Origin: Ascidiella aspersa
Taxonomy: Eukaryota
Length of the DNA: 64,000 nucleotides
NCBI GenBank assembly: GCA_963924565.1
Contig: OZ004608.1
Coordinates: 32,860,001 to 32,924,000 of the forward strand
Direction of reading: 5' to 3'
Below the pieces are notes generated by a model. It saw only the letters and a list, made by a program, of their open reading frames with translations, was not told where the DNA came from and did not search any database. Shown one piece after another: positions 1 to 64,000 of the stretch; the first letter of the stretch is position 1, and each line of letters starts with the position of its first letter. The position numbers and the translations under genes were made by a program.

Positions 1-319
1 AAAGCAACAATAAGAGTCTGAGTCCAGTCTGCATTTCATAACACTTTTGGCTCAGCAAACCTGGGTAATACTAATGTTGTGTTTTCTGCTGTTTAATAGC
101 ATTTTGCACAACACAGATTGTGCAAAAATTACCGCCCTGACATCTATAAACTTAAGTACAGCTATTGCAGACAAAATATTTTGCCTGGTAAAAAGGAACC
201 GATTTTACATTGTTTTTGCAAAAATAATCTACAAAACTTTTAAAAAAAAATTCCACGTTTCATTCGATTCAAAATTCCACGTTTTATTTGATTCGTAGAT
301 TAATAGCATCACAAACCTA

Positions 320-589
320 AGACTAGCAGATAATAAATAGATTGCGGCACCCCTAAACGATTTTCCCATAGGTAATTCACTAGAATGTAAAAATAAACGG
401 AACTGGAACAACACACATCAACTGTACACAACGTAGGAAGTTATAACTGGATAGGTTTATTCCACACTAATTTTACAAAAAAAGTCAGAAGATCTGAGCA
501 AAAATCAGATTCTGAAAGAGTTTGAAATATCTCCCGGCACCCTTGAGCATTAGAAATAGCACCCCAGTATGCCCGACTGGGAACCACTG
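320..589. mobile_element. Partial non-autonomous hAT-like element; second copy at ~60816-61005
   Basis: 329-470 (ataataaatagattgcggcaccc...gtaattcactagaatgt...cggaactggaacaacacacatcaac) recurs at ~60858-61000. This copy ends in the TIR-like gggaaccactg (579-589); the other copy starts with cattggttcttaacc. Confidence 0.65.
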
Positions 590-614
590 GTTTAGGCCAA
601 TATTTTAAAATTTG

Positions 615-878
615 GGCGCTCTTTCACTATTGTACGTAAAAATTAATAAAAAAATAATTTTCTTCAAATGTCGAATACCACAACACATATTGTTTGGGTT
701 AGAGAGCGGGTTAGCGTTTGGTTGAGTCAAGTTATTATTAATAATAAACATAATATTACTTGACCCACCCTCACCCAAACTCTAACCCGCACCCTAACCC
801 AAAAAATATGCGTTGTGGTATGCGGTATTATTATTTTTTTTTTGCATAACTTTTTACGTACAATAGTGAAAGAGCGCC
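615..878. mobile_element. Foldback MITE with GG termini and 8-bp TSD (Merlin-like)
   Basis: TIR GGCGCTCTTTCACTATTGTACGTAAAAA at 615 and its reverse complement ending at 878. Identical flanks AAAATTTG at 607-614 and 879-886. Inner arms are also inverted (gggttag.../...ctaaccc). Confidence 0.8.
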
Positions 879-1787
879 AAAATTTGTTATGTCCGTACTG
901 TTTTGTAGTAATATTTAATATTGTAAATTACCGGTCTTAAGCACAAGAAAGTCTTAAAATAAGAGCTGACGACAATGACTTTCAAAAAAGGATTGCACAA
1001 ATAAGTTGCATTCCCAACTTCCTTATTAAAATTTTGTTGTTTGGCGGCAATTTTTACTTGACATCAATCAGCTGCAGAAAGTAAACAAACAAAACAACGT
1101 GAGTCAGATGACTGGCTGCACGGCTGGTATTTAAACTATAGAGTTCTTACTCACTTCACGTTTAGCTGGTTTCGCCTATTCTTGTTATAATCGCACAAGA
1201 AAAACGCCTCAAGTCATCGTGTGGTCATAAATATTTAATGAGGACTATTTGGACTACTAAAAGTCTGTGCTGTGCTAAGAAACATTGCTGAAAAGCGGTA
1301 ACGTCGAACTTAATTTCGCCGTAACATTTATCCTTTTATCTTGTTTTTTACCGTTGTCTGGATTGAAGAAGGGGATACGTCTTGCAGTATCGCGGGACGC
1401 AAATTAGGTGTGGACTGAACACTTAGTAACGTGTGTTGTTTCTTTACATTCGAGCTAAATGTTGGATAATCGCAAGTGGTCTAGCGCAAATTGTTTAAAT
1501 TACGGCGCGCAAAGAAAATCGATAAAAACTTACAGACAGGGCTCCACGATCAAATAATTGAATAACACTAAAATCTATAATTACGTTTTCGACCTAATTG
1601 CATGTTTGTTTAGGTTATATATTGCACCAAGCCCCAATCAATCGTCAAGATTTTATAGTACTTTTACGTTAACATACTCGTTAAATGACACATGCAATAA
1701 ATAAGCAAGTTACTAAAATGCGGCAGGCAGCGGCAGTTACACATTCACCCATACTGCCCACAACATGGCCGCAACGAGACTCTAACT

Positions 1788-2325
1788 CAGGGGTGTCCAA
1801 CTCAAACATGCCGGCGTGCCAATTTTTATCTTATAACTTCTTCCCGTGCCAAAGTTACAGTTCTTTTTAATCATAAAAGCGCTTATTTTACCAAAAATAA
1901 TAACGTTTATTGAAACTTGAAAAAACAACTGTCTAGTAGAAATGCGCATCACTACATCAAAGTGTCTCTCGGTGAGCTGACTTTTGTTTCTTCACACCAA
2001 GCTGTATAATATTATGTGAATGCTAGCCTCCACACAGTATAATGTTACTATATCAAAAGTAATTGTTGGTGTCGTGATTGCCGCGATCGTTTTATACTGT
2101 GAACAAACAATGGTATATGGTGAACAAACAATGGTATATTGTGAACAAACAAATTCGCTGTACAACAAACTTAGTATTTTCTGACAATTGGCTGAATAAC
2201 AAATTGAGCTTTTTTGGCAATTGGCTAAATAAAAATTTTTGTATTTTTTGGGGAGGGCTTGCGTGCCATTTTTTATTAGGTCGCGTGCCACATTTGGCAC
2301 GCGTGCCGCTTGCTGGACACCCCTG
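1788..2325. mobile_element. Non-autonomous hAT element (MITE)
   Basis: 12-bp TIR CAGGGGTGTCCA. Perfect 8-bp TSD CTCTAACT (1780-1787, 2326-2333). Subterminal cgtgcca repeats and an internal 21-bp tandem at ~2098-2150. Confidence 0.9.
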
Positions 2326-2899
2326 CTCTAACTCGAAAGACATTTTATAATAGCCTACACTGCAAAGAACGGTAGGCCCACACGTTTTGGTGGTAAATAC
2401 CATTTTAGTATTACAGATTTTACAGTCATATTAGGTTTTAGCTCCTATCATGCGCCCCACACACTTCCCAACTACTTTTCCTGCGCATTATTCTAATTAT
2501 AAATATTCGTTTACGTGACATAGTATAGATACAGAGTAACAGTAGGCTAATATTAATATCTTACAGCCAAAAAAATCTTTATATTTGCCCCTCGACTGAC
2601 AATAGTACCGGTACCCTATAGTTATGTAGTATTTTTTTGTTCTGCGGGCACATTTCCCCCCGAGTTCTACAGATTCTAAATATTTCTCACAGTTACTTGT
2701 TTTGTTTTGTGATGGCAAGTTTTGATTCTATTTCTAACGTAAGTTTTGATTCTATTTTGTTTAAATGTTTGATGCAACGGTTTTTATGTCGCTGGTGGTT
2801 TTCTTTAAGCCATGTCTGCGCCTACTAATGTTTAATACCAAAACTCAACATTTATCGTCCTTAATAAGCTCTATTAAAAATATATTTCAAGTGTCAGTG

Positions 2900-2992
2900 C
2901 AGGGCTGCGGAGTCGGATCTGGACTCGCCATTCGAGCCCGGGTCTTGGCTGGGTCGATTTATTTGGCTCGAGTCGGACTCAGTGCTCGAGTA
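2900..2992. mobile_element. End fragment of a CAGGGCTGCGGAGTCGG-type hAT-like MITE
   Basis: Starts cagggctgcggagtcgga with gagtcgg/gactc repeats. The reverse-complement terminus (gactccgactccgtagccctg) occurs at 36126-36146. Confidence 0.55.
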
Positions 2993-3862
2993 AAATGGAA
3001 TTGCATAGCAAGGAATAGTTTCCAGGTATGTTATGACACCCCAGTTGGTTGAATTTTGCCTTATTCAAAAACTGCCAAACCAGCCGACATTTTATGTCAT
3101 AGATTTTGTTTGAAATTACGTCTAATCTAGACTAAAAGTTAAAAACATAGTGAACTTAATACAAACCGGATTTTCTTGATAAATTTTGGTAAAAAATACT
3201 TTTAATAAAAAATTAAAAAATTAAAATTCATGAAAGTTAAATTGTAATTGTGGTATATTTCTTGACTGATTCATGTGTTAATCATCGTTTTGCTGTAATT
3301 CTTGACGTTACATTTGGTAATTTCCCGCATAAATATTGGCAATTCCCTTATTCAGAATTTCTGTTCTGTCACGCTGCTGTGTAAAATTTTAAAAGTTATT
3401 ATATTCCAATAGTATCTTAACGAATATGTTGTATAAAACACCTATAAAATCAATTAAACTTTACTTATTAATCGTGTACTATTCAGCGTTCTCTCTGCAT
3501 TTATGATTTCATACCACTTGGCACTTTATGCATTACGCCTAACAGTGTTGCAAATTGACTTAAGTCGTGATGACTTTGCTTGACATGGTCTTAAAGTCGT
3601 TGGGTCAAATGACTTGGGTTAAAATTTATTTTTTTATTTATACAAATGAAGTATAAACTGTCTAACATTTTTGTGTGCGATTCACTAAGCTAGACATAAA
3701 TTGTCTTAAAAGCATGACGGGTGTGCCACATGCCGACTGGGCCAGGGACAGTTTATAGAAAGTTTTATTTGTGATAATGTAGGCTAACTACTTTTAAAAC
3801 ACTTGGGTGAATGGTATAAGCACCATCTAACTGTTACTTCTCAAGTTTTAGGATTTGTAGAG

Positions 3863-5728
3863 ATGTCAGATACAGAAACTGTGAACCCAACACCTGCAGA
3901 AGATGTGGCGACGAAACGTAAACAGGAGGAGCCTGAAGTCGATTCGGCCCCTCTCGTCAAAAAGAAAAAAGCAAGGGTGATGCCATATGAGCACATGTAC
4001 CTGGACAAGATGCCTTGCACCAATCACTACGAGAAAAGCTACATGCACCGCGACACAATCACCCACATTTCGTGCACTAAAACTGACTTCCTCATTACGG
4101 CAAGCTGTGACGGACACATAAAGTTCTGGAAAAAACAAGAGCTCGGCATTGAATTTGTCAAGCACTTTCGGGCACATTTGGGCCCTGTGACGTGCATGTC
4201 AACCAGCTACAACGGTGAGCTTATGAGCACCGTGTCAGTAGACAAAGCATTGAAGGTGTTTGACATCGTCAATTTTGACATGATTAATATGATTAACTTG
4301 GGATTTACGCCGAGCGTTTCCGAGTGGATTTATTCGCCCGGGAGCCGGATTGCCACCGTGGCTGTTGCTGAGAGAGACAGCAGCAAGATTTATGTCTATG
4401 ACGGCAGGGGAGGTTCAGAAGCGATGCACGTTATCGAGGGCATACACACAGATGTCGTCATTTGCATGTGCTACAACTCGGTGTACAAAATCGGCGTTTC
4501 TGCCGATAAAAAGGGCATGTTGGAGTATTGGGGCGGCCAAGAGCACGACTTTGTGTTTCCGAAAGGTGTGGTTAACTTTAAATTTAAAACCGACACCGAC
4601 CTTTATGAGTTGATCAAGTGCAACACCTACGCTATGACGATTGCCTTTTCACCTGACGGCAAGTTAATGGCCTGTACCTCGATGGACAGACATGTCAGGG
4701 TCTTTCATTTTCTCAGCGGCAAGAAGTCAAGGGTGTTTAAGGAGACCCTGGATGTAGTTGTCGAACTGCAGCAGACCAAGTCGCTGCTTCCCAACATGGA
4801 GTTTGGGCGTCGGCTTGCCGCCGAGCGCGAGTTGGAGAAATCCCTTGATAACTTTGCGCTGTGCAATTGCATCTTTGATGAAAGTGGTCAGTTTCTATTG
4901 TACGCCACCATGCTGGGTGTGAAGGTGATAAACCTGACGACCAACAGATGTGTTAGGTTTATTGGAAAACCGGAAAATATAAGGTTCCTCAACATCTCCA
5001 TGTTCCAGGGGTTCGGCGCCAAAACCAAGGCGACGCTAACGGCCGATATGCAAGCTTCGAACAACCCAGGCCTACAAGAAACAATCCTAGACCCCACTTT
5101 GTTTGCCACAGGCTTTAAAAAGAACCGCTTCTACCTGTTTTCACGGCGAGACCCCGATGATGCGGTGAACGCAAACACAGACAGGGATATCTTCAACGAA
5201 AGGCCAACCAAAGAGGAGGTGATGTCAGCCACACAGACACAAAATGAGAGGAAAACTTCCGAGACTGCAGTGATGCATACCGCAATGGGCGACATCCATT
5301 TGAAGCTGTTTGCGACTGAGTGTCCAAAAACTACTGAAAACTTTTGCGTTCACTCCAGGAACGGATATTACAATGGGCACATTTTTCACCGGATTATCAA
5401 GGGCTTCATGATTCAGACTGGAGACCCACTGGGTACCGGAACCGGCGGTGAAAGCATTTGGGGCGGAGAATTTGAGGATGAGTTTCACCCTAATCTCCGC
5501 CATGACCGACCCTACACGTTAAGTATGGCCAACGCTGGGCCGAACACTAATGGTTCGCAGTTTTTTATAACTGTTGTTCCCACCCCTTGGCTGGACAACA
5601 AACATACAGTGTTCGGCAGAGTTACAAAGGGCATGGAAGTGGTTCACAGCATTGCCACTACAAAAGTACACCCTAAAACTGACAAGCCATATGACGACAT
5701 TACAATTATTAGCATTAGCATAAAATAA
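3863..5728 (+). CDS. PPWD1: Peptidylprolyl isomerase domain and WD repeat-containing protein 1 (spliceosomal cyclophilin), single coding exon, 621 aa
   Basis: WD40 region ([52 protein letters not shown]) followed by a complete cyclophilin domain ([58 protein letters not shown]). The ORF-track start at 3803 is a TTG; the first ATG is 3863. Confidence 0.97.
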
Positions 5729-6206
5729 AAAAATAAGGCATTATGTTCAATGTTTTGTAATGCCTGTTTCAATGAAGTTTCCTTTTTAAATACTGTTAGA
5801 ACTTCTATCTGTAAGAAAAACGCTAAGGTATATTTTTTTATCTACCTACTTGTCAGTAACAAAAGTTGTTTAAAATGTGTATATCAAATTCATTCTTTTT
5901 CTAGAAATTTGAAATGAAAAAAATAGTAGATCAATTGCATTTTTTGTAGCTCTTTTCTCTCAGAACGCTGGGCTATTTTTATATCTACTTTACTTTGGCA
6001 ACTGACAAAGTTGTTCAAAATGTGTTTTTTTCTTCCAGTTTTGCTTGTAATTTGCCAAACCGAAACAAATTTTAAATCAATTATTCTTGTGTTTTTTTCT
6101 GCTTGTAGCATAGACAAATAGAAATTAGGAACAGAGCTAGGAGTAAAGTAGTCAACAATTGACATGATGCTAGGATAGAGTAAATACAATTGAAAGTTCA
6201 AACAGA

Positions 6207-7659
6207 ATGGATTGTGCTGAAGAGCAAGCTGATGAGTTTGAGGCGCTCGCTTCTATCTTTATGGAGGATTTTTCAGACCTAGCAACTGTTCCCGCCTCCT
6301 GCATGATAGCAATCAAAGAAGTAGACTCAGATTTTGCAAACACTGTCTTCCAGTTAAAATTCACACTGCCTGGGGATTACCCTGGGACTGTACCTTGCAT
6401 TCAGTTTCCATTGAGAAGTGGTGCTTTCAAACCTGACCTGAAGCCAAATTTACTTCACTACTTAAAAGAAGTTGCAAGTGATAACCAAGGTCTTCCTTCG
6501 ATTTTCACGATAACGGAGGCGGCCAAGGATTGGTTAAAAGAAAACTTAAAATCTTATTGTGTCAACACAACTTCTAACTTTGATCCAAAAGTTGAGGAAA
6601 AGGGTTCTCAGGCAAGAGAAGAAAGACATATAGAGGCTCAAATTGAAGAAAACGTGAAGGATGAAACGGCGTCCTCGCAGGGCAAATGGGACTTTGTTAT
6701 CGGCCTGGTTGGAAAGCCGTCGGCTGGAAAAAGCACTTTCTTTAACGCGGCCACGAAAGGCACCAAGGCCAAAGTGGGCGCCCACCCCTTCACAACGATC
6801 GACCCCAATTTCGCCCAGGCCTTCTACACCATTCCAGACCCGGGGTCAAAATTGGGCGTGGTTTCGGCGCCTGCTTACGGGAAGCCAAACAACTTGGAGA
6901 GATATGTTCCAGTGCTGCTCAAAGACGTTGCCGGTCTCGTACCTGGAGCGTCCGACGGCAAAGGCAGAGGCAATCGCTTCCTTAACGATTTATGCGACGC
7001 TGATGTGCTCATACACGTGGTGGACGCCTCTGGGAAGACCGACGCTTTCGGTGAACCGGCGCCCGAGGGTCACGACCCCGGGTATGACGTCACGTGGCTG
7101 CTGGACGAGATTCGCGCGTGGATTCACGGCAACTTGGCGCGACGCTGGGAAGCGATCGTAAAGCGTCCAGAACGCCTAGCGGACATGTTTAGCGGCTACC
7201 ACTGCTCGCCTAAGCTAGTACGGAGCGCTTTTGTCCGCGCTGGACTGTCAACTAGCAATCTGGCGGAAGAACTGCCTTCCTGGGGTGACGATGTGGTTCA
7301 TAGGCTTGTTTCTGCCTTTGTAGCTGTACGATTTCCGATACTTTTGCTGCTGAACAAGAGCGACGATCCGAGCTCGCGCGAAAACATCGCGAAGCTTTCC
7401 GAACGCTTCGCCGACTGGCCGCGAATTTGCGCGAGCGCCCGGGTCGAGTGCGAACTCCAGAAATCGCTCCAAGAAGGCCAGGTTCTCGAAGATTCGCTCG
7501 CGAAAAAGCGCGAAGAGCTTTCGGAAAAGTTCGGAGGAACCAACGTCCATCTGGCCTTAAATCGAGCGGTCGAACTGCGCGCGCCGACCTACGCCTTTCC
7601 GGTTCACGACCTTTCGACCTTGACCTCGCACGAGCCGCAGCAGAAAGGTCAAAGTTCAG
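6207..7659 (+). CDS. RWD domain-OBG family (YGR210C-like) GTPase fusion, exon 1
   Basis: RWD signature (EEQADEFEALASIF...LKFTLPGDYPGTVP...GLPSIFTITEAAKDWL), then G1 GKPSAGKS, G2 PFTTIDPN, G3 DVAG (LKDVAGLVPGASDGKGRGNRFLNDL), IHVVDASGKTD, G4 NKSD and G5 SA. Donor CAG|GTAATT at 7659/7660, phase 1. Confidence 0.9.
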
Positions 7660-8261
7660 GTAATTACATGCAATGAGCGACAAGGTTGAGCGTAAAAATG
7701 TATTGTGTCAAAAAGTGCCCCGGCTGCACAATGAAAATATAACATAAACTAACAGAATATAGTGTATATCAAGAAAAAGTCGAAATGCTGTGCTTGAAAA
7801 AACTTCATTACACATCGCTTTTCTTGACTTGAAAGTTCTGTTATTTAGGTACTACATCTCAAGGCAAAATTAACCCTTTCTGAATAAAAAGATTTAAGAA
7901 ACGCATTTGTTTTTAAACTTATAAAATGTGCTGCATTATTTGCGACATTTTAGCGCTATTACTTGCATTATCCAGCTATTCGCCTCGGCACTAAACGAAG
8001 CGACAAACTCGGTCGAAAACTTGCTTTTTTTGCCTTACACTTTTAAAACCGTTTTTGCAAAAACACACATATGCTTGCAAGTGTAATTGAAGAGTTTGCT
8101 GCGACGGCCTCGGCGTAAGGAGTCTCAGCAGGCCAACGACTGGGAATGTCTCTGCCTTGCCGTACTTGCATGATTATTTATATTAGATCAATCAATTCCC
8201 CTTGAATACACTCACACATAAAAAAAAACATTATTAACGTATTCTCTCGCATCCAACTTAG

Positions 8262-8473
8262 GCGTTCTGCGTGATTGCCTTGTGCTGAAACCTGGCACCA
8301 CCGTCCAGCACCTCCACACGCTCATGCGACATCACTACCGACTCGTCACCGGAGACTTTGTGAGGGCGGAGGCGCTCACAGGTCAGAGGGGACAGACACG
8401 CATCGTACGCAAGAATGACGTCATCAATAGGGAGAATTGCGTCATCAAGATCATGACGACTAAGCGGAGCTGA
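8262..8473 (+). CDS. RWD-OBG GTPase fusion, exon 2 (C-terminal TGS-like domain)
   Basis: Acceptor ccaacttag| at 8261. The phase-1 join reads G-VLRDCLVLKPGTTVQHL...GDFVRAEAL...VIKIMTTKRS*, resembling the TGS-like C-terminus of YGR210C-family GTPases. Spliced CDS is 1665 nt = 554 aa. Confidence 0.88.
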
Positions 8474-10544
8474 GCCGCGAGATGTGTTGTAGTCAATTAG
8501 TCGTCACTTCCGTTTAAAAAAGCGAGCAAACACCACAAGTTCGTATTGTAAGGTGTTTTCGTTTGGCTGGTGGTGTGCGTTTTGGTAAAGGTGGAGTGTA
8601 TTTATTGACCACAGGTTAATTCGTTTGACAGTTTTGGAAAACACTATGATGCGCGATTAGTATTGATAACGGCAATTAGTATCGATAAGGGAAATCTTGA
8701 TGAAAAATATGCGCTCACAATTCTGATCTGTTAGGATTGTAATTCTACCCTCACTGAAGTATGGATTGTCGGGACCGCTATTTCGATAGCGGTAAACCTT
8801 ATAGGTTAGATGTGTTCTTCACTCAGAACAAAAACGATAAAAAAGCGTCGTTAGTAGCTGATATTTAAAATTTATTTGGATAGCAACGTTTGCGATATTA
8901 TTTTTATTTAGTATTCTCTATATTTTAGTATGGTGTGCTAGTAAATGTTTGTTTAGTGTGCAATATTTTCGAAGCACTTTATTTCATATAATCGTGTTGC
9001 AATTCAAGCTATCGCGTTCTTTTATAATCTATCTATGTCGTTCCTAGGCTACATTTTTTTTTGCCAATATAAAAATAAAAAATATGGTGTGATATTGTTG
9101 TCGCTGTGTGGCGCTAGAGAGTCGTAGTTAGAACAACTATTCAAACTGTTTTCAAGACCAGAGGTTTTAGGAAGTTAATAAAACGTACGCACCGAAGGAG
9201 ATTTCCAGCTGGTTATAAAGATATATATGGTAAACAGGGCGAACTGACACCGACGTCTTAAAATTAGCCCTGAATTTTGCAACCCTTGCGTTAGTATTTA
9301 TTTGGCTTAAGTTTGCTGTGGTATTTCCAACGTTATGTTTGGTAGGAAACGTAGTCTACCTATCAAGTTAGAAAACTCAAAAGTTAAATCGCAAACAAGG
9401 TATAGTTATCGGATGTGGGCTTCGATCCGACTTGATCTAACACCCTTATACCTATAGCACATGCAATAAGGCAGTGTCTCTCAATCCATGGTTTGCGACC
9501 CGAAACAAGGCAGTCTGTCAATTTGGTTGGGTCCCCGACTGAAGTATTTCACGTGGTTAGATTTATTGAGATTTGTTTCGAGCAACATTTTTCTAAAAAT
9601 TAGGGAAATTAAGCAATAAATACGAAGTCATATAACCATTAATATTTAAACTAGAATTTATTTATGATATTTGTCTTATTTTTTATTCACTTAAAAAACG
9701 AATTAATTAAAAATAGCCCGTCACCACTGCAGGCATTTGTCAGCACTAACGTGATAAAATCAGCTAGCGTCCATTTTCACGCAATTATCGTATTGCAAAA
9801 AATGAATTAAGCCAATAAAGCTTTGCTATTACACTTACGCTTAGGATTTAGGTGATCGCGAAAAAGGGCTGAGAACTCTGCAATAAGGTATGTTCATCAT
9901 TCTAAAATATTATATTGAAAAGCCAGCGGAATCTCGCCTTGCCAGAGATCCGGAACTCTGGTTTAGTCATCACGTTCCACCGGAACCAGTATAGTAGAGC
10001 GTTTTATGATCAAGCAACGCATAACGAGTCACAACCTTTCCAGCGCCGGTGACGTGAGCTCAATTTTTTCGCGCCGGTGACGCGTAATGCTTACGTCACA
10101 CATTAATGAGCATTGTGACGCTGGCAATTAATCATCGCTTCTAAATTTAAAGCGTCGAAATAGCGTTGACGTTACTTTTCATAGCAAAAGGTTGTTCTAT
10201 ACAAAAGACCAATTACCGGATATTAATATCGCGTTTGCAAAACCGGAAGTTATTCGGCAAAAAACAACATCAAATGCCCAGACCCCAGACAACTGCAACA
10301 TTCAATGCCGAGTTCTACTAATAGAGCAGGTAGCCGGGTTACGAAACATTTGTAATTATAGCCTTGTCGGGAGTATTTATATCTCATTTGGGACGAAGTA
10401 GTTTGACTTGACTTTTTAGACAATCAATTCCTACTACCATCAATCACTTTTTTATTTTCGAAATTAAAATTTGTCTTGAGCTTAAGAATTTATTAAAGTC
10501 AATTTTATGTGAATCGCGGCGGGCAAGTTAAATCATCAATTCAA

Positions 10545-10652
10545 CGGTCTATAGGTATAGCCGGAGGTTGCAAGTTCGAACCTCACTGCAGGCTAGTTGT
10601 TTTTTTCAGCCTGCCATCATTGACCGACAGACACGGCGAGTGTGCTATGGCT
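10545..10652 (+). mobile_element. tRNA-derived SINE-like head
   Basis: B-box-like GTTCGAACC in ggaggttgcaagttcgaacctcactgcaggctag. A similar copy at 45600-45694 shares the downstream catcattgac...cggcgagt...atggctt. Confidence 0.5.
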
Positions 10653-10739
10653 TCCGAAGCAGTATGATCCGGTATCGTTGGTCAAAAGCAACTAAAGAAG
10701 GGCGTAGTTGTTGAACACGTATGACGTATGTGTGGTATC

Positions 10740-11138
10740 CAGTGTTGTAATGACAGTCAATGACTTGACTTGACTCAAGTCTTTTGGGCAAATAACTTGA
10801 CTTGACTTTAGTCATTTGGACAAATGGCATGGCTTAAAATGAATTGTTTTCATTAAGCAATTTTTTTTGTAAAATTGCGTTATATATCCTAATCTTTGCA
10901 CAAAAAACAATTTGTTTGCTATACAGTATGTTTCGTTTATGTTATTTTTTACTTGAGTTTGCCAGTTTTCATAATTTAAAGTTTTATTTTTGTGACAAGG
11001 GCTTGACTTGCACTAACTATGACTTAACATGGACTTGACTTGTTATTTATTCAAAAATACCTGACTTGTACTTAAGTAATTTTACGAATGACTTGACTGG
11101 GAATTGAGTCATTTTGAAATGACTTGTTTACAACACTG
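10740..11138. mobile_element. hAT-like MITE, CAGTGTTGTAA family with gacttgact subterminal repeats
   Basis: TIRs CAGTGTTGTAA / TTACAACACTG. Colinear with the copy at 63503-63917. Fragments also at ~3543-3620, 16570-16604, 20870-20973 and 38868-39350. Confidence 0.8.
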
Positions 11139-13767
11139 ATGATGATCTTTCAGTCAACAATTATTTCCGTTTTATAATTTTTTTTTAATCTTTGTAGGAT
11201 TATAACCTTGGGAGTAGCGGTTCTCAGCCTAAATAATATGTTTAAAATATTAAAAAATATTGTGATAAACATCATATTGAAATATATCCCCTAGTAATAA
11301 CCAGTTGAGTTGGTGAACTTTTTGTCACCAAACAATTCCTTTTTTAGAACAACCAAGCAGTTTGGTAAAAAAAAAAAACGTTCGAAAACAAGGCGTGCAG
11401 GTATAGGCTACCAAGTCCAGCAGACTCCAAAAACAAAACATGTTTGCACTCTGTAACTGTAAAACCAAAAAATGAACGATTGGAAAAAAAATGAAACGAC
11501 GAGTAAACCGAGCGCTGGGTACTTGGTCTGTAATGTCTCAGTCTGTAATGTTTGCAACTCTCATCGACTGAATCTTTTGTTTTGCTCTGTGTGTGGTGAT
11601 AATCTGTCAGAAAAAGTGAAGGTTACCTCCCTCATTACACATTAGCCGCTTTTCACGCTTGATCAACCACGCGGTTTGAGCTAATTGTTTTTAAGTAAAC
11701 CTTTGTTTTACTGTGAGCGTGCAGACATAAAAAAAACGTGATCAGCTCTTAATAACCCTCTCCTCTCTTTGCTTTGTGCTTATAAAAATGGTTTCGTAGT
11801 CAAAATGTTATACTTCGTTCATTTAAAGGAAGAGATCGTGTGTGTTTATTTGATGACTTCGATTTTTTCTTACATTGTTTAAAATCACTTGCTTTAACAA
11901 CAACAAAAACATATAAAGCAGCGACCGTGGCAATCGGCATGGAGCAGTCTCCCTGTTTTGGGGGGACTATGGGGTGCTCTAAATGTTAAAAGCCTGTGAA
12001 AGGAGGGCAACAACCCATGAAAGAGTAAAACCGTCGGTCTAAAGAATATTTGTTTGTAATTCCAATCGCTTAAAGTCCTTTAGTTTACTTTGCGTGTGGT
12101 GCTGGGATATCCAAGAAAGTAAACGCACTGTAGTGATCATTAAACATTAGCACGCCCCTTTTTAGACGTTCTCAACCACAATATTTTAAAGTCAAGAACG
12201 TCTGTGACTCCTATCGAATCTAGCCGTTTGTTTTGCTCAGCGTGTGGCGCTAAGCTATGGGAAAAAGTGAAGGCTATATAGGCCTCATTAAACAGAACCC
12301 CTCCCAAAAACTCTACAATGCGATTTGTGCGAAGGGTTTCCCAGACGAAGATTTTTCCAGTCAGGTTTATGGCCGTTATCGATTGGGAGTCTTTGTTTTT
12401 CTTTGCCCGTGCAATCGACTCTGTCTCTGCGAAAAGCGTGAAGCAGTGGTTTTTAAACCGTGGATAATTACCCGCAAGGGAATAATTTGACAATTTTGAT
12501 GGGGTTGTGTAACATATAGAGTCGCAGAAAGTTTTCACAAATTAAAAGGGTCTGCGAAAGTTTTAGAAACCCCTAGACTAAACTACATAATTGTTTTCCA
12601 AACTTAATTATTTTTTTTTTTTTGTGTGTGTGTGTTAACCATAATATAAGGTGTTATCTTTAAACGCTGCAAAATAAGAAAAAAATGATGCAGCCATCTT
12701 ATTGTTTACATTTTTAATTTGTTTAAAAGTAATTCACTTGATCATTCTAGTGTTGCTTAATCACTGATATCAGGGCATTACTTAATAAATATCAGTAACA
12801 CCCTTATACGTAATGCCCTGAAATTTATTTTAGTGCAAAACACACTAAAAGAGTTGTGAACCACTGGCAGAATGCAGCCATTAGTAAACATTTGCAATGG
12901 TCGGACGAAGTCATTTACTTTGCTCTGCTGGGGATAGAAAGTTCTGCAAAAAAGCCTGACTCCCAAGCGTGATCAGGACGGTTGAAAGGAAAACAATCGC
13001 CCCCTTCATAACACGTGCTTTACCACGCGGTTAACGAACGCTCACTAACTAGGTAAACGTTGGAAAAAACCTCAGGGTCCATGGCTCAACGCGTGATGCG
13101 ATCATTCGAGTTTAACTTGTTCCAATCAGACCACAAAACAAACCAACACTGCCGTGGTTGTTTTTATTTTGGCGGCGCTTTGCCGTGTTCCGCTGAGCCT
13201 AGCACTTTGCCTGTTGGCTCGTCCTTGTTTGACGCGACAAAGCAAATATGATTGCGGCTGATTTTTTTGCGCAGTCGGGCCCCGGCGGAAATGTTGCCTT
13301 GTAGCAAACTTCTGCTGAAACCACACCCGAAGCTTAAAATAGACTACCGCGGGAACAGAACACCTCGATGTGCAGCTACTTGACTCATTTAGCCTTTATG
13401 TGCCTGTAAGTAGGCCCTTTTCAACGATACCTTCTTCCGGGTTTTGTGCAATCCAATTACAAAGAATGTGTATCAGAAATCCTTACTGAATCTAAAAGGG
13501 CAGACTGGATCTGGTAAAAACAAGCATATTCTGTGACGAAGTTAAGCGTGTAATTTATAATTGTAACAAATTTAAAACATTAACTGATAAAAATACAGGT
13601 GCATATCGAAAGGTCTTTATCAACATGATGTCGATTTGCTCGACCTTTTTGGTTTTGGTATTCAGTATAAACTTCCTTTCTATTCCTATAACATGCATTT
13701 ATATATTTGTTTAAGTGAAAATGTACGGACACATAGTTATCAATTTATTTTAATTAATATCCCCTCC

Positions 13768-13902
13768 NNNNNNNNNNNNNNNNNNNNNNNNNNNNNNNNN
13801 NNNNNNNNNNNNNNNNNNNNNNNNNNNNNNNNNNNNNNNNNNNNNNNNNNNNNNNNNNNNNNNNNNNNNNNNNNNNNNNNNNNNNNNNNNNNNNNNNNNN
13901 NN
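13768..13902. other. Assembly gap (135 N)
   Basis: Run of N characters. Confidence 1.
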
Positions 13903-14184
13903 CCAAAAATACACTGTCTGTAGTTTATCGAATAAATCATATTGTGCAATGGAATGAATGAGGTTTTTCAACTTAAATAGAAGTGTTCCGGTTCGAGGTT
14001 TTACTGGGGTTTACGTCATAAACACCAGAGACTGTTTTAACAAAAATAAAACCGACTCGTGACTGTCGGTCTGTCGCCGCTTATTTCGACGTGCTTACGT
14101 CATCTCTTACGTAACCGGTCGTGTGGCTTCTCACCCAGAAACTTCAACGCAATTTGAGAGAGCAGGCCTTCTGATCTCTTAAAC

Positions 14185-15358
14185 CGGTGGTCGGCAAACG
14201 CCGGTCCGCGGACCGGTACCGGTCCGCGAGGAGTTGGTTACCGGTCCGTAGCAGGGTTGTCAGATTAAAATTTTGTTTAAGCACTAATGTCACGTAAAAC
14301 CGTGGTAAAAAGTCAAAAATAATTAAATGTATTTTTATATTTAAAACACACCTTCGTTTTATTATAGCCTACTACTCCATGGTTAATTGGTATGATAAAA
14401 AATCACAATTACTATAAGCTCTCGTGAGGTTCAAAACAACTAGTTTGTCGTGGCCATATAAGCTACATAGCACGTTCACAACATCCATAATGCATAATTT
14501 TATTACAAAATCTAACTTCTAGTACTTACAATACATCGAAAAAGGACCTAAAATATCATGTGTTTTAATTTTAGACATGCTCACCTTAAAGTGCAATAGA
14601 ATTTCATATAAACAACGTTGATAAACTATGTCCCATAATTAAATAATTTATTATTTTGCTATTTAGGCATGGAAAGATTTCGAAAAAACCTATAGTATGT
14701 TAATTAGTTTTAGCCTGTATAGTTTTAGACTCTATAAAAGTAACAAAAAATCCCAAAACGCCTAATGATTTTTTTGACATCAATCACGTTACAAAAATTA
14801 TTTTTGTTGTCAAAAAAGCCATTCTGACAAGCCTTGTAGGTATGTCTATCCTGTAATGTTCAGGTGTCGGTCTGTGGTTCGTACTTTTTTATATTGCCAT
14901 TAATTTTTTTTCGTTTTTACATTACGTTGGCTAACTATTGAAAGTGTCGTGTAGGGCCTGGTCAAAAATAGGATCATACATTATTATATGTTATACAAAA
15001 GTGTGACTTCTTTTAAAAGAATGCTTTAAATATCCTTATTTTGACAAGCTGGTAAGAATATACGAATTGGTAATAATGGTATACAAGTGTAATGAAATAA
15101 AACACGTAAAGGCCTAAAAGTTTTATTGAATGAGCCGCGGGCTCGGTTAAATTAAATTGTTTGGTCGGCCGAATGCCACCCGTGAGTAAGTTCAATAAGT
15201 CCTAGACGGGACCATCTCTTTGCGGCAAAAAGTTCGCATTGAAAGTTGCAATAAATTTCCTTTCCTGAACATTTGTTGTTTTTTAAAGCCGGTCCGGTCC
15301 GCGACCAAATTTTAGTTTTAAACCGGTCCGCAGTGCAAAAAAAGGTTGCCGACCCCTG
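14185..15358. mobile_element. Non-autonomous hAT element, ~1.17 kb
   Basis: Imperfect TIRs cggtggtcggcaaac / ggttgccgacccctg. TSD TCTTAAAC / CCTTAAAC (1 mismatch). ccggtccg subterminal repeats at both ends. Confidence 0.85.
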
Positions 15359-18300
15359 CCTTAAACCGTGTCGCTTTTTAAGTACTATTGCCAAGTATGT
15401 CATTTCAACAGCACACATTGATAAAGCTCACTAAAATTTCCAGAAAATGTAACTTTAAAATCCAACTACTATTAATTGTGTCATGATTAGAATGCATTTT
15501 TGAGCTCATTTTGCGCCCGAGCAGTTTGAGTGAAAATAACAGTTTTTAAAAGTTTTTAGGATTATTTGTTGTATGACGTTACTTTCTGAAATAAATTTTC
15601 GACGTTTTTTATCAAAAATGGCCATGCAACCCCGAACTAAAATCCTGGATCCGACCCTGTCGATGAGTAACGCCCATAAAATAACGGTATAAGGGGCGGC
15701 AATTATATTTGAGTCATTACGTTGTTTTGTTATCAACAAAGTACTTTTTGCTTCTCGGTATAATATGGGTATATGCCACCATATGTTGTACACGGGATGC
15801 TTTCACAAAGGACATTACTACGATTCGATAATAGGCTACCGTTAAATGATAAACAAAGACATTATGGGTTATCTGCTTTAGTGCAGTGGTGGAAGTAGAA
15901 TAAGGAAATCCGCAAAGGCTTCGAGGAAATTGGATTTGTGCATTTGAAGAACATCTGGGTGTCCAGGTTAGTATGCACAGCCACAATGCTCTTATACAGG
16001 GACGGAACTAGAATATATTTTCGTAGCGGAACGCATAAAAACTTTTAGTGATGACGTCACAAATTTACGTCATGACTTGACGTCTTAAAAAAGTAGCCTT
16101 CGCACATACTGAAAATCTCAGTATGGTTAACTGAAATCTCAGTATGGATCCATTTAAGCCGATAGCGGGGATATAGCCTGGAAAAAAAGACATGGCCTGT
16201 TAAAAAAATCCGGTACTTTTGGTTTTGGCAGACTTTCGCCGTTCCGCCTGGCTTTCACCACTGTCGTAGTGAATGGGGGTCCTTGGTTGCACGATAGGGG
16301 GTAGTGGCTTAGAAATAAAACTTTCGTTGACTAAATCTGAACTTTCTTTGACTAAATCTGAACTTTCTTTGACTAAGGATCACATCGTTTTGCAGCTAGT
16401 GTATTTTATTCGTGAAATCGGTGTTATTCAGTGGCGTACGTAAAAAGTCGCGGCCTAAGCGAAACCACAAGGCTCTTAAATTCTAACAAATCTTTTTTGT
16501 ACGACCGACATAAATATTAAGGATACCTAAACGTGTAGTAATTTCGATTTACCATCGTCAATTTAATGTTAAGTCAAGTCAATGACGTAAGGTATTACAA
16601 CACTGCTGGCTAAACAAATAATGTTCTCAACCGAACACAAATAAGTACATTGATATTATACTATGGTGACGTAACCGCGTTTAGACACGACACAGTGAAG
16701 CTTAAAGTGCGGCATGAAGCCAGAGTAAACTGAAGAGCTGCGCAAAGTTTTAATAAATTAGAAGGAATAGGACACCTGGGCTAGACCACATGATGGTTTC
16801 CAACTTGAGTTTATATTTTAAAAAGAACCTTCTATAAGTTCACCATTTCGGAACTCCGAAACTGTACTATTTCTGTTTAGACCTGATTTGGTGTGTCCAT
16901 TGTTTCTTGGTCAATTCAGTATCGGTACCGGGTGGGGTTCCAATGACGTGTTCCCAAACGAATCAGAATCCAATATATTTAAAAATTATTACAGTAAATT
17001 ACAAATCTATTTTTTAAAAGTTGCTATGTGGTTTACCCTAATTAATGAACTGTCTGTTTTTTATAGGCAACAGGCTATTCATTCGTTTACCAATAATGGG
17101 CACGAATATCAAGACTGACAAACATCAAAACGACAAACAAAGCATTGTGCTGCTACCTTTAAGCGAACACGTGCTTTATATTTCGCTGAAAAAATAGAGC
17201 ATGCCGCCATATACCGGTGCTGCTCATAATGCACTCATCTAGTGCTGCAATGGGGTGGATTTAACCCGCACTTTCAGGTAGAAAAAGGGAATAACTTTAA
17301 TAATCGCCCAATACTGCATTGATTTTATTGTTTTTAGAGATAATCTGCCGTGATTAAAACGCACGTGTATTTAATATAAATTAAAGGATACATTTTCAAA
17401 TAAGGCATGATCGATTTTATCGTATCGGGGAAGATACCGTATGCCAAATGCTAGTAACGGACTTGTCTGACACTATAGAGTGCTATCGGTGGCGAAACAA
17501 AACCAAAGATAAGCATTTTAGCACATTTTGCCATCCAACGAAACGCTTTCTCCCTCAAAAGTTATGAAAAATTAAAACAATAACATAATCCAGTAAACAT
17601 AGATCTTATATTTTTTGGACAATTTAAACCCAATAGAGTAATAGACGAATTTTCTCGTCGCCGAAATGCTTTACGTTCATCTCCCAAGATTTCAGTTGCA
17701 CATTTGTGCGAGGTCGAACGATAACCTTAGGTTTCTAAAGATTTCTTGTTTTATGACGTCAAGAAAAAACAAAAAAAAAACATTTTAGTTTGACCTCTGG
17801 TGAAGATTTCATTCGGTATCGCTATGGAAAGGAAATACCAAGTATCAGTCACCAAAACAAAACTGTCAAATAAAGAACTGATGCGTAGAACCATAGATTA
17901 TATTGTTGTGCGAGACGCCAGCGGTCGTTCGCCGGTAATGGGCTTCAACATCAAGACAAGTAAAACACCATTAGTTTATAAGGACAAATAACGCTTTGTG
18001 CTACACTGTCATTCGATTAAACACCAAAATTAAACACCTGAAATGGGCGAAAATGTAACATGTTTGAAAATAAACGTGTTTAAATTTCAGGTGTTTAGAC
18101 GTTTTGCCGTTTATTCGGCCAGGTGTTTAATGCTAGTATTCAGTGTTTCCAAATCAATTCCACAAAATTTCATTGGGTAAACCATTTTATTGCGCGAAAA
18201 AGGTGAAAAACAACACAAAAAGCTTAACACAGTGAAAGTTTCGAAAAATGCAAAACTTGGAAAAGAAAACTATACATTAAAAATTGAAGAGCTTATATTA

Positions 18301-21300
18301 GAAATGAAAAGTAGGAAAACGAAAAACATATAATACACAAAATAACATGTTGGAATTGGATACAATGAAAGTGTTTACGCAAACAAAAATATATCTGCAA
18401 CAAAAATTAAAAAAGAGAAAAAGTAAATAAAAACAACAAAAAAAGATATAAATGTTTTAATATTTATAATTTCTATACTTGGCAAATTTTTCAAGGTGGG
18501 GTCTTTAGTTGTTTAAAACCATATTTAGTAAAAGTATAAATATCGCATATTAAATACAATGAAGGCGTTAATGCAAACAAAACTGTGTATGTGATAAACA
18601 GTAAAAAAACAGAAAAAGTTAAAAAAAAACACAGAAAAGGAGATATTTTACAAAGTTGAAACCCTTTTTATATTTGCTATAAACAAACACGTTCTTTTTA
18701 ATTCCAGGAAAAAATAAGGGCATGCCGCCTTCGACAGGTTTTTGCAATAGTCTTGCCGCAATGACATTGTATTTGTCAAATTGAAATGCTCTCTATCCAC
18801 GGCTGCCTTGTAATTTTAAGTCAACTTCAAGTCAATACAGCGTTCAACTATTGAAAGTGTTCTTCCAAAATGAGCAATAACTTAACTAAAAATCGACAAA
18901 ACCTTTCTTTAAAAACACAACAGCAAATTGTTTTTTGTGCAAAAATTAACTTCAATACTTAAAAACATATTTAAATATTTGAAAACAGTGACTTACATGC
19001 ACTCAAGTCAAGTCATTAACTTAATTACAGAAGTGAAAGATACTAAACTTTCGGGTTTTCGGGTTCTAATTTCATCAACTCGTTTATTTAGTCACAGTAA
19101 TGGCGTCCTTTGGTGCTGGATCGAACGACCAAACTTTTTGCCCAAATATCGGTTATCGATAGTGGATTAAAATATTACGTATCGGACATCTCACGAAATG
19201 AAATGTGATCATTAGTCAGGTACACTATGACACTATGCACGGATCTGTACGGTAGCTTGATAATGATTGTTAACGCCGAAAAGGACGTGTAAATCGACAT
19301 AATTTTGATTAAGAGTTTCGATACGAGCTTGTATGATCTTCAGTTAATGTGGCTGAGAAGCATAACTTATAAAAGGTGGGACGGAAATGTTATGTGTCTG
19401 AGTTTGTAAATTGGAGCATTACTAAGCACCTTAGAGGTACAGCGGTGTTGATAAGGTGTTTAATGATCATTAGTCTTTATGGAAAAAACAAGACCGTCCT
19501 CATTTACTGCACAAGTTACCCAGGGAGGGTGAATTTTCGAAATCGAATCCGAGAGAGTTCTAGAACGTTCAGGGTAACCAGAAAAAAAGGGAGGTGAAAT
19601 AACGCTGACCTTGCAAGTTGCTGCTATACTTTGTTTGCATTTCGCGTTGCCAGAATTAGGGTTTATACACCAGCGCGGCTCGTAAAATTGCGATAAACTT
19701 TACCTTTACCGCGATGAAGTTTGCTTAGGTGTTGTATTATGTTCTGAAGCACTTCACAACACACACAAACAAAGAAAAATATACCGTGCAGTTTAAACAT
19801 TTTTCTCTCCCAGCCTAACTGGAACTTGTTTGTGTAATATGCACATTTAAAAATTGCGTCAAAGGGGTAGTATTCATCAAAAAAAAATAATTTAATTTTT
19901 TTCTGAATATTGCCAAAAAAATGAATGTGTCGGTTGTATACCTAAAGCTAACACCCTGGCCTAGCATTTCAAGCAAAAGGTCAACAAAGAATATCTCTGT
20001 CTTGATCAGCCGGTGGCTTTTCCCAAAGCAGTGATGAATCACGCTTACACCGCAAGCATTAGGCCTAAACTCCTGCAGGCATAACTTGAATCGTACGGGC
20101 ATTGTGTGTATATATAACAGCTGGAATGTCAACTTACAAACTACCACTTGCACTTTGTTAAATTACACGTCTGTATAAATGAAGTATACCTGAGAGCCGT
20201 TAAAACATTTGTAAAAATCACAAATCTTTGGCGGTAGCAAACCATACATTGTGGTTACTTTGTTTTTGTGACTGAGTATAAACCAAGGTTACTTTGGTTT
20301 TAGCGACTTTGTTTACCTCATGTAATACGGTTTGTTTAGCATCTAATATTGAAGGTAATGTTACAAACGACAGCTGGAAATTGCATAAGCGTCAAACATG
20401 ACGTCACAATGCAATTGAGAGTACGTCACTAGGAAATACAAATTAGGATGCCTGGGGTCCCTCCAAAATGACGCGTACAAGCAATATACTGCACTACTAA
20501 AAGAAGCAGAGGAATTTAATATCTCGTTTGTGGAATTGTAAAGGCGTGATATTGATGGATTAGTTGAGAAAAACCTGGATTACGCAACCGTTCTGCTGTA
20601 TTGTGCAAAATCCCCTGGGATTATCACTCATCCTTCAACGATTTAAAGGATGTATTTGGTAGTGTTTTGAAATTTGCAGTGAGGTTTATGCAATACTCAA
20701 TTTTCACTGAGCACCAAATGCACTGGCTGTTAGGTGTGGGCGTAATGCAAAAACAAATAAATAGAGTGCATTTTGAAAGTCCGAGGCCGTGTTTAACCTA
20801 CTAAGCACGTATCGCGTTATAAGGCAAAAAGCATTGGAAACATTTTTCCGTAAAATTGATTTAAATCCAAGTCCAGTCATTCTTTCAAAAGACTTAAGTC
20901 AAGTCAGGTATTTTAAAAACAGTGAATTAAGTGCACTTTAGTAAAGTCATTTAATTAAGTCATTACAACACTGCAATCAGGTTGAACAGTAAGGCTATTC
21001 CTATGCGAAACTTTATCTCAAGATTATTGTTTGGCATTTGTTTTATTTGTAAAACTACAAGTTCCCAGGTCAATCATTATGATTCCATTTAAAAACTAAT
21101 AAACCTACTTATTAGGTTTCAGACTTCACCTAAATTACTAAATCTGAATATGGTATCGACAAGTTAAATTGCGAAACTCTGAAAGAAGTATGGGTAAGTG
21201 AAATTGCGAAACTCTGAATTGTATCAAGTAGCTGAAATTGCAGCATCGTGCGACGCCGCCGCTGCATTTCGCAACACCGAGCCCCGATTTCCACACTTCA

Positions 21301-22118
21301 AGAATCCGCCGCATGACCGTAAAAAGCAATGACGCGCTGTCTCGAGAATCGTAAAACGGCCAGCCTTAAAGGCCGTTAACAAGTTAGGCCGTCCCACTTT
21401 TGCACAGGCTGTGTTACGCGATATATTATTATATATATATTAGGGGTTCTCTTTGTAATGCTGGAAAATCACTTATTCTGTTTATCATTTTTATGCGTGT
21501 ATGCAAAAATTGAATGCACACTGCATTTTGACATTCACCTATTTCCTTGTAAAATAAGTGTTAAAAAATTAATCTCGCGTGGTAGAAAATCTACAGAGAA
21601 TTGTTTTGGTTTCTTAAATGAGCTGCAAGAAATGCATAAAAATACAAGAACTTCATAATCGGCACGCTTTTAATTTAATTGGTCTTTAAAAATGAAGCAC
21701 AAATCGGCCTAAAAGTATTTTGGTAACCTACGTGGTCCGCCGCTTACCCGCGCATTCCAATAGCAAGTTGAAACCGTCAACATCGCCCTCTGGTGAACCA
21801 GCGAGAAAAACAACACGCGGAACGTGCGTTTACCGCAATGTGGACGTGACCACATACATGGGGCTCGGCTGTCACGCGCCCGACGCGTGATAAATCGAGA
21901 GAGGGAGAGAGAAAGAAAGAGAAAGGGCGAACACGGCGAGAGAGAGATAACGAAAACCGAAGCTTGAATTCCTGCAGATGAGCTCCAGTCGGCTGTCGGG
22001 AACACACAATAAGTTCTTCAAAGCAACATTACCAAAGCAGAATATTCTATAATATCATAGCATTGAGACCAACGACATAATATACACTAATATCCACGAC
22101 AGACTAATAGCTAAATCA

Positions 22119-22400
22119 CTGGTGGGCCATAAGAACATTTAAGGTGGGCCACAGACCAATTTAAAAAAGCTAGATTTAGTTTCATTTGTGTCACTATATT
22201 TAATTTTACGGGAATAATAGCTTGGGGAGGAATTAAAAAGGAATGTAAATTGATTGTTTAGCCGCAAATATCACTCATGCACGGTTGAATAAATAATCTG
22301 TTTTAAAATATGATCTGCTGTGTTTTGTTCTAAACTTATTTTACAGTTTTTTCTTTCATAAAATTTTATTAGGCCACAGAATTTTATTTGCAACGTAAAA
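22119..22400. mobile_element. Truncated hAT MITE of the family at 38420-38706 and 59484-59817
   Basis: Shares ggtgggccata...gggccacagaccaatttaaaaaagctagatttag...ggggaggaattaaaaaggaatgtaaat with those copies; termini missing. Confidence 0.8.
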
Positions 22401-23924
22401 GCTATGACATCGGCCGTTTGATGTCCACGTTTAGACGACCTAGTTTGACCGGCGCCTATGGGGTGACGCTGCTTGGCACCGAATTGTTTGTCCCTGTTTG
22501 GGTTTAGTGGGGGTCCTAGGGGTTAGCAATTGGGTTTGGGTTTAAATTATTAGGGGAGTTTTAATAATGCAATGTTTCGTTTACGATATGCATGAAAAAA
22601 ACGTGCAAAGTCAACTTTCGAAATAATCTTACTTCGCAAAAAAGAGCACGAAAAGTCCCATTTAAAATTATAAGCTCCAAAAACTCTAATTAAAGCAATA
22701 TTTCGCGCACGCAGAATTACTATATTTTCATAGCAAACCGTTGATCACAAAATGGAGAGATTTAACCGATTGCAAAAAATAAACAAATTTGGGTGGTATT
22801 ACTTATTTTCTAAACAACCGAGGTCGTTTGGAAAAAAACAGTCACTCAAAGTGCTCAACCATAGCAAAGCTGGCGCATTCACATCAAAACAACAAATCGC
22901 TAAAAATTCCTGAAAATCGATAAGCTGGATAAAGCTACAGTCACACCCACCCCAATCAGCCATTCAGCGATCAAGTCGACCTCAAACGCAATCATGTGAC
23001 AAGCAGGGCTGCCATTACTGACTGGAAAGTGAATTGGCGCATGGGTTTAGCTCTGAAACGTTAACCGCCCCGTCTATTTGCGCAAGGACAACTGTTCGGG
23101 CATTTCTCGTGGTTATGTTGTTTTCTCCCAGGTAACAAGCAAACACACACCCACAAAGAAGGGATTGGTGAACGACTGAACGTACTTTGCCTGCAATTCT
23201 ATGATTGGTCATTTCCAAGGGCGATTAAAAGGACAAGAAGCAAGGCGATTTGTCTATGCACCGAATCACACAAATTAAAGAAAAGAGTAAATTAAAACGT
23301 ACATAATGAGGTCTACAAAAACCTAAGTTTTTTCATTTTTCAACAGTTAAACCGTATTTAGAGAACACACAGCCAGACCTAAAAAGCAGCAAGCTCTGTG
23401 TATTATTCCTACGTAGATATTGTTCTTGTGGGGCGCAGCCAAATTCTTAAGGCTGGAGTCCCTTATTTAGTTTAAAATTAAATTTTAGTTGACCAATAAC
23501 GCCAGTTTGATGTGGCATTTCAACAAAATCTGGAGTGGGTCAAAAGAGCTTAATAACACAGAAAATGCCACATAAAACACCACTTAAACGGGTTACGGTT
23601 TTAACAGGAACCTTACTGAATGTAAATTCCTGCAACCGCTAATTAAGGCATAGTAGAAACCAAACGGAAATCAGGTCTGGAACCAAAATGTCTCGACCGT
23701 TTTTAGCTTTATTGGCACATCGAATAAAGCACCAAAAAACGGAAAAAGCCGGTATAACGATAATACCTAATGGTTGGCATATTATATAACGTTACCGACT
23801 AAAAAGAGGTAAATTGCCACTTGGGCTTTATTTGTAAAAATCAATACGCTTGTATTCGCAGGCCATTTTAGACCGGCCTTTCTTTTACGGGTGTAAATTC
23901 TTAAAACATAAAATAGGGAGAGAC

Positions 23925-24210
23925 TAGGGATGTTTAATAATATCGGATAGGAGCCGATACTCGATGCCGATAGTATCGGTACCCGTCCGATACAAGGTTA
24001 GTATCGGTGCCGATCCGATACCAAAAAAGTATGGCTATTTTAGCTATGATAACGCAGTGATTTCTACCTTCAAAGGAAGATTTATTAAATATAGTAAGCC
24101 AACAACAAGAGGTACAATGACGTCATTACTATCGGATAGGGTCGCGATACTTTTTGTGTGAAAGTTCGGGTATCGTATCGGATAAAAGTGTCCAGCATCA
24201 GACTTCCCTA
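23925..24210. mobile_element. hAT-like MITE with TAGGGA termini and gatac/gtatc subterminal repeats
   Basis: Starts tagggatg and ends ttcccta. Dense ccgatac/gtatcgg motifs at both ends. No convincing TSD. Confidence 0.6.
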
Positions 24211-26628
24211 GCAAAGACCATTGATTGAGCTAACTGTGTTTATCTAGGTAGGTCAACCCCGCTTCAAGACAGTTTGTACACCATATTATATACATACACA
24301 TTGAATTATATGTTCAAATCGTTGTGTAATAAAACTAGTTAAAATAGTTGTATTGGCTAGTACAAAAAACGTAACTTCAGTTACAATATTTGCAAGTGAG
24401 TTTTCACTTTAAAAGTTTCCACATGTGACGCTTAACTTCTTGGTTTTCCAGTAGGGCCAGCAACAGAAAAAAACTAAAAAGCAAAGTAGAATACAATCAA
24501 TTTCGAGCCCGCTTGAAGCTGCTCTGGCGTAACAGACAATTTTCGCGCAGACGAAAACGTAATCAGTTGACTGGCGTGTTCGTCTGGATTGGCAAGAGTG
24601 CATTGACCCCGTTACGCTTTTCGGGCGCTGCTGTATCTTTTGTGCGCAATTAGAAGCGTTGTTGACAATCACGGGCGCCCAAAAGTTGCCAGGAGTCGCT
24701 TTGTTTACATTTGAAAACGCAATGGGCCATTGTTTGCAAACAAACAGACAATCGGGTTCGAACCTGGATTACCTGCTACTGAATTTGAACAGGACAAATG
24801 TTGCGAAATTCGCGTAACTGATTGTCTGAAGCCCCTTTTTATTGTTCAACGTCGCAGTTAGGGGTTAGACCAATCGGCGGAAAATCGCCTTGTTTAAACT
24901 TGTCGTAAAATAGATGAAAAAAATAAATAAACGACACAAAAACATAGACGGAACTGCAGTGAAACGAACAAACCTCAGCATATATTTGACTGATTATATG
25001 CAGGTAAGCTCTGTTAGACATTTTACACATAATTTGTATTGTAGCATAGCGCTGTAAATAGTTCAAATAGATACGCTTAAAACTTCCAAAACTTCCTTGT
25101 TTCAACCAATACGTTTAAGCTATTCATCGAAATCGAACCTCCATTTAAGGCGCGTCATTTTCGTGCGTCGGCCGACACCTTTACTGAAACCGGCTTGCCT
25201 GGCATACAATCAAAGCAGGAAATCCTGCCACAAATTTGTTAATTGTAAAGCTCGGCCGCGACGCCGTGAAAAAGTGCTCGTGAAAATCGGTGTCAGAAGG
25301 CAACACAAAATAGAGGTATTGCATTTGCTGTTAAGTTCAATCTTAAAAGCAGATTTTTTGCCAAAATCTTTAGCCAACAAACTACAGTTAAATCCTCACA
25401 TGCTTACACTTCAACAAAATTTGGTGCTTTTTCTAAACACACAAAAATAAGGAGGCATAGGCAAAATAATACACGCTGCACTATCCTTGACCTTCCAAAT
25501 CAGTTTTGTTAAGAATTGCTTAGAATTACATGGACATTAGATAACCAAATGCCATGGACGTATAGTTCTAATCCGTAGTTTGTAGACATCCGATGACCCT
25601 GAGATAGACTGTTTTTAATGGCTATACAGCCAAAACATTTGTACCTTAAAAAATGCTTTACATTTTTGGTTTCTTTGCGTTTACATGTATGCTCAGAATT
25701 TCCCTAAGGTTACTAAATGATTACAGAGCATAAAATTCTGCTAACCTTCAAACGACTGTAAAGCACCCGTCTAGAAAAGAGTGTCCATCTAAGGTTTTAT
25801 ACTTCTTGTTCCAAGAGCAATGTCTGACAGAACATCAATTGCATATTTTCAATATCGTTATTGCAGCCAATTTTCAATTGCCAGCTGCTACCTAGTGCTA
25901 GTCGCGCAAAGCAACGGCTGGTGAAGGGAAATTTCTCATTACACAAATCTCTTTCGATTCCTGGTGGAATAAGCCCCCTAAATCACATGCCACACCAAGT
26001 TTTGTTTTTTGAGGGACGTTCGTAACGCCGCCCGTGTAATATTTATAGTTAAAACGTTTAGGCACGAAACAAAAGATAATACAAGTTCACGTAGAATGCG
26101 AAAAAAAGATAATTGCAGCTGGTGTCTGACAAAGGGGAAATATATAAAGAAAACAAACAAAAAAATACGCCTTAAAGAGCGACATGCTTATCCATCAAGC
26201 ACTACTGCATGGTATCAAAAATACTTTTGAACGAAGTAATATTTCGGCGAGAAATTAACAAGGACTGGCAAGTGTAGCCTTCCAAGATGTAATAAATGCG
26301 CATTTGATTCATCGAAGAAATGACATATAAAAGCCCCTCTTACAAAAGACCCACTCACCAGAACAAAAACGGCGCAGTCCATAAACAATGGCTTTAATGG
26401 CGCGCCGAGAAAAACAACACAGTGGTTAAAACGAAAGCCATTGCTACTGGGTGTGCGTGCGCAGTGGACTGTGGACAAAGCTTTAACGTGTTTTTGCTAG
26501 CAGGCGAAAGAACACAACCTCCTGCCTTCACTGTGCAAAATCGGTGATTGGTAGACTTGGCAAATGTAGCTTTAATTTACTTCGGGAAAATGCCGTGGGA
26601 CGGATTACCGCGATGAACCGTTGTCGAA

Positions 26629-27684
26629 TTAATAAAAGGGCCCCGACCCTTCCCATTCGTTCCAAGTATTAAACTGGGGGCCTGGCAGCTCGTTGTAGGT
26701 TGAGGGGAGGTGCAAAGAGACGACGGGGGTCTGTCGGGACACGGTTTGCCTTTGCGGGATTTTGACGGCGTCAGGGTGCGAAACTGCGATCTGGTAATTT
26801 ACGCCGTCGTAATTATCCCAGAACTCGTAACCTGGAGAGCTGAACTTGATACAGAACTCCACGCAGTCAATGTTGGGCGCTATCGTCGGTATGCTTACGG
26901 TGAACTGAAACGTATCGAAAGCACCGTTCTCGTAGGCGTCCTTGACGTACTGACACGCAAAGTCCTTATAGGTGGCCCATTTATCGCAGGTAAGTCGAAG
27001 GGCTACGTCCTTTTGAAAGGAGAGGTTGCGAACCTTGACGGTTCCGTGTAAGGTGTGATTGTCCTTAACCACTACGTTCTCCAGGCAAACGTTCTTCTTT
27101 TCCAGCAGCTGCTTAAAGCGGAGGTAGTTCGAGATGGGCTGCGCGAATTTCAGGACGAACTTTGGCGTTTTGTTCGACGCTGTGTCGCCCCGATCCGACA
27201 CCGGACTTAGGCTTAAGTTGTTCTTGAACATTCGCGTAAGGTCGCCGCTGGAAACGCTCCTAGGCGGCTCGTTGGTCGACTCGGTCATGTACTTCACCGC
27301 AGTAAGCGACCGGCCGTGAAAATCGGCAAAGGTTACCCGCCTGCCGATTTTAGCCTTTAAATCGGTGCCCGTGGCCTTGGGCGCGATTATTTTCACCGCC
27401 AAGTCAGTGGTTGGTTGCTGTTTGCTGGGAAAGTCTTCGAACTTTTGCTGATTTGGCTTGATGCAGGACTTCAGCGACTTTTTGAGTTGCTGCTCCTGTT
27501 GGATTTGGCTTTTTCGCGCAAAGCATGGCGAAAGGTTGAGTTTGCGCGTCGAAAACACGCTGTAGGGCGATTTGTAGAAGGTGTCCGTGGCCCTGTTTAG
27601 GCTGGCGTACGACGGGTTCGTGTTGTAGTCGTTGTGGAATAGTGGAGGGCTGACACCGTAGAGATAAGTTACGTCTGCTGGCAT
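26629..27684 (-). CDS. PPP1R3: Protein phosphatase 1 regulatory (glycogen-targeting) subunit 3, PPP1R3B/C-like
   Basis: PP1-binding RVxF motif (RRVTFADFHGRSLTAVK). CBM21 domain (FAQPISNY...NVCLEN...GTVKVRNLSFQKDV...EFCI...FWDNYDGVNY). N-terminal MPAD...SPP and C-terminal W...PFY are typical of the family. An acceptor (tttcgctccag) sits 26 nt upstream, so the exon begins at 27710 and a short upstream exon is likely. Confidence 0.95.
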   Translation of the reverse strand: MPADVTYLYGVSPPLFHNDYNTNPSYASLNRATDTFYKSPYSVFSTRKLNLSPCFARKSQIQQEQQLKKSLKSCIKPNQQKFEDFPSKQQPTTDLAVKIIAPKATGTDLKAKIGRRVTFADFHGRSLTAVKYMTESTNEPPRSVSSGDLTRMFKNNLSLSPVSDRGDTASNKTPKFVLKFAQPISNYLRFKQLLEKKNVCLENVVVKDNHTLHGTVKVRNLSFQKDVALRLTCDKWATYKDFACQYVKDAYENGAFDTFQFTVSIPTIAPNIDCVEFCIKFSSPGYEFWDNYDGVNYQIAVSHPDAVKIPQRQTVSRQTPVVSLHLPSTYNELPGPQFNTWNEWEGSGPFY

Positions 27685-28999
27685 TGTAGATTTGCACTCA
27701 GACCCAGGACCTGGAGCGAAACGGTGTGATAATAAGCGCGCACAATGGTTACAGCAAAGTAGCGACTCTATTCAAATTGCCTTTCTGCTATTGGCAGTTA
27801 GCTTTTAGCACCCTTTTCTTTAGTTGCCTTTTTATTGCAATTGGACCAATTCAAACAAGATAAATTGTATAATAGTGATTAAAAAGGGTGCTGGTCTGGA
27901 ATCTTAACACATTTTCTTCTGGGAGTTTATATTGCTAACATTATTATTTGGATTAGGGTACAAGTTATCGTTTGGATTATCAATTTGGTGGGTCAAGTGT
28001 TATTATTGTATTGATTCTTCCATTTTTATTTCTTTCCTGCAATTTCAATTTTAATAACTCGTTTCGTTACTGTAAAAAAAGTGGAAGGATTCTAGATCAG
28101 CGCCTTAAAAACTCCTATGGCAACTTGGCCACATTTATTAACACATTTGAATAAAAAAATTTTACATTCTTTGAGGAAATGGTTGGTCTCATTATTTCTA
28201 GTGGTCACCAATGCCCAACCTTAATTAAACCCTGTATACATTGGTATAACCGTGGCAAAGAAAATTACCTGTAAGATTTGTTTGAGAAAGTACTGTCATC
28301 CAGATGAAATATCCTCTGAAACAGTAAATGAGATTGGGAAGAAAGCAGGCCTAATTTGAAGATCACCAGGCAGGTAAAAAACCCAAAGTTTAAAAGAAAA
28401 ATAAATGCCTGTGGAACAATACAATCCTTATAATAAAAACTTAAATATTTTACTGACACATATTATAGAACATACAAGCCATTAAAAGCTATTATTGTAC
28501 ATTGCTGTTGGTCAAGATAGATGTTATAAATATACTCTGCTTTACCAAATAGCAATCTGCACATTCAGCTAAAACAGTCAATAAAAAGTAAAATTCTATG
28601 GAATCTAATGTACAATGGTTTATTTACTATTATCAATAAGTGGAATGACCGCTTTAAATGGCTACAATAAAGAGCTATCACTAAACAAAATCATTTTAAT
28701 AGAGAGAGTAAAATATTGAAGCACTATATTACACAATCTCATAAAGAATCCCAATAGAAACAATCAACCAGGCTAAAAATATAACAAGCGTTTAAATTGA
28801 AAACTGCGACGTAATTTGGCAGCGTACTTCTAACTGTGTTGGTGATATTTTCTCAACTAGACTGTTCCAACAGATTTGTTCTAAACTACCAGCCTTTCGC
28901 TTCGCCTGCAGTACTAATTTACACCCTTTAAAATTGCGCCTGGGCATTCACTGAGGCGCGAGCACAAATCCCTGTTAATATAACGCAAAAGTCTATCTC

Positions 29000-29480
29000 T
29001 ATACACGCGTCAGCAGTAACCGGCACCCAGCCGTGTTAGCCCGAAGTGACGCAAGCGCATCTCAGACGAGTCGCTTGGTCCCAGCTATTTTGCACGCGTT
29101 AAAACGCGCCTGATCACGCCTCGACAGTCTTCTTCGGCGTGACTGCTAGTAAAAGGCCCGGCTTGATCACGCGGCCAGCGCGTGCGTCGACGTGGTGCGA
29201 TCGAGCCGGTTTTACTGGAAGTGGAAACCGAGGTGGTTCCTAGTTGTTGCTGTCCAGCATTGTGCCTGCTTTTCGCTGCTGTGGCGCACGTGTACTGCGC
29301 GTGTGAGTGTGTGTGCGCGGCGGTGTTACGTAGCCGGCGTGGACATTCACGTGCGTGCGTGCGTGCCGGCTTTTGGAGACCGAAAAATGATGAACGAGGT
29401 GATTTTGTTGGAATCGGATGGTTGGCGGTTTATGTGGTTCACGGTCACCCCACATTCGATTCAAAGGGTTTAAATAAAGC
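29000..29480 (-). promoter_or_regulatory. CpG-rich candidate promoter/enhancer upstream of PPP1R3
   Basis: Local CpG-rich stretch 1.3-1.8 kb upstream of the coding exon. Two CACGTG E-boxes (29287, 29348), many RCGTG motifs and a TATTTAAA on the minus strand near 29470. Confidence 0.4.
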
Positions 29481-30705
29481 AAGGAGAACATGCAAAGCTC
29501 AGCTGCCAACCAAAATGTAAAATCACTCATGAGAAATACAAATTCTGAGTTGTTTTATTACATTATTAAGCGCTTCGGGTCTTATCAAATATTAACTGGT
29601 TCGTTTGAATTTTAAAAAGTCCGATTTGATCACCGGCCTTTTTGCAGCACAGTTGCCATATAAAAAAATTGAACTTTTGGAAAGCCTCCATATAACCCCT
29701 GTTTCAATTGGCGGCCAAAATCGTTTAATCAACTTAATAGTAAGAAGCCTAATATTTTAAATATCAATGCAAAACTGTCCAGCGGCTGTAACGCTAATTG
29801 ACGCCCAAAAGGAGCCGGTTCTTTTAAGAAATTGCGTCAAAATGGAAAGTTGCCTACAAACTCCAGCGGAAAAAATATTGGCTCGTTTTTCTCTTTGGAC
29901 AAATAGAAGGCCGTTATCAAGTGCCTACGTGCGCTGCGTTCTGTTTTGAACGCCTCATAAATATTTTAGATAAAATTATGCATAAATTAAATCTCTTCCG
30001 GTGCACTATGTTAGCTTTCCGGTGCACTATGCTAAGAAATGCTCAAGTCAATGGGGGTAAAACGAATGGGAAATTTCTGCAAAACATTGCAGCGAAGCGA
30101 ATGAGAGTTCATCTGTATTGGTTTAATTTTAATGTTTTATTGCAGAAATTCAATCTACCGTTGCAAAGAAATTGTTTAAATTTTATCTGGTCTAAGCGTT
30201 AAAGATGCGATAGATTACAATAGCGACACAAAATTCCTACATGGGGCTATATACTGTATATGGGTCTAACATAAAAATCAAATATCGGGCAAAAAATTAT
30301 TCGCATAATTGCGTCCAATTTTTGAACCACAATAACTTAACCCAAAGAAGAGAGATTAAGTGTACTTGCAAGCTACACTACCAAGAATATCGAATTTAGG
30401 TGGCCAGTCATTATCAGACTGCCAAGTGGGGTGCCGTATTTCAAAGAAATAAAGGCGTCAGGAATATATCTCGAGAGGTTTTGACGACAGGGTGTCATGC
30501 GTCGGCATTTCAGCTGAACACCGTCATCGCCATAACTGTACATGTATTAACAGCATTGCTAGTCAACTCACAATCAACGCGAAGAGTCCTAGTCCTGACT
30601 TTTGATTTGCCCAGGCATTTCAGCAAGCTTATCTACTGTTACATCATAAAAAGTTACCGCAGACGAAGTCTCCCGGATGTATTAAGTCTGCTGATACGTC
30701 TACAC

Positions 30706-31118
30706 CAGTGATTCTCAACTGCGGCTCTCAACTGTACGTTTTGCGGCTCTCACTAACCGAGTGAAAAATCAGTTAGAAGTATCAGAATGGCAACAAAGTA
30801 AGTAAGAGAAATCAAGAATTAATGAATTGTATCAGCAAAGACCCCGAGTACGAAGTACTAATGTTACCGGGTACTTCCATCCGGCTCTTTAAAATAATTT
30901 TGTGGTTTATTACGTCACAATATATTTAGTCCTGATCGACAAGCTATGGCAAACACTGTTAATTAGTTAGCCTAGGCTAGCGTAATGTATATTTGTTGTT
31001 TTCTAGTTGCTTTCTCAATGTTTTATAATTATATGCCTACTGTTGTTTTTTATGCGGCTCCTTGCAAACCTTAGGTTTGAAATGCGACTCTTGCTCTAAA
31101 AAAGGTTGAGAATCACTG
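30706..31118. mobile_element. Non-autonomous hAT element (MITE)
   Basis: Perfect 14-bp TIR CAGTGATTCTCAAC. Perfect TSD GTCTACAC (30698-30705, 31119-31126). gcggctc subterminal repeats. Confidence 0.93.
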
Positions 31119-31839
31119 GTCTACACTCTACAAGGACTAGCAATGTCCAGTAATATTGGCAAAGTGGTAATAACGGTTTTATATCTCCCTACATTTCTAC
31201 CGATTTTTTTAGCATTAGATTAACAACTAAGGTAACAGCCAATTTAACAATTGAACTAGGTGCTCTCTAGCGCTAAAGAAAAATCTGTCCTTCTAACATA
31301 TAAAAAAAAAATACAGAAGATGTTTTTCTAATTTCTACAGGTTTGCCTTTTGTGTGATATTGATGACAATATTTAGTAGCTTATCGGGTCGGTTGGCCGT
31401 ACTTTTATACCAAAATACGGGGTATGAATATCGTTATGAAATATGAAGTACTGGACAACCTTTGTGTCGACGTATTTCAAGTTGAAGGATTTTGTAATGA
31501 GTGCCAACTTCTCTTTCTCAAGCAAAATTTAGTACATTTTTGATTTAACTTTTTGGGGTCGGCGGCCCCTTTTTTGCGACAAAACTGAAAAATAGTACAA
31601 GAACCTTGCGGGAACATCTTTTGCAGGGTTCGTGCGAAGTTGCCTGGCTTGGCCAAGGACTAATTGTCGCGCCGCCTTGCGACCCATTTACAGCCACATA
31701 AGAATGCTAATCCCATAAATCACACTTTGAGTATTTACAAAGCCAAGCGCACGGGCGGTAAATCAATAGTTTAAACAGCCCCTTAGATTGCCAAGAAAAA
31801 CGCTCGCACACATGTAGCGACTAAAGCCGGGAACTCTTT

Positions 31840-32497
31840 TGACCGCAACAATTGGCACAGTTTTTAAACCAAATAAGTAAAAAATAGAGGTTTTGTAGAC
31901 GGAAATAGAATTGGTAGCCCATTGCAGCTAAAAGTGAACTAAACGGTTCGATTTGCATATAGATTCTTATCCATATTAACATTAGGACTAACATTTATAA
32001 CCTAATAAACTGCTTAGATCACGCTTTGTGCGCGAAATTAACAATAACTGTGAAGTGAACACTTATAGGTTAAAGATTGATACCACTGTACGACACAAAT
32101 CGTTATCTCTATCATCTCACGTCACTGCCTCAAAATTTAACATCAATGACCGCAACAATTGGCACAGTTTTACATCAAATATGCCTAAGTAAAATAATTA
32201 ATTTTATTTAGATAGAGCTAAACAGAAGTGGTTGCGAATAATAGGTAAAAGGCGACTTGCAAAAAATTGTCGTAGACTACCTGTTACGTGCTTAATTAGC
32301 ACTACAAAACTACCGATGTTTTCTATTTACATACTGTAAGCTCTACATTTATAACTTAATCAACTGGTTAGATTACGCATTGTGCGATTTAACAAAATTG
32401 TGAGTGTATGACTGAGCACTTAAGGTTAAAATATTGATACCAGTTTGCCACACAAATCTTTATGCTTATGTCATTTCTTCCAAATTGAACATCAATA
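31840..32497. repeat. Diverged tandem duplication, two units of ~310-350 bp
   Basis: gaccgcaacaattggcacagtttt at 31841 and 32148. cactta(t)aggttaaa..attgatacca...cacaaatc and aacatcaat recur in the same order. Confidence 0.8.
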
Positions 32498-33000
32498 GGA
32501 TTCAAAGCGTTCACCGTTTCCTATCACCCTAACAGCCGAGAACCCTAAACCACAGCAGTCTGTATTGCGTAATAGGGTAAGGCTAGCTTACGTCAGCACA
32601 GCATCTGTCTTCCATTACAAATTTCCAGGGGCGTGATTTTTGACTTTATATGCGATTGTCGCACCTTGGCTCGCCAGCGTCACCCAACGGATACTTATTA
32701 CTAACTTTTAATGCGATTAAACGGCGGCAAATCGCCTTGGCGAAAGGCGTGAGAAATAAATAAAAACTTTCCAGACAAATCTCATTATCCGTTACTCTAA
32801 CACGTCCCCGTACAATTACGAGTTGCTGTAAACCGGCGTTACGCGCAAAGCCGGTTAAGTTTGATTGGCAATAATTCGCAAATGTGCCGCGAAGTGGGCG
32901 TCATGCCGGAGATTAAAAGCGAAGGGGGAAGTGGAATTGGTTCACGAAATTAAAGCGGCGCGACAATTAGTAGCATAAAAAATACACCCGCGCGCTAAAG

Positions 33001-33022
33001 CACACACACACACACACACACA
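33001..33022. repeat. (CA)11 microsatellite
   Basis: cacacacacacacacacacaca. Confidence 0.95.
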
Positions 33023-34094
33023 CTTTAATGTAATGTAAATGCCTGAGAGCCGTAATCGAAAGCTTAACGTCGCTTTTTAATCATAGCACTAAAATGCTGC
33101 ATAGCAAGCGTCAACTTTCTTTAGGCCACGACCTCCCATATGTGTTTTTTTCAGCGAAACATTGAAACACGTCATGATAATTAATCGATTGGTGTATTCA
33201 ACGTGCTTAGTATGGGGTTAAAGAAGATTTTTTTTTCTAAACGTCAAAAAAATTTCATACTAGAAAACAAAAACGTTACGTCACAACAAGACGTCTAAAA
33301 CAAGACACCTTAGGAAACACGAAATTATCGTTCGATGTTGTGTACAAATATGCAACTTGAATCATATATAAATACATTTAAGGAGTTAGCGGGATGGCCT
33401 GGTAAAAAGGGCCATGGCCGGGTATAAAAATGACATTTATTACCGGTACTTCAGGAAATATTATTTTACCGATCAGCGTTCCAGGCTGTTCTGGCTTGCT
33501 TTCACCATTAGTGCTAAGTCATAATAAGTTTATCGATGAGAACATAAAAATCTCTTAATGCCGGACACAATAAGCAGCCAAAATTTTACCCAAAATATGT
33601 CAATTCATATTACACAACCAATGTTTTTTTTCTTAACCAATGTTTTTTGTTCGGCTTATATAGTACTATATACTTTCATATAATGCAGTATTATGCACTT
33701 TTCATGTAGGAAAACATGTGGTGATCATTATTTCTGAAAAAAAAACAGTGAGATACATTCTCAGTAAATAACTAATACTCGCAAAGGTAAATCTTCGGCC
33801 AATTCAGCGATAAAAGAGTAACAAGGCTCGAAGGTTTGACGCAGTTTTCGACGAAAAAAGGTAATTTCTTTTTTAAGATTGCTTTTAACCTGATCTGACG
33901 CAAGCCAAGAAGCAAGTAAAAAAATCGTTTTTTATTTGTCGTTTTTTATTTGCTTCATTAAAACATGCGATTCGCATATAGCGCTTTTATATAATGAATT
34001 GAACATAGCACAAAAAGGGAAACTATAAAAAATGTTTTTAAGCATGCATTTTCTAACGATTATCTCGTACATCGCAATACAGCTGCAAGTCCTA

Positions 34095-34158
34095 TTCACA
34101 TATACCGACTTGTTTCACATATACCGACTTGTTTCACATATACCGACTTGTTTCACAT
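34095..34158. repeat. 20-bp minisatellite, about 3 copies
   Basis: Unit ttcacatataccgacttgt(t) repeated three times. Confidence 0.9.
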
Positions 34159-35209
34159 TTACCGGCTACCGACATATACGAAAGGCTAAATTGAAAACCG
34201 ACTACATCAATTCATTTAAATAGGATATAAAGTATTTGTTGTTGGATAATGAATCGTTAAAAGGTTTGCCTCGTTTCATTTTAGCTGTATTTTTTTAGCT
34301 GGTGGACAGTGCCCAGTTTTTCTGCAGTGATCTGTAGGTCATTTGTTTAGTTTGGGTTTTTAGCGCAAGTTAGATAAATTGTTTTCTTTTTAGATTACTT
34401 TTTTTGATTGCAACAAATTGCTAAAAAGCTCCATGCTTGACTTTGAGTTTACTGAGATTGGCAAATTTTATAACATTACGGTGTTAAGTTAATTTACATA
34501 AATAAGCTGGTCCAACGTTTAAACATCGGCATTTAGTCGCTATCACACCGAAGGATAAATAATAGGTCTTACACCAAACCGTAACGTGTTATTAAAAGGA
34601 TTTGCTGTAGTTAAATAAACAACTTCTTTCTTTGCCAATAGAAGATAAATGCGCCAGCCAATGAAAGTTTGAGTACATTAATTGTGGCGCATTTTGTATT
34701 CGTAATTACAAATACAATATTGCGTAAGAATACCACGTTTACGACTTTACAAGTGGCGAAAATTGTTTATAGGGAAAAATTACAGTTGCAGTGTGCTTAT
34801 TTGTAAACCTACATACCAAATTCTCTCCATAGATAATTAGGCTAAGCATCACGGTCAAAAAATAAATGGAAGGCCCAGGTGCAGATCGCAAAGAAATAAT
34901 AGTTTGTAAGGTTTTGTTTGCGGCAAAAATTGCCAAAATACCATCAAGAAACGCTGCAAAAATGCCATCGATGTATCCTTTGTTTGGTGTCGACCTTGGA
35001 GGCACCCTTGCAAAACTCGTTTATTTCGAGCCCTGCTCTTTAACCCCGGAAGAAGGAGATTCAGTGAAAAAATCGCAAGAACAATGGGAGAGTGCTTAAC
35101 TGAGTATAACTCTTTTGAAGTAATTGGAGAGAGCGACACACATCTTCAAATAAAGGTACTTGAACAAAGAAAGATCCAGGCTTTTTGTTTTGAGGCATCA
35201 GACCTGCAG

Positions 35210-35707
35210 CAGACTTAGACAACTAGATTTATTTTAGCTTTTTAAAATTAGATTAGAATTATAATTAGGGCATTTTAGTTTTTCTAAATTAGATTAGAAT
35301 TAGAATTAAAATTACCGAATTCCTAAAAAAACAAATTTCAACTAGAATTTCAACTAGAATCACATTTAATTATTTACAACCGATTTAATTTAATCGCAAA
35401 GTATTCTTATAAGAATGCGAATGGTAAATATGTGTGTGCTAATTTTTAAGGCTTTTTATGCTTTTTAGACTGTAAAAATTACATACAAGTCGTTCCAACC
35501 AAAGAGTTTTAATTAAAATTCTGTGTTTTAACCGAGTCACTAAAAATGCCGTTGGACAAAGTAGCATTTGTGGAAAAATCCGAATTAGATTAGAACTAGA
35601 ATTAGAGCACACAGGCAATTCATAAATTAGATTAGAATTAGAATTAGCTGCATTTTGCTTTAATTCAATGAATTAGAAAACTAGAATTATCTAGTTGTCT
35701 AAGTCTG
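35210..35707. mobile_element. hAT-like MITE with attagaatt subterminal repeats
   Basis: Perfect 19-bp TIR CAGACTTAGACAACTAGAT. Perfect TSD ACCTGCAG (35202-35209, 35708-35715). A related end fragment lies at ~48670-48809. Confidence 0.92.
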
Positions 35708-35724
35708 ACCTGCAGATGTGGCAA

Positions 35725-36146
35725 TAACCGACTCACGCCGAAAAAATGAACCAGAGTCCGACTCCCAAGGCCCAAGTCCGACTCTGGTCAAATGTGCGAT
35801 TTTGTCGAGTCCAGATTCCGGCTCTAAATCTTCAGCCGGTTTTCTGCCAATTTACATAACTAAATACGGTGGATATTTAGCATCTACTTATAGTGGTGTG
35901 TAATGTCAGATAATTTATCCGCCCTAATTACGTGCTTGGAAAATTTTCCATAGTAGCCTATGCTATTCCGCCTTCACAGTTTACAGTTTGCGACGTTATC
36001 ATTTTCGAAATTTGGTACTGCACATGCGCACGTCGGACTCGGGACTCGGGCAGTCTTACGTGGTCTTACTCGAGTTTCCGAGTTCGACTGCAGGTAACAA
36101 ACCGACTCCGCCGAGTCCCGACCGCGACTCCGACTCCGTAGCCCTG
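35725..36146. mobile_element. Partial CAGGGCT(A/G)CGGAGTCGG-family MITE
   Basis: Many ccgactc/gagtcc motifs; terminus gactccgactccgtagccctg matches the element end at 2900. Confidence 0.6.
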
Positions 36147-37012
36147 TCAGGCATAACGTTTTTTAGGAGCGACTTGAAAAGTTACGGTACGCCATGAAAC
36201 AATTAATTTCAAAAACATCTTGTTCTCAAACGGGCTGTTCGCAAGTATGCAGCTGAAATCCAGTCTAATTGGCCGAGGCGAGACAAAACCTGGGTATATT
36301 CGGTTTAAATTGGCAAACCATACTTTTTTAAGATACTTGTTATGTTTTTTGGTACATAAGATAAATTTGGCATGATTTAGTGCCCCCTTTTGGATCTACC
36401 CCGCTTGGAGTCATATATTGACCTACAACGAGTGAAAAAAAACAAAAAATACGGCCACACGAGGCGCTAGGGGAGCACGTTGTGTGAACTAAGTGTTGCT
36501 TTCTCATAAAAAAGCATCTTTCGCTTGTTTTTCCAAACTGTCAGGTTTCAAGTTGAAATCGCACATTCCTGTTTTATAGTGTTGCAAACAAGTCAAAAGA
36601 GGTTCAAGCAAGCCATTAAAAAAAAAATTGTGGTCTAAGGCAAGTTGATTTCAAACGAATATATTCAATACAAAATTTCCCGAAAATATTAAAGTTAAAA
36701 CTTAAATCAGGGAATGTTGTGCGTGAAGTTAGACAAAAAATATGTTTTACAAAACGCTTAAGTCATTTGCCTGGAGCCCCCCATGACTGGAGTAAATAGC
36801 AAGTAGCTCAGTTGAAAACAACGATTGAAATGTTGTTTACTCATCTAAGCGAGTTCTCGTGTTTTTCCTTGCATGAATGGGGAACACACAATAAGACCTA
36901 AAAAGCAACAATACCTAAAGCAGAAAAATCTATAAAACCATAGTGTTAGGACCAACGTCATAATAATGCCAAATACGAAGTAATATCCAGTACAGCTTAA
37001 GATCAAAATCGT

Positions 37013-37215
37013 CTGAATAAGACCTAATTTCATCGGAATAAGGCCTAAATTCACCGGAATAAGGCCTAGATTCATCGGAACTAGTCCTAAATTCATCGGA
37101 ATAAGTCCTAAATTCATCGGAATAAAGCCTAAATTCAACGGAATAAGGCCTAAATTCATCGGTATAAGGCCTACATTTTTTGGAATAAGGCCTAAATTCA
37201 TCCGAAGAAGGCCAA
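37013..37215. repeat. 21-bp minisatellite (~9-10 units) inside a larger TIR element (~36990-37552)
   Basis: Unit cggaataaggcctaaattcat. Reverse-complement units occur at ~37485-37540. Imperfect termini tacagcttaagatcaaaat / atttcgatttaaaccgta. Confidence 0.85.
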
Positions 37216-38419
37216 AATGGTCAGAATAACGCCCGAACCTGTGGGTAGAGAGTATGAGACGACCGGGGGCCATCGGTCTGGCATCGGCCGTTATGGTGAC
37301 TACGTTTGGACGCCCTAATATGACCGGCGCCGTCAGGGCGCCGCTGTTTTGGCACCGGATTTTTGGTCCTGTTTGGGGTTGTTGGTGGGTAATGGGTGGG
37401 GTTAGAAAATGGGTTAGTGGTGAAATTATTAGGGGAATTAGTGATGCACTTAGGGGTGGGGTTCGGGGTTAGTTAAAGTGTTGTTTAGGCCTGATTTTGA
37501 CTTTTTAGGTCTTATTCCGACGGATTTAGGACTTATTTCGATTTAAACCGTACTAATACAAAGTAGTAAGACTGGTTGTGGTTCTCAAAGCTATTCGATT
37601 AAAAACCAACAAGCGGATGGACCTATCGTTAAAGAGCCTTTCGATTTGCAAAACCCGTACCCTTACATTGTTGTCAACATCGGGTCCTGCGTCAGTGTGT
37701 CTCTGTTAAAGTCACCCGAAAAAAAAAGTTAGCAATTTCAGGCAAGTAGCTTATATTAGCATATAAACAATTAAATGCCTTTTGATATCCCGGTACCCCA
37801 TAAAACTAGCTTTCCATGATATTACACTTATTTTATTCATACTTATAAAGTAGACGTGGAATGAATATCATAACGTTCACCAAATGCTATACTTCTACAC
37901 TTTTGTACGGGCTTTGATGTCCATTGAAATTCTGATAAGACACCATCCTTACTGATTTGCATATTTATTTAACGCGTGTGGAAGACGACCAAATGGACTG
38001 CCAACCTTATAGGTTGCAAGAAGCTTTAATAATGATATTAAAAGGTTGTTAGATTAAGTATATCTCAATTTTGTTCGCAGCAACCTAATTACTAAGCGTA
38101 TAAGTACAACATCAAAGCGTTGGCGACCAAATTGAAGAAAAAGAAGACATTAACATTATTAAATACGGATTTAAGTAATATTAGCCATGTCTCCGTATTG
38201 CTTTTACAATATTTAAAATTCTGGATAGATCTTGCTCAAAACCGATTCAATATATCTAACCATGTGTACTATACTGCAATCTGTGATCCAAACAAATCAA
38301 ACGGTCATTCAATTTTAGGTCACACCCACAGGTTGAGAAACACCGGATTAAAGTGTTTCGAATTCCTGTTCGATACCAATAGTTCAAAACTATCGGTTGA
38401 AAACATAATAGAGCTAAAC

Positions 38420-38706
38420 CAGCGGTTCTCAACCAGTGGGCCATGGCTTATTGGTGGGTCATAACAACATTTAAGGCGGGCCACAGACCAATTTAAAAAA
38501 GCTAGATTTAGTTTTATTTGTTTCACTATTTAATTTTACACGAATAATGGCTTGGGGAGGAATTAAAAAGGAATGTAAATATAATGTTCAGCCGCAAGTA
38601 AATAATTACCTATTTTACAGTTTTTTCTTTCATAAAAATTTATTGGGCCACAGAATTGTTTTGCAACGTAAATGGGCCACGAAAGAAAAAAAGTTGTGAA
38701 CTACTG
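38420..38706. mobile_element. Non-autonomous hAT element (MITE)
   Basis: TIRs cagcggttctcaac / gttgtgaactactg. Perfect TSD AGCTAAAC (38412-38419, 38707-38714). Same family at 22119 and 59484. Confidence 0.9.
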
Positions 38707-38867
38707 AGCTAAACGGTGTCATTCACCCTGACCAAGGCGACTTGCATAGGTTGCCGAAACGTTGGTAAAAGCACGTGTTGGACATTTACGGCAAAGAGGG
38801 GTATACGCTGCTTTTGGCCAGCCTGCATCAATAGTAGCATCCAGTTGATTTTGTAGCGATACTTGGT

Positions 38868-39350
38868 CAGTGTTGTAAATAATTCATTTTGAAATGACTG
38901 AAGTCCAAGTCAAGACGTTTACAAAATACTACGTCAAGTACCAGTCCAAGTCATCAGTAGCTTTAGTTAAGTCCGAGTCCAACTAAATTGTTAAAAAACT
39001 TAATTCCAAGTCCAGTTATTTAAACAAAATAAGTATACGTCATTTTTTAAATATCTTAATTCCACATTCAATCTTTCTTTTAAATAACAAGTCAAGTCCC
39101 AGTCACAACTCCTAATAAGGTCATTAACCAAGCAAGTCAACTCCAAGTCAAATAATTCATCTAAAATAAAACGATAAACTATTAAAATTGGTAAACTCGT
39201 CCGATTACTATGAATAACCAAAAAAAAAGTCATTTGTCTAAAAGACTGAAGTCAGGTCAGGTAACTTTTTCGAAACGATTTAAGTCAAGTTAAGTCTATT
39301 GAAAATGACTAATTAAATGCACTTAAGCAATTCATTGCATTACAATACTC
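38868..39350. mobile_element. CAGTGTTGTAA-family MITE, opposite orientation to the 10740 copy
   Basis: Starts cagtgttgtaaa, contains aagtcaagtc repeats and ends ttacaatact. Confidence 0.7.
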
Positions 39351-40773
39351 GTATTTTCCCATGTTTACGTTGGTTCTCTGGATATGCCCCTGCTTACGAA
39401 TAAGTGGCGACCACCGCTTTAGGCACCTAATACAAGTGTGTAGCAAGGAATCATATGTTGGCCGTAAACGTTTTGCAAAAATTGGTTAAATTATCCTAAA
39501 TTTGATGTTTTAAATCTTTTGTATCCAAGCTTCGGTAAAATGAGTTCACAGGAAAGTCGGTAGCTGGCAACCAAAGAAGAATTGGCAAAGGCTGTTCTGG
39601 TCACCGTAACCAACATCATTGCCAACTTGGTTCAAGATTGCGCTTTGAGGGAGATTGGTACCTGGTAAAAAAATGTTTGACTATATGCAGTCCACAAACC
39701 TTGGTCTTGGCTCAGTAGCGGGCCACAGAGAACAATATTAGTGTCAGGTGAATTTAATCAAATAACATACCTAAGTCTCATCCGCCCAAGTCCTTGCCAC
39801 AGAAAGTCTTGTCCAAGTCAGGTGATTTGCATCAAAAATCATGTGTGTTAAACTGTTAAATTCGATTAGTTATAGTTAAATTCCTACAGCAAAACCAAAC
39901 TGGTTTACGTGTAAAAGTTTACTACCGTAAATATAACCCTATTTTTTACAAGTTGCCCTAAATTATAGCAACTAGTTAACCCGCGTTATTTGGATAAATG
40001 ACTCGGCCAAGTCATGTATTTTAAAAAAAAGACTTAAGTCGAGTAAAACCATTGTAAAACAGTAACTCCAGTGATTTTAGTAAAATCATTACAAAGCTGC
40101 ACTTTAAATCCGAAAAGCTCAACTGCAATGAATATCTCATCCGTTTATGTTTTTGGTTGAAGTGTACGGCTGTTAGCAAACAGCAATTTTGTTTAAAAGA
40201 TAAAAGTTCTTTAACAAAATTATTTTTTGATAAAATGTATCCGTGCAGAGGTTGATATTGAATGGCCTTTAACACCCCTCGTTGAAAATTTTAGGCTAAA
40301 CACTTTTTATAAAGCTAGAACAAATACCTAAGGCTAAAAGATAGCCTACTAGAACAGTTTCACTTGAGACACTGGTCCACGTAACAACCCAACATTAAAA
40401 ATGACGTAAACTGTATTTTATTTTTAGGGCATCCAGAGGGTTTTGTTTGTTGGCAATTTTCTCCGCGGCAACCCCATCTCCATGCGCTTGCTCGCTGCCA
40501 AAATGGAGACATGCGGCCAAAGGCGATTTTCCATGATCACGGAGGCTTCTGTTGCACCGTAGGTGCCTTGTTGGCCTCCGTGGGACACAAGTTTGCAACT
40601 TCGAAGTTCAGTTGTCGTTTGTGATGTATATTTATGACCGCAGTGATTGTTGCTCTGGATAAAATCCGTGTAGTCCAGCGTTTGTTTTTTTCAAGGTTTG
40701 GCATGTGTGACCGCTGGGAAGATTTGACATAACACAATGACCCACCTTTAAATACATTAGCAATGGTATAGAA

Positions 40774-41395
40774 CAGGTATGGCGAACCACTGACCCGCGG
40801 GTGATTTTCAACACAGATTTTCAATGACCCACCACTTGTCTCTCTAGAAATACCGAAATGTTATATATCATCTTCAGCAAAGAATAAATGCAAAAAAACA
40901 ATTCACTGTTTAATTTAGGGCTGCCCAATCTGTAGATCGTGCAAAACTGTTTTAGGGTGACAAAAAGGCCTACATTAACTACACTTCAACAAATGTGTGC
41001 AGAAAACCTGACAAATAAAGCATTTTGTTTATTGCTGTAAAACGTAAAGGGTGGCGAAAGGGAGAAAGGTGAAGAGCTCACAGATTAAAATTTCTGAAAA
41101 CCCTGGTACTTTCTGTTGAACTCCTGTAATCCCATAAAAATGCTGCAGCATTTGTTAACTATTCAGGTTCTTAATTTTCGTGGAAATCCGAATTTGGAAA
41201 TCGTCCAAAAACCTTAAATTACCACCCAAACCATAACACTTATAACGACGCATCAGCAAATTTTCGCATCAGCAAAAATTTTTTTTTTTAAATTAGCATA
41301 TACCATATTTAAATATACAGTATGACCCACTTGTGCATTTTGTAAGGATAAGGTCGTGTTTGAGACCCGCGCGACGAAAAGGTTCGCCATCCCTG
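40774..41395. mobile_element. Non-autonomous hAT element (MITE)
   Basis: 15-bp TIR CAGG(T/G)ATGGCGAACC with 1 mismatch. Perfect TSD GTATAGAA (40766-40773, 41396-41403). gaccc subterminal motifs. Confidence 0.92.
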
Positions 41396-43012
41396 GTATA
41401 GAAGTAGGTTACGTTGCTACATGCGACCCACAACTTTTATTTTAGTTAAATTCAAATAATATTGGCTCATAATTGTCCCAGCTCGTAATCACGGTAAACC
41501 TAAAGGCTGTTTCTATTTTACCTTGTAACGTCTCATTTATAATTTTGTGATGACATTCGAAAGCTTTGAGGTGTTAAAACAATTTTAGCGTTCGCCGCGT
41601 ACGTCGTAAATTTGTGAATATTAATTCTAGAATTTCGGTTACTAATTTCGGTTACTATGTAGGGCATCTTATAGTATTGTCGACTACGTACTGTTAGCTT
41701 GTTTGGTCTATTCTAGTTGGAGAAGGTTGCAGTTAAAGGGTAAGAAGTAGACCAGAGGTGACTGTTTTTGCCTAGTCGGGAGACTCTCTTATAGAAAGTA
41801 AGCAGTAAGAATATGAGTGGGCACAAGAAGAAGAGGCGATTTATAGAATACAATGGAATACGGTTTGGCAAATATAGCTACAGCCAGTCAGATATATAGA
41901 ATCACTACAAATTTACAAAACCATTACTTCGCCAAGAAACAGTTTGTGATTCACTTTATCGATTTCGCAGAGATTGTGTACAAGTCATGTGTGGGGTAAA
42001 AGTTGTTATTTAGCTAGTCATGTTACATTACAACAACAGGTTTTTGTTGAATATGCAATCCAAAACTACTAAAAGTAAAGCGGTTTATTTGCTTCGTTAA
42101 GTGCATTTTACGTGTTAACTTTCAGTTTTAACAAAGGCATGGACCGAAAACAAGCCAAAAACCAAAAAGGCAAAATAAATTATCTGAAAAATCACCACAA
42201 ACGGGGAGATACCCTAGACTATTCCTTTTTTCAGCTCGCAACTCAATGTGCAGCCATGCGTGGCCTATTGTGCAATCGGGCGTTAAGGAACTTTGTTTTG
42301 ATGCTCGAGCATTTAGGTTCAGACGATTTGGAATTCAGTCGAGACTGTGTTTGGTCGTCTAGTCTGACCTCTTCCGCAACTTGGAAATGTAGCTAGCTAC
42401 TTTGGCGCAGGGGTGACAGTTGAATAATTTTCTAGAATTTTACCACATAGAAAACATTATTTAAGTTGCCGCTGGTTAGCGTACGGGTAGGTTAAGCAAT
42501 ATTATTATTTTAATAATACTTGACGCACACTCACTAAAACACCAACCGACAAGATAAATAATGTGCGTTGCTTTAATAATTGTTTCAATGCTGTGGTAGG
42601 ATTTTAGTCCAGCGCCGAAAGTTTCACTGATTTACTTAGTTAATGTTATCATTTTATAGTGTTCTTTTAAATCAGTGTTTCTCAAGTTTTTTTGGCAACC
42701 CCATTATTTTCACTGATTTTTTGTACGTGGCCAATAAATAACACACTAGCATAAGTAAGCTTTAATTTAATCAATATGAGCCATGTATTTGTATTGCTTA
42801 GCAACAATTTTAATTGAGAAATCTTGCTCAGAACCAATCTTGATAAATCTAACCATCGTTATCAGCCTGTGGTACAACAATTTATTTGTGTTTGTGTTAA
42901 ACAGGTCAAGTTGCCTTGCTAATTAATCATTAATTTCATTTTCTTCTGTGCATGCCTTCTAGTTAGCCTGCTGCAGTGACAGTAGCAACAAGAGGTTGTA
43001 CAACTACACAGA

Positions 43013-43433
43013 ATGTGGAAAATAATGGCAGAATCGCAGCTGGTCCGTATGGCGATGCACAACAATCTTAAGCTTATCGTAATTTTTTTCCTGCTGATTG
43101 GATTGGTTAGACCCATCGAGCCAATTTTGAGCATACACCGAGCTGGACGAATGTCGAAAATGCTCGTGGCAACGTCAACATACAATGACAGCTTCGGAGA
43201 CATATTCGACCGCGAACTTTCGGGGATACAGAAGGAAAAAAATCCAGTTGTTTCTGTGGACCTGAACTCCAACAAGGCACTTGAAAATTCCACTCAGGAT
43301 ATCGAAGAGAGCTACACGAGGGTTGATGCTCTTTTTTATGCACTTATTAGTGCAAGTCTAGTTGGCCTAAGTGGCATTTTTCCCCTTTTGATATTTTCTT
43401 CAATGAAGAATCAACCAAATTTGCATGAAGGAG
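43013..43433 (+). CDS. SLC39A13: Zinc transporter ZIP13, coding exon 1
   Basis: Hydrophobic signal-like stretch (LKLIVIFFLLIGLV) and TM1 ALISASLVGLSGIFPLLI. Donor G|GTAATA, phase 1. The true start could be a later Met. An upstream acceptor (aaacag) ends at 42904. Confidence 0.85.
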
Positions 43434-43832
43434 GTAATATTACAATTCATGGTTAGGTTTCATCATTAAGAATATAACATTTAAAGAAATGTATTCCAAT
43501 AAATGTTGATGAAAAAAGTTGTGTATCCTAACTGCATTTCATATTTTTTTGCCTCTAAAGATTCCCGCCAAATTTTTTTTGCCAAAATCCAAAGCTATTT
43601 TTCATTGCAAACAAAATATACATGATTTTTGGTGGCAATTCCTGCCAAAGATATTTAACAGGAAGGTACTGAAATGCAATTTGGTGAAGTAAATTGCTTC
43701 ATGTTATACTCTTGAGTCCCCCCAAGTTTGTCTTATCAGATAAAATATTTTTTTAATGCATCATATCGACTGTTGCAAAATGCAACTTTTTAAAAAAAAA
43801 TTAGGAACCTAAACTTAAAATATTTTCTGCAG

Positions 43833-43946
43833 AGAATTCCAAGAGCCTGAATCGTTTGTTGAGCTTTGCAGTGGGCGGTTTACTCGGCGATGTTTTTCTA
43901 CACCTTCTCCCCGAATCATGGGACCATTTGAGCTTTGTTAACGAAG
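43833..43946 (+). CDS. SLC39A13: ZIP13 coding exon 2
   Basis: ttttctgcag| then LNRLLSFAVGGLLGDVFLHLLPESW, then G|GTATGC. Phase 1 to phase 1. Confidence 0.95.
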
Positions 43947-44638
43947 GTATGCTTTCCAATGTTACAATTTAAACCAAAATAATTAGCACTGTTATGGTAT
44001 GTTGGTTTTAATTTACAATGACAGAGTTAACTTGTATCATTGTTTTAAAATAAAAGTTAAAAAAAAATGAAGATGAACCTAACCACCTTGACTAAACAAA
44101 TGGAAAATGTTTCTTATATTGTATCTGGATAAGTTCTGCAATAATTAGGCTGCTTTAATATTTTTCGCAAACTTAGATAAATTCTCTCAAGTTTATTAAC
44201 ATTTTTTAGCAGTCATCAAAGATCAAAAAAAAAAATTATTAATTAGTATAAAGTAGATTAATTTAATTTGTATTAAGTAGACTAAAAAGGGGTTTGATTT
44301 ATGTACATGTTGAAATGTGAAATAGTACATCGACATGTGTTGCATATGTAGTGTATTGCATCTAAACTACCCAGATGTGTTGATGATATATGCATATTTA
44401 AGTTGAAATAAATACATAAGCCTGTTTTCCATGCATAGTGTATGGCCACATTATGGCGCATCTAAAGTACCCAGAAGTTGCTTGCCATATGCTGGAAGTG
44501 GCCGCGATTCTTAAGGAAGGAAGTGATCAGACTTTTCAGCTCACGCAGAGAATTGTTGTGGCACAAACTTTGTCAGCTGTCAATGAGACAACTGAGGCGA
44601 TTGTGCATTGACTAACTGTCAACTTTTTTCGCATTCAG

Positions 44639-44781
44639 ATGGATCGCACAATCACTGGCCCGCTGTAGGAAACGGAATGTGGGTTCTGGTGGGATTAATC
44701 AGTTTCTGCATGTTGGAAAAAATGTTTCCAGAAAACGAAGTCGCACAAGACACCACACCAGAAAAGACACAAGACGCCAAG
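44639..44781 (+). CDS. SLC39A13: ZIP13 coding exon 3
   Basis: Branch-like actaac, then gcattcag|, GMWVLVGLISFCMLEKMF, and AAG|GTTTAA. Phase 1 to phase 0. Confidence 0.92.
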
Positions 44782-45030
44782 GTTTAACATCAAAATTTAT
44801 AGAAAGAAAATCTTCCGTTAAATTCTTATCTTACCTAAAACAAATTTTTCTCTAAAAGAACAAATAAAATACGTTTAAAATGGACCGGATGAAAACATGT
44901 TTTGCACACAAATAAATTTTCCCCAAAAATATTGATTAACATTTTGAATAATATTGATTAACCTTTTCCGTACTCAGCCATCTACAAAAATAATAGAGAA
45001 TTTGGATGTCAAAGGGGCTGGATGAAGTCA

Positions 45031-45187
45031 TGGAGCAAATTCTTTAAAAAAAATAAAAGAAATATTTTTATAGAAATAATTTTGTATGGAGCAAATTCTT
45101 TAAAAAAAATAAAAAATATTTTTTAGAAATAATTTTGTATGGAGCAAATTCTCAAACAAAATAAAAAATATTTTTTAGAAATAATTT
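45031..45187. repeat. ~57-bp AT-rich tandem repeat, about 3 copies
   Basis: atggagcaaattct...aaaatattttt(a)tagaaataattt three times. Confidence 0.85.
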
Positions 45188-45245
45188 AATAACAAAGAAC
45201 AATACGATCTTTCCACACGACACCTTATCAATTTTCTTATTTCAG

Positions 45246-45407
45246 TGCACCAAACTGAACAGCAATGAAAACAACAATCACGCACTGAAAAAGAACGGCT
45301 TCGCAGTGCACCACAAAAACCAGGCGAACTGCAGCAATGGCGTAAGTGAGGAAGACACCTCATGCCACCAGCTGCAAAAACCTCAAGCGAGCAATAATAA
45401 AATCAAG
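45246..45407 (+). CDS. SLC39A13: ZIP13 coding exon 4 (variable cytosolic loop)
   Basis: cttatttcag| followed by 162 open nt ending NNKIK, then AAG|GTCAGT. Phase 0-0. It gives the conserved KIK-TSGYLNL junction. Confidence 0.85.
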
Positions 45408-45439
45408 GTCAGTCAAACACGAAAGGTGCCGTCTGGATT

Positions 45440-46270
45440 TTTGCAAATGTGTGAAAATCTCACTCTATGTGTTGGGAAAACTGCCAGACAATCTGACCTG
45501 ACCTTGTACGGCGATTTAACATAAAAGGTGTTGTTTTGAAAGTGTAAAATCACACTTTCATTCGTAGGGCAAACTGTAATTTAATCATCTTGTACAATAC
45601 AGAGGTTGTGAGTTCGAACCTCACTACAGGCTAGCTGTTTTTCTTGCTTGCTCTGCTTGCATCATTGACAGGTTCGGCGAGTCTGCAATGGCTTTCAGTG
45701 TACTTGTACAATACATAGTTAACGTCAATTGCATGGCGAATTATCATGTAGGGCGTTGTTTCGTTTTTTCCCAAAGTGAAAAATTCACAGAGCTTTAATT
45801 TGTGTAGGTCAAACTGCCGTTTAATCTGTTTTACAATTTGTACATTGATATAGTTACAGTCACTTGCATGGCGGCTTAACATAAAACGTGATGTGTCGGT
45901 TATTCCCAAAGTGTAAAAATCACCTTTTCAGCTTTTATTCGTCAGAAAAACTGCTCTTTAATCCGTTAATCGGCTTGTACAGTGGCTGGCATAGTTTAAG
46001 TCAATTGTATGGCGAATTAACATAAAGGGTAGTGTTTAGGTTTTGCCCGAACTGTGAAAATCACCTTTTTAGCTTTTATTCGTCAGAAAAACTGCTGTTT
46101 AATCTGTTAATCGTCTTGTACAGTGGATGGTATATATTTAAAGTCAATTGTATGGCGAATTAACATTGAGGCGTTATTTCGGTTTTTCCCGAAGTGTGAA
46201 AATCGCACTTTGCTGCATTGGCTCTGACAAAATCAGTGTTTTATTCTGTTTCACGTCTTGTACGCTGGCA
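45440..46270. repeat. Diverged ~125-bp tandem array (~6-7 units) in ZIP13 intron 4, interrupted by a SINE-like piece at 45600-45694
   Basis: Recurrent gtg(t/a)aaaatc...aaaactgc..tttaatc...cttgtaca...gtcaattg.atggcgaattaacat. Confidence 0.75.
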
Positions 46271-46944
46271 TATAGTTTTACACTGAAAAAGGGCGTTCGC
46301 ATTGCGATTCGGCTGGAACGTGAACCATGCCTGTTTTCGTGACTAGTCTAGGTAGCTTAAATTGTGGTGTTAACTATTGTTAAGTTGGCGTCAGTTCGTG
46401 ATGCTTTGAGGTAGAGTATGGCCAAAACGCAGCACGAACTTTAATTAGGCCAAGCAAAGCAGTTGTAAAATCCGCTCTAATTTAAAGATTATAGCTTCTC
46501 AGTTAGCTTTGCCTTGCCTTGTTTAAATAACACATCTACTTGTCACCGCAATCTAATTAGCGTCGTCGCCTTAACAACCATTAAAGCTCGTGTTCTTAAC
46601 CCACTGAATATTGCCTTTTTCTGGCTATGGAAGTGTTTGTGTAAACGTACGATATTATTGACCATCCGTACTCGTCTAATACACTATGGGAACAATGTTT
46701 TTCAAGGTTTTAAATCACAGGGCACATTTCTGAAAACGTGCTGTCGTACCAGGCGCGCTAAGCAAGCTCGAGATTGTTTTGGGTAAACCGCTGTTTCTTT
46801 TGAGTTGTTTTGACTACAAAATGAAATGTTATGCATTCCAAAAAGACCTTCATTATTGCTGAAAACCTCGCCAGCCATCAAAGTGGATCACACCAAGGTG
46901 TTTGCTCAGCACAAAAATCCCCACGTTTTTTTAACTGATTATTT

Positions 46945-47402
46945 TAACATAGTAGCCATGTAGTTTCGAACCTTTTCTTTCCAGACGAGGTACACAGATG
47001 TTGCTTCGCTACCAAAGGGCCTGGCTTTTAACTCTAAAAAATGGTAACATAGTGGCCCTAGAATTGCAAACCTTTTTTCGGACGAGGTACACATAAAAGC
47101 TTTTTGCTACAAATATTGCCCTGTTTTTTACTCCAGTTCATTGTAACATACCGCTCGCGAAATTCTAAACCTTCCATTTTAGACAAGGTGCACAATACGT
47201 TCGTTTTTGCTGTAAAGAACGCTTTTTTTTTTTTTAACTGTTAATTATTGTAACATGGCGCTCGCGGAATTGTAAACCTTCCATTTTAGACGAGGCACAC
47301 AAACGAGTTTTTGCTACAAATATTGCCCTTCCTTATTTACCCTGGTTCATCGTAACATAGCGTTCGCGGAATTGTAAACTTCGAATTTAGACGAGGTGCA
47401 CA
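46945..47402. repeat. ~100-bp tandem array, 5 units, in ZIP13 intron 4
   Basis: gtaacat...gaattgtaaacctt...agacgagg(t/c)(a/g)caca begins at ~46945, 47045, 47143, 47250 and 47352. Confidence 0.8.
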
Positions 47403-47560
47403 TGTGTAACATTGCGTAATCAGGTGGCACTATAAAAAGACAAATTGTATTGGATTCTCGACAAGCTTTCGCACAACGGTGCTTCATCAGGTCAAAGTAA
47501 CTAAGGCATACATACGGTCATTTACAAAGATAAGTAACATTGCAACCCTTTTCATTCCAG

Positions 47561-47701
47561 ACGAGCGGTTACCTGAATCTGCTTGCAAACTGCATCGACA
47601 ACTTCACCCACGGGCTTGCTGTGGGCGGAAGCTTCCTGGTCAGTCGTCGTGTCGGCGTTCTCACCACCCTGGCAATCCTGCTGCACGAAATACCACACGA
47701 G
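47561..47701 (+). CDS. SLC39A13: ZIP13 coding exon 5 (TM4-TM5, metal site)
   Basis: ttcattccag| [28 protein letters not shown]...[10 protein letters not shown] |GTCGGT. Contains the LIV-1 family HExPHE motif. Confidence 0.97.
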
Positions 47702-50700
47702 GTCGGTGTGTTTTTTTACTTGGACGAGTTTCTGTTTGTGTGTTTGTTTGCATCTAGGTGTATGTGTCGGATACTTGACATTTTATTCCGGTACCGACAT
47801 TTTGGTGGAAAAAGTATCGCGCAAAATCTCAATAAATGGCATTGAACGTTCGAGTGTAATGTTTTGAAGGGTATTAGGCCCAAATTTCTGTATAGGTAAG
47901 GCACGTTTTCTTTCGTTAGGCCAAGTTTCTAAAGGCCACTTTTTGTACAAATAGCGTAAGAAATGATAAGAGAGTATTGCTTTGAGAGGAGTAGAAATGC
48001 GCTTAGAGAAATGTATCGTTGCTATTGCAACTCATTGCCATACTTCACATTAAAAACAGATTTCTTTATTTCAAATAATACTGCAATCATCATCGTGGAT
48101 ACTTTTGTCCGACAATGCTGCCACCAGCCATAAAAAAACATGGTGCAAGAGTTAAATTCGAACTTACACAGCTGATGTTCCTTTGTTGAACCACAGTGTT
48201 ATTTGCTGACAGTGGAAAGTGGGACGACCGCCGTACTTAAAGTCGAACTTTGAGCGTCCAGGGATGCTCCGCTAGATTATAATAATATGTTGTTATGCGG
48301 TCGATTATTATCAACTGCGCGTTAAGCTCACAATGCCAGCCTCGCTGAGTCATGCGTACTTGGCTTGATTACTAGTCCCTGATGGTCGAATGTTAGATGC
48401 CTGGTTTGACTCTGAACAACAACTTGATTATTCTCGTTTGCTGCTTTGTCCAAAGGCATTTTTAATCTCAGTCGAAAAGAGTTTGAATTATAACTCTTTC
48501 GTCAGAGCGACTTGTTGGTGATTTTTGCAGACTATGCTAAAACATAATTATAAAAAAACAAAAAAATTACCGTTTACATTTCTATGAGAATAAATTGCGA
48601 TTTAAATGAAACTGATTGTAAACAATTAAATATAATCCTGGTTTAAATTATGGCTTTCAAGATTTCAATAATTCTAATTCTTGTCTTATTTGAGAAAACA
48701 CAAAATGATCTAATTCTGATTCTAATCTAGTTTGGAAAAACTTAAATGCTCTAATTTTAATTCTAATTTAATTTCGAAATGCTAAAATAGATCTAGTTGT
48801 CTGAGCCTGTCCGGTATACGCTTGTCAAGCAAGGCCAATTTTTTTGCAAACCTTAATAGATGCTAGGTCAATGTAATTAAATTGGAAGAGGCCATTTACT
48901 CGGCTAAGTATTTAAATCTATGCATAATCACCAATAGGTGTATGTGTAACGGGCGAACACAGTAATATAAATGGATTAGGGGATAAATCATGGGAATAAT
49001 GCAAAACTGGGAAAATTAAATTTATTAATGACACTAACCCAGACAGTTTTATATCGCTCTTACGTTCATAATGTATTTTAAGATTTATTAAGCCCAGCGA
49101 TAATTATTGTGTGCTTATTGTGCCTAGTTTAACCACTTTATACCAAAATATTTGTGCTGTTACTAAGAAAAGTTGGATAAGGCATAAGAATTTGTAGACT
49201 AAAGTCTCGCAAACTTGTTACACCCAATTGATTCAATTCTGACAAAGCGTTTAACTCTGACGCAGCGCACTCAAATATTTATCTTTCATTTGATTCCAAA
49301 CTTTGAAAACCCCAGTAGGCCAGACAGTCTGGCTTTTAATATTTTGCTGAATTTAAGGCAAACTCATTTTGTTTAAACTTCAAAGCATTCATTTTTGTTT
49401 ACAAAGTACGTTTGTTATTGAAAATTAAAGAAAATCGTGTACGCAATTGAGTTTCATTTCCGAAATTAATTGAGTTTGGAGTGACATGGAGAAATTTCAC
49501 AACATTGAAGTATCGAAATTTGGAAAGCTGGTTTCGAATTCGTAGCCGAAACCGAAAAAAGAAATCGAGACTTAACTTAATTAACGTCACATTTGGCAAC
49601 GTGCTTCAGGAAACGAGTCTTTCACAGAAAGGTCTCGCGAAAGAAATTCCCCAGCCTTTAGCATTGGCGTTTTTACTCAAAGTAATTTTCGTTGTTCAAG
49701 TTAACGTGCAGCACTTTTGTTTAAACATATATTGTAACTCGATAAATGCAGCGTAACATATTAACTCTATCGTTTCGTTAATTTTACCAAGTGAAAGAAG
49801 TAACCAAATCGCTAGTCGATACAAACCGCTATATAGCTATAAACTGTTGCTACCAGGCATAATAATAATAGTTAAAAACAGCTCCTCTTGTAACTGTAAT
49901 TGTAAACCAACTTGTTTGCAACGTTTTGAAATCGCCTTCTTCTGGGTGAATGACACCGAACGCTCGTAGTACAATAATATACAAACCGCTATACTTAGGT
50001 AAAACTGACGAATCGCAAAGTTCCGTCCATCACTGTTGCCCTTCCTTAGTTCATCAACAAACACGTCCGTTTAACCTTGACTCAAATGTAATATTTAATC
50101 TTCTGGTATGACCTTTTCCCTGTGGAGAAACGACTCTTTACATTTGGAATGTGCGGTAACTGCAATTGGATATAGTCATTTTAATTTACGCTTCCCATGC
50201 TAAAGTGTAATTTTTGATGCTCCGGCAAAACGCATCTGTTAACAATCTTGCAAAAAAAATAGATTCGTGATTGTCAAAAAAACTTGTTGTTGCTATGTAA
50301 AGCAGAACTTCCCAAGGCATTCAGTAGGTCCACAAGTTTTTACAAGGCTTACATTCTTATGAATTGTGTTTATTTTTTGGATATACAAATTTGAAATATA
50401 ACACAATAACTTAATTACTGTGGGGTGCACATTAAGTGTCGGGCTAAGTAAACTTCATCTTTTTGAAAATTTTTTTGGAAAATTTGCAAACGTCGCCAAA
50501 ATATTATATAAATAGTAAGCAGTTTGGGAAGCCCTGGTCTGGTGTATAGTGTGCATTTAAGTTTCGCATGTTGTGTGTACTTAACAATACATGCCTTTAT
50601 CAAACGAATCGCTTGTTTTTGCAAAATGTTATCACTGTAAGAATGCCACAGGTTTCGACTTTTACCTATTTCACAGCGCGGATAGCCAAAGCAACGAAAC

Positions 50701-50955
50701 CATCCCTCGCACTATTATTGTTTAAGTTCATAAAATAATATTATTATTATTACTATTAATATTATTGCTATATGCGGATCTAAGCCCGTTGCAACACTGC
50801 CAGTTGTATCTTTTATCAATATCGTGGGATCTAAAAAGGACCACAAATGTACAAAAAAATCTAGAACAACTTTATTTAACAGAATACTATATAGTTACGT
50901 TAAAAAAACGATTGGAATGAATGTGAACCTTAATCTAATTAAGTTTTTCAGCCAT

Positions 50956-51045
50956 CATTTTGAACGTTTCGAATAACTCTTTATTCATTTTCAACATAGC
51001 GCTGTGTTGAAAATGAATAAAGAGTTATTCGAAACGTTCAAAATG
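50956..51045. repeat. 90-bp spacerless palindrome at the centre of a ~330-bp foldback element
   Basis: Two 45-bp arms with a single T/G mismatch (50997/51004). Outer imperfect inverted arms at ~50832-50892 and ~51085-51152. Confidence 0.92.
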
Positions 51046-51261
51046 CTACCTATACTTCTGTATGGGCTTTGATATTCTCATTACGTATAGTATTCTGTAT
51101 TTTTAAAATAAAGTTGTTTCAGATCTTTTCGTTGACCTTTGTGGTTCTTTTCGAATATCATTGTTTCAGTTGAAAAAATAATCATGTAATTATTATCTTT
51201 ATTGTTTATAATCGGATCCAAGCCTGTCCCAACCCTGCAGTTGTTTATCTTTTATCAATAT

Positions 51262-51470
51262 GGAAGTAATAATATAAATTGGGCGTGTGTCCTTAATTAC
51301 CCACATTGTTGTGGTTTTAGCTGTTTGTTTTTGTAAAGTTACTGTAACATTTAAAGATAAAATCCACAGAAAAAAATAGACCTGCTGATCTGCTGGGTAA
51401 ATGAAGACCTAGAGTTAAATTAAAAAAGATATAAAAGCAAAAAGCTATAATATTGTATTCTAACGTGCCC
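51262..51470. repeat. Dispersed repeat; second copy at ~54677-54890
   Basis: ggaagt..taatataa.ttgggcgtgtgtc.ttaatta.cca.attgttgtg...ttgtaaagttactgtaac..tttaaaga is shared by both copies. Confidence 0.8.
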
Positions 51471-51574
51471 AGCCATTACGCGATGGTGAAAATGTAGGGT
51501 TAACCCGCAACCTGAGTACAGTATTCAAAGTGAATCTTTTATCCATATCGTAAGATTGAATATTCTTGTTTCAG

Positions 51575-51707
51575 GTCGGCGATTTCGCGATCCTGCTAAA
51601 GGCGGGGTTCAACAGATGGGAGGCGGCCAAGATGCAGATTTTCACGGCTAGTGGAGGACTGCTTGGAGCCGCCGTCGCCTTTCTGGCCGAATCCGCCAAG
51701 TCAGCAG
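51575..51707 (+). CDS. SLC39A13: ZIP13 coding exon 6
   Basis: cttgtttcag| VGDFAILLKAGFNRWEAAKMQIFTASGGLLGA, then G|GTTCGT. Phase 0 to phase 1. Confidence 0.96.
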
Positions 51708-51907
51708 GTTCGTTGCGAGTTCGCATGCATTTACTTGCTTGCTTACTTACTTGCTTGCTGAGTGTTAAGTTGCTATTTGAACAGCTCAGCGCTGTTTGTT
51801 TGTGCAAAGTGCAACTGCATGTTTGGTGTGCCGCGTCATCCCTATTTGCTCTGCGGTCGGTTGTGTAACTTCATTGTTTTAATGCGCAATGCTGACATGC
51901 CTCACAG

Positions 51908-52411
51908 CACTGGTCGCGAACCTTTTTAGCTAAGGGAGCCATAAAAGCCGAATAGTCTTGGTTGTATTTCTATGAAAGCCATATAATATTTGTTTACATC
52001 TACTTAGAGGTTGGAAAAAATAGGAATTTAAACTGGGCCTTTTATTTTGTTCTTATTTAAAATACAGCACATACTAAGAACGACAAAAATCAATTAGCTA
52101 AGTTTGCACGACTTGCATTGCGGTGTCGGAAGAGCAAGGCCTTTTGGATATAAAAAGATTTTATCAAACGAGATAACAGTCCCGAAAATACAAAAAGAAT
52201 TCGTGCGAATTGCCGAAAAATTTACTACTATATGTGTGTAAAAAAGGAAAAATAATGTTAGGAAATCGGCCGTGACCGCGTGGAGTTTATTCAAATCATG
52301 CTAAAAAAAAATAATGGCTTAGATTTATCTGCGAGCACGATTTTTTCATCAAAACAGCCATATAAGGTCACAAAAAAGTCATATATGGCAGCCATAGGTT
52401 CCCGACCCCTG
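51908..52411. mobile_element. Older non-autonomous hAT element
   Basis: Degenerate TIRs cactggtcgcgaacc / ggttcccgacccctg. TSD CCTCACAG / CTTTACAG (2 mismatches). agccata subterminal repeats. Confidence 0.7.
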
Positions 52412-53420
52412 CTTTACAGCAACCCTTGATTGATTTTGACTTATCTCCGATGAAATGGTTCACTCTTTTACCTATAGTATTAGAACCCTTTATCTTTATT
52501 TGTTTTGGGGAATAACGGCTGGAGGTTCTAGTAAGACGTAATCAGTACATCAAAGCCCATACAGAAGTAGGGATTATTTGAATTTTTGAATAGCTTTTCA
52601 AACATTAATGTTGATATTCTTATTTACGTTTTAATTGTCTTTTGCACTGAAAACCTTCTGGCATCATCACTCAGAACATGTTTTTTTTTTTATAAATTCC
52701 TATTTTGATTATAACTCAGTCAGTTGACTTACGTGCTGACAATTTTTTAGGGCTTTTATACACTTATTTTTCGTAAAATTATCTATAACAACAGCAACGA
52801 CAGTTAAAGTTAACAGTAAAGGGTAGAACATTGAAAACCTAAAATGTCGGAACGAGTTTGTTTAACGATTTAAAGAAAGCAATAACGTTTTTTTGCATTC
52901 AGGGTATTTAATTGTACTTAAGTTTTCAAACCTTTTCATTTATTATCAAAAGCTATCTTACGCTTAGCTACCAAACTCATTTTGCGTAAAATCACACTGT
53001 CCGCATTGTTTAACTTGTAAGAATCGCAAAACGTCAATTTACTGTCGTTGTAGGAATGGCAAAACATCAATCAGCTGTCGTGATTTTTTGTGATCATACA
53101 TGACCGAAACTCTAGTACTAGAAGTACAAACAGGATGCCGAAATTTGGTAATGTAAGACCCACAGTAGCAAAGTTGCACTCTTCAATGTAATATACTACA
53201 GCATATGTAATAGAAGAAACTATACACACACAAATACAATGGCAGTCTGTAGCAAAATAACAAACCATTACAATGGTTTAGGCGCGTAGTTTTACGTATT
53301 ACTGCAGAGTATTGTATCCTTCCAGGATTGAATTGATTGCTTTTTTGGAATCTGTGGATTTATCCAAACTCTACCCTTATTCCTAGTAGTCATTTTTACA
53401 GCGTTTTTGTTATTTTGCAG

Positions 53421-53520
53421 GTGACCAGGTGGCCTGGATTTTACCTTTCACGTCTGGAGGTTTCATTTACGTTTCGCTCTGTACAGTCGTGCCCGATATA
53501 TTGCAAGAAAAGTCGCCAAA
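53421..53520 (+). CDS. SLC39A13: ZIP13 coding exon 7
   Basis: ttttgcag| DQVAWILPFTSGGFIYVSLCTVVPDILQEKSP, then AA|GTAAGT. Phase 1 to phase 2. Confidence 0.96.
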
Positions 53521-54012
53521 GTAAGTCATTTTTCGAGCTAAAAAGTAAGATTTGAAAACGAATGTCAAAGTAAAATAATTTGTATTACTTCGTCATATCG
53601 TATTGTCATGTCGTAGTATAGCTTAACCTTTGGCAACCTGTCGAACCCCTATGTTATTCTGCAAGCGTTCGTCGAACCCAAAATTTTCGCTCAGTATTCA
53701 TTTCTTCCTTCTAGCAGCTGAAACTGGGCATATTCAAATTATAAACTTGCATTTATGTAGGTCAAATTGGCTAAATGTTCAATTTATAACGTCACATGAC
53801 ACCTCTTGGCGCATAAAAGAGATTCGAATTTAGCTTGAAATAACAGCATTTATGTTTCAGAGGACGTTCTCGCCGAACCCTTGAAACAGCTTCGTCCAAC
53901 CCCAAGGGTTCAATCGAACGCTGGTTAAGAACCACGGTCGTAGTTAAACACTCGGCCTGTACAATTTAAACGCGCTGACCTCGTATAACGTTTCATGTTC
54001 GTGTTTTTCCAG

Positions 54013-54085
54013 GGAGTCGTGTATTCAAATGGCGATCATCATTTCGGCAATCGGCATTATGCACGCTGTAAGCTACGTCGGCTGA
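54013..54085 (+). CDS. SLC39A13: ZIP13 coding exon 8 (TM8 and stop)
   Basis: tttttccag|G then ESCIQMAIIISAIGIMHAVSYVG*. Spliced CDS is 1287 nt = 428 aa. Absence of a His-rich N-terminus favours ZIP13 over ZIP7. Confidence 0.9.
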
Positions 54086-54318
54086 ACACCGAGCATTGCT
54101 GCTGCTGTTTCCTTCTTCAACAAACCAAACTCCGCGCCCACCCAACCGGAACAGGCCACTCCACGCTCCGCTGATTTCTGGTCTGTCGTCATGACTGCGT
54201 GGGTTTGGTTTAGCCGAGGAAAACAAACAGATGCGATAAGTCGCAAACGCAATCCAATATCAATGCGCAAATGTCTTGTTCACGTTGCCATTTATTGATC
54301 AGATATCTAGTTCTACAA

Positions 54319-54562
54319 CAGGGGTTCTTAAAACATTTTTGGTGCTGACGTCATGAATTTGCGTCATAAAACAAGTGGACATGAGAAACCAGCTGTTTTC
54401 GGTCCAAATAATTTGAAACTTGAATAGAGCTCAAATGTTTTCGAAAATAATGTGCCAAAAAATATTTTAAATTACTTTTTTTCTTTAAGAAAAATTCATT
54501 CCATTTTTTAATAATACACGATTTCTATTCGGCATTCATGGACCCAAGTTTAAGAACCCCTG
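54319..54562. mobile_element. Short hAT-like MITE
   Basis: Perfect 14-bp TIR CAGGGGTTCTTAAA. The same terminus occurs at 55067-55080 and ~61830-61844. TSD not conserved. Confidence 0.75.
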
Positions 54563-57500
54563 TACTGAAACGCTGCTTAACGACCCACAAACAAATACCG
54601 TAATGTTAGGTGTCTTCAAAGTTTTAAAGACACCAGTACAATGGGTATTATGTGACAGCGTTAATTTTAGCTCAGGGAAGTGGTAATATAAGTTGGGCGT
54701 GTGTCTTTAATTATCCAGATTGTTGTGATTTTCGCTGACCCTAAACAATGTGTATCCGGTTGTTTTGCTTTTGTAAAGTTACTGTAACCCTTTAAAGACA
54801 AAATTCACAGAAAATAAATTGGACCTACTGGGCGAATGAAGAGATTTAAATTAAAAAGCAAAAAAAAATAATTTTGTATTATAACGTTCCTAGAACCTGC
54901 TGTTTTCGGCCGAAAAGTCTAAATACATTTATTGCTAAAACTTTTTTTATATTAAACTCTTTTCTTTTGAAAAAATCATCACTTTTGCAATGATTTACTA
55001 ATACTTTGAGGGCCTTCATGAGCCCCTTAAAACTAGTTGATGTACCCCATGGGTACGGGGACCCAGTTTAAGAACCCCTGTTCTAGGTGTACCCTTCGAA
55101 GCAAAAGCGTTTTGATTCATTTCTTGTTTGATGCAAAACTTTTTTTAAAGTTTGCCTTGATTAAGTGGCGTCGGACATACGTATGTCTTTTCCGTTATTT
55201 GTGCCTAACTTTATTTGCCTTTGCAGTTTGGTTAATTTGCCCCTCAAGCACTTTTAGGCGTTTAGATATTTTTTCGCGCGCAGTTGCCCAAATTTTTTTC
55301 AAGTTTATAAAAAACAAACAATGCCATTGAGATCAAATATTGAAACAACCTTGTGTTGTGCGAAATTTCGTTTTGTTACATGGCGACAGCACATTTTGTA
55401 TTTCCAAATGCAGTGATCGCAAATTCTTTTCGATTGAAAGTTTTAGTTGACAATGTGTAAAGCAGGTATAAATCATCGGTAACTGCCCAGTCGTTGTAAA
55501 TTGTTAACGCATTGTATACGCCGCATATCATTGCATTTATTTACAATGGGGTGAATAATTATGCATTACTAAGCGTTAAAAGCAATATATCAAACCACCC
55601 ACAGCCATCCGATAAAACACGCCACTGCTTGTGCAACTTTAATTAACTTTGGTTTACAGTGTCGATGTCCGTCCCCGCTTGATTGCGGCTTGCTATTATA
55701 TTGCAGCTATTTCTAGTGTTATAAGGCCTATCCTCTCTACTGAGTCAACGAGCAACCGATGTTCGTTCGTGTCCTGACTTCTCAGTGCAGCTTGCTTGCC
55801 GTATGGACAACTAAAAGTGCAATCTCGTATCGTCTTAGTGGTATAGTTCGTCCGGTAGTTTACAAACTAGTTCTATAGCTGCCGTGTTTATTTCTTTATT
55901 AAGTCTCGAATATGCGAGCGAAAAAAGTATTTAAATCTAATTTTTTTTTTTTTTTGAACAAATTTTAATTTTTTTGTTTCCCAATCCACGACGTTCAGTG
56001 TGGTGTTAACTGCGGTAAAAAATCGTTCCAAATGCCAAATTTACTTTGTGGAATAATTCATTTTCGACATGAACTAAAACATGTTGCATCAGCCGTTAAT
56101 ATCAGCCACGTTCCCACAGAAAAAATAGTAAAGTTCATTGTGTAAAAACAACAAAATCGATTCGCCACACGTGCGTTTTAGGTGATATGTTTTGTTCGAA
56201 GCACTGAGATTGTCAATGTTTTGAACGGAATTGCGGATGTGATCTGTGCAAACGCCCACCATTTACTACCGGTTGTTTTTTTGTTTATGTTGTCAGTTGG
56301 TCCCACGCCCCTTGAATTTAGCGTGCCAAAATATTGGTGCCTTAAACTCGTAAAATGCAGTTTCTGTTGCTACTTAGATTTTGAACTAAGCGCCTTATTT
56401 GCTTCCAGTTAGCAAAAAGTGTCATTTTAAGTTTAAATGTCTACTATAAAACACCCTAACCCTAATTTTGCTATTTTACGCAACTTTTAAGTTGGTTCAA
56501 TCAGTCAATGTTTGAGTATGTAGTTCTGATAGAAAACGTTTATTAAAGCATTTAATTTCTGATGTAAAAAAGTTCTGGAATCGCATATTTTACAGATAAC
56601 ACAGGCACGCTTGGGCTACAGATGATTTTGTTATCTGCAAATCTTCACACGTCAATACAATGTAATATAGACGAAGTGCAAAAACACTGAAAAAAAATAT
56701 TGTCCCTCTAAAAAACCCGGCCTTTTTACAATTCGCCAAGCGAACGCCAAACAAGTCAATACATATAGTTTCGGTTGTCGTCCGTAAATTCCAGGCTTTG
56801 CGTCATTTGCTAGTCTTGCCAGCAATGCACCCCATATCATCCTATGGCTTTGTATCGCTTCCTATCCCCAAAGTGTCAGCTTGTTGGCTTCCTGGCTTCT
56901 TGAACTAGCCGTTTGTCGCCTGGGCGCCTTGATTATAGGCTTTGTCAAATTACCTCGCCCTGCTGTTATTCACGCGAGCCAAGGGTTGTGTGCTTTTGCG
57001 GGGATGACGGGTTTGCGGTCTTGAAGTTGCGCGTTTTAAGAGTTGTGGATTGGTTTATTGGCGTTGTTTTAAAACAAGAAAATAAAACGCTGGCGTATTG
57101 GGTAATAATTTCACCACCGACTTAAGACAGCATTTCTCAACCCATGGATCGCCGTTTAATTTGACTGGGTCGGTAATTCTATATGGTTACATTTATTTGG
57201 ATCGGTTGTGAGAACGATTTGTCCAACACAAAATAAAATCTCGGAGGCAATACGAACACACGGATCATATTAATTATCCGAACTCATTTATGCTTATTAA
57301 TCCTATGTTTTGTCTGCTTAGATAAACTTGATTCGGCCGCCTGCTGCATTAGTATTATATAGTTAGATATATTTAGATTTGGTTGTGAATAAGGTTTGTC
57401 CAATAGTTGAAATAATTGCGGAAGCAAAACGAACATATGGATATTAATTTTATGCGAATTTTTTTATCTTATGTTTTGTTTGTTTCATGAGCGTTTAGTG

Positions 57501-59483
57501 AATAGAATTGGTTGCCAAAACTTCGCTGCTATGCGTAAACTTAGTATTTGTGTCGCGACAAAAATAGATTGATAAACATTTACATAAGATGATTCGCTAA
57601 ACTGCTCAAAGTTACTGTTTGTTTTTTTAAATACTTTCGAGAAAAACCTAATGTTTTCGGCGTGGCCACTGTTAGTTTCGTTCATCGAGTGAGAGTGTCT
57701 TAAAAGCAAGGTTTATTTTTTGTTTTTTTGTAAACTTTCGTTTTCTCGTTATTCCGTCCGTGCAATAAATATCAGTGTACATTACCTTGATATGCTTTTC
57801 TCCTTCTCTATTACGCTTTGTTCTCTACTTTTGGGGTAATTTCTTTAACGTTTATGCCGTAATACTGTTTTTATGTTCTTCAGCAGTTTTTTCAACTAAT
57901 TAAAGCCAAAAACGCATTTTTTACTCGCTCAACAAGATAAAATCAGCACTGTTGCTATTCGAAGCACCCACCCACAGTTCAAGTATCTATACATCCGAAG
58001 TTTTTCTGTTTTATTTTGTTTTGGGTTATGTCCCAGTGAAACAAATGCGCTACACATGTTAAACAATGTCTGACTTTAACGATAAGAAAGTGCCCGACGG
58101 CTGCTGTTTTCACTAAAATTGATTTTAATAGTGATTTTCTCTCTTTAAATTTTCAGCAGAGTATATTTCTGTGCATTTGAACGTCAATATTTGCAACGAA
58201 TAAACTAGCTATTTTGCTCGATAAGCAACTTACAGGATAAAATGACCTCTGACGATATTTGTTAATTGACAAGGAATTCACCGATGTCCTTGTTCTATTA
58301 AATTTCCGATTAAAGTGTTCTAATGGTTTTCTATTTTGCAAAAGTGTTGACGCTTATGTAAAAAACTGTCGACTTTTGCAAACCGTCGCTCAGACCATTT
58401 CTGTATCGTTTTTATCGCCCTTGTGTGACCAATTGGGATTTATTAAGGAATAAAATACAACAAAAACGACACCGTGTCTTGTTTCCGCCCATTATACTTT
58501 CTTTCTGTTCAAAAATAGGAAAGTCAAACTAGATTTTACTTCCAATAAAACTACGACAAAGGTTCCATCGCAAAGTTAAAAATGGTAACGTAAAGAATGG
58601 TTTTAAATAAGAGTGTTAACCAAATAATCGAACTGTGCGGTGTTCATAAGGTTACTTCTGTGACGTCACTTTTAAATTGTGACGTAACCTTGTGACGTCA
58701 CGGTAATGTGAGGCAACTTTATGACGTAACTGTGTGACATTATCTCTGAAAAAATGTCGTGGCCCCTGAAACAAAATTCCTAGATCCGCGCCTGTCTGGT
58801 ATAGGGCTAATTTACTGAACCAATTATAAACTTCTTTCCAGGACGACTAGGTGACGTTTTTGAAGAACTGCAAAAGAGAAGGATCCTACGGAGCTGAGCA
58901 GCGGAACAATAAATCTCCTTATGATTAGAGACGTTATGTGTTTCGCACCACAAAGATTTAGGCGAATTTACTGGACTTGGGGAAAATGATGTATAATTGT
59001 ATCCCGGTTGTAAAGCATACAACAACTCGTCTTTACGATTTTAACGACCATGGTGTGGTAATAAGGCCCAACTAAGTAATAAAACGACTGATTTTGCGAG
59101 AGTATGAACCTCCAATGTAGTGAAAAGGAGTTTTTCCGGTACTGATTCATCCGACATTTAAGCTAAATAAAGGGTGTCTTTATAAGGGAGTTGAAAAATA
59201 ACATTCCAACGGAGTACTAAAACGTCTGATTTTGCTACAGACTTCAACCTTAAATGTTGTAAAAAGAACAAGCGCTTCATTGCAGACCCGTTTCTATTCT
59301 CGTTGGGTAACGTTTACCAAGAAAAAGTTTTACAGTTCCGTTGGCGAAGAATAGGGTAATTCGACATCCTTCTCGCAGTTGGGTCGCGCAAGTATGTTTG
59401 CCGAAGTCCTTTTCCATACACCCGAAATCTAATTTTACGTTGTAGAATAAAAGTGGTAAATTTGATGTTAGCTTTTGACATAT

Positions 59484-59817
59484 CAATGGTTCTCAACCTT
59501 TTTTCTTTGGTGGCCCATTTACGTTGCAAAAAAAAATCTGTGGCCCAATAGTTTTATGAAAGAAAAAACTGTAAAATAGGTTTAGAACAAAATACAGCAG
59601 AACATAATTTCAAAACAGATTATTTATTCAACCGTGCATTAGTGAGATACTTTCGGCTGAACAATAAATTTACATTCCTTTTTAATTCCCCCCCCAAGCC
59701 ATTTTTCGTGTAAAATTAAATATAGTGACACAAATAAATTTTAAATTGGTCTGTGGCCCACCTCAAATGTTTTTATGGCCCACCAGCGAGCCATGGCCCA
59801 CTGGTTGAGAACCGCTG
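59484..59817. mobile_element. hAT MITE, reverse-orientation copy of the 38420 family
   Basis: TIRs caatggttctcaacc / ggttgagaaccgctg. Interior is the reverse complement of 38420-38706 and 22119-22400. Confidence 0.88.
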
Positions 59818-62674
59818 GACTAAATGAACGTTTAAAAACGAACGCATTTTTGTGTTGCTTTCTAAGTTGCTGTTAAAAGTTAATAGTGAATACGGTATAT
59901 AGATGTCAGATAATATCGAATCGGAACGGATCCTACAATTACTCACGCCGTATGTTGCTTTTGGTTCTTCTGTCATTTCTTTTTTACTTTTAATTTTAAT
60001 TGCTACCAACCAGTTTACGTGTGGGCGTTGTTTTGTTGTTATTTTCGAGAGGCCGATGATGCCTTATTTTGTGGGGAAATACATTTCTCTTTTGAATGAC
60101 TAGAACCTATTAATGGCTGACTGAGACAAAGACATAAAAGTGTAATAAAAAATTATTGCAATTATCTGCGTGACCCTAAAAAAACAAGCAATTCTGTAAA
60201 GTTTAAAAAACACAATTTACAGAAAAATGGACTAAATGGGCAAATAGAGCCCTACAATTAAATTGAAAAACAAAACCTACGATTTGTTCCAATAACTGTG
60301 TCTTGGTTTATTGGCGTTTTTTTAAGGTGTAAAGTTGTAAGCTAAAATGATAAAGAACTCTTTGCAAACCCTCCTGCATACAACTTTTTTTAATGCTATT
60401 GTGTGATCAATTGGGATTTACCACAAATTAAAATACAACAAAAACGAAATGGAGTCTTATTGTTTTTTTTTTCAGACGTGACGTGAAGCTTTTGCGTTCT
60501 TTAGTATATATATGTTTTGTTGAAATAGGGGCGTTAAAGCAGCTTGTTCAACCTAAGGACTTCTTGTTTAATCTATGGACGAAAAAAGCTTCAGCACAAA
60601 ACATTAATATAGCAGCTTAAAAAAGGTTTCAAATCACAGTGGGTAAAAATGTTCCACATAGCGACAATTTAGCATTTTTTTTATCATTCATGGCTCTTTG
60701 TAGATCTGGGTGTAATGACTTAAGTGCGGTCGTCCGTGAACCGAACTTCTATTCAGGGATAGTTCGCTAGGTGGGAGTTAGCAATGATATTCTCCTTATT
60801 ATGGCGGTAAAGGCCATTGGTTCTTAACCTTTTATGGCTAGTGGCACACCTCAGAAATAATAAATAGATTGCGGCACCCCCACAAGATTTCTCCGTAGGT
60901 AATTCACTAGAATGTCACAAAAAACGGAACTGGAACAACACACATCAACTCTACACAATGTAGGATGCTTTAATTTGATTTATTCCACTCTAATATTACA
61001 CAAAAAGTTGAATTGAGAAGGACTGATATATGCCAATAAATCACGGGTTTAAATCATACATGATTTCGATGTTATCCTTTTAAGGTGTGCCGCTGTGCGT
61101 ATGCCGTTTCCCATTTTTCATTTTCCGTTAGACGGCGCTGTCATCTGTGAATGACCAAGATTTGAACGTCAGTGAATTATTTAGATTAAACAAATACTGA
61201 GCACATCTGTTTCATCATGCACAAATTCCAGGACACTTTACATGATGAATCGCGGCAGCAAGTTTTTTAAAAAAAAAGAAGTAGAAAAAAAGAGGCCTAC
61301 ATGCAGTAGGCCTAGTTTATATTTTAATTTATGTTGCTGTAATTGGGCAACTACCGAAAAACATTATCAACACGATTTTTTCAGTAGATTTGCTGGATAG
61401 TTCTAGGATGCAATAAAAATATGGGGCACCTATTTACTATTTTTTTCAACGAACAATCGTAAAAACACTTTTCAGGGTAACTCCATAAGTGAAGTATGAA
61501 ATGTACTCACTTTATAGTTAAGTTCCACCGAGACAATAGGCCCCACTCGGGCAATTGATACCACTGTCTGCTGTATATTCGCTTTATTGCAAAATGTAAA
61601 AAAAAAGAACGATGGTTTTGGTTTTAAAGGTTATAAAGGGTCATAGTATACAGCGATTGTTAAACCTTTTTCGACGCGGACCTCTAGAAAATATTTTATT
61701 TCGTGTGAAATTTTTAAAGATGACGTCATACATTGAAGGCCTAAAATCAGTGTCGAAAAATGTTAAAGTTTTCATAGATCTGAAAACCTGAAACTAGTCC
61801 GAATGGCCTCAAGGGGTTCACGGGCCCCGTTTTAAGAACCCTTGTCTTAGTTTATGAAACAAGGTTACTCTCATTACGATGTGGTGTACGGTAGCGACAC
61901 GACAAGGCCGTCGCTTGCCTGATTAAATATTAATACCATCTAGTTGTACGGGAATTTTCAGCATTAACAAACATACAACAAAGTGGTTTTCAGTGCATAA
62001 CAGCACATAAGGTTTATATCGTTATGGTGACTTCGATGTATCATCAGAACACGACTTAAGCGCAACACAATATATAGCGGTCCGAGTGTGTATATTGAGA
62101 GAACGTTAGTCATAGTTTTATGTGAGTTAACATGAAAAATAGTAGGTGGCCTAGTTTCACCTTAATCCAGTGTTGTAATAATAACGGGCTGGGAAACGGA
62201 TCAAAAGAGGCAATATTTTCTGATCAAGGGTATTACATGACAAAAAAACTTGTTAAAAATGTATTCATTTCTCTTTTCGAGTGGCCAGTCAACCCTTCCC
62301 GGGAACACATTAGTCATCGAAAATCACGAATGACATGCGCTGGACTGCAGACCGCACGAATTGCGATGCAGCAAAACGAAAACGCAGTTTCCTAGTATCG
62401 AATAGGCCTTCTGTCTCGAATGCAGTTCATGTAGGTTTAGTTGAAAATGACCGGCCTTTATTACTGTCCTTTACGTACTTTTATCTTTAAATTAGTCCAG
62501 AGAGAGTAATATTGTTAGGGCTTTGACAAATCGCAAACAACCTATTAAGAACTCTTCACGAAGACAATGATAAGCGTTAGATATAGTGTAATATTTTATT
62601 CGCCGGCGTAAAATACTTTAGGCAAAGAGTTTATTTACAATTTGTATGTGAATCATATTATTGGTGCAATACGC

Positions 62675-62975
62675 AGCAGGTATGTGTTTGCAAGAATCCT
62701 ATTGGCGATTTATAAATCCACCTCAAAACACCGCAGATGTTAAGACTGGACTATGGATAAGCAGGACATCATATCCAACATGTTATTAATCCAAAGTGCG
62801 CAATCAGCTGTACATTTCGTTTTTCCTGAGACAGGTTTCTCATTAATACTTCATCTTCAAGTAGGTTTAGGAAAAACAAACTTGTACCAGGCAGAGAGCA
62901 GTTTCACTGAAGGAGAATTCAAAACATGGATTTCTCGATCGCACGAAGAGATAATGTCAGGTTATATTGCCACTT
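62675..62975 (+). mobile_element. Possible decayed hAT (Buster/SPIN/GTF2IRD2-like) transposase fragment
   Basis: QAESSFTEGEFKTW...EEIM resembles the KPFTxGEFxKxCM motif of these transposases. An upstream VCVCKNPI...IHLKT resembles the zinc-finger segment. Resemblance judged by eye only. Confidence 0.3.
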
Positions 62976-63502
62976 AATGCACTTAACTACTCCAGATTTT
63001 AGATTTTTTCTTTTCACCCAAGTCCGCTATTAATTTCCACGAACACTTCGCGGTTAAGTGTTAGCAGATGCTGAAAATAAATTTCTACAAATTGGATACC
63101 ACCCATTGAGAAAACTTGTTTTTTCTAAATCAAACATTTTACAACTTGAAAAGCTCTCTAAGTTTTTAAACAGACCATTTCTGGAAACAATGGACTATTT
63201 ACAAGGTGATTGTTAATTTAAAACGTGTTGTTGTTTTTTTTCAACAAAAACATGTGTTTAGAATTAGACCAAAGTTTCTTAATAAGTAAAACTTCCTAAG
63301 ACCCTGGAGGTTTAACAGTGTTAAACAAATCATTCCCGTTGTCAACGCATTTGTTGAAGTTGGTGTGTCTTTAAGGTTTTGCTTGCATTTATTTTACCAT
63401 TGGCATACAGAAAAGAAAAAAATTACAAGTATAAATAAAACTAGGGAGAATTGATGGAGCCCAGTACCCCAGCTTTTAAACGCTGGTTGAGGCCATATTA
63501 AT

Positions 63503-63917
63503 CGGTGTTGTAATGACTTAAGTCAACGACTGGTTTTCAAATGACTTGACTTAAGTCTTTCGGACAAATTACTTGACTTGACTTGACTTGAATTAAGTCT
63601 TTTGGCCACATGACTTCTGTAATTCTCTTTTTAATAAAATTGAGCTATTATCCAAATTTTCGCACATAATACAATTTTCTTGCTATATGTTGCGTTTTTC
63701 TCTTATGTTTTAGTTCAGTAATTGCTCATAATCGTACGAGTTTAAAAACTCCAATAGTTCAACGTTTTATTTTTACGACACGGACGTGACTTGAAATTGA
63801 CTTGGACTGGGACTTGACTTGTTATTTATTCGAAACGACTTGACTTTGAATTAAGTTATTTTACAAATGACTTGACTGGGACTTAAGTCATTTTAAAATG
63901 ACTTGTTTACAACACTG
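63503..63917. mobile_element. CAGTGTTGTAA-family hAT-like MITE, full length
   Basis: TIRs cggtgttgtaa / ttacaacactg. Perfect 8-bp TSD ATATTAAT (63495-63502, 63918-63925). gacttgact subterminal arrays. Confidence 0.9.
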
Positions 63918-64000
63918 ATATTAATAGCCCTCCTTCAGTATATGCACAAATTTGGCGTCGCAAATATGATTGAAGACGTGAAAAACACGAACTGGGCTTC

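What the first reader, a model, noticed from the sequence alone, without database searches (positions are those of the whole stretch)
6207..8473. RWD domain fused to a YGR210C/archaeal-type OBG GTPase in an animal genome
Seen: one continuous reading frame joins a ~115-aa RWD domain, through a charged linker, to a complete GTPase (GKPSAGKS, PFTTIDPN, DVAG, NKSD). A TGS-like tail sits on a second exon that the ORF track lists separately. Known: the motifs DVAGLVPGA..G.G.GN.FL.DL, HVVD.SG.TD and DEIR.WI.GNL..RW match the Ygr210 subfamily of OBG GTPases. That subfamily is familiar from fungi and archaea as stand-alone proteins and is distinct from OLA1/YchF and DRG. RWD domains in GCN2, IMPACT/Yih1 and RWDD1/Gir2 bind GCN1, and RWDD1/Gir2 partners the OBG-family GTPase DRG2/Rbg2 on stalled ribosomes. 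Inference: this could be a Rosetta-stone fusion, a one-chain analogue of Gir2-Rbg2. It would link an uncharacterised GTPase family to GCN1-dependent ribosome stall/collision sensing.
Basis: partly seen in the sequence, partly recalled or inferred. Interest (0 to 1): 0.8.

Follow-up and report, generated by a model that had tools for sequence, protein, structure and literature searches.

The report
Sea-squirt RWD–Ygr210 GTPase fusion gene
This is a real two-exon sea-squirt gene that joins an RWD docking domain to a Ygr210-type GTPase; the same architecture is already annotated in many invertebrates and protists, nobody has tested what it does, and a role at stalled ribosomes is a reasonable guess only.

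Summary
ORF 6207-7676 (+) encodes an RWD domain (aa 5-110), an acidic linker and a complete Ygr210-type OBG GTPase. A second exon (8262-8473, phase 1, GT/AG) encodes the C-terminal beta-grasp tail and is 70% identical to the end of the Phallusia orthologue. The gene is single-copy. Twelve of 15 listed coding variants are synonymous, and sparse stranded RNA reads lie on the RWD/linker/P-loop and on exon 2.

The GTPase is not OLA1 or DRG. The best PDB match is P. horikoshii PH0525/1WXQ (314 bits by profile, against 80-92 for YchF/OLA1 and about 25 for Rbg2).

The architecture is not new. About 100 of the 120 best database relatives carry it, in ascidian, amphioxus, molluscs, annelid, nemertean and many protists and chytrids. 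Outside animals most also carry an N-terminal FSH1 serine hydrolase. A 2025 paper mentions the Chlamydomonas member in passing.

In my tree the RWD-bearing proteins form one clade, separate from yeast-type YGR210C.

The RWD is closest to RWDD1 and GCN2, which both bind GCN1. There is no DFRP domain, and GCN1 or ribosome binding is untested.

Verdict: an orthologue of a widespread, annotated, uncharacterised family. The Rosetta-stone idea is plausible but unproven. The scan's notes on this genome hold no earlier RWD finding.

The parts
6207..7659 (+). Exon 1 coding part (ATG 6207; 484 codons plus 1 nt): RWD, linker, G domain with helical insert and G4 region, and the first part of the C-terminal domain
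   Evidence: ORF; domains. The N-terminus aligns from residue 1 with the Phallusia and Branchiostoma proteins (99% query coverage).
6219..6536 (+). RWD domain (aa 5-110), with a YPxxxP motif (YPGTVP)
   Evidence: Pfam PF05773, E 7.6e-15; six-frame hit of 58.9 bits in the own genome. PDB sequence matches: RWDD1 2EBM and GCN2 2YZ0. With the family profile: RWDD1 77.8 bits, GCN2 57, RNF25 46.7, RWDD3 37, IMPACT 30.
6537..6692 (+). Acidic/charged linker (about aa 111-162)
   Evidence: Read directly from the sequence. The equivalent stretch of the orthologue model has pLDDT below 50 at residues 130-143.
6693..7575 (+). Ygr210-type OBG GTPase core. G1 6711-6734, G2 6786-6809, G3 6924-6935, helical insert, G4 NKSD 7353-7364.
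   Evidence: NCBIfam PRK09602, 222 bits, aa 164-455. 1WXQ 154 bits, aa 165-474. Pfam YGR210-like_G4 above its cut-off.
7660..8261 (+). Intron (602 nt, GT...AG, phase 1)
   Evidence: Sequence. The flanking translations are collinear with P0001. GC is 0.37 against 0.56 in the flanking coding sequence. No junction read was recovered.
8262..8473 (+). Exon 2 coding part with stop TGA 8471-8473: C-terminal beta-grasp (TGS-like) tail
   Evidence: 70% identity to P0001 residues 491-557. AF2 model of the exon-2 product: pLDDT 90.8. Only weak fold matches, all ubiquitin-like/beta-grasp folds including YchF C-terminal domains. RNA reads at 8382-8595. All 4 listed variants are synonymous.

Best explanation
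Shown: 6207-8473 (+) is an intact, single-copy, two-exon ascidian gene under purifying selection. Its product has four parts in order:
- an N-terminal RWD domain of the RWDD1/GCN2 type;
- a flexible acidic linker of about 50 residues;
- a GTP-specific (NKxD) OBG-family GTPase of the Ygr210/PH0525 type, with its helical insert;
- a C-terminal beta-grasp tail.
It is the orthologue of a widespread eukaryotic family. Outside animals, most members also carry an N-terminal FSH1 serine hydrolase.

Inferred mechanism: the RWD docks on the RWD-binding region of GCN1 on stalled or collided ribosomes, as the RWDs of GCN2, Gir2/RWDD1, Yih1/IMPACT and RNF14 do. [quoted passage not shown] A GTP cycle would control binding and release. 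While bound, the protein would also compete with the other RWD effectors for GCN1.

The covalent link would replace the DFRP-mediated pairing of Gir2 with Rbg2. My confidence in the anatomy and orthology is about 0.95. The figure below is for the whole statement, including the GCN1/ribosome mechanism.
For: - Anatomy.
- Single copy.
- Purifying selection: 12 of 15 listed coding variants among conspecific DNA runs are synonymous.
- Expression: stranded RNA reads at 6349-6883 and 8382-8595, in the same orientation as the upstream +-strand gene.
- No GTPase-only product: there is no in-frame ATG between codons 33 and about 326, so no AUG-started product can carry the P-loop without most of the RWD (sequence).
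- Family: the same Pfam architecture is found in about 100 of the 120 best relatives.
- GTPase type: 1WXQ 154 bits (single sequence) and 313.9 bits (profile), against YchF/OLA1 80-92 and Rbg2 25. The orthologue model has pLDDT 89.3. Foldseek gives TMt 0.81 to 1WXQ, 0.55-0.62 to YchF and 0.48 to Rbg1.
- RWD type: closest to RWDD1 (77.8 bits; TMt 0.76; 34% identity) and GCN2 (57 bits; TMt 0.74).
- Literature: GCN1's C-terminal region binds the RWDs of Gcn2, Gir2, Yih1 and RNF14 and sits next to the GTPase centre of the leading stalled ribosome, where Rbg2-Gir2 binds (PMC8040806; bioRxiv 10.1101/2022.03.21.485216).
Against: - There is no direct evidence that this protein or any family member binds GCN1 or ribosomes.
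- RWD domains also serve other partners, for example RWDD3 with Ubc9 and the kinetochore RWDs.
- There is no DFRP domain.
- The Ygr210 family has no known function, and its ribosome binding is assumed from relatives.
- The genome keeps separate DRG genes (two loci; the one read, L002, looks DRG2-like). The fusion is therefore an addition, not a replacement.
- The family has been lost from vertebrates and Arabidopsis, and from yeast in its fused form (PMC4263083 table; no such hits). A Chlamydomonas strain that lacks the gene is viable (PMC12711092). Any role is therefore dispensable.
- RNA support here is thin: 29 reads, no junction read and no reads on 6135-6348.
Confidence: 0.45

Rival explanations
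1. Same gene and protein, but the RWD does not bind GCN1. It serves another partner (an E2/UBL-type interaction as for RWDD3-Ubc9, or another scaffold), or it acts within the molecule to regulate the GTPase. In this reading the protein has no role in stall or collision sensing.
For: - RWD is a generic E2-like interaction fold. The profile also matches RNF25 and RWDD3.
- A weak UQ_con hit covers aa 33-68.
- pTM 0.82 for the whole orthologue model is compatible with a docked RWD.
Against: - The best sequence and fold matches are to the two best-documented GCN1 binders, RWDD1 and GCN2.
- Fusion to a translation-type OBG GTPase fits a ribosomal setting.
- The linker is predicted to be disordered, which suggests a tethered rather than a docked RWD.
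Confidence: 0.3
2. The protein works on ribosomes but outside stall surveillance, for example in subunit maturation or hibernation as several OBG/YchF-type factors do. The RWD would be only an adaptor to some ribosome-associated partner.
For: OBG-family relatives matched here include the biogenesis factors Obg, MTG2 and GTPBP10, and YchF bound to the 50S subunit.
Against: - Known RWDD1/GCN2-like RWDs act through GCN1 on translating ribosomes.
- No nucleolar or organellar targeting feature is evident at the N-terminus, which begins directly with the RWD.
Confidence: 0.2
3. The fusion is not real. It would be two neighbouring genes read through by chance, an assembly artefact, or a decaying pseudogene.
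For: - RNA coverage is sparse, and no junction read was recovered.
- There is a sharp step in GC3 and CpG content inside exon 1 at about 6660, between the RWD/linker and the GTPase part.
Against: - The frame is continuous, with no stop over 489 codons.
- Three conspecific DNA runs carry the same sequence across 6046-6676 or more (table 8).
- The architecture is conserved from ascidian to protists.
- Most coding variants are synonymous.
- RNA reads cross the RWD/linker/P-loop region at 6349-6883.
Confidence: 0.03

Closest known systems
Annotated but uncharacterised 'YGR210C-like / C428.15-like / RWD domain-containing' proteins of invertebrates (for example Phallusia mammillata A0A6F9DNE7, Branchiostoma, Crassostrea, Haliotis, Capitella)
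   Same: Same length (about 555-575 aa), same RWD + MMR_HSR1 + YGR210-like_G4 architecture and same C-terminal tail. Identity is 55% to Phallusia and 40-46% to the others over 94-99% of exon 1. The window protein is sister to Phallusia in the tree (100*).
   Different: Nothing structural. The window gene is simply the orthologue in a further ascidian whose proteins are not in the searched database.
FSH1-RWD-Ygr210 three-domain proteins of protists, chytrids and green algae (for example Chlamydomonas Cre12.g538200, Ichthyophonus, Plasmodiophora, Durusdinium)
   Same: Same RWD-bearing clade of the GTPase (99*). Same order of RWD, linker, GTPase and tail.
   Different: They carry an N-terminal FSH1 serine hydrolase with the GFSxG and H..GH..P motifs kept. 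The window protein starts at the RWD, and the upstream gene (PPWD1-like) ends 478 bp before it. A separate FSH1 gene lies elsewhere in the genome.
Gir2-Rbg2 (RWDD1-DRG2) heterodimer on GCN1-bound disomes
   Same: An RWDD1-like RWD combined with an OBG-family GTPase that has a C-terminal beta-grasp domain. This is the logic behind the Rosetta-stone reading (PMC8040806).
   Different: - The GTPase belongs to another subfamily. The Rbg2 and Rbg1 chains score 25.2 and 22.7 bits against the family profile, and Rbg1 has TMt 0.48 to the orthologue model. Pfam finds no DRG-type domain, though the HTH and S5D2L modules were not looked for one by one.
- There is no DFRP domain. The link is covalent, through a disordered linker.
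- The genome still has DRG genes.
- Binding to GCN1 is not shown.
Pyrococcus horikoshii PH0525 (PDB 1WXQ) and other archaeal Ygr210/PRK09602 GTPases
   Same: Best sequence and fold match over the whole G domain, helical insert and C-terminal domain. 30-35% identity to 80 archaeal loci, including Asgard lineages.
   Different: The archaeal proteins are stand-alone (about 390-405 aa). Their matches begin at residue about 150 of the orthologue, so they have no RWD.
Yeast YGR210C / S. pombe SPAC428.15 type stand-alone Ygr210
   Same: Same Pfam domains in the GTPase part, 39-42% identity.
   Different: No RWD. They fall outside the RWD clade, and an AU test rejects grouping them with the chytrid fused proteins (delta lnL 146, p 2e-41). 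This is a distinct lineage, not the orthologue.
YchF/OLA1
   Same: OBG-family P-loop, helical insert and C-terminal beta-grasp domain. It is the second-best structural match.
   Different: TIGR00092 scores 73.6 bits against a cut-off of 279. G4 is NKSD rather than the NxxE I recall for OLA1 (from memory). The genome has its own multi-exon OLA1 at C2:35175573-35180634.

Membership tests
Ygr210 subfamily of OBG GTPases (broad sense) | Complete G1-G4 motifs with an NKxD G4 | tested here: met
   GKPSAGKS, PFTTIDPN, DVAG and NKSD are read in the ORF. N and K of G4 are invariant and D is kept in at least 90% of 84 relatives.
Ygr210 subfamily of OBG GTPases (broad sense) | Pfam YGR210-like_G4 domain above the gathering score | tested here: met
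   37.9 bits against a cut-off of 24.7 on exon 1, where the domain is cut short by the exon end. The full domain scores 49-80 bits in orthologues.
Ygr210 subfamily of OBG GTPases (broad sense) | Closer to archaeal PRK09602/PH0525 than to YchF/OLA1, DRG or Obg | tested here: met
   PRK09602 222 bits against YchF 73.6 and Obg at most 61. 1WXQ 154/314 bits against YchF/OLA1 at most 92 and Rbg2 25. TMt 0.81 against at most 0.62.
Ygr210 subfamily of OBG GTPases (broad sense) | C-terminal TGS-type beta-grasp domain | tested here: inconclusive
   The family profile aligns to 1WXQ up to residue 394 of 397. The exon-2 model has pLDDT 90.8 but finds only weak beta-grasp matches (E at least 0.19), among them YchF C-terminal domains. 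Pfam TGS does not hit.
Orthologue of yeast YGR210C | Groups with yeast-type stand-alone proteins in a tree | tested here: not met
   The RWD-bearing proteins form a separate clade (99*). The AU test rejects chytrid-fused plus yeast-type proteins as one clade. This was a quick ML search, and I named the group after seeing the tree.
RWD domain | Pfam RWD above cut-off, YPxxxP motif and RWD fold | tested here: met
   55.5 bits against 22.8. YPGTVP is in the sequence. The orthologue model matches RWDD1 2EBM (TMt 0.76) and GCN2 7E2M (TMt 0.74).
DFRP family (Gir2/RWDD1, Tma46/ZC3H15) | DFRP domain that binds a DRG GTPase | tested here: not met
   No PF16543 hit at E<=0.1 in the window protein. None in ten relatives at E<=0.05.
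GCN1-binding RWD effectors (GCN2, IMPACT/Yih1, RWDD1/Gir2, RNF14) | Physical binding of the RWD to the GCN1 C-terminal RWD-binding region | not testable with these tools
   There is only similarity ranking (RWDD1 > GCN2 > RNF25 > RWDD3 > IMPACT). No complex modelling tool is available.
YchF/OLA1 | Reaches the YchF equivalog model cut-off, or has the YchF C-terminal domain | tested here: not met
   TIGR00092 scores 73.6 bits against 279.2. There is no PF06071 hit.
FSH1-RWD-Ygr210 three-domain proteins | N-terminal FSH1 serine hydrolase domain | tested here: not met
   The protein starts at the RWD, collinear with animal orthologues. No FSH1 lies in the 478-bp upstream spacer. The FSH1 hits in the genome are on other contigs.

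The most novel reading that the evidence does not exclude
The (FSH1-)RWD-Ygr210 proteins could be an ancient eukaryotic effector recruited by GCN1 to stalled ribosomes. It would have escaped study because vertebrates, insects, nematodes, land plants and budding/fission yeast lack the fused form. In the three-domain version, a catalytically intact serine hydrolase would be delivered next to the A/P-site tRNAs and could act on an ester-linked substrate there. Animals would keep a version without the hydrolase, acting as a GTP-gated sensor or competitor on GCN1.
Probability: 0.3. Interest if true: 0.75.

Novelty: new member of a known kind. Interest (0 to 1): 0.42.

Why it matters
GCN1 is now seen as a hub that hands stalled ribosomes to different RWD-domain effectors: GCN2, IMPACT, RWDD1-DRG2 and RNF14/RNF25. 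If it were confirmed, a conserved protein that joins such an RWD covalently to an uncharacterised OBG GTPase would add a further arm to that hub. In most non-animal lineages this protein also carries a hydrolase. It would also give the Ygr210-type GTPases their first functional setting.

The gene in this window adds little by itself. It is one more orthologue of an architecture that databases already display. The useful outcomes of this check are these:
- The family is broad and probably ancestral.
- It is distinct from yeast YGR210C.
- Its RWD is RWDD1/GCN2-like.
- A viable Chlamydomonas strain that lacks the gene already exists (lf5-2, PMC12711092).

Tried and rejected
- The exons were searched apart, and the natural full-length Phallusia orthologue P0001 stood in for structure prediction.
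I could not show that the roughly 1.9-kb Logan contigs encoding 557-aa relatives are cDNA.
I scanned ten representatives instead.
- Outgroup search: looking for true YchF in five archaeal genomes returned only their Ygr210-type gene. The own-genome OLA1 is multi-exon and was not joined. The tree therefore has only the own DRG2-like protein as a distant outgroup, on a very long branch, and its root is not reliable.
- RWDD1 orthologue: one weak DFRP_C hit in the own genome (27 bits) left RWDD1 unlocated. I make no claim on its presence.
- RNA: only about 6% of the one available RNA run was read. It gave 29 reads, no junction read and no reads on 6135-6348. The 5' end and the splice remain unconfirmed by RNA.
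- Exon-2-only model: it gave no significant PDB fold match.
- Rejected readings: gene-model artefact or pseudogene (continuous frame, conservation, synonymous-biased variants); membership of YchF/OLA1, DRG or DFRP (failed the tests above).
- Literature: searches for RWD+Ygr210, YGR210C, Ygr210, RWD+FSH1+GTPase and RWD+GCN1+Obg found no functional study of the family.
Full report
**Observation**

The window has a 489-codon ORF at 6207..7676 on the + strand.

Pfam finds three domains:
- RWD at aa 5-110 (E 7.6e-15);
- MMR_HSR1 at aa 165-276;
- YGR210-like_G4 at aa 382-425, above its gathering score.

NCBIfam's archaeal 'YchF-related putative GTPase' model PRK09602 scores 222 bits over aa 164-455. 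The true YchF model reaches only 73.6 bits.

The proposed splice is in the sequence. GT follows 7659, AG precedes 8262, the phase is 1, and the frame continues to the stop at 8471-8473. The translation of 8264-8470 is 70% identical to the last 67 residues of the Phallusia mammillata protein P0001. Homology therefore confirms the second exon.

All searches used exon 1 and exon 2 separately. The natural full-length orthologue P0001 served for whole-protein modelling.

**Is it a working gene?**

It is single-copy in the 308.6-Mb assembly.

Three DNA runs under the same species label carry the locus. Of the 15 best-supported coding differences among them, 12 are synonymous, including all four in exon 2. 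That is the pattern of purifying selection.

One RNA run of the same species label was laid, and only about 6% of it was read. It gave a few stranded reads at 6349-6883, which spans the end of the RWD, the linker and the P-loop, and at 8382-8595, which spans exon 2 and the 3' UTR. These reads have the same orientation as the reads of the upstream +-strand gene. No junction read was found, and no reads lay on 6135-6348. RNA support is therefore real but thin.

The sequence gives an independent argument. There is no in-frame ATG between codons 33 and about 326. No AUG-started product can therefore contain the P-loop without most of the RWD.

**What kind of GTPase is it?**

Against PDB sequences the best match is P. 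horikoshii PH0525 (1WXQ). It scores 154 bits with the single sequence and 313.9 bits with a profile of 84 relatives, aligned to residue 394 of 397. YchF/OLA1 reach 80-92 bits, and Rbg2 and Rbg1 reach 22-25 bits.

An AlphaFold2 model of P0001 built on that alignment has pLDDT 89.3 and pTM 0.82, with a disordered stretch in the linker at residues 130-143. Foldseek gives these TMt values:
- 1WXQ: 0.81;
- YchF/OLA1: 0.55-0.62;
- Rbg1: 0.48.

The same genome has a separate multi-exon OLA1 and two DRG loci, one of them an intronless DRG2-like ORF.

The tail is less clear. Pfam TGS does not hit it. A confident model of the exon-2 product alone (pLDDT 90.8) finds only weak matches, all to ubiquitin-like/beta-grasp folds, including the C-terminal domains of YchF. 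'TGS-like' is reasonable but not proven here.

**What kind of RWD is it?**

The single sequence matches RWDD1 (2EBM) best and then GCN2. The family profile ranks the RWD structures as follows:
- RWDD1: 77.8 bits;
- GCN2: 57 bits;
- RNF25: 46.7 bits;
- RWDD3: 37 bits;
- IMPACT: 30 bits.

The modelled RWD superposes on RWDD1 (TMt 0.76, 34% identity) and on GCN2 (TMt 0.74). No DFRP domain is present.

**How common is the architecture?**

It is very common. Among the 120 best relatives in the 5.8-billion-protein word search, 46 have the P-loop 60-260 residues from the N-terminus (RWD-type). This group includes an ascidian, three amphioxus species and one amphioxus hybrid, many molluscs, Capitella and Lineus. 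A further 54 have the P-loop at or beyond residue 260, with an added N-terminal FSH1 serine hydrolase. This group includes chytrids, Ichthyophonus, dinoflagellates, Plasmodiophora, stramenopiles and Diplonema. Fourteen are stand-alone. My own Pfam scan of ten representatives confirms these architectures.

In the three-domain proteins the hydrolase motifs are mostly kept. GFSxG is present in 46 of 54 and H..GH..P in 43 of 54, by a crude pattern count.

Eighty archaeal loci, including Asgard lineages, match only from residue about 150 onward. They have no RWD.

[quoted passage not shown] It also notes that the gene is deleted in the viable lf5-2 strain (PMC12711092).

A table in PMC4263083 lists no Ygr210 member for human, Arabidopsis, rice, C. 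merolae or E. coli. No vertebrate, arthropod or nematode protein is among the top 120 hits.

**Tree**

I ran a quick maximum-likelihood tree of 53 sequences, cut from the P-loop onward. It gives these results:
- All RWD-bearing proteins fall in one clade (SH-aLRT 99).
- The window protein is sister to Phallusia (100) inside an animal group.
- The archaea form one clade (100).
- The yeast-type stand-alone proteins lie outside the RWD clade.

An AU test rejects joining the chytrid fused proteins with the yeast-type proteins (delta lnL 146, p 2e-41). There are two caveats: I named that group after seeing the tree, and the only outgroup sits on a very long branch.

The FSH1 form occurs in an ichthyosporean, in chytrids and in several distant supergroups. 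The simplest reading is an old three-domain protein from which animals lost the hydrolase. That is an inference.

**Mechanism**

The literature establishes several points:
- GCN1's C-terminal region binds the RWDs of Gcn2, Gir2, Yih1 and RNF14.
- That region lies next to the GTPase centre of the leading stalled ribosome.
- Rbg2-Gir2 occupies the A-site region there, with Gir2's RWD reaching GCN1.

These points come from PMC8040806 and bioRxiv 10.1101/2022.03.21.485216.

The most likely working model is this. An RWDD1/GCN2-like RWD is tied by a disordered linker to an OBG-type GTPase. GCN1 recruits this GTPase to stalled ribosomes, and a covalent tether does the job that the DFRP domain does for Gir2-Rbg2.

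Each step of that model is inferred. No paper I could find characterises any Ygr210-type protein, and no tool here models complexes.

**Verdict**

The claim of an unusual animal fusion is not. This is the orthologue, in one more ascidian, of a widespread and database-annotated family that nobody has characterised. Earlier notes of this scan also take the genome for an ascidian, in agreement with the Phallusia best hit.

The Rosetta-stone hypothesis remains open and testable. It applies to the fused clade rather than to yeast YGR210C.

Noticed in passing
window 6207-8470: There is a sharp compositional step inside exon 1 at about 6660. The RWD and linker have GC 0.40-0.44, GC3 0.37-0.41 and CpG o/e 0.15-0.8. 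The GTPase part has GC 0.56-0.58, GC3 0.62-0.67 and CpG o/e 1.2-1.6. Exon 2 has GC3 0.71, and the intron has GC 0.37. Both halves look vertically inherited, so the cause is unexplained. Differential methylation or an internal CpG-rich element are possible.
   Followed up: partly
window 3803-5728 (+) and 5729-6206: The upstream neighbour is an intronless 641-codon PPWD1-like gene (WD40 repeats plus cyclophilin) on the same strand, ending 478 bp before the ATG. Its RNA reads run to about 6130. An AG sits at 6204-6205, directly before ATG 6207. This could be an ascidian operon with an SL trans-splice acceptor. I did not test it.
   Followed up: no
relatives P0039-P0119 (not in the window): Most non-animal members of the RWD clade carry an N-terminal FSH1 serine hydrolase with GFSxG and H..GH..P kept. 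This suggests an active esterase tethered to the RWD-GTPase.
   Followed up: partly
G000:C4:9063571-9064692 (L002), C2:17819943-17820494 (L003), C2:9834810-9835565 (L005), C5:5869767-5870360: Several genes fetched in passing are single uninterrupted ORFs in this genome: DRG2-like (373 codons), RWDD4-like (183), RWDD2-like (251) and an FSH1/OVCA2-like gene (215-aa open frame). PPWD1 is the same. The names come from my reading of the sequences, not from a search.
   Followed up: no
G000:C3:23253349-23254125 (L004): An RWD-encoding exon is followed by a Cys-rich exon. It looks like an RNF14-type RWD-RBR ligase, another candidate GCN1 effector in this genome. It was not verified.
   Followed up: no
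archaeal genomes G001-G005: In five archaeal genomes (Thermogladius, a Sulfolobaceae, Methanobacterium and two Heimdallarchaeota), the YchF model finds only the Ygr210-type gene and no true YchF.
   Followed up: no
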